Virus record (IMG/VR): IMGVR_UViG_2802429251_000006
Length of the DNA stretch: 4,841 bases
Strand: one strand, 5' to 3'
Source: a virus
Taxonomy: Duplodnaviria > Heunggongvirae > Uroviricota > Caudoviricetes
Shown here: piece after piece, positions 1-4,841 of the stretch
How the letters are laid out: each line of letters opens with the position of its first letter
Numbering within the stretch: position 1 is the first letter of the stretch
Program-made: the position numbers and the translations under genes
The notes under the pieces: generated by a model
Told to the model about the DNA's origin: nothing
Database searches by the model: none
What the model saw: only the letters and a program-made list of their open reading frames with translations

Positions 1-125
1 CCACGGGAATATCTGCGACAGCGGACCAGTAATGGGTTAAGTGATAACAGGTGTCTGGAAATATAGGGGCAAATCCATTGTGTAAATGTTAACAAATGTG
101 CGTTTTATTTGATCTGATTCGCTGT

Positions 126-155
126 TTGAGCGTCCAAAACAACGGTATATATAAT
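126..155 (+). promoter_or_regulatory. Candidate sigma70 promoter for the lipoprotein moron (TTGAGC, 18-bp spacer, TATAAT)
   Basis: Seen in sequence: TTGAGC at 126-131 and a perfect TATAAT at 150-155, about 30 nt upstream of the ATG at 185; GAGGA Shine-Dalgarno at 177-181. Hexamer match only; no transcript data. Confidence 0.35.
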
Positions 156-184
156 CCTTTACTATATGACATATGTGAGGAAAA

Positions 185-613
185 ATGGGTTTTCGTAGCG
201 CATCAATTCTTACGTTGATTATTAGTGGGATTATTATCGGGTGCACTGATGCTGTATCGACAAATTATCATGACCGTACATCATATTACTCCGATAAAGC
301 AATAGAGACACAGTATGTGAGTTCATCTGAACGTACTTCTGATGTTAGTGAGGATATCCGTCTGTATGCCCATCAAATCAAGAGCGCCATCGAAAAACAG
401 TTCGGGGATGCGAGTAAGTATTCAGGAAAAGAGTGTACACTGAGAATGCATATGGCCCCGAATGGCCTTCTACTGGAGGTTAAAAGAGAAAGTGGAGACC
501 TCGATTTATGTCGTGAAGCGATGAATGCGATAAAGAATGCTGATATACCTGCCCCCCCTTCGCCGGAAGTATATAAAGTATTTCAAAATGGGGTGCTGGA
601 TTTTAAACCCTGA
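185..613 (+). CDS. Lipoprotein with TolA domain III-like C-terminal domain (142 aa)
   Basis: N-terminal signal peptide MGFRSASILTLIISGIIIGC with lipobox IIGC. The C-terminal ~85 aa (YAHQIKSAIEKQFGDASKYSGKECTLRMHMAPNGLLLEVK...PAPPSPEVYKVFQNGVLDFKP) aligns nearly motif for motif with my recollection of the E. coli TolA C-terminus (YAGQIKSAIESKFYDASSYAGKTCTLRIKLAPDGMLLDIK...PKPPSQAVYEVFKNAPLDFKP). SD GAGGA 4 nt upstream of the ATG. Confidence 0.8.
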   Translation: MGFRSASILTLIISGIIIGCTDAVSTNYHDRTSYYSDKAIETQYVSSSERTSDVSEDIRLYAHQIKSAIEKQFGDASKYSGKECTLRMHMAPNGLLLEVKRESGDLDLCREAMNAIKNADIPAPPSPEVYKVFQNGVLDFKP

Positions 614-763
614 TATTTATTGTTTTGTAATAAACGGTTTCGGCTTAGGTTTGTTCTGACACAACTACGGCACTGAGCTAAATCTAGCGGATAGTCAGCT
701 CTGAGCCAGTGGCGGACGTAACAACTACTATTGCTGAGATTTTAATGGATTGAGGAGCAAGAA

Positions 764-1159
764 GTGGGATTAAAGAAAATCGTTATGTTGACTTTTTGGG
801 TCAGTTTTGTTGCGGGATGCACACCTTTACACCCTTCAGATTGCCACAAAACTACTGCTACAGGTAGTTGCAGTTCAGGACGCTGGGATGATCAGGATGA
901 ATGGGGGGCGCAAGCGCGGGGAATCAGAGCTGCAATTAATGCCAAACTTGATGAGCCGCATAACTGGAAAGGGAAAAAATGCAGGTTGCATATGGAATTC
1001 TCTCAGGATGGCACGGCGTTAAAAATATCTACCAGTAACGGTGATAAAGCCTATTGCGAAGCGATAAAGTCCGCAGCTCATAAAGCCAAATTTCCGGCCT
1101 TCAACAATCCGGAAGTCTACAGAGATTTTCAGAAATCTGGCTTTGACATGCGAGGTTAG
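764..1159 (+). CDS. Second, diverged lipoprotein with TolA domain III-like C-terminal domain (131 aa, GTG start)
   Basis: GTG start at 764 preceded by GAGGAG (752-757) with a 6-nt spacer. Signal peptide MGLKKIVMLTFWVSFVAGC with lipobox VAGC. The C-terminal region keeps the TolA-III spacing pattern (KKCRLHMEFSQDGTALKI...GDKAYCEAIKSAA...FPAFNNPEVYRDFQ) but is more diverged than the upstream paralog. Confidence 0.7.
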   Translation: MGLKKIVMLTFWVSFVAGCTPLHPSDCHKTTATGSCSSGRWDDQDEWGAQARGIRAAINAKLDEPHNWKGKKCRLHMEFSQDGTALKISTSNGDKAYCEAIKSAAHKAKFPAFNNPEVYRDFQKSGFDMRG

Positions 1160-1284
1160 CTCTTCAATTACTATATCTCATTCATAGCAAACTGACAGAT
1201 TTGATGATGTTCTATATACGAAACCTGTGATGTCAAGTCTGAGCTAATACAAATAAACATAATATCAGAGAAATACATTTTATT

Positions 1285-1306
1285 AGCTCGCTACGGCGAG
1301 CTTTTT
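1285..1306 (+). terminator. Rho-independent terminator (7-bp GC-rich stem, 4-nt loop, T-run)
   Basis: AGCTCGC (1285-1291), loop TACG, GCGAGCT (1296-1302), followed by TTTT (1303-1306). The reverse orientation has no T-tract, so it is unidirectional on +. Confidence 0.6.
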
Positions 1307-1410
1307 ATATTGCATCGTCTCCAGCATATATATCAATTAAGGCTCTGATTGATGTGTCTGGAAGCCTACACATAATAACTATGCCATCCGTTCCGTGCGG
1401 AGGTGAGGCT

Positions 1411-1626
1411 ATGAAATCCATGGACAAAATTTCAACAGGCATTGCCTACGGCACCTCCGCAGGCAGTGCTGGCTACTGGTTTTTACAGCTGCTCGATAAA
1501 GTCACGCCCTCACAGTGGGCAGCAATAGGTGTGCTGGGTAGCCTGGTATTTGGCCTGCTGACGTACCTGACAAACCTTTATTTCAAGATTAAAGAAGACA
1601 AGCGTAAGGCTGCACGGGGAGAGTAA
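1411..1626 (+). CDS. S: Class II pinholin, phage 21 S21-type, with dual-start motif (71-aa antiholin from ATG 1411, 68-aa holin from ATG 1420)
   Basis: Translation [71 protein letters not shown] matches my recollection of S21 closely: Met1-Lys2-Ser3-Met4 dual start, Gly/Ala/Ser-rich SAR-like TMD1, hydrophobic TMD2, basic C-terminal tail. GGAGG at 1399-1403 sits 7 nt before the ATG at 1411. The track ORF starting at 1354 is an in-frame extension with no RBS. Confidence 0.9.
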
Positions 1627-1630
1627 TTCA

Positions 1631-1975
1631 ATGACTCAAAAATATGAACTGATTGTGAAAGGGATCCGCAATTTTGAGAATAAAGTTACGGTAACTTTAG
1701 CGTTACGGGACAAAGAACGCTTTGACGGTGAAATTTTTGACCTGGACATCTCGCTGGACCGTGTTGAAGGTGCCGCGCTGGAGTTTTATGAGGCAGCAGC
1801 CAGAAGGAGCATCAGACAGGTCTTCCTGGATGTTGCTGCCGGGTTATGTGAAGGGGATGAGCTGTCGCCGGAAAAGCGCCCCATAATTTTAGAGGCGCAG
1901 AATGTGTGGATAACCTACAAAGGAAAGCTACCGGGAAGAATTACTGGTTCTCTGAAGACTCCGCCGAAATGGTAA
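1631..1975 (+). CDS. ydfR: DUF1327-family protein (YdfR-like), conserved between holin and endolysin in Qin-type cassettes
   Basis: Translation MTQKYELIVKGIRNFENKVTVTLALRDKERFDGEIFDLDISLDRVEGAALEFYEAAARRS... resembles, as recalled, YdfR of the E. coli K-12 Qin prophage, which also lies between essQ and rrrQ. GGGGAG SD 7-8 nt upstream; starts 4 nt after the holin stop. Family assignment is from memory. Confidence 0.75.
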   Translation: MTQKYELIVKGIRNFENKVTVTLALRDKERFDGEIFDLDISLDRVEGAALEFYEAAARRSIRQVFLDVAAGLCEGDELSPEKRPIILEAQNVWITYKGKLPGRITGSLKTPPKW

Positions 1976-2213
1976 TTTCACCAGCATATTTTTCTTCCAG
2001 TAATACCGCCAGCCACTTGAAAGAATTTTGTTGTTGCTGGGACCATTTGGGGTTGAGTGATTCAAGCTGGAGCGATGCCAGTGTTGGTTGCATTTGTTCC
2101 TTGGGAATTGAGAATGCCAGATATGAAAATGCGACAGTAAGGGCATTTACATCATCCCGAAGCTTGGAAATGCAGTCGAGCAACTCCTGTAGAGAAATGG
2201 TGCTATTGTCCAT
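1941..2213 (-). CDS. Hypothetical small protein (90 aa) encoded antisense in the gap between the DUF1327 gene and the endolysin
   Basis: Minus-strand ORF with ATG at 2213 preceded by GAGAGG and a 7-nt spacer (an ideal SD). Translation MDNSTISLQELLDCISKLRDDVNALTVAFSYLAFSIPKEQMQPTLASLQLE... has a protein-like composition, whereas the same-region + strand ORF (1906-2238) is Cys/Ser-rich and looks like antisense noise. Its 3' end overlaps the last 35 nt of the DUF1327 gene. No homolog recognised. Confidence 0.3.
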   Translation of the reverse strand: MDNSTISLQELLDCISKLRDDVNALTVAFSYLAFSIPKEQMQPTLASLQLESLNPKWSQQQQNSFKWLAVLLEEKYAGEITISAESSENQ

Positions 2214-2318
2214 AAACAATCCTCTCTATTGTATTTAACTATTCCTTGCCTGATTCAACAGGCCGGGACAGATAAACATATCCAGGGTTCAGAAACCGAT
2301 AAATCCTGATAAATATCC

Positions 2319-2861
2319 ATGAACGTAAAAATCAGATACGGCCTGTCGGCTGCCGTTCTGGCACTGATTGCCGTCGGTGCGCCTGCGCCTGATATTCTCG
2401 ACCAGTTTCTGAATGAAAAAGAAGGTAACCACACAACGGCATACCGCGATGGTTCCGGCATCTGGACCATCTGTCGGGGTGCCACGGTGGTGGATGGAAA
2501 ACCCGTTTTTCCCGGTATGAAACTGTCGAAGGAAAAATGCGACCAGGTTAACGCCATTGAACGGGATAAGGCGCTGGCATGGGTGGAGCGCAATATTAAA
2601 GTGCCACTGACCGAACCACAGAAAGCGGGTATAGCGTCATTTTGTCCCTATAACATTGGCCCCGGTAAGTGTTTCCCGTCGACGTTTTATAAGCGGCTGA
2701 ATGCCGATGATCGTAAGGGGGCATGCGAGGCGATTCGCTGGTGGATAAAAGATGGTGGGCGTGATTGCCGCCTGACAAAAGGGCAGAAGAATGGCTGTTA
2801 TGGGCAGGTCGAGCGGCGCGATCAGGAAAGCGCACTGGCGTGCTGGGGGCTGGAGCAATGA
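2319..2861 (+). CDS. R: SAR endolysin (phage 21 R / RrrQ-type lysozyme, T4-lysozyme-like glycoside hydrolase)
   Basis: 180-aa translation begins MNVKIRYGLSAAVLALIAVGAPAPDIL, a weakly hydrophobic Gly/Ala-rich signal-anchor-release domain, then the catalytic triad E35-x8-D44-x5-T50 (EGNHTTAYRDGSGIWT). Overall it resembles the Qin/phage 21 lysozymes as recalled. The stop overlaps the Rz start (ATGA at 2858-2861). Confidence 0.92.
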   Translation: MNVKIRYGLSAAVLALIAVGAPAPDILDQFLNEKEGNHTTAYRDGSGIWTICRGATVVDGKPVFPGMKLSKEKCDQVNAIERDKALAWVERNIKVPLTEPQKAGIASFCPYNIGPGKCFPSTFYKRLNADDRKGACEAIRWWIKDGGRDCRLTKGQKNGCYGQVERRDQESALACWGLEQ

Positions 2862-3394
2862 AAATTAATCCGGATCTTATAGGCGTTGTCGTTATTGCTG
2901 GCCTTTCGGTCGCTCTCGTCAAGAGTTGCTCTCACGCCAGTAATCTTCAGAGCGATAACGACGTTCTGCGAAGTGACAACTCTATGCTGGGGCAGGTAAT
3001 CGCCACCCAGGCATTCAACTTCAATCGATTCAATCAGGTTGCAGAACATGCCAACAGTCTTAACTCCCTGATCGACACCAGCACCGAAAAAACCGTAATC
3101 GAATACCGGGAGATTCTCCGCCGTGAAAAAACCTGTGATCTGCCTGTTCCTGCTGATATCGCTGGTGGGTTGCTCGAATACACGTACCGTTTACGTGCCA
3201 GCGCCATGCACACCGATACCGGCAGACCTAATGAAGCCTATGATCGTACCGCTACCACCAGCTCAATGACCTACTGCCAAGCTGTCTTGTGGATTAAGCC
3301 GCTACTGGCGTTGATAGAAAAAGGAAATAATAATTTTTCGAGTATTCGTGAAATTGATGAGTTGCGTTACAGACCATCTGAGCATGGCCAGTAA
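2858..3394 (+). CDS. Rz: i-spanin Rz (178 aa, type II inner-membrane protein)
   Basis: ATG at 2858 overlaps the endolysin stop. N-terminal TMD LIGVVVIAGLSVALV, then a periplasmic domain of the expected size. A classic Rz1 lipoprotein is embedded in its +1 frame. The track ORF from 2765 is an upstream in-frame extension across the endolysin 3' end. Confidence 0.8.
   Translation: MKINPDLIGVVVIAGLSVALVKSCSHASNLQSDNDVLRSDNSMLGQVIATQAFNFNRFNQVAEHANSLNSLIDTSTEKTVIEYREILRREKTCDLPVPADIAGGLLEYTYRLRASAMHTDTGRPNEAYDRTATTSSMTYCQAVLWIKPLLALIEKGNNNFSSIREIDELRYRPSEHGQ
3123..3269 (+). CDS. Rz1: o-spanin Rz1 (48 aa proline-rich outer-membrane lipoprotein, fully embedded in the +1 frame of Rz; GTG start)
   Basis: Hand translation of the +1 frame: (M/V)KKPVICLFLLISLVGCSNTRTVYVPAPCTPIPADLMKPMIVPLPPAQ*. 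Signal peptide with lipobox LVGC; mature region has 8 Pro in 32 residues and a second Cys. GGGAG at 3108-3112 lies 10 nt upstream of the GTG. The frame opens at 3099 with no in-frame ATG before the hydrophobic core, so GTG 3123 is the likely start. Too short to appear in the supplied ORF track. Confidence 0.75.
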   Translation: MKKPVICLFLLISLVGCSNTRTVYVPAPCTPIPADLMKPMIVPLPPAQ

Positions 3395-3469
3395 GGTTGC
3401 AGGAAATTTAAAATCTGGCGATGAAATTTAATATTAGAAATTCATTGCCTAGTGAGATTAATAATGGGC

Positions 3470-3511
3470 ATCCCTTTGTGACGATAAGCTTTAACACATT
3501 CACAAAGGGAT
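3470..3511. repeat. Perfect 12-bp inverted repeat (ATCCCTTTGTGA / TCACAAAGGGAT) with 18-nt spacer between convergent genes; candidate bidirectional terminator or protein-binding site
   Basis: Arms at 3470-3481 and 3500-3511 are exact reverse complements. The spacer contains the palindrome AAGCTT. Flanking T-tracts are weak, so intrinsic-terminator function is uncertain. Confidence 0.35.
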
Positions 3512-3562
3512 ATTTAATATAGGGTGGTTAATTCCCACTTGCTGTGGTGTTTAGGGGGTAAT

Positions 3563-4255
3563 TCAAATCTTATCTAACTCATTATAGGCTTCGATAATAA
3601 AAATTCTGATTTTAATAAGGCATGATTCAATGAAAGGAATTACTTCATGGTCATTCCCATGGAATCTTATTTTTTTCTCTTCGGTAATGACTATGTTTAA
3701 AGGTACACCATTACCACTTCTTTGTAATTTCCCATTTTCGAAAGTAAAGTCTTCTAATTTTTTGCCATTGATGTGGTTGTTTTTAAAGAGAATTTTTGCT
3801 GAGCTTCCTGCTGTGATTAAACCAAAACCATCTACGCTCACACTTAGGTCTTTAACAGAACTCTCTTCTCTTAAGGGGATTGGTTGTCTGTGCTTTACTT
3901 CATTAGTGAGATTACACATCATTTCCAACCAAGATTCGCCAGTGTGATAATCCTGTATAGAAGTAAAAATTTTATATAATGGAGAAGATGATGGTGGGTT
4001 TATTTTTAGCGTCTTTGAGAAAAATTTATCAATAAACTCTTTTTTTCCGTAAGGGAAATATATTTTGGGGCGCTCATCATTACTGCGTGGAGAAATATAT
4101 TTATCATAGGTATCATTAGCGAGATACTCTAAGGAACTTCGTAAGTTTTCCAAAATAGCTTTGACTTTTACAGGCTTGATATGCTGTGTCTGTCTCATTA
4201 TGTCAAGACTTTCTTCAACTTCTTGCAATAAGTCCAACGAGCCTTCTCTAGACAT
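3563..4255 (-). CDS. Hypothetical 230-aa cytoplasmic protein; AT-rich cargo (moron) gene convergent on the lysis cassette
   Basis: Minus-strand ORF with ATG at 4253-4255 preceded by a strong AAGGAG SD (10-nt spacer). Translation MSREGSLDLLQEVEESLDIMRQTQHIKPVKVKAILENLRSSLEYLANDTYDKY... has no signal peptide or TMD. GC content is clearly lower (roughly mid-30s percent by eye) than in the adjacent lysis genes (about 50 percent). No family recognised. Confidence 0.75.
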   Translation of the reverse strand: MSREGSLDLLQEVEESLDIMRQTQHIKPVKVKAILENLRSSLEYLANDTYDKYISPRSNDERPKIYFPYGKKEFIDKFFSKTLKINPPSSSPLYKIFTSIQDYHTGESWLEMMCNLTNEVKHRQPIPLREESSVKDLSVSVDGFGLITAGSSAKILFKNNHINGKKLEDFTFENGKLQRSGNGVPLNIVITEEKKIRFHGNDHEVIPFIESCLIKIRIFIIEAYNELDKI

Positions 4256-4350
4256 ACAGGTAATTCTCCTTTATGAATTTTCAACATGTTATAACTAATA
4301 ATATATTTATCATATAACTGTATGAATAAATTGTGAGATTAGTAATGCAA
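4256..4350 (-). promoter_or_regulatory. AT-rich upstream region likely holding the cargo gene's own promoter (hexamers not confidently assigned)
   Basis: About 95 nt of greater than 75 percent A+T immediately upstream of the minus-strand ATG, with several TATAAT-like and TTGNNN-like hexamers on the minus strand (e.g. TTGCAT, TATAAC). Position-based inference only. Confidence 0.25.
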
Positions 4351-4610
4351 GTTTCTATCCATAGTGTTCTCTAAGTACCCGCTTCCATCATGTTGTTACG
4401 GACGGTATGGCTAAAACAAAGCACCTGAAGTTAAACGTTCTGAACTTTATGCTCGTTGAGCATATGAATTATCTGTAACCCGATGCGCTGGTTGTGGTTC
4501 ACATTGATGGTCGTAATCAGCAGCGGTGGTGCCTGATGGCATGCAACTTCTTACTTATAAAACTTCGTATGGAATTGTTGCCATAACGAGCCCAGCTTAG
4601 CAGTTTTTAA

Positions 4611-4722
4611 TGGGTCCTCCCGGCAGTGTGTCCTGCCACGGGGCGGGAGCGTCGCGGAAAAAGGCTAGTTTTTGAAATTTCATTCGTCATCACCACTACT
4701 GTAATGTATTGATATTACAGTG
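4611..4722. other. Candidate lambda-like cohesive end site (cosQ-cosN-cosB)
   Basis: TGGGTCCTCCCGGCAGTGTGTCCTGCCACG-GGGCGGGAGCGT-CGCGGAAAAAGG...TTCGTCAT resembles, from memory, lambda cos (ACGGGTCCTTTCCGGTGATCCGACAGGTTACG-GGGCGGCGACCT-CGCGGGTTTTCGC...TTCGTCAT): shared GGGTCCT, ACGGGGCGG, CGCGG and TTCGTCAT blocks at the same spacing. It lies about 175 nt upstream of the next gene start, as in lambda. Not verified by alignment. Confidence 0.45.
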
Positions 4723-4826
4723 GTTTTATTTTTGTGGTGTCGATTTTGATTGTTTTTTGTTCATCACTAACACCGTTTGCCTAAAGTTGTTCGCAAGATG
4801 CATGTTTAAAACATTCTGGAGCGGGT

Positions 4827-4841
4827 ATGGATCGAGAGTTA
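4827..4841 (+). CDS. Probable 5' end of terminase small-subunit gene (truncated by the window; first 5 codons only)
   Basis: ATG at 4827 with GGAG 5 nt upstream (4818-4821), about 175 nt downstream of the putative cosN, mirroring the lambda cos-nu1 layout. Only MDREL is visible, so the call rests on position. Confidence 0.25.

What the first reader, a model, noticed from the sequence alone, without database searches (positions are those of the whole stretch)
126..1306. Tandem TolA domain III-like lipoproteins packaged as a self-contained moron upstream of the holin
Two paralogous lipoproteins (lipoboxes IIGC and VAGC) carry C-terminal domains resembling TolA domain III; the first is very close to the E. 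coli TolA C-terminus as I recall it. TolA domain III is the periplasmic docking site for group A colicins and filamentous-phage g3p, and it contacts Pal, TolB and CpoB. A membrane-tethered periplasmic copy could act as a decoy that blocks Tol-dependent import (superinfection or colicin exclusion) or modulate the host Tol-Pal system. The unit has its own candidate promoter and terminator and sits in the slot that houses stx in Stx phages, consistent with lysogenic-conversion cargo. Tandem duplication with divergence suggests diversifying selection.
Basis: partly seen in the sequence, partly recalled or inferred. Interest (0 to 1): 0.7.

Follow-up and report, generated by a model that had tools for sequence, protein, structure and literature searches.

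The report
Prophage pair of TolA-domain lipoproteins
Between the late-gene activator and the lysis genes of an E. coli prophage sit two small lipoprotein genes, each a stand-alone copy of the tip domain of the host envelope protein TolA; the same kind of gene rides on many plasmids and most likely acts as a decoy for toxins and filamentous viruses that enter cells through TolA, but this has not been tested.

Summary
ORFs 185-613 (P1, 142 aa) and 764-1159 (P2, 131 aa) each combine a lipoprotein signal peptide, a 25-35-residue linker and a TolA domain III. The evidence is Pfam PF06519 (E 2e-23 and 1e-14) and AlphaFold models within 0.6 and 1.1 Å of E. coli TolAIII.

In an uninterrupted relative the pair lies between antiterminator Q plus two tRNAs and a P21-type lysis cassette, which is the stx slot. 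A strong terminator follows P2. The promoter call is weak.

- P1 is 59% identical to E. coli TolA but 28% to P2.
- The two genes are separate mosaic modules joined at P1's stop codon, and each occurs alone elsewhere.
- Both are under purifying selection (dN/dS 0.03-0.34).

P1 is confined to E. coli/Shigella prophages (888 of 5426 complete genomes). P2 belongs to a family also found beside the relaxase of IncK2/Z plasmids, on pO157 and in chromosomes of about 13 enterobacterial genera.

P1 keeps the β3 strand (LDFK) that binds TolB, colicin N and phage g3p. Best explanation (confidence about 0.45): outer-membrane-tethered decoys, not coupled to the TolQR motor, that confer tolerance to Tol-dependent colicins or filamentous phages. 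Databases already name the domain. I found no functional study.

The parts
1..77 (+). 3' end of an IS2-like (IS3 family) insertion sequence. It interrupts the region 107 bp upstream of P1 and its transposase reads toward P1.
   Evidence: Homology to the uninterrupted relative starts at base 78. The matching element is annotated as an IS3 family transposase in H31/L061. Bases 1-66 translate to the transposase C-terminus ...[21 protein letters not shown]. The IS2 identity rests on my own recall.
126..155 (+). Candidate sigma-70 promoter for P1 (TTGAGC-18-TATAAT). Weak evidence.
   Evidence: A 10/12 consensus match ending 30 nt before the ATG. Promoter-like sites are not enriched over shuffles. 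The -10 hexamer is TGTAAT in the 91% variant and the site is absent upstream of the 66% variant.
185..613 (+). P1: a 142-aa lipoprotein. Signal peptide and lipobox IIGC (Cys20), disordered linker 21-50, TolA domain III at residues 55-142 (nt 347-610).
   Evidence: Pfam PF06519 E 2.4e-23. Alignment to E. coli TolA 334-421, 59% identity. AF2 and Foldseek give rmsd 0.6 Å to 2x9a_B. The 78-614 module is shared with other prophages.
614..615 (.). Mosaic junction between the P1 module and the P2 module.
   Evidence: Homology with three other P1-bearing prophage contexts ends at base 614.
764..1159 (+). P2: a 131-aa lipoprotein with a GTG start. Lipobox VAGC (Cys19), a conserved Cys-loop linker at residues 20-45, TolA domain III at residues 46-131 (nt 899-1156). 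The core 727-1160 is shared with plasmid and chromosomal family members.
   Evidence: Pfam PF06519 E 1.3e-14. PDB phmmer E 5e-9. AF2 and Foldseek give rmsd 1.1 Å to 3qdp. DNA homology to L003-L010 covers only 727-1160. The start codon is supported by the plasmid copy.
1285..1310 (+). Intrinsic terminator closing the P2 module, upstream of the holin gene.
   Evidence: 7-bp stem with 5 GC pairs, 4-nt loop and a T-run. Homology to lambdoid phages that lack P1/P2 resumes only at about 1373-1396.
1411..1626 (+). Context: P21-type (pin)holin with dual start MKSM. It is the first gene of the lysis cassette (holin, YdfR, lysozyme 2319-2861, Rz 2858-3394, Rz1 3123-3269).
   Evidence: Pfam PF04971 E 1.8e-35, PF00959, and PHROG spanin families. 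Annotated essD in L002.

Best explanation
P1 and P2 are two independently acquired accessory genes in the Q-to-holin slot of a lambdoid (Qin/Rac-like) prophage.

Each encodes an isolated TolA domain III exported as a lipoprotein. [quoted passage not shown] They lack TolA's transmembrane helix and long helical domain II, so they cannot couple to the TolQR motor.

The most likely mechanism is competitive. Near the outer membrane they offer the same β-strand-augmentation surface as TolA (β3, L417-K420). Ligands that need energised TolA would bind them and stall: colicin translocation domains, the N1 domain of filamentous-phage g3p, and TolB's N-terminus for TolB-dependent colicins. The lysogen, or the plasmid host for the P2 relatives, would become tolerant to group A colicins and/or Tol-dependent filamentous phages.

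Colicin N binds TolA about 40-fold more tightly than TolB does (1 µM against 40 µM). Moderate decoy levels could therefore trap invaders with little damage to Tol-Pal function.

Shown here: domain identity, fold, conserved β3 strand and disulfide cysteines, lipoboxes, genomic position, mosaic structure, distribution, purifying selection.
Inferred: outer-membrane location, expression in lysogens, ligand binding, the protective phenotype.
For: - TolAIII sequence and fold.
- P1 β3 is V-L-D-F-K-P against TolA P-L-D-F-K-P. P2 β3 is F-D-M-R, all β-formers. Both keep Cys363 and Cys388.
- β3 is the site for TolB, ColN and g3p-N1. The single changes D418P or K420P abolish binding and give colicin and phage resistance. 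KD is 1 µM for ColN and 40 µM for TolB.
- Sequestering the TolA-g3p interaction from the other side (periplasmic pIII-N1) blocks fd uptake by 4 logs and changes colicin A sensitivity.
- From my own knowledge: Levengood-Freyermuth, Click & Webster 1993, cited but text not held, reported that free periplasmic TolAIII makes wild-type cells tolerant to colicins E1, E2, E3 and A.
- Accessory-cargo position between Q/tRNAs and S, with its own terminator.
- The gene kind recurs on mobile elements. P1 variants occur in other prophages' Q-S slots. The P2 family occurs on about 600 plasmids, including IncK2/Z beside the relaxase and pO157. A third family occurs on about 310 Klebsiella/Enterobacter plasmids; the one inspected is IncFIB/FII.
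- Conjugative pili are the primary receptors of TolA-dependent filamentous phages (for the F-pilus; the I-pilus/If1 case is my own knowledge).
- Purifying selection shows the proteins are functional.
Against: - There is no experimental or expression evidence for these proteins. I found no paper on them.
- The promoter is only a 10/12 consensus match and is not conserved among variants. Expression might be late-only, from pR'.
- P2 has lost every colicin A contact lysine (K368E, K379S, K396H). P1 has lost K368, the partner of the essential ColA Tyr58. Colicin A trapping through β2 is therefore doubtful.
- Free TolAIII is reported to make cells leaky (my own knowledge of the 1993 study), which is a fitness cost.
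- P2 relatives are stand-alone chromosomal genes in many genera. The nearly invariant Cys-loop linker suggests an additional, unknown interaction.
- PADLOC has no model that matches.
Confidence: 0.45

Rival explanations
1. Late-expressed envelope saboteurs. The genes are transcribed from pR' with the lysis cassette. The tethered TolAIII domains bind TolB's N-terminus at the outer membrane and block TolA-driven release of Pal. This gives a transient tol phenotype (weak outer membrane, vesiculation) that helps lysis or progeny release.
For: The genes lie in the late operon immediately upstream of the holin. The TolB-binding β3 strand is conserved. Loss of the TolA-TolB contact gives a full tol phenotype with a leaky outer membrane. 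Modulating TolB interactions has been proposed as a route to regulated vesicle production.
Against: The cassette already has a complete Rz/Rz1 spanin pair for the outer membrane. All but one of 50,697 sequenced phages lack these genes. P2 relatives sit on plasmids and in chromosomes with no lysis genes nearby. A terminator separates P2 from the holin. TolA-TolB affinity is low, at 40 µM.
Confidence: 0.2
2. A TolA-III-fold adaptor with a different, unknown partner. The P2 family, and perhaps P1, uses the fold and its conserved Cys-loop N-terminus to bind some other envelope protein or ligand, as a general accessory envelope lipoprotein. The prophage location is incidental hitch-hiking.
For: P2 is only 31% identical to TolAIII and its known contact residues have diverged. 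Its mature N-terminus is nearly invariant and under strong purifying selection, with dN/dS 0.02-0.12 in most comparisons. It is a stand-alone gene in many unrelated chromosomal neighbourhoods across about 13 genera. Short TolA-III-only proteins are a large and diverse class: 85 of the 146 top-ranked representatives I could examine are at most 175 aa, and at least 47 of those carry a lipobox.
Against: β-strand augmentation depends on backbone more than side chains, so TolA ligands are not excluded. The strong bias toward mobile elements in E. coli (525 plasmid places) argues for a conflict-related role.
Confidence: 0.25
3. Non-functional relics: fragments of tolA picked up by illegitimate recombination and carried passively.
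For: PGAP labels P1 simply 'TolA'. Truncated copies exist. The carrier prophages are often cryptic.
Against: Both genes have acquired complete lipoprotein signal peptides and ribosome-binding sites. dN/dS is 0.03-0.34. The ORFs are intact and at least 99% identical in about 780 genomes. The P2 family is conserved across genera.
Confidence: 0.05

Closest known systems
E. coli TolA domain III (Pfam PF06519; PDB 1TOL, 1S62, 2X9A, 3QDP/3QDR)
   Same: Same fold and element order (α1-β1-β2-α2-α3-β3), the same disulfide cysteines, and in P1 an identical L-D-F-K β3 strand. Identity is 59% for P1 and 31% for P2.
   Different: There is no TolA transmembrane helix and no helical domain II, so no link to TolQR or the proton motive force. 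A lipoprotein signal peptide replaces them. The genes are encoded on a prophage rather than in the tol-pal operon. The colicin A contact lysines are partly lost in P1 and wholly lost in P2.
Engineered periplasmic TolAIII (Levengood-Freyermuth, Click & Webster 1993, J Bacteriol 175:222; cited, content from my own knowledge)
   Same: An isolated TolA domain III placed in the periplasm of a cell that still has TolA. It is reported to give tolerance to colicins E1, E2, E3 and A. This is the functional precedent for a decoy.
   Different: That construct was soluble, artificial and overproduced, and it also caused leakiness. P1 and P2 are natural, lipid-anchored and diverged, and their expression level is unknown.
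Filamentous-phage pIII/g3p expressed in the host (superinfection resistance through TolA sequestration)
   Same: It targets the same TolA-g3p interface to block Tol-dependent entry, giving a 4-log drop in fd uptake and altered colicin A sensitivity.
   Different: It works from the opposite side, by occupying host TolA. P1 and P2 would instead mimic TolA and occupy the invader.
Outer-membrane lipoproteins of mobile elements that exclude competitors (T5 Llp, Cor of phi80/N15, F-plasmid TraT; my own knowledge)
   Same: Small lipoproteins encoded by a phage or plasmid that protect the carrier cell at the envelope stage.
   Different: Those proteins bind and block a host receptor (FhuA, OmpA). They show no sequence or fold relation here: there are no PADLOC or Pfam hits to such families. 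P1 and P2 copy a host receptor domain.
Stx-phage cargo slot and the moron concept (Q - tRNAs - cargo - S)
   Same: The same position between antiterminator Q plus tRNA genes and the holin. The cargo has its own terminator and a GC content lower than the lysis genes: about 0.39-0.46 against 0.48-0.56.
   Different: The cargo is an envelope-protein mimic rather than a toxin, and independent promoter activity is unproven.

Membership tests
TolA C-terminal domain (Pfam PF06519 / TolAIII fold) | Sequence score above the Pfam gathering threshold (25 bits) | tested here: met
   P1 82.6 bits, P2 54.6 bits.
TolA C-terminal domain (Pfam PF06519 / TolAIII fold) | Three-dimensional fold superposes on solved TolAIII | tested here: met
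   Predicted models only. P1 against 2x9a_B: TM(target) 0.96, rmsd 0.6 Å. P2 against 3qdp: TM(target) 0.92, rmsd 1.1 Å.
TolA C-terminal domain (Pfam PF06519 / TolAIII fold) | Conserved Cys363-Cys388 pair and β3 strand (L417-K420) | tested here: met
   Both cysteines are present in P1 and P2. β3 is LDFK in P1 (identical) and FDMR in P2 (conservative).
Full-length TolA (Tol-Pal system protein; NCBIfam NF007065 / TIGR02794 equivalogs) | N-terminal transmembrane anchor that contacts TolQ-TolR, and a long helical domain II | tested here: not met
   The proteins are 142 and 131 aa with a lipoprotein signal peptide. The matches cover only profile positions 293-386 of 387 for P1 and 304-382 for P2.
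Full-length TolA (Tol-Pal system protein; NCBIfam NF007065 / TIGR02794 equivalogs) | Score above the curated equivalog cut-off | tested here: not met
   NF007065: 107.8 and 53.7 bits against a cut-off of 213. TIGR02794: P1 75.6 bits exceeds 59.45, which explains PGAP's name 'TolA', but through a C-terminal-only match. P2 scores 47.2, below the cut-off.
Full-length TolA (Tol-Pal system protein; NCBIfam NF007065 / TIGR02794 equivalogs) | Location in the ybgC-tolQRA-tolB-pal operon | tested here: not met
   The genes lie in a prophage late region. The true operon is shown in L053.
Bacterial lipoproteins (Lgt/LspA pathway) | Lipobox with Cys at position 15-35, a hydrophobic h-region and a K/R in the n-region | tested here: met
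   Read from the sequence. P1: MGFRSASILTLIISGIIIGC. P2: MGLKKIVMLTFWVSFVAGC. Acylation itself cannot be tested with these tools.
Bacterial lipoproteins (Lgt/LspA pathway) | Outer-membrane sorting (no Asp at +2) | not testable with these tools
   +2 is Thr in both, so the +2 rule predicts Lol-dependent outer-membrane sorting. This is inference only.
Phage moron (autonomous cargo unit in a late operon) | Inserted between genes that are adjacent in related phages | tested here: met
   In L002 the Q-to-S interval holds tRNAs, a DUF3927 gene, P1 and P2. Other lambdoid phages match the window only from about 1373-1396 onward. Other prophages carry different cargo in the same slot.
Phage moron (autonomous cargo unit in a late operon) | Own terminator | tested here: met
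   Stem-loop 1285-1302 plus T-run. The 66% P1 variant is also followed by two strong terminators.
Phage moron (autonomous cargo unit in a late operon) | Own promoter and expression from the repressed prophage | tested here: inconclusive
   One 10/12 consensus site at 126-155. There is no enrichment over shuffles and the site is not conserved in variants. Expression cannot be tested here.
Known anti-phage defence or exclusion proteins (PADLOC-DB) | Match to a curated defence-protein model | tested here: not met
   No PADLOC hit for P1 or P2 at E ≤ 0.1.

The most novel reading that the evidence does not exclude
Isolated, lipid-anchored TolA domain III proteins may be a widespread and undescribed class of receptor-mimic defence carried by mobile elements.

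Prophages carry the P1 family, found in 16% of complete E. coli genomes. IncK2/Z plasmids (the I-complex group) and pO157 carry the P2 family. Klebsiella and Enterobacter plasmids carry a third family; the one inspected is IncFIB/FII. All would use them to disarm Tol-dependent colicins and pilus-specific filamentous phages. On conjugative plasmids they would offset the phage vulnerability that pili create.

The tandem in this window would then combine two decoys of different specificity.
Probability: 0.35. Interest if true: 0.75.

Novelty: new variant of a known kind. Interest (0 to 1): 0.6.

Why it matters
TolA is the shared periplasmic gateway for group A colicins and filamentous phages. Known natural resistance comes from receptor loss or from immunity proteins.

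A naturally occurring receptor-domain decoy, spread by prophages and plasmids, would be a new route to bacteriocin and phage tolerance. P1 is present in 888 of 5426 complete E. coli genomes and P2 in 1269 of 5426, including on pO157. This bears on colicin- and phage-based therapeutics, on competition in the gut, and on why conjugative plasmids tolerate the phage risk that pili bring.

If the proteins instead tune TolB-Pal, they would be natural tools for studying outer-membrane stabilisation and vesicle formation.

In practice, the RefSeq name 'cell envelope integrity protein TolA' for P1 is an over-annotation and can mislead automated analyses.

Tried and rejected
1. Tandem duplication. Rejected on identities, neighbour distances, the mosaic junction at 614 and the solitary occurrence of each gene.

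2. Diversifying selection. Pairwise NG86 dN/dS is below 0.6 everywhere and at most 0.34 in the domains. Site-specific tests were not run.

3. Recent copy of the host tolA. Rejected because dS against the K-12 tolA 3' end is saturated at about 2.4.

4. Virion or lysis component. Only one of 50,697 phage records has either gene.

5. A literature lead that EDL933 prophage CP-933O carries an induced 'TolA'. The gene in question is a tail-fibre gene, so the lead is irrelevant. The tolA induction in soil concerns the chromosomal gene.

6. Literature searches for prophage or plasmid TolA-like proteins, for accession numbers and for the PHROG id returned nothing relevant.

7. The 1993 TolAIII over-expression paper could not be retrieved. 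It is cited from memory.

8. Rfam found no RNA family in the window.

9. Defence-island context. One P2 homologue lies beside GmrSD and HEPN genes, but the other contexts are unrelated. No general claim is made.

10. Co-transcription of the plasmid P2 copy with the relaxase gene. No promoter or GC-rich terminator lies in the 105-bp gap, only an AT-rich hairpin. Unresolved.
Full report
**What is in the window**

The 4841-bp window is the late-gene region of a lambdoid E. coli prophage. On the + strand it contains, in order:
- P1 at 185-613 and P2 at 764-1159;
- a P21-type holin (PF04971, 1411-1626);
- a DUF1327/YdfR gene;
- a phage lysozyme (2319-2861);
- Rz, with Rz1 embedded in it.

The - strand carries a 230-aa ORF of unknown function.

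The first 77 bases are the 3' end of an IS3-family element. Homology to an uninterrupted relative starts at base 78.

In that relative (E. coli ECC-1470, locus L002) the gene order is Q antiterminator, tRNA-Ile, tRNA-Arg, DUF3927, P1, P2, essD holin, ydfR, lysozyme, Rz, terminase, portal. P1 and P2 therefore occupy the slot between Q plus tRNAs and the holin. This is the position of stx in Stx phages (my own knowledge).

**Checking the observation**

Both proteins match Pfam PF06519 (TolA C-terminal) well above threshold: 82.6 and 54.6 bits against a 25-bit cut-off.

- phmmer against PDB sequences aligns P1 residues 55-142 with E. coli TolA 334-421 (E 5e-28) and P2 51-129 with TolA 341-419 (E 5e-9).
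- Over the 88-residue domain, P1 is 59% identical to TolA, P2 is 31%, and P1 and P2 are 28% identical to each other.
- AlphaFold2 models give confident domains (pLDDT about 90) preceded by low-confidence linkers.
- Foldseek places E. coli TolAIII structures first for both: P1 against 2x9a_B at rmsd 0.6 Å and TM 0.96; P2 against 3qdp at rmsd 1.1 Å and TM 0.92.
- Both N-termini satisfy the lipoprotein rule: R/K in the n-region, a hydrophobic core, and IIGC or VAGC with Cys at position 20 or 19.

For P2 this requires the GTG start at 764, not the ATG at 785 that RefSeq uses. The plasmid homologue has an ATG at exactly this position behind the same GGATTGAGGAGCAA ribosome-binding sequence.

Thr follows the lipidated Cys in both proteins. 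By the +2 rule they should go to the outer membrane. This is inference.

**Regulatory signals**

A good intrinsic terminator lies at 1285-1302 with a T-run. It belongs to the cargo, not to the generic holin upstream region. Other lambdoid phages match the window only from about 1373-1396 onward.

The proposed promoter at 126-155 is a 10/12 consensus match 30 nt upstream of the P1 start. However:
- promoter-like sites are no more frequent here than in shuffled sequence;
- the -10 hexamer is changed in the 91% variant;
- no equivalent site is found upstream of the 66% variant.

No promoter-like site lies between P1 and P2. So 'self-contained moron' is supported for position and terminator and remains open for the promoter. 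The genes would in any case be transcribed from the Q-dependent late promoter.

**The two genes are not a tandem duplication**

- P1 is far closer to host TolA than to P2.
- In a neighbour-joining analysis of domain sequences, P1's nearest relative outside its own family is E. coli TolA. P2's nearest are other short lipoproteins, at much greater distance.
- DNA homology to other P1-bearing prophages runs from about 330 bp upstream of the ATG to base 614, one base past the stop codon, and ends there in three different contexts.
- P1 variants of 91% and 66% identity sit alone, without P2, in the Q-S slots of other lambdoid prophages. Their neighbours there include an AraC-type regulator, PmrD, a SASA-domain esterase gene and DUF826.
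- P2's DNA homology to its relatives covers only 727-1160.

The pair is therefore a mosaic of two independent acquisitions.

**Distribution**

P1 family:
- Essentially restricted to E. coli and Shigella (46 clusters).
- Present in 888 of 5426 complete E. coli genomes, with 950 of 952 places chromosomal and 782 genomes at ≥99% identity.

P2 family:
- 370 clusters at 79-98% identity in Citrobacter, Enterobacter, Klebsiella/Raoultella, Serratia and Shigella.
- A species-level scan found it in 31 loci from about 13 enterobacterial genera, in 18 unrelated flanking contexts. Only the Shigella locus was next to phage lysis genes.
- In Enterobacter, Citrobacter and Serratia it is a stand-alone chromosomal gene.
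- In E. coli it is in 1269 of 5426 genomes, with 825 chromosomal places and 525 on plasmids.
- In PLSDB, 917 plasmids give a hit. About 600 are 80-90% identical. The inspected examples are an IncK2/Z conjugative plasmid, where the gene follows the nikB-type relaxase by about 105 bp, and pO157.

Related families and wider picture:
- About 310 Klebsiella/Enterobacter plasmids carry a third, 144-aa TolA-III lipoprotein (lipobox LITAC). In the one inspected, an IncFIB/FII plasmid, it lies beside a thioredoxin-fold gene.
- A profile-free search of 1.84 billion representatives found 333 relatives. Of the 146 top-ranked hits I could examine, 85 are at most 175 aa and at least 47 of those have a lipobox.
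- Only one of 50,697 sequenced phage genomes (mEp460_ev081) carries P1 or P2. They are dispensable cargo, mostly resident in Qin/Rac-like prophages.

**Selection**

- Among P1 variants, pairwise dN/dS is 0.09-0.34 for the domain and 0.31-0.59 for the linker.
- For P2 against 34 homologues it is 0.03-0.21. In most comparisons the linker gives 0.02-0.12.
- P2's mature N-terminus, CxPLHPSxCHKTTATGSCSSGRWDDQDEWG, is nearly invariant across genera and carries an extra Cys pair.
- dS between P1 and the K-12 tolA 3' end is saturated at about 2.4, so P1 is not a recent copy of the resident gene.

These values show functional proteins under purifying selection. They do not show diversifying selection.

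**Mechanistic reasoning**

Published structures and mutagenesis define two ligand sites on TolAIII.

- Colicin A binds β2 (L375-P380) with cation-π contacts to K368, K379 and K396. The contact to K368 involves the essential ColA Tyr58.
- TolB's N-terminus, colicin N and g3p-N1 all bind β3 by β-strand augmentation. The single proline substitutions D418P or K420P abolish binding. They give a full tol phenotype with colicin and phage resistance. KD is 1 µM for ColN and about 40 µM for TolB.

P1 has β3 identical to TolA over L-D-F-K-P. It keeps K379 and K396 but has His at position 368. P2 has F-D-M-R at β3 and has lost all three lysines. Both keep the Cys363/Cys388 pair.

Neither protein has TolA's membrane anchor or domain II. 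Neither can therefore transmit force from TolQR.

An uncoupled TolAIII tethered under the outer membrane is well placed to capture ligands as they emerge into the periplasm. Two precedents exist:
- Periplasmic g3p-N1 blocks fd uptake by 4 logs and changes colicin A sensitivity by sequestering TolA.
- From my own knowledge of Levengood-Freyermuth et al. 1993 (cited; text not held), free periplasmic TolAIII makes wild-type cells tolerant to colicins E1, E2, E3 and A, at the price of leakiness.

The 40-fold affinity gap between ColN and TolB suggests a decoy could trap invaders without crippling Tol-Pal. The recurrence of such genes on conjugative plasmids fits protection against filamentous phages, whose primary receptors are conjugative pili and which use TolA for entry. 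PDB 2X9A is the IF1 g3p-TolAIII complex; that IF1 adsorbs to I-pili is my own knowledge.

I put this explanation at about 0.45.

**Rivals**

1. Late-expressed sabotage of TolB-Pal to aid lysis or vesiculation: 0.2. The position in the late operon favours it. Against it are the complete spanin pair, absence from nearly all phages, and the non-phage contexts.
2. A different, unknown partner, especially for P2 with its invariant Cys-loop and its chromosomal distribution: 0.25.
3. Inert relics: 0.05. Purifying selection and the acquired signal peptides contradict this.

**Comparison with what is known**

The domain assignment is already in public annotation. RefSeq names P1 'cell envelope integrity protein TolA' and P2 'TolA C-terminal domain-containing protein'. 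PHROG 5772 lists both as unknown function.

P1 passes the TIGR02794 cut-off only through its C-terminal match and fails NF007065. It is not a TolA equivalog and the RefSeq name is an over-annotation.

No PADLOC model matches. Eight full-text searches found no paper on prophage- or plasmid-borne TolA-domain lipoproteins. Absence from that library is not proof of absence.

**Verdict**

It is wrong on tandem duplication and diversifying selection.

The thing is a new architectural and ecological variant of a known domain, widespread on mobile elements, with a testable but untested mechanism.

Noticed in passing
window 1-77: 3' end of an IS2-like (IS3 family) element inserted 107 bp upstream of P1. 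The transposase reading frame points toward P1. It separates P1/P2 from the Q-dependent late promoter and could supply read-through transcription.
   Followed up: partly
window 3563-4255 (- strand): A 230-aa ORF in a region of about 33% GC, where the lysis genes are about 50%. It lies between Rz and the terminase genes. It matches PHROG 13652 (unknown function) and has no Pfam, NCBIfam or PADLOC hit. It looks like a second, oppositely oriented cargo gene.
   Followed up: partly
window 1941-2219 (- strand): A 92-aa ORF (PHROG 2411, unknown function) overlapping the 3' end of the YdfR gene on the opposite strand. In relative L002 this spot is interrupted by an ISEc52 element.
   Followed up: no
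window 1411-3394: The lysis cassette is P21-type. It has a holin of family PF04971 with a dual start (MKSM). Its lysozyme has a hydrophobic N-terminus (LSAAVLALIAVGAPAP) typical of signal-anchor-release endolysins. Rz1 is embedded in Rz.
   Followed up: partly
L050 6001-6432; L051 7001-7393; L052 7001-7393: P2-family genes (88-89% identical) lie about 105 bp downstream of the nikB-type relaxase on an IncK2/Z (I-complex) conjugative plasmid and a related Shigella contig. On pO157 the gene lies between the hok/psiAB region and toxB. About 600 PLSDB plasmids carry this variant.
   Followed up: partly
L054 5812-6246: A third family of TolA-domain-III lipoproteins (144 aa, lipobox LITAC, about 35% identical to P2) sits beside a thioredoxin-fold gene on a Klebsiella IncFIB/FII conjugative plasmid. 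About 310 Klebsiella/Enterobacter plasmid records carry it.
   Followed up: partly
L007-L010 (for example L007 6001-8736): One chromosomal P2 homologue lies next to GmrSD-type and HEPN-domain genes, which are candidate defence genes. Other chromosomal contexts are unrelated.
   Followed up: no
window 764-785; L002 9687-9708: RefSeq starts P2 at the ATG at 785, which removes the positively charged n-region of the signal peptide. The GTG at 764 aligns with the ATG start of the plasmid copy behind an identical ribosome-binding sequence.
   Followed up: yes
window 821-898 (P2 residues 20-45): The P2 'linker' is nearly invariant across genera and contains an extra Cys pair (C27, C36). A similar Cys pair follows the lipobox in the nearest short relative, P0209. 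This suggests a functional element beyond a tether.
   Followed up: partly
L015 4672-4860 and 5561-5760 (equivalent to L002 8769-8952): A sequence of about 180 bp occurs on both sides of the P1 gene in the prophages carrying the 91% variant. It may be a recombination footprint of the P1 module.
   Followed up: no
L061 3787-4047: In E. coli FDAARGOS_1279 an IS3-family element lies upstream of a P1 copy that is annotated as missing its N-terminus. P2 remains intact there, in a Rac-like prophage remnant (trkG, ynaK). The module persists in decaying prophages.
   Followed up: no

Follow-up and report, generated by a model that had tools for sequence, protein, structure and literature searches.

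The 4,841-nt stretch of viral DNA analyzed here (the window) carries, at positions 1411-3394, an intact lysis cassette, comprising a dual-start holin, a lysozyme, Rz, and Rz1, as read from its open reading frames (ORFs) and sequence. Very likely, in our view, the interval forms the lysis part of the late operon in a lambdoid prophage residing at the E. coli Qin site and operates by the pinholin/SAR-endolysin/spanin pathway. Cassettes of this type are already known, and the set is a routine one for prophages. Judged by sequence identity, the cassette is a mosaic, combining an EssD-type holin, an RrrQ/933W-type lysozyme, and mEp237/HK225-type spanins. Family E-values from 1e-23 to 2e-54 indicate that the cassette gene matches are not due to chance. 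All ORFs in the interval are open and full length relative to their Pfam and PHROG family profiles, and a previous sequence-only reading had likewise described the cassette as intact. From these intact ORFs we infer lysis competence, expression, and timing. The features are as follows.

1285..1312, plus strand: intrinsic-terminator-like hairpin (AGCTCGC-TACG-GCGAGCT, then TTTTTAT), from a consensus scan
1397..1460, plus strand: holin translation-initiation region, with the Shine-Dalgarno (SD) sequence GGAGGUG at 1400-1406 ahead of two in-frame starts
1411..1626, plus strand: class II holin/pinholin gene (essD-like, S21 family), 71 aa, from PF04971, PHROG, identities, and hydropathy
1631..1975, plus strand: YdfR-family (DUF1327) gene, 114 aa, from PF07041 (145 bits) and phrog_406 (114/114 positions)
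1941..2213, minus strand: convergent gene, 90 aa, from phrog_2411 (E = 2e-59); RefSeq WP_000370545.1
2319..2861, plus strand: predicted SAR-type endolysin, GH24 "true lysozyme" of the RrrQ/933W-R lineage, 180 aa, from PF00959, PDB 3HDE, and identities
about 2740..2771, no strand: recombination joint within the R 3' end, position approximate, from sliding identity
2858..3394, plus strand: i-spanin (Rz-like) gene, 178 aa, from phrog_214 "Rz-like spanin" (E = 2e-54, residues 7-168)
3123..3269, plus strand: o-spanin (Rz1-like) lipoprotein gene, 48 aa, GTG start, in the +1 frame of Rz, from phrog_456 (E = 1e-6)

Near-identical copies of the region occur in 36 complete genomes. The cassette lies on the plus strand in a prophage late region: a sister genome carries, at the Qin site, Q, tRNAs, cargo, lysis genes, terminase, and head and tail genes; the backbone genes of the site are dicB, dicA, dicC, hokD, rem, and Q. 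Rfam, tRNA, and repeat scans of the whole window returned nothing relevant, and neither the flanking cargo genes nor YdfR nor the antisense gene had a PADLOC match.

Holin, lysozyme, and upstream signals

With Pfam PF04971 ("Bacteriophage P21 holin S"; cut-off 26) the holin scores 122.2 bits, and it also matches phrog_9876 and phrog_20 ("holin"). It is 95.8% identical to K-12 (DLP12) EssD, with which it shares the 71-residue length, 90.1% identical to EssQ, and 80% identical to the S protein of Stx phage 933W. DLP12 EssD and the Pfam S21 model served as stand-ins for phage 21 S; as regards DLP12 as a phage 21 proxy, RrrD and R21 (PDB 3HDE) differ at 1 of the 114 aligned residues shown. TMD1 (residues 8-26) is weakly hydrophobic, with a mean Kyte-Doolittle value of 0.22 and 63% G/A/S/T, and TMD2 (residues 36-57) is hydrophobic (mean 1.44). 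The MKSM dual start described by the sequence-only reading is present as ATG AAA TCC ATG at 1411-1422, with start codons at 1411 (Met1) and 1420 (Met4) and GGAGGTGAGG ahead of them. By analogy of sequence, initiation at Met1 would give an antiholin-type S71 with the extra Lys2, and initiation at Met4 the S68 holin form. The holin SD can base-pair with CACCUCC (1451-1457), and both start codons would then lie within the resulting hairpin; the start-region RNA folds at −24.3 kcal/mol (z = −2.6 versus shuffles), and the hairpin may have a regulatory role.

The terminator-like hairpin at 1285..1312 sits between TolA-like cargo genes and the holin. The consensus scan turns up no more sites of this kind across the window than expected from shuffled sequence, so the hairpin is only suggestive as a terminator. 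Late transcription would have to pass it, presumably via Q antitermination, and the Q gene lies upstream in the sister genome. A sigma-70-like site at 1349-1376 was considered as an independent promoter upstream of S and set aside, the number of such sites being no higher than in shuffles. Window positions 1-77 are the end of an IS2-like element that is absent from sister genomes; lying between Q/pR' and the cassette, this element could be polar.

The lysozyme scores 84.4 bits against PF00959 (cut-off 22.3) and also has an endolysin match in PHROG. Its E-D-T triad, reported as intact by the sequence-only reading, aligns residue for residue with phage 21 lysozyme (PDB 3HDE, E = 1e-14): the motif reads E35-X8-D44-X5-T50, in register also with RrrD (PDB 4ZPU), and the catalytic motif is defined as E-X8-D/C-X5-T (PMC9239132). 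Identity is 90.4% to RrrQ, 86% to 933W R, and 35.7% to the R21-type RrrD. The N-terminus presents K4 and R6, followed by a weakly hydrophobic stretch, Y7-P24 (18 aa, mean Kyte-Doolittle 1.61). Two subtypes were distinguished, R21 with Asp in the triad and no SAR Cys, and P1 Lyz with Cys both in the triad and in the SAR domain (for disulfide isomerization). Because the triad contains D44 and no Cys precedes residue 52, we assign the enzyme, from its motifs, to the R21 subtype and not the P1 Lyz subtype. Uncleaved export, membrane tethering, and release by the pinholin or depolarization are predictions with indirect backing from 933W R, a protein 86% identical that appears among the SAR endolysins and is used as such by the Young laboratory (PMC9239132). 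Compared with a diverged relative, substitutions at the three codon positions number 13/6/37 in S and 15/14/58 in R; given this strong third-position bias, both genes have evolved under purifying selection.

Intervening genes, spanins, and module boundaries

The cassette is not a contiguous S-R-Rz set of phage 21 orthologs: the 692-nt gap between holin and lysozyme holds two additional genes (1631-1975, plus; 1941-2213, minus), which the sequence-only reading had not reported, and R and Rz/Rz1 belong to other lineages. ydfR starts 4 nt past the holin stop, with its SD within the holin 3' end. Its product shows conservation with K-12 YdfR over residues 1 to ~70 and diverges at the C-terminus; for the K-12 protein, binding of residues 1-72 to the N-terminal domain of RNase E has been reported (PMC13232886). 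ydfR occupies the same position between S and R in K-12 Qin, mEp460, Chlobot, and 783R2 (vB_EcoS-783R2), and we regard it, from this synteny, as an accessory gene commonly found there in Qin-type and mEp460-type cassettes. The minus-strand gene overlaps the 3' end of ydfR by 35 nt and counts as an indel when compared with K-12 Qin and mEp460. Its ORF remains open in phage 783R2 at 88% nucleotide identity, with substitutions by codon position of 10/5/16. A plus-strand ORF (1906-2238) was rejected as the occupant of the gap, as it meets a stop in 783R2, where the minus-strand ORF stays open. AlphaFold2 (AF2) models the 90-aa product as four helices (pLDDT 75); the model has no Foldseek match in the PDB at E ≤ 0.001, and the protein has no Pfam match. 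This is a real gene, with a small predicted four-helix protein as its product. The lysozyme gene follows 343 nt past ydfR, behind the convergent gene, and lacks a recognizable Shine-Dalgarno sequence, a feature of the initiation region conserved in phage mEp460.

The endolysin stop overlaps the Rz start in a shared ATGA at 2858-2861, confirming the overlap noted earlier. Rz has an N-terminal TMD at residues 7-21, LIGVVVIAGLSVALV, with a mean Kyte-Doolittle value of 2.89, and cysteines at positions 24, 93, and 140. In tblastn comparisons it is 83.5% identical to mEp237, 72% to HK225, and 35% to ZF40, and its last ~10 residues are non-homologous to mEp237 Rz. An AF2 single-sequence model is mostly helical at a mean pLDDT of 41, too poor to use as evidence for a periplasmic coiled coil. 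The Rz and Rz1 ORFs had been described as overlapping; both are intact and in the +1 relationship, and Rz1 goes beyond overlap, being wholly embedded at 0.49-0.77 of the Rz length. Its signal peptide, MKKPVICLFLLISLVG, precedes Cys17 in an LVGC lipobox, and the 32-aa mature peptide contains 8 Pro, a second Cys, and Ser at +2. Because of this Ser, outer-membrane sorting is expected.

Four relatives with Rz identities of 44-84% (mEp237, HK225, 683R1, and Serratia phage OS31) keep a +1-frame ORF that encodes a lipobox, a second Cys, and a Pro-rich tail; in OS31 an Rz1 is annotated. GTG stands at the equivalent Rz1 start position in three E. coli-phage relatives. mEp237, HK225, and ZF40 form a catalogued embedded two-component spanin family (Kongari et al. 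2018, PMC6139136), and we place the window Rz/Rz1 in this small family by similarity. Neither protein has a Pfam match at E ≤ 0.01 or an NCBIfam match. Against RzpD/RzoD and RzpQ/RzoQ, identities are 15-29% in forced global alignments with scores near zero. These spanins would act like Rz/Rz1 of lambda, phage 21, or Qin while standing outside those families.

The spanins were joined to R by recombination inside its 3' end. Phage Chlobot matches the window at 95-100% identity upstream of ~2740-2771; on the downstream side, identity is 85-98% to the R 3' end and Rz of mEp237. A 3-aa insertion in R (LTKGQKNG) comes from the mEp237-type R, and the megablast match to the S-ydfR-R phages stops at window position 2771.

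The cassette was compared with the closest known systems. With phage 21/DLP12 (S21/essD, R21/rrrD, Rz/rzpD, Rz1/rzoD), the paradigm of pinholin-SAR endolysin lysis, it shares the MKSM, PF04971-type holin, the pathway logic, the GH24 fold family with its E35-D44-T50 positions, a Cys-free N-terminal SAR-like domain, the overlap of endolysin stop and Rz start, and Rz1 in the +1 frame. In contrast, its lysozyme is only distantly similar to RrrD, its spanins are non-homologous, and two added genes separate S and R where essD and rrrD abut in DLP12. The earlier label "phage 21-type" holds by sequence for the holin, and not for the RrrQ/933W-R-type lysozyme or the unrelated spanins. K-12 Qin (essQ-ydfR-rrrQ-rzpQ/rzoQ) shares the chromosomal site, the backbone, the S-ydfR-R order, about 90% identity for S and R, and the overlap of R stop and Rz start; it differs in the YdfR C-terminus, has no minus-strand gene between ydfR and rrrQ, and carries unrelated spanins, RzpQ (DUF2514) and RzoQ. 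With spanins this unrelated, the check by alignment to rzpQ and rzoQ that the sequence-only reading proposed would not have succeeded.

mEp237, HK225, and ZF40 share the embedded +1-frame Rz1 with its LVGC lipobox and near-identical mature peptide; in mEp237 and HK225, a GTG likewise stands where Rz1 starts. Their spanins, however, are paired with other holins (92-aa), HK225 has an R21-type lysozyme, and the final ~10 residues of the window Rz differ from theirs. Chlobot and 783R2 share the S-ydfR-antisense gene-R block (97.7% and 88.5% nucleotide identity, respectively), mEp460 the S-ydfR-R order, and 933W the S and R types, yet all four carry spanins of other families, lambda-type in 933W and mEp460. 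Phage 933W also has ant between R and Rz and lacks ydfR.

Proposed mechanism and alternative readings

Drawn by analogy with the established pinholin/SAR-endolysin/spanin pathway of phage 21, P1, and lambda, the cassette would work as follows. Late transcription from a Q-dependent promoter would pass through the cargo genes and the terminator. The S68-type holin would build up in the inner membrane, with the Met1 form and its extra Lys2 slowing triggering. TMD1 would then exit the bilayer and TMD2 oligomerize into nanometer pinholes, collapsing the proton-motive force at a programmed time. The lysozyme would leave the cytoplasm through Sec and stay inactive in the inner membrane, anchored by its SAR domain, until depolarization frees it to refold and cleave murein, after which the complex of the inner-membrane i-spanin Rz and the outer-membrane lipoprotein o-spanin Rz1 would disrupt the outer membrane. 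YdfR and the minus-strand gene would be passengers in the module.

A rather unlikely alternative is that the cassette is an intact-looking but silent relic of a defective prophage, unexpressed or insufficient for lysis, whose open frames reflect recent ancestry. The IS2-like end, missing in sister genomes, the convergent gene, and the terminator would fit such a relic, as would the cryptic state of the homologous K-12 Qin prophage. Sister copies also show decay: one sister strain has an amber TAG at codon 46 of Rz (Q46), open in the window copy; ISEc52 is inserted between ydfR and R; IS66 lies nearby and the tape-measure gene is a pseudogene; and about a third of the 197 carrier genomes have an Rz cut short at nt 327. 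These lesions suggest weak selection on the lysis module. Against a relic, no ORF in the window falls short of its family profile, S and R carry the third-position signature of purifying selection, and among full-length copies of this Rz from complete genomes most reach 99% identity or more with the window copy. Moreover, Q-modified polymerase classically passes terminators and IS polarity, as in lambda antitermination.

Two further readings concern single steps of the pathway. That the lysozyme is secreted with a cleavable Sec signal peptide, or is soluble, and that the holin is of the canonical large-hole type, we judge very improbable. The n-region (K4/R6), the 13-residue h-region, and the candidate signal-peptidase site A18-V19-G20|A21 do resemble an ordinary signal peptide, and Y7-P24 is less Gly-rich than R21, with 50% G/A/S/T versus 65% in RrrD. 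Pro directly follows two of the three small-x-small sites, which argues against cleavage; as a firm bar to it, Pro at +1 was discarded, since the A18-V19-G20|A21 site remains. The S21-family holin, 96% identical to EssD, belongs to a family whose TMD1 is itself SAR-like, the close relative 933W R is used as a SAR endolysin (PMC9239132), and a constitutively secreted active enzyme would uncouple lysis from holin timing. It is scarcely credible that ORFs 2858-3394 and 3123-3269 are not spanins, which would leave the cassette without an outer-membrane disruption step. Such doubt could draw on the RefSeq entry ("hypothetical protein" for the Rz ORF, no call for the Rz1 ORF), the lack of Pfam/NCBIfam matches, the dissimilarity to RzpD/RzoD and RzpQ/RzoQ, and the uninformative AF2 model. 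It is countered by the phrog_214 match, the N-terminal TMD, the position directly after and overlapping the endolysin in six phages, the lipobox lipoprotein kept in the +1 frame down to 44% Rz identity, and the listing of the family as embedded spanins (PMC6139136).

Implications

The cassette settles the strand and operon context of the adjoining cargo genes and shows that their prophage is of the Qin-site lambdoid type; beyond annotation, its importance is small. It exposes a small annotation gap: in every genome inspected, RefSeq calls the i-spanin a "hypothetical protein" and leaves out the embedded o-spanin, and the family lacks a Pfam or NCBIfam model. It is also a clean example of module shuffling, with the joint within the endolysin gene. 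There is a slim chance that YdfR and the conserved convergent gene are lysis modulators which, with the shared Rz1 GTG, form an undescribed control layer on the pinholin-SAR cassette. [quoted passage not shown] The convergent gene, by itself or through being transcribed, could reduce leaky endolysin and spanin expression in the lysogen. For the use of prophage intactness as a marker, the amber codon, IS insertions, and truncations in near-identical copies show how fast such a module decays.

Composition of the lysis cassette

The interval 1411-3394, which opens with the holin start codon and closes with the stop codon of Rz, very probably encodes a textbook pinholin, SAR-endolysin and two-component-spanin pathway, a judgement that covers both the identification and the mechanism class. 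The sequence-only reading had called it phage 21-type, which suits the S21/EssD-family holin but not the cassette as a unit, as the endolysin and spanins come from other lineages. By membership, the cassette combines three: an S21/EssD-family holin, a GH24 lysozyme of the RrrQ/933W lineage, and embedded spanins of the HK225/mEp237 family.

Genes of the cassette and its surroundings
185-613 and 764-1159, plus strand: two tandem small ORFs with the TolA C-terminal domain (PF06519; both phrog_5772)
1411-1626, plus strand: S, holin, 71 aa (PF04971 'Bacteriophage P21 holin S', 122 bits, cut-off 26; PHROG holin)
1631-1975, plus strand: YdfR/DUF1327 gene (145 bits), starting 4 nt past the holin stop
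1941-2213, minus strand: convergent 90-aa gene (phrog_2411)
2319-2861, plus strand: R, endolysin, 180 aa (PF00959, 84 bits; PHROG endolysin)
2858-3394, plus strand: Rz, i-spanin, 178 aa (phrog_214 'Rz-like spanin', E = 2e-54, residues 7-168)
3123-3269, plus strand: Rz1, o-spanin, 48 codons, +1 frame of Rz (phrog_456, E = 1e-6)
3563-4255, minus strand: 230-aa gene between Rz and the terminase genes (phrog_13652; AT-rich, 30-34% GC)

The dual-start holin was confirmed: S begins MKSMDK, and its Met1 and Met4 starts are preceded by GGAGGTGAGG. The protein is 95.8% identical to EssD of the K-12 prophage DLP12, 90.1% to EssQ of Qin, and 80% to 933W S. DLP12 can fairly stand in for phage 21, because its lysozyme, RrrD, differs from crystallised R21 (3HDE) at 1 of the 114 aligned residues shown. 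Residues 8-26 of the holin are barely hydrophobic (mean Kyte-Doolittle 0.22; G/A/S/T 63%) and residues 36-57 form a normal TMD by hydropathy; this succession of a weak TMD1 and a normal TMD2 is the pinholin pattern. On the plus strand at 1397-1460, the holin SD GGAGGUG can pair with CACCUCC of codons 14-16 in a hairpin enclosing both starts (-24.3 kcal/mol, z = -2.6 for the RNA fold versus shuffles). We suggest that this hairpin may serve to control translation from the two starts.

The E-D-T triad claimed for the SAR endolysin was also found, with E35, D44 and T50 of R in register with R21 (3HDE) and RrrD (4ZPU), and R fits the published motif definition E-X8-D-X5-T (PMC9239132). At its N-terminus, K4 and R6 precede an 18-residue stretch rich in Ala, Leu, Gly and Ser, and the first Cys is at residue 52. 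The Asp in the triad and the Cys-free SAR domain therefore assign R to the R21 subtype rather than that of P1 Lyz. In its lineage, however, R is not an R21, with identities of 90.4% to RrrQ, 86% to 933W R and 35.7% to RrrD. The Young laboratory lists 933W R among SAR endolysins (PMC9239132), and no other indirect evidence speaks as strongly for this lineage being SAR endolysins. The motif AVG|A is a possible signal-peptidase site in R, where cleavage could occur.

The overlap put forward for translational coupling is present: the R stop and the Rz ATG share ATGA. The two spanins are present as stated, but 'overlapping' did not describe them: the Rz1 gene fills 0.49-0.77 of the Rz length and is therefore embedded. 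Likewise, of the proposed alignments to the Qin proteins, those for S and R gave the close matches reported here, but Rz and Rz1 showed no likeness to RzpQ/RzoQ, nor to RzpD/RzoD of DLP12. No Pfam or NCBIfam model matched either spanin, and RefSeq labels Rz a 'hypothetical protein' and omits Rz1. A tblastn search of phage genomes related Rz to mEp237 (83.5%), HK225 (72%) and vB_EcoM-683R1 (53%) and, more remotely, to Serratia phage OS31 (44%) and ZF40 (35%), with the homologue directly 3' of the endolysin in all five. The embedded i-spanin/o-spanin family already includes HK225, ZF40 and mEp237 (Kongari et al. 2018, PMC6139136).

The short +1-frame lipoprotein ORF is kept in all four relatives examined (mEp237, HK225, 683R1 and OS31), each with an L-V/S-G-C lipobox, a second Cys and a PLPPAQ-like tail end. 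Conservation of this ORF down to 44% Rz identity strongly supports Rz1 as a genuine gene. Its mature peptide has 32 aa, 8 of them Pro, with Ser at +2. The window (at 3123) and the three E. coli-phage relatives mEp237, HK225 and 683R1 share a GTG at the start position, preceded by GGGAG, and the OS31 homologue likewise lacks an ATG at this point. The pattern suggests a conserved non-ATG start, one that may keep the Rz1:Rz ratio low.

Sliding identity located a recombination joint within the 3' end of R (about 2740-2771). Identity to the deposited phage Chlobot is 95-100% upstream of the joint, and identity to mEp237, over its R 3' end and Rz, is 85-98% downstream. The mEp237-type part of R includes a three-residue insertion, which accounts for a length of 180 aa rather than 177 aa. 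Over its final ~55 nt, Rz becomes divergent once more, at the onset of an AT-rich cargo region (30-38% GC), so the final ~10 residues are not homologous to mEp237; the extreme C-terminus of i-spanins has been described as variable (Kongari et al. 2018, PMC6139136).

Genes between and beside the lysis genes

The 692 nt separating S and R hold two genes that the sequence-only reading did not report. In the first, residues 1 to ~70 are conserved with K-12 YdfR and the C-terminal ~40 are a different variant (phrog_406). According to a 2026 study, K-12 YdfR binds the N-terminal domain of RNase E through its residues 1-72 and may be an RNA-binding protein (PMC13232886). The conserved part coincides with the part reported there to bind the RNase E catalytic domain.

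For the convergent gene at 1941-2213, comparative evidence indicates that it is coding: its ORF is still open in phage 783R2 (88% nt identity), where the overlapping plus-strand ORF has a stop. A four-helix structure is predicted for its product, and family, defence-system and fold searches returned no match. The gene is absent from K-12 Qin and mEp460, and is hit by an ISEc52 insertion in strain ECC-1470. The block from S through ydfR and the antisense gene to R occurs at 97.7% identity in Chlobot, and the SD-less stretch preceding R is conserved in mEp460, so a lytic cycle seems able to work despite the interruption.

The N-termini of the tandem TolA-like ORFs resemble those of lipoproteins (IIGC and VAGC), and RefSeq labels the one at 185-613 a truncated tolA pseudogene. 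The two look like late-region cargo (morons), given their place just ahead of the holin gene and the terminator-like hairpin that comes after them. A TolA domain III carried by a phage could plausibly hinder the entry of Tol-dependent colicins or filamentous phages. On the other side, the 3563-4255 gene is probably horizontally acquired cargo; Pfam, NCBIfam and PADLOC gave no match, and its insertion coincides with the divergent Rz 3' end.

Intactness, function and prophage setting

As the sequence-only reading had claimed, every cassette frame is open in the window. Substitutions relative to a diverged relative are biased to third codon positions (positions 1/2/3: 13/6/37 in S, 15/14/58 in R). 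Set against this is the prospect that, in the source strain, the module is silent or does not suffice. Nucleotides 1-77 belong to an IS2-like (IS3-family) element, of which they form the right end; they match the final 77 nt of K-12 IS2E at 93.5% identity and stop exactly at its annotated boundary. Sister genomes, E. coli with a near-identical prophage region, do not have the element, and their match to the window begins at nt 78. It follows that the source strain carries an IS insertion, which lies ~108 nt before the first cargo gene and separates Q/pR' from the lysis genes. A hairpin resembling an intrinsic terminator comes next, at 1285-1312.

Near-identical sister prophages also show independent decay of the lysis module. 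One copy (L001, 22781-23317) has a CAG-to-TAG change at Rz codon 46 (Q46 amber) and a tape-measure pseudogene; another (L012, 1014-2183) has ISEc52 between ydfR and R; and in about one third of 197 carrier genomes, Rz is truncated at nt 327 with a fusion to tail-fibre genes. The IS2-like end, the hairpin and this decay argue for caution about predicted function. We consider a silent or insufficient module in the source strain unlikely.

The window is E. coli DNA: several complete genomes (ACN001, 2017.09.02CC, GZM7 and others) match nt 78-4841 at 100% identity. At least 80% of the window is carried by 36 complete genomes, and at least 80% of the S-to-Rz span by 140 genomes. In a sister genome, the region lies within a lambdoid prophage at the Qin site, in the order ynfA-rspAB, integrase, dicB/dicA/dicC, hokD, rem, RusA, Q, two tRNAs, two TolA-like cargo genes, essD, ydfR, the minus-strand gene, rrrQ, a 'hypothetical' gene, the minus-strand 230-aa gene, terminase, and head and tail genes. 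The prophage cos/packaging region is probably near the window end. Positions 4827-4841 (plus strand) are the first codons of a DUF1441 gene (L001, 24750-25244) preceding the large terminase, and a long AT-rich hairpin with a T-run lies just upstream of that gene, at 4695-4734.

Each component of the cassette, and their combination, is already present in public genomes.

Follow-up and report, generated by a model that had tools for sequence, protein, structure and literature searches.

Evidence for a conserved small gene opposing the late operon between ydfR and the endolysin gene of Escherichia coli prophages

Introduction

The morons of lambdoid phages were reportedly defined for HK97 and HK022 by Juhala et al. 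in 2000. In phage lambda, the moron bor is located behind Rz and is read in the direction opposite to the late operon. Regulatory RNAs have also been described from the late regions of prophages. The antisense RNA STnc6030 is a lysogen transcript that arises within the late genes of the Salmonella prophage BTP1 and is antisense to them; it excludes superinfecting BTP1, contains no ORF of more than 60 aa, and acts by base pairing (PMC7067206). The anti-sRNAs AgvB and AsxR of EHEC prophages are non-coding RNAs of 51-60 nt at the moron site after PR', and are small accessory units that occupy conserved places in the lambdoid late region and are convergent with their neighbours (PMC4104026).

The DNA analysed here, hereafter referred to as the window, is the whole 4,841-nucleotide stretch of a Caudoviricetes record (IMGVR_UViG_2802429251_000006), in which a minus-strand ORF lies between ydfR and the endolysin gene. 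This locus resembles morons in that extra DNA separates two genes that are direct neighbours in relatives (with a spacing of 63 bp or an overlap), and in that a small opposite-strand gene, presumed to be expressed in the lysogen, is situated in or next to the lysis region. It differs from morons in having no clear sigma-70 promoter/terminator pair, and its protein is devoid of lipoprotein or membrane signals. In addition, the classical description of morons includes no shared upstream element, whereas one is present in the set of cassettes to which the window belongs. The window cassette is similar to STnc6030 in its position within, and antisense to, late genes, but its protein is conserved; its likeness to AgvB/AsxR is one of location and convergent orientation. 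The gene belongs to the family represented by PHROG 2411 and WP_000370545.1, which is unnamed.

Results

In the window, ydfR (DUF1327, 114 aa; positions 1631-1975, plus strand; PF07041, E 8e-43) and the endolysin gene (phage lysozyme; 2319-2861, plus strand; PF00959, E 1e-23) are both encoded on the late strand and are separated by a gap of 343 bp (1976-2318). The minus-strand ORF, which is divergent from the endolysin gene, encodes 90 aa and extends from the ATG at 2213-2211 to the stop codon at 1943-1941 (gene, 1941-2213). A Shine-Dalgarno sequence, GAGAGG, is located at 2221-2226 with a 7-nt spacer (2220-2214) before the ATG. The gap, the ORF, and the ribosome-binding site had all been described in a sequence-only reading of this DNA, and each of these statements holds. 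An alternative call in the ORF listing starts from TTG 2219 on the minus strand and gives 92 aa. The block AAGAGGATTATTTATG around the Shine-Dalgarno sequence is retained in most of the E. coli-type variants. At their 3' ends, the ORF and ydfR overlap tail to tail by 35 nt (1941-1975), and the homology with cassettes that carry no insert reaches the stop codon of ydfR. With its final 11 codons, the ORF runs antisense to the conserved C-terminus of YdfR (...GRITGSLKTPPKW). Within the overlap, 3, 8, and 6 variable columns were counted at the first, second, and third codon positions of the ORF, respectively; the second positions of the ORF are the third positions of ydfR and vary most.

The 90-aa protein matched PHROG 2411 over its entire length (residues 1-90 on profile positions 1-90 of 90, E 2.2e-59), and an identical CDS is annotated in RefSeq as a hypothetical protein, WP_000370545.1. 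Of 5426 complete E. coli genomes, 1053 contain at least 80% of the gap; the exact protein was found on at least 1000 contigs, and the exact cassette is carried in Rac by a BL21-lineage E. coli B strain, a background in common laboratory use. Seen in isolation, the ORF is an unremarkable prophage gene that has already been annotated as hypothetical and is present in about one fifth of complete E. coli genomes. Among 12 distinct DNA variants, which are about 86-100% identical across the gap, the minus-strand frame was open in all 12; its variable columns numbered 29, 19, and 50 at codon positions 1, 2, and 3, and its pN/pS was 0.31. The same DNA also contains a plus-strand ORF of 110 aa (1906-2238). 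Its antisense frame has third codon positions in common with the minus-strand ORF, and it is therefore a shadow frame. Because of these shared positions the shadow frame gave nearly the same ratio (0.30), and dN/dS alone is blind to the strand. The choice of strand was thus based on stop codons and on second positions being less variable than first positions. The plus-strand frame was broken by stop codons in 8 of the 12 variants, its second positions were more variable than its first, and it had no family match. It was judged to be non-coding, in agreement with the earlier view of it as noise. These results indicate that the minus-strand ORF is a genuine conserved protein-coding gene under purifying selection, which faces the late operon. 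The comparison with homologous prophage cassettes that had been proposed for this ORF found the reading frame conserved and the insert present in some cassettes and absent from others.

Distant relatives of the protein (26-45% identity, 81-97 aa) have kept its length and a common motif, ELL..I..LR..VN.L..AFSYLAFS...E....TI.SL.FES.N, and four of these distant members (P0066, P0068, P0072, and P0077) match PHROG 2411 as well. Relatives of about 60% identity occur in Citrobacter and Salmonella, and those of 30-45% identity in Serratia and Sodalis; the PHROG 2411 family is thereby widened to include genes on the chromosomes of Serratia, Sodalis, and others. The gene is found inside the lysis cassette in E. 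coli, E. albertii, and Shigella. Other homologues are located between the tail genes M and L, upstream of the holin gene (Citrobacter), or near the terminase gene, and lone chromosomal homologues are found in Sodalis and, beside dinI, in a Serratia-type locus. Wherever it occurs in a phage context, the gene is oriented against the late genes. These locations indicate that the 90-aa gene is not tied to lysis, and the lysis-specific role suggested in the sequence-only reading finds no support in them.

The junction between ydfR and the endolysin gene was found in four states: with no gene, with the 90-aa gene, with another minus-strand gene, and with a long YdfR. Where there is no gene, ydfR and the endolysin gene overlap (K-12 Qin) or are separated by 63 bp (other cassettes), and the earlier statement that the two lie close together in related cassettes is correct for these relatives. 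The DNA absent from cassettes without a slot gene extends approximately from 1972 to 2249, as estimated by alignment with one such cassette (L011), and the cassettes without the insert match only positions 288-343 of the gap (window 2263-2318). The junction of NRG 857C contains a different minus-strand gene of 79 aa, and that of 2H10 contains a long YdfR together with a partial copy of the shared upstream element. The gap has no similarity to the extension of the 2H10 YdfR (183 aa), which speaks against its being what is left of a longer YdfR, and this possibility was rejected; on the same ground, the gap is not the degenerate plus-strand gene that had been named beforehand as a contrary outcome. 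The C-terminal part of YdfR differs with the content of the slot, and versions of 72, 103, 104, 114 (window), and 183 aa were observed. Taken as a whole, the alignments indicate that the ydfR-endolysin junction is a slot for interchangeable backward-facing small genes in related phages.

An upstream element of about 150 nt, which includes a covarying RNA leader, is common to the distant relatives of the gene and to at least 18 unrelated families of small ORFs. The element was defined here by an alignment (A7) and a covariance model (R1), with a consensus of 90 copies. A 17-mer scan of genome contigs returned mostly chance matches in unrelated phyla, and the covariance model confirmed loci in Enterobacterales only; single-protein scans of viral contigs provided few extra loci. 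The long ORFs flanking the element were both on the opposite strand in 66 of 91 copies, and the upstream one was so in 78 of 91; within phage contexts, the element is nearly always directed against the late genes around it. In the canonical leader, 97.2% of cells were paired, compared with 30-52% when the partner was slid; compensatory changes were found in five of the five pairs of one helix, and G.U pairs were frequent. These patterns indicate that the canonical leader is an RNA on the ORF-sense strand.

R1 matched the minus strand of the window at 2214-2321 as a whole (27.8 bits, E 0.016), and the slot gene of NRG 857C has a full-length copy of the element (69.4 bits, E 4e-10). The conserved 5' part in the window (2269-2321, minus strand; R1 positions 1-53, high posterior) appears promoter- or operator-like. 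It contains ATCAGG (2310-2305), CCCTGG (2287-2282), and a -10-like TATGTT (2280-2275), and it shares bases with the start codon of the endolysin gene on the opposite strand. The remainder (2214-2268, minus strand) is a short leader that replaces the structured core, with 19 nt in place of 62 R1 positions. The window lacks the UCAGCC:GGCUGA pairing (neither GGCTGA nor TCAGCC is present) as well as two hairpins, the covarying one and the GAGG/CCUC one around GAUGGCUGAUUA, and a remnant hairpin, GCCTG-TTGAAT-CAGGC (2263-2248), is found where canonical cassettes have the structured leader. The window is similar to the other backward cassettes with the shared element in its slot (used in NRG 857C; L057, L074, L113, and others abut the endolysin start), in orientation, in the size class of the ORF, and in the first 53 positions of the element, and its small ORF is directly downstream of the element and runs against the flanking late genes. 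It differs from them in the absence of the structured leader core. The missing structured leader may also be a sign of decay. Neither the window nor the leaders of L024, L027, L032, and L036 gave a match to Rfam 15 at E values up to 1; a known sRNA was rejected on this basis and for the lack of a sequence relation to AgvB/AsxR (PMC4104026).

A promoter consisting of TTGAAT (2258-2253), a 19-nt spacer, and TACAAT (2233-2228) had been proposed for the ORF. All of its parts are present; however, TTGAAT forms the loop of the small hairpin, and a conserved promoter-like block (CCCTGG, TATGTT), which is common to 90 other cassettes, is located further upstream, so that the proposal is probably wrong. 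TACAAT lies 15 nt before the ATG, and the TTGAAT/TACAAT site was not called in a consensus scan with spacers of 16-18 nt. No sigma-70 site was called on the minus strand at 2214-2420; the -35 of the conserved block is weak, and no convincing one could be placed by eye in the shared element. No minus-strand terminator was called after the ORF, and a factor-independent terminator of the kind that morons carry downstream was not found. A weak hairpin (7 bp followed by UUUUCC) is present about 45 nt 3' of the ORF, inside the antisense of ydfR, and is not above the shuffled background (z-score -0.9). Control by LexA was rejected, as the palindrome of the element is CTG-N9-CAG and not CTG-N10-CAG; in the Serratia-type locus, a canonical LexA box was found at dinI and none at the neighbouring homologue. 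E. coli LF82 is presumably a close relative of NRG 857C. LF82 is a well-studied AIEC strain, and no ydfR-endolysin slot gene is apparent among its genes expressed in LB at least 5-fold over the prophage background, in a published list that is unmapped to the slot (PMC9928086).

The AlphaFold2 model of the 90-aa protein (pLDDT 79-80.5) is a three-helix bundle (helices 8-33, 38-52, and 59-77) with a disordered tail (80-90). The protein is acidic, with a net charge of about -6, and is predicted to be cytoplasmic; neither a signal peptide nor a membrane segment was seen on inspection. Fold and sequence searches with the protein gave no informative fold match and no functional lead, there is no model for the PHROG 2411 family in Pfam or NCBIfam, and the PADLOC library of anti-phage defence gave no match. 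Literature searches on the gene, its neighbours, the accessions, and the leader motif, including transcriptome and proteome data, returned nothing on this gene or the upstream element.

Discussion

On balance, we consider that the minus-strand ORF is probably a functional accessory gene of the moron type, carried as a cassette in the variable slot between ydfR and the endolysin gene. Transcription would start in the shared element near the -10-like TATGTT, and the resulting leader of some 50-55 nt would contain a good Shine-Dalgarno sequence. With such a start, the protein would be made in the lysogen, with no need for the Q-dependent late operon, and convergent late transcription after prophage induction would turn the gene off. 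The E. coli lineage of this cassette has probably lost the pseudoknotted leader RNA of the canonical cassettes, and its expression would then probably be freed from the control of the leader. More speculatively, the protein might bind another protein, either from the host or from an incoming phage, as in exclusion, defence, or counter-defence, and would be no component of the lysis machinery. Weighing against this reading are the lack of a called sigma-70 site and of a clear terminator, the published LF82 list, the missing structured leader, the frameshifted variants, and the fold, sequence, and PADLOC searches, which yielded no functional lead. The value of the locus goes beyond the single ORF to a slot for backward small genes and to one element that serves at least 18 unrelated families in Enterobacterales prophages. 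If the cassettes are expressed in the lysogen, they would supply candidate exclusion, defence, and counter-defence proteins in a compact form that is easy to recognise, and the leader would be a candidate for a new cis-regulatory RNA.

A wider interpretation is put forward tentatively. The cassettes may belong to an undescribed system of Enterobacterales prophages, in which dozens of unrelated genes of 50-100 aa share one promoter/operator block and, in the canonical copies, a pseudoknotted 5' leader RNA, occupy late operons (in their lysis, tail, and packaging regions) in backward orientation, and are swapped together with the C-terminal part of YdfR or of a small MTLEQRVEALEK-type late-strand protein. 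Were this the case, the genes would form an exchangeable set of lysogen-expressed proteins under common regulation, for instance exclusion or counter-defence factors or partners fitted to the variable tail of the late protein, and the leader would be a new RNA with a regulatory or stabilising function.

It is unlikely, though conceivable, that the transcript matters rather than the protein. As an antisense RNA to the 3' end of ydfR, and perhaps to the holin gene, it might reduce leaky transcription of the late genes in the lysogen, or it might make the late mRNA of a superinfecting relative less stable. The 35-nt overlap with ydfR without a strong minus-strand terminator downstream, the overlap of 55 of 91 cassettes with a late-strand ORF at the 3' ends, and the precedent of STnc6030 (PMC7067206) are consistent with this. 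However, the conservation of the protein sequence, seen in the pN/pS of 0.31 and in homologues at 30% identity, and the stand-alone chromosomal copies, which have no antisense target, argue that a role of the RNA would be at most additional to that of the protein.

No likelier is a matched pair made up of the protein and the C-terminal tail of its late-strand neighbour (YdfR here, and MTLEQRVEALEK-type small proteins elsewhere), in which the protein, made in the lysogen, would recognise the tail or neutralise it like an immunity protein or antitoxin and the two would be swapped as one module. The late-strand partners, about 30 of 91 of which start with MTLEQRVEALEK, do combine a conserved N-terminus with a variable C-terminal part that changes together with the backward ORF, and the five lengths of YdfR with differing slot contents point in the same direction. 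The partners of the PHROG 2411 genes in L027 and L036 have ends (IFGDLKKPPSY and ITGSLRAPIKL) that resemble the end of the YdfR of the window (ITGSLKTPPKW), and the partner in L024 has the C-terminus LTGDILIPLES. On the other hand, the ITGSLKTPP tail also occurs in cassettes without the ORF, the Serratia and Sodalis copies have no partner, and the partner ORFs were obtained by a simple rule and have weak pairwise similarities.

A similarly low probability is given to the ORF being a decaying passenger, which, with the leader gone in the E. coli lineage, would have ceased to be expressed or to be of use. All of the variants used in the selection test were already leader-truncated, yet the frame was open in 12 of 12 with a pN/pS of 0.31; the Shine-Dalgarno sequence and the start codon are retained, and the clusters are dominated by intact 90-aa forms. 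These observations outweigh, in our opinion, those expected from decay, which are the deleted structured core of the leader, several variants frameshifted at the CAGCAACAACAAAA run, truncated forms, a deletion in strain D97-1 that takes out the ORF and most of ydfR, and the presence of the gene in just 3 of 50,697 phage records.

More doubtful still is a regulator of lysis timing that would act through the pinholin, the SAR-type endolysin, or YdfR. A place in the lysis cassette, as found in E. coli, E. albertii, and Shigella, would suit such a regulator, as would the neighbouring holin gene in Citrobacter and the other backward gene in the slot of NRG 857C. The ORF is, however, oriented against the late operon and would therefore not be co-expressed with the lysis genes. 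Its protein has no membrane segment, its homologues are also found between tail genes and in chromosomes, and the upstream element serves its unrelated ORF families at many positions of late operons.

The view that the ORF is spurious, and the gap non-coding or the leftover of a plus-strand gene, is hardly tenable and is refuted as far as the sequence allows: a 110-aa plus-strand ORF does cover the same DNA and long forms of YdfR are known, but that frame is interrupted in most relatives, the gap bears no likeness to the 2H10 extension, and the minus-strand protein has distant homologues.

A minus-strand gene between ydfR and the endolysin gene

Comparative analysis demonstrated that the minus strand of the window carries a conserved protein-coding cassette gene, which is encoded opposite to the late operon, occupies a variable slot, and is preceded by the front of an upstream element shared with other cassettes. 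As described in the sequence-only reading, the gap between ydfR and the endolysin gene (1976-2318) is 343 bp long, and the 90-aa minus ORF (1941-2213) starts at ATG 2213, with a GAGAGG Shine-Dalgarno sequence at 2226-2221 and a 7-nt spacer. Its last 35 nt overlap the end of ydfR. RefSeq carries exactly this ORF as a hypothetical protein (WP_000370545.1), and the product showed a full-length match to PHROG 2411 (function unknown; E 2e-59) and no match in Pfam, NCBIfam or PADLOC. The ORF, already in RefSeq and PHROGs, is thus an uncharacterised moron-type gene. No paper on the ORF or the element was found in the literature outside subscription journals, in which an earlier description of the cassette class is possible. 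At least 80% of the gap was found in 1053 of 5426 complete E. coli genomes, and the exact 90-aa protein in at least 1000 contigs.

To measure selection, 12 different DNA versions of the ORF (approximately 86-100% identical over the gap) were taken from E. coli, E. albertii, and metagenomes; an IncF-plasmid copy (74% nucleotide identity, 92 aa), which differs in length, was left out. The minus ORF was open in all 12 versions. Outside the ydfR overlap, the variable columns at codon positions 1, 2, and 3 numbered 29, 19, and 50, respectively, and the pN/pS of the ORF was 0.31. The same DNA on the plus strand holds a 110-aa ORF (1906-2238) with a ratio of 0.30; because this antisense frame has its third positions in common with the minus ORF, the ratio is useless for telling the strands apart. 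The strand is decided by the stop codons, which interrupt the plus frame in 8 of the 12 versions, and by the non-wobble positions, of which the second position of the minus ORF varies less than the other. The sequence-only reading had regarded the plus-strand ORF as noise and the minus strand as encoding a real protein. These results, the RefSeq and PHROG 2411 entries, and the distant homologues described below bear this out, and the frame is kept under purifying selection in related cassettes. The minus ORF is a real gene. The gap was also considered as a decayed plus-strand gene; this was rejected, as the gap did not resemble the C-terminal extension of the YdfR of phage 2H10 (183 aa).

Within the overlap, variation among the 12 versions is highest at the third positions of ydfR, and the disordered tail of the product is encoded antisense to the conserved ydfR C-terminus. 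The tail thus seems to be incidental, a result of the place at which the frame happens to end. A frameshift spot was observed at 2022-2040 on the minus strand (CAGCAACAACAAAA), at or just after a Gln run (KWSQQQQ), where the frame of several independent 94-aa variants (P0044, P0046, P0049, P0051, and P0058) shifts into that of the 1928-2146 ORF; this could reflect a slippage-prone site or sequencing errors.

Surroundings of the gene and its homologues

The sequence-only reading described ydfR and the endolysin gene as close together in related cassettes. This holds for some of them, namely K-12 Qin, in which ydfR overlaps the lysozyme gene, and cassettes with a 63-bp spacer between the two; NRG 857C has a different 79-aa minus-strand gene (PHROG 21218) at this position, and phage 2H10 a long YdfR. 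Alignment with the 63-bp form located the extra DNA of the window at roughly 1972-2249. The ydfR-endolysin junction is a slot. An identical holin-ydfR-ORF-lysozyme cassette was observed in the Rac prophage (sieB/ydaF to trkG) of E. coli B95.deltaA of the BL21 lineage (locus L023), so that the gene is present in a standard laboratory strain.

Searching 1.8 billion representative proteins with a profile, and then by profile words, yielded relatives of 81-97 aa with 26-45% identity and a common motif in Serratia, Chania, Gibbsiella, Chimaeribacter, Sodalis, and Acerihabitans, all of them hypothetical proteins; the Serratia relative was present in at least 1000 contigs. Citrobacter and Salmonella enterica subsp. 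salamae have relatives of approximately 60% identity. Close relatives were always tail-to-tail with ydfR, including those of a Stx-type phage and of a cassette whose downstream lysis genes are quite different. Distant relatives lie between tail genes M and L, adjoin packaging genes, or stand alone in chromosomes (the dinI-bssS interval in a Serratia-type locus, and Sodalis ligni), and one in Citrobacter is directly upstream of a holin gene. In phage contexts, the gene was always oriented against the late genes. The lysis-timing role, one of the options in the sequence-only reading, is not supported by these placements of the distant relatives, and the surroundings argue that the function is not one of lysis.

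A 92-aa homologue (57% identical) is located on the IncF plasmid p4422IncF (L009:2460-2738) between a transposase remnant and an autotransporter gene, without ydfR and without the shared element. In a Citrobacter prophage with a PHROG 2411 gene (L036), the Rfam family isrI, an Hfq-binding sRNA, matched at 5929-6026 on the minus strand (51.7 bits).

An upstream element shared by unrelated small ORFs

Upstream of the distant PHROG 2411 genes that lie in phage contexts, the DNA is conserved and holds two hairpins, whose stems differ in sequence with pairing kept. A search of viral contigs with a 17-mer from this DNA, GGRATGGCTGATTAMCT, gave more than 120 stretches among the matches listed, and 90 distinct copies of an element of approximately 150 nt were aligned (alignment A7). 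The consensus of the 90 copies is ACTGTTTGAATATCAGGATGTT..CT...TAACCCTGGTTAAGGT....TTCAGCCCGTCAGTGGTGGGACACTGGCGCACTC...GAGGGATGGCTGATTACCTCTG..AAGGAAA..ATG; examples among the related loci are L027:3873-4024, L024:3871-4022, and L012:1388-1547 (minus strand). The element holds a palindrome-like CTG-N9-CAG block and a −10-like TAAGGT, and its leader holds a UCAGCC:GGCUGA pairing, a strongly covarying hairpin, and a GAGG/CCUC hairpin. The downstream ORFs, mostly of 50-100 aa, fell into 19 clusters, none detectably similar to another and one of them PHROG 2411; family searches with ten representatives gave matches only to DUF1883 or function-unknown PHROGs. The long ORFs on both sides were on the opposite strand in 66 of 91 element copies, and the upstream one in 78 of 91. 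On this sequence comparison, the element is placed upstream of at least 18 unrelated small ORFs oriented against late genes in Enterobacterales prophages.

RNAalifold paired the nearly invariant UCAGCC with GGCUGA, the 3' strand of this long-range pairing and part of the second hairpin being fixed by the search pattern, so that invariance is uninformative there. GGCUGA sits in the loop of the second hairpin, and the fold is therefore pseudoknot-like. In the hairpin within the long-range pairing, three pairs each had both sides changed in 19-21 sequences, and this inner hairpin showed compensatory change in all five of its pairs. An explicit three-helix structure had 97.2% of cells paired, compared with 30-52% when the partners were slid. 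G.U pairs were common on the ORF-sense strand. The pairing, the compensatory changes, and the G.U pairs together point to a leader that is an RNA on the ORF-sense strand; it had no match in Rfam. A covariance model built from the alignment (R1) confirmed genomic copies solely in Enterobacterales (50-142 bits; Enterobacter, Pseudocitrobacter, Dryocola, Serratia, Pantoea, Photorhabdus, Xenorhabdus, Yersinia, and Providencia); the many 17-mer matches in other phyla were unconfirmed by the model and were attributed to chance. What is of interest is the wider class of cassettes with its leader RNA, of which the window shows only a part.

The element in the window

The covariance model matched the slot gene of NRG 857C at full length (69.4 bits, E 4e-10); in the window, it matched minus-strand positions 2214-2321 (27.8 bits, E 0.016). 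Model positions 1-53 aligned well to 2321-2269, with the minus-strand landmarks ATCAGG (2310-2305), CCCTGG (2287-2282), and TATGTT (2280-2275), and 19 nt took the place of the 62-position structured core. The same truncation was found in all E. coli-type copies. On this alignment, the window gene has kept the promoter-like front of the shared element and lost the leader structure. Since selection was measured in copies that already lack the core, the gene seems still to be used in its absence. In the conserved block, the −35 is weak and a consensus scan calls no promoter. The sequence-only reading had proposed a weak candidate promoter consisting of TTGAAT, a 19-nt spacer, and TACAAT. These sequences are present at 2258-2228; TTGAAT forms the loop of a small hairpin (2263-2248) in the lost core's place, and the −10 would give a leader of approximately 8 nt, and this promoter was judged unlikely.

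Late-strand partners

Of 91 cassettes, 55 have a late-strand ORF of at least 45 aa that overlaps the backward ORF at its 3' end. Approximately 30 of the 55 begin MTLEQRVEALEK and then diverge (for example, loci L048, L075, L093, L133, and L137), and two loci have as partner a YdfR of 72 aa whose C-terminus is a different one. In L027 and L036, the proteins paired with the PHROG 2411 genes end IFGDLKKPPSY and ITGSLRAPIKL, respectively, resembling the end of the window YdfR (ITGSLKTPPKW); the L024 partner, with the end LTGDILIPLES, is similar to the L036 partner along its entire length (pairwise E 4e-7). From these overlaps and partner ends, obtained by simple ORF calling and with weak pairwise similarities, the exchanged unit seems, as a lead only, to comprise the backward ORF and the C-terminal part of a small gene on the late strand, with the element as its boundary. 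YdfR itself has a conserved N-terminus and a variable C-terminus, with forms of 72, 103, 104, 114, and 183 aa. K-12 YdfR was recently reported to bind the catalytic half of RNase E via its first 72 residues and to co-purify with RNA (PMC13232886).

Proposed expression and function

Transcription from the shared element would be Q-independent, and the product would thereby be made in the lysogen; convergent late transcription after induction would shut off the slot gene. Speculatively, the protein might act by binding, in exclusion, defence or counter-defence. LF82 is presumably a close relative of NRG 857C. [quoted passage not shown] The transcript might in addition act as an antisense RNA on ydfR or holin mRNA, for which STnc6030 of prophage BTP1 offers a precedent (PMC7067206), but such an effect cannot account for the conservation of the protein.

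Other features of the late region

ORF, RefSeq, and profile comparison identified the window as the late region of an E. coli lambdoid prophage. A stretch identical to it occurs in many E. coli chromosomes, and one of 99.5% identity in the isolated phage Chlobot. Upstream of the holin gene, the plus strand carries two tandem paralogous lipoprotein genes with a TolA C-terminal domain (PF06519) at 185-613 and 764-1159, with lipobox-like IIIGC and FVAGC, respectively. In LF82, the morons expressed in the lysogen from prophage Perceval include a 'TonB fragment' gene (PMC9928086). The TolA-domain lipoproteins could serve as decoys against TolA-dependent colicins or phages.

A terminator-like hairpin lies at 1285-1302. 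The phage-21-type class II holin (1411-1626, +) begins MKSMDK, with two Met codons three apart, which we take to resemble the dual start of the phage 21 pinholin. It is followed by ydfR/DUF1327 (1631-1975, +) and the phage lysozyme gene (2319-2861, +), whose product has an Ala/Gly-rich N-terminus (2319-2400 segment) and an E-8-D-5-T motif, presumably as in SAR endolysins. The Rz-like gene (2858-3394, +) and a lipoprotein ORF embedded in its +1 frame (3123-3269, +; MKKPVICLFLLISLVGC...) are arranged as Rz/Rz1 spanin genes; Pfam gave no match for the Rz-like protein, which is hypothetical in RefSeq, and the embedded ORF is left unannotated there. Between Rz and the packaging genes, an AT-rich 230-aa gene (3563-4255, −; approximately 33% GC) is the second backward accessory gene of the window, without the shared element; it matched PHROG 13652 over its full length and nothing in Pfam, NCBIfam or PADLOC, and promoter-like sites are found on its own strand at 4337-4298. 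The packaging genes begin at the 3' end of the window (DUF1441 gene, ATG 4827). Approximately 180 bp 5' of the DUF1441 gene, a GC-rich stretch at about 4620-4660 (+), GGGGCGGGAGCGTCGCGG, is possibly the cohesive-end site, a guess from lambda cos.

Follow-up and report, generated by a model that had tools for sequence, protein, structure and literature searches.

The prophage stretch analysed here (the window, 4,841 nt) carries, between its lysis cassette and cos, a single cargo gene that is real, under strong purifying selection and able to move between prophages together with its 5' region. Judged from a predicted structure, its product most resembles a HEPN bundle that has kept the His but lost the Arg. 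The gene belongs to a large, stand-alone protein family, whose members are found in cargo slots near cos in lambdoid as well as P2-like prophages (in E. coli and Rouxiella, respectively). Taken together, we lean slightly towards a role of the protein in phage or mobile-element conflict. The gene and its surroundings comprise the following features, with all positions referring to the window:

3563..4255, minus strand: 230-aa ORF, i.e. the cargo gene (26.5 kDa, pI 6.6), RefSeq WP_023567552.1, 'hypothetical protein'
2858-3394, plus strand: Rz, convergent with the ORF
Start at 4827: Nu1/DUF1441, with the ORF and the cos-proximal region ahead of it (RefSeq annotation of the identical locus)
2862..4611, no strand: segment differing from sibling E. 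coli prophages, made up of the cargo region and another allele of Rz, while the siblings have the same lysozyme and cos/Nu1
3682..3691, no strand: IS1 insertion site (target duplication) disrupting the ORF in strain PK8566

The ORF (693 nt) starts with ATG and is preceded at a distance of 10 nt by the Shine-Dalgarno sequence AAGGAG (4266-4271, minus strand). Its GC content is 0.338, as compared with 0.512 for lysozyme and Rz and 0.435 for positions 4612-4841. A first-pass annotation of the sequence had described a complete 230-aa ORF with a Shine-Dalgarno sequence, convergent on Rz and sharply lower in GC content than its flanks, and all of these points agree with our data; its end coordinate, 4350, includes part of the region upstream of the ORF. 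An open frame of 230 codons would arise by chance with a probability of around 3e-8, as estimated from the base composition at around 7 % stops per codon. Full-length homologs with 46-97 % identity are known from five enteric genera, and dN/dS of the ORF amounts to 0.038-0.09 in those comparisons in which dS is unsaturated.

An identical locus is annotated in RefSeq in E. coli ACN001, in the order antiterminator Q, tRNAs, two lipoproteins with a TolA C-terminal domain, holin EssD, YdfR, lysozyme, a 178-aa protein (Rz), WP_023567552.1 on the opposite strand and DUF1441 (a Nu1-like small terminase), followed by the large terminase, portal and tail genes. Since dicB, ydfD, hokD and rem are located upstream in the ACN001 prophage, the element is a Qin-like lambdoid prophage. 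Within the window, the ORF is the sole gene encoded between Rz and Nu1.

This interval is occupied differently from prophage to prophage. Compared by blastn with sibling E. coli prophages, homology is lost at 2861 and regained at 4612, and the siblings harbour in the same place either nothing except a different Rz, a 50-aa ORF, iss (a bor homolog, likewise antisense), or PerC together with YlcI/YnfO. In lambda, bor likewise follows Rz. Because the sibling prophages are empty here or carry iss, PerC and YnfO, or the 50-aa ORF, the earlier designation of the interval as a bor-like moron slot is correct, and the independent acquisition proposed along with it is confirmed as well: the ORF is an extra gene of the late region, missing from the siblings and of deviant GC content (33.8 % vs 51.2 % for the lysis genes). 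The same comparison indicates that the slot is not dedicated to defence, since iss/bor and PerC also occupy it. Among 5,426 complete E. coli genomes, the 1,051-bp cargo region was found in 98, in the chromosome every time, and the adjacent lysozyme in 4,618. Besides the IS1 insertion in PK8566, IS1 also breaks the matched cargo region of strain 64EVA, within the 1,051-bp match. Searches at the DNA and protein levels detected the gene in none of 50,697 sequenced phage isolates.

Outside E. coli, homologs with 46-70 % identity are found in E. hormaechei, Citrobacter, Raoultella and E. cloacae, antisense each time and located right after the spanin/lysis cassette and ahead of the packaging genes. 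The modules on either side vary, i.e. GH19 endolysin or lysozyme for lysis, and HNH+Terminase_4+TerL or integrase/Mu_F/portal_3 for packaging; with E. coli included, the packaging types also comprise Nu1/A. Enteric-type prophage loci from IMG/VR with recognisable flanks show an identical layout, a few of them with extra cargo alongside. Recurrence in the Rz-to-packaging slot with variable neighbours, named by the first-pass annotation as a way of checking its proposal, is thus seen in several enteric genera. The blastn homology shared by the window with the E. hormaechei prophage is confined to 3570-4381, i.e. the ORF and around 125 bp upstream of it, and it is this unit that moves between prophages whose lysis and packaging modules differ.

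A more distant homolog (32 % identity) is located in a P2-like prophage of Rouxiella silvae, in the order capsid, GPO, terminase gpP, portal gpQ, homolog and replication protein GPA, and is the only gene between gpQ and gpA. This cos-proximal gpA-gpQ interval is the anti-phage hotspot of P2 that holds old and tin (Rousset et al., PMC9122126); the hotspot position applies to the Rouxiella homolog and not to the copy in the window. In a follow-up study on P4 satellites, six of eight randomly chosen satellites, with defence loci made up entirely of genes of unknown function, gave phage resistance (PMC13586616).

The signals flanking the ORF are the following:

4256..4381, minus strand: 5' region co-travelling with the ORF, containing the Shine-Dalgarno sequence at 4266-4271 and a block conserved across genera at around 4330-4381 (blastn and upstream alignment)
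4309..4337, minus strand: sigma-70-like promoter candidate, with -35 CTCACA (4337-4332), a 17-nt spacer and -10 TATGAT (4314-4309), matching at the consensus level only
3470..3511, no strand: perfect 12-bp inverted repeat ATCCCTTTGTGA / TCACAAAGGGAT (spacer of 18 nt), lying between the stop codons of Rz and the ORF, which converge here

The promoter candidate lies inside the travelling 5' block, and the upstream alignment shows that TCTCACA is kept in the E. coli, E. hormaechei and IMG/VR copies. Since the promoter scan gave 7 sites in the region vs 5.2 ± 2.0 in shuffles, i.e. not above the shuffle expectation, this promoter is plausible rather than demonstrated. AT-rich genes of enteric bacteria are frequently silenced by H-NS. 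Unlike the conserved upstream block, the 3' flanks are unrelated between genera. No canonical terminator was found past the stop codon of the ORF, where the sequence offers just the 12-bp inverted repeat with its 18-nt loop; the repeat, which is not conserved in the other genera compared, may serve as a binding site or as a terminator in both directions. The flanks and the cassette yielded no Rfam match (E<=1), no tandem repeats and no conserved small ORF, which rules against a hidden RNA or peptide antitoxin in the cassette.

The first-pass annotation had called the gene an orphan whose product matches no recognised family. The latter holds, as the protein of the window gave no Pfam, NCBIfam or PADLOC match even at E<=10, its sole profile match being PHROG 13652, 'unknown function'. 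Among these searches, the PADLOC check proposed in the same annotation was carried out against PADLOC-DB 2.0 (5,027 models; systems to 2023) and returned 0 defence families at E<=10. Of three distant members compared with PADLOC, P0066 and P0074 had no match, and P0072 had a weak match to ZorA that was judged spurious. The term 'orphan' is overstated in view of the size of the family: while a word-indexed search gave 74 relatives, an exhaustive HMMER profile search of 1.84 billion representatives retrieved 1,058 clusters (50 % identity) at E<=1e-3, with 504 still retrieved at the stricter E<=1e-10, and family members are nearly all 220-250 aa long. The searchable literature contains no mention of WP_023567552 and no description of the family; outside this scope lies a study by Brenes & Laub (2025, Cell Host Microbe), which is said to be a screen of E. 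coli prophage defences.

The distribution of the family is patchy and spans at least five phyla. A species scan with one genome per species gave 31 loci, in Gammaproteobacteria, Neisseria, Bacteroidota, Deinococcales and Planctomycetota, as well as a single match in an archaeon, Nitrosotalea, which is weak and partial. The GC content of the gene falls short of that of its flanks by 5 points or more in 25 of 28 loci from different phyla (median -11.5 points). Many copies lie in chromosomes away from any phage genes, and most non-enteric homologs are found amid housekeeping genes. The pooled ±3 neighbours of 26 loci, an uncontrolled sample, were mostly housekeeping genes, with PARIS AriAB, DRT reverse transcriptases, methyltransferases, Phd/YefM and integrases scattered among them. 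A copy on a Bacillus megaplasmid is surrounded by hypothetical genes and a recombinase, and a Tenacibaculum copy is split into two ORFs.

All-against-all comparison of the neighbouring ORFs in 28 loci revealed no conserved partner gene, near-identical Neisseria loci aside, and the family is stand-alone. Among the same 28 loci, no MNT antitoxin gene was found beside it. A two-gene operon with an ATPase was considered, as the gene of the distant homolog P0072 overlaps that of a 515-aa AAA_21/ABC protein by 4 nt. This neighbour is an ordinary peptide-transporter ATPase (double ABC_tran plus oligo_HPY) with two permeases upstream, and the ATPase was ruled out as a partner since it is kept only within the near-identical Neisseria loci. 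A divergent 485-aa neighbour in Enterobacter was likewise discarded, being absent from the other loci and having no Pfam or PADLOC match; on visual inspection, its sequence resembles that of a glycosyltransferase (VVVIDDGS). Longer family members were inspected for domain fusions, which yielded only a weak DUF6941 tail, the other extensions looking like over-called starts.

The protein has an acidic N-terminus and a GRAVY of -0.46, and it lacks both a signal peptide and a real transmembrane segment, as the single hydrophobic peak corresponds to the amphipathic last helix of the bundle; this is consistent with the cytoplasmic location assigned to it earlier. An AlphaFold2 model, built from a 30-sequence alignment, reached a mean pLDDT of 90 and a pTM of 0.74. 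Its predicted elements, by residue, and the conserved or variable segments mapped onto the DNA are as follows:

Residues 3-23: helix
Residues 28-53: helix (helix-2)
Residues 54-108: loop and three short helices (72-82, 92-99 and 102-105)
Residues 109-122: helix (helix-3)
Residues 128-198: beta domain
Residues 205-229: helix (helix-4)
4112..4162, minus strand: conserved polar stripe of helix-2 (28-53), i.e. K32, E36, R39, S40, D/E43, Y44 and D48 (131 sequences)
4046..4060, minus strand: loop Y66-F67-P68-Y69-G70 after helix-2, with P68 invariant (131/131)
3890..3907, minus strand: T117-N118-E-V-K121-H122 at the end of helix-3 (codons ACT AAT GAA GTA AAG CAC)
3662..3874, minus strand: beta domain (residues 128-198, around 70 in all), an insertion that separates helix-3 from helix-4 and varies more than any other part of the protein

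Conservation across 131 family members is concentrated on two adjacent helices, which together carry a cluster of nine polar residues that hardly vary. At the end of helix-3, H122 is present in 131/131, K121 in 130/131 and N118 in 122/131, while in helix-2 the counts are 131/131 for D/E43, 126/131 for R39 and 115/131 for E36. Position 117 is occupied by T (95), V (13), N (13), S (4), L (3) or A (2), and never by R, and the motif of the family reads T-N-x-x-K-H. The beta insert evolves differently, with a median identity of 18 % vs 34 % for the helical core; columns below 1 bit number 1 of 71 in the insert, 9 of 26 in helix-2 and 5 of 14 in helix-3. Given its sequence variability right next to the conserved putative effector site, the insert is a candidate specificity or sensor module.

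The predicted fold is HEPN-like, and the best structural matches are the HEPN toxins of HEPN/MNT toxin-antitoxin systems and LsoA. Foldseek, one of the checks suggested at the outset, gave nothing significant in the PDB; the best E value was 0.058, and HEPN toxins had a probability of 0.6. In BFVD, one significant match was obtained, to an unnamed 275-aa viral protein (E 7e-5).

When held against the published characteristics of HEPN domains (Anantharaman et al., PMC3710099), the model displays a four-helix up-and-down bundle of two alpha-hairpins, and the predicted loop and short helices of residues 54-108 correspond to the HEPN insert between H2 and H3. A polar residue (N/D/H) after the position of the Arg is present as N118. 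Of the Rx4-6H motif, only the His half is found, i.e. H122 at the end of helix-3, which is where HEPN domains have this motif, the Arg being absent in 131/131 members. Helix-2 contains the acidic residues E36 and D/E43 together with R39, recalling the acidic element of HEPN helix-2, in the spacing E-x2-R and not Ex3[KR]. Sequence bridges to HEPN were sought along several lines, all of them negative: among the best 25 of the 71 Pfam families matched by the 131 diverse members (E<=0.1) there was neither a HEPN family nor any recurrent one, the family profile had no match among PDB sequences, and hhalign against RnlA returned a probability of 0.08. Because the Arg is never present and no sequence bridge to a HEPN family exists in these searches, we withhold the label of a canonical HEPN RNase. 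The model nevertheless makes membership in the HEPN superfamily, at the level of the fold, probable. RNase activity is a different matter: by analogy it remains a putative function, on which we are doubtful since the canonical Arg is missing throughout the family. Non-catalytic HEPN domains that do not have the motif and act in binding have been described (PMC3710099).

How such a protein might work can be pictured as follows. The ORF and its 5' region of around 125 bp form a mobile cassette, which occupies the Rz-to-cos slot in antisense orientation with respect to the late operon; owing to this arrangement, it may be expressed from its own promoter in the lysogen, by analogy with bor. Its product is predicted to be a soluble HEPN-like four-helix bundle with a conserved polar face composed of K32/E36/R39/Y44/D48 of helix-2 and N118/K121/H122 at the end of helix-3. 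This face could constitute a metal-independent RNase-type site, in which K121 and/or R39 stand in for the missing Arg, while the beta domain, inserted immediately after the invariant His, might recognise a cue from the infecting phage. Cleavage of RNA would then halt the infected cell, with sensor and effector united in a single protein.

The first-pass annotation had put the gene forward as a candidate defence or abortive-infection system. In favour of this proposal are the recurrence of the gene as mobile, stand-alone cargo in the same slot, the HEPN-like fold and the homolog in the P2 hotspot. The lack of a PADLOC match, of a sequence bridge to HEPN families and of a canonical Arg speaks against it, as do the non-defence cargo of the slot, the housekeeping surroundings of most non-enteric homologs and a promoter matched only at the consensus level. 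The P2 hotspot, the predicted fold and the precedent of HepS and Tha lend circumstantial support to the defence reading. The best explanation in our view, although we place it a little short of even, is a HEPN-like protein that would provide defence or abortive infection on its own, in the manner of HepS and Tha. [quoted passage not shown]

Among the alternatives, a lysogenic-conversion or host-modulating factor fares best. Such a HEPN-like or generic helical-bundle protein would bind a ligand or protein and alter host physiology to the advantage of the lysogen, as bor/iss or PerC do, without any role against phages. The characterised cargo of the slot is largely non-defence (iss/bor, PerC with YlcI/YnfO), the canonical catalytic Arg is absent and R-less HEPN domains include non-catalytic binders (PMC3710099), and non-enteric copies sit amid housekeeping genes, all of which would suit such a factor. 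Against it stand the nine near-invariant polar residues on two adjacent helices, a pattern seen more typically in active sites than in surfaces for generic binding, the patchy distribution of the family over at least five phyla with a consistently foreign composition, the homolog that is alone in the P2 old/tin hotspot, and the cytoplasmic character of the protein, unlike the Bor/Iss lipoproteins. We regard this alternative as unlikely.

An addiction toxin of the toxin-antitoxin type, which would stabilise the prophage or islet and be held in check by a cis RNA, a tiny peptide or auto-inhibition, would account for the best structural matches (HEPN/MNT toxins and LsoA), for a stand-alone, mobile and AT-rich gene, and for the interruptions by IS1 in PK8566 and probably 64EVA and the split Tenacibaculum copy, which fit a costly gene. 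This explanation is nonetheless improbable, as neither MNT nor any other partner was found in 28 loci, the cassette holds no conserved small ORF, Rfam match or tandem repeat, and the 3' flanks are unrelated between genera. Least probable by our estimate is a counter-defence or regulatory protein used in the lytic cycle, e.g. a sponge or inhibitor of a host immune signal or protein: HEPN-type and other helical-bundle domains can bind nucleotides, the BFVD match is viral and the gene is phage-borne in enterics, but it lies antisense to the late operon with its own 5' region, is absent from all 50,697 phage isolates and has many chromosomal copies without phage genes.

Should the defence reading prove true, the family would be a widespread single-gene immune module missed by PADLOC, Pfam and NCBIfam. 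The theme of solo HEPN prophage defence known from HepS and Tha would then extend to an Arg-less clade, raising the question of how an R-less HEPN site cuts RNA, and the Rz-to-cos position would be a cos-proximal defence slot akin to the P2/P4 hotspots. Should it be wrong, a large, well-folded and constrained family would still deserve a Pfam entry.

With respect to known systems, lambda bor and E. coli iss share with the cargo gene the slot (after Rz and before cos/Nu1), the antisense orientation and the arrangement as a single gene, with expression signals of its own that are putative in the window. Bor/Iss is an outer-membrane lipoprotein of around 97 aa that confers serum resistance, whereas the protein of the window has 230 aa, is cytoplasmic and is unrelated in sequence. 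The resemblance to P2 old/tin (PMC9122126) is of a similar kind, i.e. the Rouxiella homolog is the sole gene in the gpQ-gpA hotspot and the E. coli copy is likewise cos-proximal, and with no homology to P2 Old (ATPase-Toprim) or Tin the likeness is positional only.

Among HEPN proteins, PaREP1/8 of the HEPN-T clade (PMC3710099), compared by its published description, is R-less like the family studied here and a precedent for keeping only the His half of the motif; it is archaeal and found in different operons. In the present family, K121 and R39 are candidates for replacing the Arg. HepT (5yep SO_3166, 7ae2, 8xdj, 1jog HI0074, 4nqf) has 120-150 aa, an Rx4H motif and a nearby Tyr that is AMPylated by the antitoxin, and is always paired with MNT. 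The protein of the window differs from it by having no MNT, no Arg and a beta insertion of around 70 aa.

The closest functional precedents come from prophages. Tha-1 and Tha-2 of S. aureus prophages (PMC11087260) are tail-activated proteins of 301 aa with a C-terminal HEPN domain, a canonical R-N-S-I-M-H motif, an HHpred match and a cognate inhibitor, Ith. The protein of the window, by comparison, has its extra domain inside the predicted HEPN bundle and lacks the Arg, and its locus shows no gene for an inhibitor. HepS (STM14_3211; PDB 9OIJ/9OIK; PMC13043305), encoded by the Gifsy-1 prophage of Salmonella Typhimurium 14028, carries R100-H105; the family profile had no match among all PDB sequences (2026 copy, taken to include 9OIJ), and this canonical motif is absent here. 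HepS (PMC13043305) and Tha (PMC11087260) are experimentally proven solo-HEPN prophage defences, and both were found by the same logic as the one followed here.

The Rz allele beside the cargo gene (window 2862-3394) is unlike that of the sibling E. coli prophages with the same lysozyme, and shares 84 % DNA identity with the spanin region (L085, 7004-7388) of a prophage from E. cloacae that also harbours a copy of the cargo gene (46 % identical). This match to the spanin region of another cargo-bearing prophage hints that Rz and the cargo gene may sometimes be co-mobile. Two further ORFs were found in the lysis-gene region, i.e.:

1941-2219, minus strand: 92-aa antisense ORF, located before the lysozyme gene and overlapping ydfR at the latter's 3' end
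3123-3269, plus strand: 48-aa lipoprotein ORF starting MKKPVICLFLLISLVGC, nested out of frame within Rz (2858-3394)

The first is annotated in several genomes as hypothetical protein WP_000370545.1, while the second is the expected Rz1 o-spanin, which carries no annotation in the RefSeq record examined.

The surroundings of the cargo gene itself contain an inverted repeat and, further towards Nu1, a hairpin:

3470-3481 / 3500-3511: inverted repeat with perfectly matching 12-bp arms 18 nt apart, located where Rz and the cargo ORF converge, between their stop codons
4695-4724, plus strand: hairpin of 13 base pairs with TTTATTTTTG after it; Nu1/DUF1441 starts some 100 nt further downstream, at 4827

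Neither strand shows a T-run after the inverted repeat, and other genera do not share this repeat. The hairpin is located in the cos-proximal region, which is conserved among the sibling prophages.

Another cargo slot of the window, between Q and the holin gene, is occupied by a tandem pair:

185-613 and 764/785-1159, plus strand: two genes, each for a lipoprotein bearing a TolA C-terminal domain

These are labelled in RefSeq as ‘cell envelope integrity protein TolA’ and ‘TolA C-terminal domain-containing protein’. Where these lysis genes recur in a different E. coli prophage, lipocalin and YbgA genes take the place of the pair. It is tempting to speculate that the TolA-domain lipoproteins could act as entry-exclusion decoys against Tol-dependent phages or colicins.

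Homologs of the cargo gene were found in various other settings. In oral Neisseria (L007 8001-10264, as well as L022, L024 and L031), the homolog is inserted within a peptide ABC-transporter gene cluster, flanked on one side by a gene for an AMP-binding ligase and on the other by a gene for a double-ABC ATPase, with which it overlaps by 4 nt. Its GC content lies 21 points below that of its flanks, and such a cluster is an odd site for a foreign gene of such low GC content. The Tenacibaculum homolog (L037 9953-10613) is split into two ORFs of 73 and 110 aa and is therefore apparently a pseudogene. In the E. hormaechei prophage (L003), one flank of the homolog consists of 1.3 kb without called genes, while the other is formed by the following ORF:

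L003 6455-7912, minus strand: 485-aa ORF on the late strand, adjoining the homolog

This ORF had no match in Pfam or PADLOC; by eye, a glycosyltransferase-like motif, VVVIDDGS, was recognized.

With regard to structural similarity, the only significant whole-protein match to the cargo protein found anywhere by Foldseek was the BFVD entry A0A514TZW7 (E value 7e-5, TM score 0.57, 11 % identity), an unnamed viral protein of 275 aa.

Follow-up and report, generated by a model that had tools for sequence, protein, structure and literature searches.

A probable lambda-type cos site with a variant predicted cohesive end beside a DUF1441 small-terminase gene in a lambdoid prophage of Escherichia coli

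Introduction

Is the DNA to the left of a terminase gene in this prophage a cos site of the lambda type and, if it is, does a cohesive end that differs from that of phage λ alter which terminase can package it? These questions are posed by the right end of a 4,841-nt stretch of viral DNA (IMG/VR record IMGVR_UViG_2802429251_000006), which is referred to here, at its full length, as the window. A first-pass annotation, made from the letters, had recognized a λ-like cos site with an altered cohesive-end core in front of the start of a terminase gene, and had suggested that the alteration bears on packaging specificity. We find it very probable that bases 4612 to approximately 4826 constitute the cosQ-cosN-cosB cos site of a lambdoid E. 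coli prophage, and are similarly confident that the terminase of this prophage is of the λ type and its head module of the Gifsy-2/mEp460 type. The variant overhang is an ordinary allele that is already present in public records, and variation of this kind has been published.

Organization of cosQ and cosN

The features of the window are collected in Table 1. Direct reading gives ACG at 4638-4640, followed by GGGCGGGAGCGT and, at 4653-4657, CGCGG; the GGGTCCT heptamer, the cosN flanks and the inverted repeat discussed below all lie where the first-pass annotation had placed them. The λ cos sequence given in that annotation was checked against the junction in NC_001416 (GGGTCCT-23 nt-/GGGCGGCGACCT/CGCGGG, slashes marking the nicks) and proved to be right.

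The left half of cosN, GGGCGG, and both flanks (ACG and CGCGG) are the same in the window and in λ, so that the window possesses the 12-bp interval with conserved left half and flanks by which a λ-type cosN is characterized. The 7-bp cosQ, which is expected approximately 20-25 bp upstream of the nick, is separated from the predicted top-strand nick by 22 nt, compared to 23 nt in λ, and is unvarying across every related cos site that was aligned. A composite pattern of cosQ and cosN with 21 specified bases, GGGTCCT N18-26 CGGGGCGG N4-7 CGCGG, has a single occurrence in the window, and none in 200 shuffles. Rotational symmetry extends to 8 of the 16 bp of cosN, versus 10 in λ. By analogy, the nicks are predicted at 4640/4641 in the top strand and at 4652/4653 in the bottom strand. 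The predicted overhang GGGCGGGAGCGT departs from that of λ at positions 7, 8, 9 and 11, leaving 8 of the 12 bp shared; the six differing bases originally counted are reduced to four, positions 10 and 12 being the same as in λ.

Table 1. Features of the window (positions are those of the window; bp are counted from the predicted left end)
Feature	Position	Strand	Remarks
First of two tandem small ORFs upstream of the holin gene	185-613	+	TolA-type
Second of two tandem small ORFs upstream of the holin gene	764-1159	+	TolA-type
Rz-like gene	2765-3394
48-aa lipoprotein-like ORF (MKKPVICLFLLISLVGCS...)	3123-3269		Out of frame within the Rz-like gene
230-aa ORF	3563-4255	-	Between Rz and cos
cosQ heptamer GGGTCCT	4612-4618	+	Same 7 bases as in λ, where it is a termination-of-packaging signal
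cosN core CG/GGGCGGGAGCGT/CG	4639-4654		12-bp interval plus two flanking bp on each side
Predicted 12-nt 5′ cohesive end GGGCGGGAGCGT	4641-4652	+	12-mer that opens the cdtI and Tritos records
cosN-proximal block CGCGGAAAAAGGCTAGTTTTTG	4653-4674	+	Resembles λ bp 13-33
TTCGTCAT	4683-4690		bp 43-50
R3-like candidate small-terminase site TCATCACCAC	4687-4696	+	bp 47-56
Inverted repeat	4695-4724		11-nt arms 4695-4705 and 4714-4724, 91% complementarity; 8-bp cores ACTGTAAT (4698-4705) and ATTACAGT (4714-4721)
IHF-site core TATCAATACATTA	4702-4714	-	Perfect WATCAANNNNTTR, bp 62-74; sole perfect match in the window
A/T tract	4724-4733		Spaced from the IHF core as in strong IHF sites
R2-like candidate TCGACACCAC	4734-4743	-	Inverted; 8/10 match to TCATCACCAC
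R1-like candidate TCATCACTAA	4761-4770	+	8/10 match to TCATCACCAC
Segment AAAGTTGTTCGCAAGATGCATGTTTAAAAC with an imperfect palindrome	4788-4813		ATGCAT-centred
Small-terminase gene start	4827-4841	+	ATG at 4827; GGAG at 4818-4821; gene runs past the end of the window

Terminase genes and gene context

Counted from the predicted left end, the ATG of the small-terminase gene is at bp 187, and that of λ at bp 191. From base 78 to its end at 4841, the window matches prophage regions of several complete E. coli genomes with 100% identity. In the ACN001 copy (L001) the whole gene (CDS 13750-14244) can be read and encodes small terminase WP_000373426.1, which matches Pfam DUF1441 (2.7e-41) and PHROG 141, “terminase small subunit” (phrog_141; 1.4e-73). 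The order of genes at this locus is: Q antiterminator and tRNAs, two genes with TolA C-terminal domains, holin essD, ydfR, lysozyme and Rz; a 230-aa minus-strand ORF, cos, the DUF1441 protein and a 700-aa large terminase; and finally a W-like gene, a portal gene and a ClpP-type protease. The large terminase, read in ACN001 from a gene that lies outside the window, possesses GpA_ATPase (PF05876, 8.6e-72) and GpA_nuclease (PF20454, 1.1e-85) domains and is 25% identical to λ GpA (E = 5e-19). The original call of a λ-like cos adjoining a terminase gene is thereby sustained, the gene being a DUF1441 small terminase with a GpA-type large terminase downstream of it.

A λ-type terminase combines a GpA-family large subunit with a small subunit that has a winged helix. 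The relationship of the small terminase to λ Nu1 is distant. BLASTP revealed no Nu1 similarity, Pfam assigned the protein to DUF1441 instead of Phage_Nu1, and there was no meaningful match among PDB sequences. At the profile level, reciprocal PHROG cross-matches between the small terminase and Nu1 were obtained over nearly the full length (6.8e-10 and 5.6e-8), which indicates that the two are remote homologues. The DUF1441 proteins are, as judged from these profiles, a putative sister family of Nu1 with a Nu1-like role.

Several other genes in the left part of the window deserve description. The 230-aa ORF matches phrog_13652 (function unknown; 3.1e-159), gave no match with Pfam or PADLOC, and forms an island of approximately 34% GC, the lysis genes having 45-54%. 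Its appearance is that of a moron in a hotspot between the lysis genes and cos, where other phages have different genes. The tandem small ORFs upstream of the holin gene are named TolA and TolA C-terminal-domain in RefSeq, have lipoprotein-like N-termini and were without a match in PADLOC; it is possible that they are envelope or superinfection-exclusion morons. The 48-aa lipoprotein-like ORF within the Rz-like gene represents the usual Rz1 arrangement, and is unannotated in the RefSeq copies examined.

We think it possible, if somewhat unlikely, that the cos site is an intact-looking relic, the source prophage being defective and the site uncut by its own terminase and used, at most, in trans by a co-resident phage with the same cosB. 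In the ACN001 copy, identical over 78-4841, the prohead protease gene is truncated and fused to a tail gene, and the capsid and most of the tail genes are missing; furthermore, the neighbouring genes (hokD, rem, ydfU, essD and rrrQ) correspond to the genes of the cryptic Qin-type prophage region. Against this, CFSAN061769 carries a cos that is 100% identical over 4605-4841 alongside a head and tail module that appears to be complete, its head being Gifsy-2-like and its tail λ-like. Moreover, a relic of this kind bears on the use of the site in one host, not on its identity as a cos site. Side by side, the two loci (ACN001 L001, 18008-19255; CFSAN061769 L145, 18481-20508) differ in that the ClpP-protease/capsid fusion is truncated in ACN001 and joined to the tail NlpC/P60 gene. 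The ACN001 prophage has thus suffered a head-tail deletion, and in some hosts the site may not be in use.

The cosB region

Alignment of related cos sites reveals that they are nearly identical from cosQ to approximately bp 33, beyond which they fall into at least four unrelated cosB types, the divergence of which tracks that of the small terminases. The cosN-proximal block CGCGGAAAAAGGCTAGTTTTTG is nearly unvarying across cosB groups whose small terminases are 42-100% identical. The sequences diverge sharply to the right of this block, while the cosB regions are unrelated and the small terminases unrelated or only 42% identical; so abrupt a change resembles a mosaic joint produced by recombination within cos.

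In λ, an IHF site (I1) is situated between R3 and R2. The perfect IHF consensus of the window likewise lies between R-like candidates, and is the predicted equivalent of I1, at which IHF would bind. The A/T tract is spaced as in strong IHF sites, such as H′ of λ attP. With one mismatch or none, an IHF match is present in 89 of the 111 unique cos sequences, those of the λ type included, compared to 6.7% of shuffles. Most sites of the DUF1441 type have this match at bp 61-64; in those of the λ type it is mainly found at bp 74 or 79.

The R3-like candidate falls at the location of R3 in both λ (bp 50-65) and N15 (bp 48-60), and the +/-/+ arrangement of the three R-like decamers around the IHF core reproduces the λ order R3, I1, inverted R2, R1. 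Decamers of the TCATCACCAC type with two mismatches or fewer occur 10 times in the window against 4.3 expected, for a motif that was chosen post hoc. The statistics being weak, we regard these decamers as candidate R sites. In cosB group B, the R2/R1 pair takes the form of a perfect 8-bp inverted repeat (ATGTCGAA/TTCGACAT), and the pair alters in parallel in other cosB groups; that the group B pair differs suggests co-variation with the small terminase.

The first-pass annotation had also cited TTCGTCAT as an element of the cosB region. It was rejected as a landmark homologous to that of λ, in which the position is bp 67-74; here it is 24 bp nearer to cosN. A further element, the segment with an imperfect palindrome just upstream of the small-terminase Shine-Dalgarno sequence, is conserved in cosB groups A-C despite the divergence of cosB.

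The same annotation had placed the cosB protein-binding sites at the inverted repeat. This was partly right, in that the repeat encloses the IHF consensus, which is conserved in position; the repeat itself is kept only in cosB group A, and is missing from groups B-D, which retain the IHF core. It was rejected as a conserved structured element, for it is missing from three of the four cosB groups and no compensatory changes were found in it among 18 variants. The conserved content of the repeat is the IHF core.

The repeat and the T-run that follows it could instead be an intrinsic terminator or RNA hairpin of the late transcript, rather than a protein-binding element of cosB, but we consider this improbable. 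It was flagged in a scan as weakly terminator-like, the RNA hairpin has a predicted energy of -14.6 kcal/mol (z = -3.5), and the single-sided changes in relatives are mostly compatible with G-U pairing. The hairpin, however, contains only 3 G-C pairs, and compensatory double changes are lacking in the 18 variants mentioned above. In cosB groups B-D, which are devoid of the repeat, the TTGAT core and the T-tract are nevertheless retained where they stand in the window; the tract is in keeping with the A/T element of strong IHF sites. Late transcripts are, in any case, Q-antiterminated.

Ends of public phage records

The GenBank record of phage cdtI (AB285204) starts with GGGCGGGAGCGTCGCGGAAAAAGG and ends with ...GGGTCCTTCCGGTGGGGTGGCCTGCCACG. 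The record of Tritos (OV696610), a plaque-forming prophage of LF82, opens with GGGCGGGAGCGT as that of cdtI does, and likewise ends ...CCACG. Both records may have been opened by homology to λ rather than by experiment; the Tritos paper nowhere mentions cos or termini.

Ayreon, whose small terminase is 99.4% identical to that of the window, was assembled from virion DNA. Its announcement merely predicts cos packaging, from the phylogeny of the large terminase. At 44400-44570 of its record (MF807953.1, L137) the sequence runs ...CCACGGGG, approximately 150 nt of filler, and then CCGTGGAAAAAGG; the filler contains part of the small-terminase gene in duplicate, and the CDS annotated as “putative late gene regulator” (44298-44582) covers this assembly artefact. 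Since the record is broken there, the assembly failed exactly across cosN, as is expected for linear molecules that end at that point. In the mEp460_4F5 record (LR595868.1, L002 1-30), the first base lies 5 nt left of the predicted nick and the 12-bp interval is shorter by 3 nt (TCG/CGT). No relative shares this gap, which probably arose in assembly at the physical ends; in mEp460 itself the 12-bp interval is complete. The same cosN is found in the plaque-forming phages mEp460, phi458, Ayreon and Tritos, with the qualification that mEp460 has G at position 12 and that the record of Ayreon is disrupted.

The interval between the flanks is GGGCGGGAGCGT in the window, phi458, PhiR47_1 and HannyBb, GGGCGGGAGCGG in mEp460 and GGGCGGCGCGCT in mEp213; it is shorter in 1720a-02 and Stx2_14040 (GGGCGGGCGG, 10 bp) and in VT1-Sakai (GGGCGGGCGGG, 11 bp). 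In the cos sites of these Stx phages (1720a-02, VT1-Sakai and Stx2; L009-L011, approximately 630-650) cosQ and the CG/GGGC.../CGCGG framework are kept, and cosQ lies 24 nt from the nick. Their intervals imply either that the cohesive ends are shorter or that the length of the G-run is in error.

For the cyanophage Cr-LKS3, the small terminase of which is 40% identical to that of the window, a 9-nt 5′ end, GGGCTCGCG, is reported as determined (PMC9303873). In its record GGGCTCGCG is followed by CGCGGAAG, so that CGCGGAA comes directly after the overhang. Because this end abuts the same flanks, the conserved flanks appear to mark the nicks in this terminase lineage too.

It is therefore pertinent to ask whether the cos site is real but nicked at positions that are not 12 nt apart, or elsewhere, giving a shorter or shifted overhang. 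Length does vary among relatives of the DUF1441 type, from 9 nt in Cr-LKS3 to 10-11 bp between the flanks in the Stx phages and VT1-Sakai, and the mEp460_4F5 record is without 3 nt of the interval. On the other side, the CG/GGGC and /CGCGG flanks are fixed in all of these, and only the variable right half changes in length; with constant flanks, the nicks would be at the flanks, that is, 12 nt apart in the window. In addition, exactly GGGCGGGAGCGT opens the records of cdtI and Tritos, and the gap in mEp460_4F5 sits at an assembly end and is not shared by mEp460. A displaced nick is consequently, in our estimation, very unlikely, and the 12-nt end remains the preferred prediction. Headful (pac) packaging with a coincidental resemblance to cos, one of the outcomes that the first-pass annotation had named as fatal to its reading, gained no support and may be dismissed as next to impossible, given a large terminase of the GpA family, a 21-base composite match absent from the shuffles, and public records opened at the site.

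Prevalence and alleles

When the segment from cos to the small terminase was compared with phage records by blastn, identities of 94-97% were obtained with vB_EcoS-569R4, phi458, mEp460 and mEp460_4F5. The match with Ayreon (97%) is confined to the DNA right of cosN, owing to the misassembly of cosN in its record. PhiR47_1 and its relatives matched at approximately 77%, the Stx phages and VT1-Sakai more weakly.

A pattern scan of IMG/VR for cos returned at least 129 matches, and the counts that follow refer to the matches listed. The 12-mer of λ, GGGCGGCGACCT, accounted for 62 of 129; GGGCGGGAGCGT was second commonest with 20/129, followed by GGGCGGCGCGCT (9/129), GGGCGGGAGCGG (5/129) and GGGCGGGCGG (5/129), while other minor variants made up 28/129. 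By tblastn of the downstream DNA of these listed matches, the λ allele was accompanied by Nu1 in 56 of 62 cases, and GGGCGGGAGCGT by a DUF1441 small terminase, 42-100% identical to that of the window, in 19 of 20.

Of 5426 complete E. coli genomes, 2113 contain a match to the 237-bp cos segment, and in 1471 of the 5426 the coverage is at least 80%. In a set with one representative genome per species, E. coli, E. ruysiae and two MAGs carried the exact allele; the two MAG occurrences are probably binning carry-over. A literature search for GGGCGGGAGCGT, its complement and related strings yielded only unrelated papers on G-quadruplexes and primers. The novelty that had been implied for this cohesive end thus disappears, the allele being common and already in public records.

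Packaging and its specificity

Following λ, the DUF1441 small terminase would bind the R-like sites of cosB, and IHF would bend the DNA at the I1-like site. Together, the small terminase and the bend could position the GpA-type large terminase on cosN, where it would introduce the predicted top- and bottom-strand nicks and generate 12-nt 5′ ends of sequence GGGCGGGAGCGT. CosQ would serve termination at the downstream cos.

[quoted passage not shown] 2015, PMC4669245). Since right-half changes are neutral for nicking and specificity resides in cosB and the small terminase, the altered overhang is not expected to set specificity, contrary to what had been proposed. Packaging specificity of this site should, by this argument, lie in cosB and its small terminase. 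λ terminase should fail to initiate here, because the cosB is foreign to it (as judged from work on λ, 21 and N15), and might still terminate here, because cosQ and the left half of cosN are conserved. A hybrid chromosome with one λ end and one GGGCGGGAGCGT end would anneal with four mismatches, and would probably cyclise poorly.

There is a slim chance that the right-half alleles are under selection rather than in neutral drift, whether as a compatibility or isolation barrier separating lambdoid lineages resident in one host or through DUF1441/GpA terminases that, in contrast to that of λ, read the right half. Two observations bear on this. In the IMG/VR matches listed, CGACCT occurs almost only with small terminases of the Nu1 type, and GAGCGT and other variants with those of the DUF1441 type; and GAGCGT is retained across cos sites with unrelated cosB and small terminases that are only 42% identical. 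A more mundane explanation could be that a cosQ-cosN cassette has spread by recombination, the mosaic joint lying near bp 33.

The practical value of the site is in annotation. Knowledge of the position of cos and of the likely 12-nt end permits the genomes of a very common type of E. coli prophage to be oriented and opened correctly, and exposes misassemblies in public records (Ayreon and mEp460_4F5); it has little significance beyond this.

Comparison with other phages

The site resembles λ cos in its cosQ heptamer, GGGCGG, nick flanks and 12-bp interval, in the predicted IHF site between R-like candidates, and in the GpA-family large terminase that it is associated with. It differs in that the small terminase is DUF1441/PHROG 141, as opposed to Phage_Nu1/PHROG 57, the two being related at the profile level only; in the IHF core, which is at bp 62 rather than about 74-79; and in the R sequences, which are unrelated.

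Phages cdtI, Tritos, phi458, PhiR47_1 and HannyBb share exactly the cosQ, cosN and GGGCGGGAGCGT of the window. The cosB type of the window is found in mEp460, phi458 and Ayreon, the small terminases of which are at least 98.8% identical to that of the window; mEp460 departs from it by a G at overhang position 12. By contrast, the cosB of cdtI, Tritos and HannyBb is different and their small terminases are only 42% identical to that of the window, and PhiR47_1 has a third cosB type.

[quoted passage not shown] Cr-LKS3 has a related small terminase and a 5′ overhang that starts with GGGC and is followed by CGCGGAA (PMC9303873), but the overhang is 9 nt long, and the host and the remainder of the genome are different. 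Parallels for the overhang itself are N15 and Gifsy-1, which have λ-like 12-nt ends altered only within bp 7-12, and a conserved cosQ (PMC4669245). The altered positions are 9 and 12 in N15, 8, 9 and 11 in Gifsy-1, and 7, 8, 9 and 11 in the window (PMC4669245 for the two phages). N15 differs from the window in its simple cosB, which comprises R3 only.
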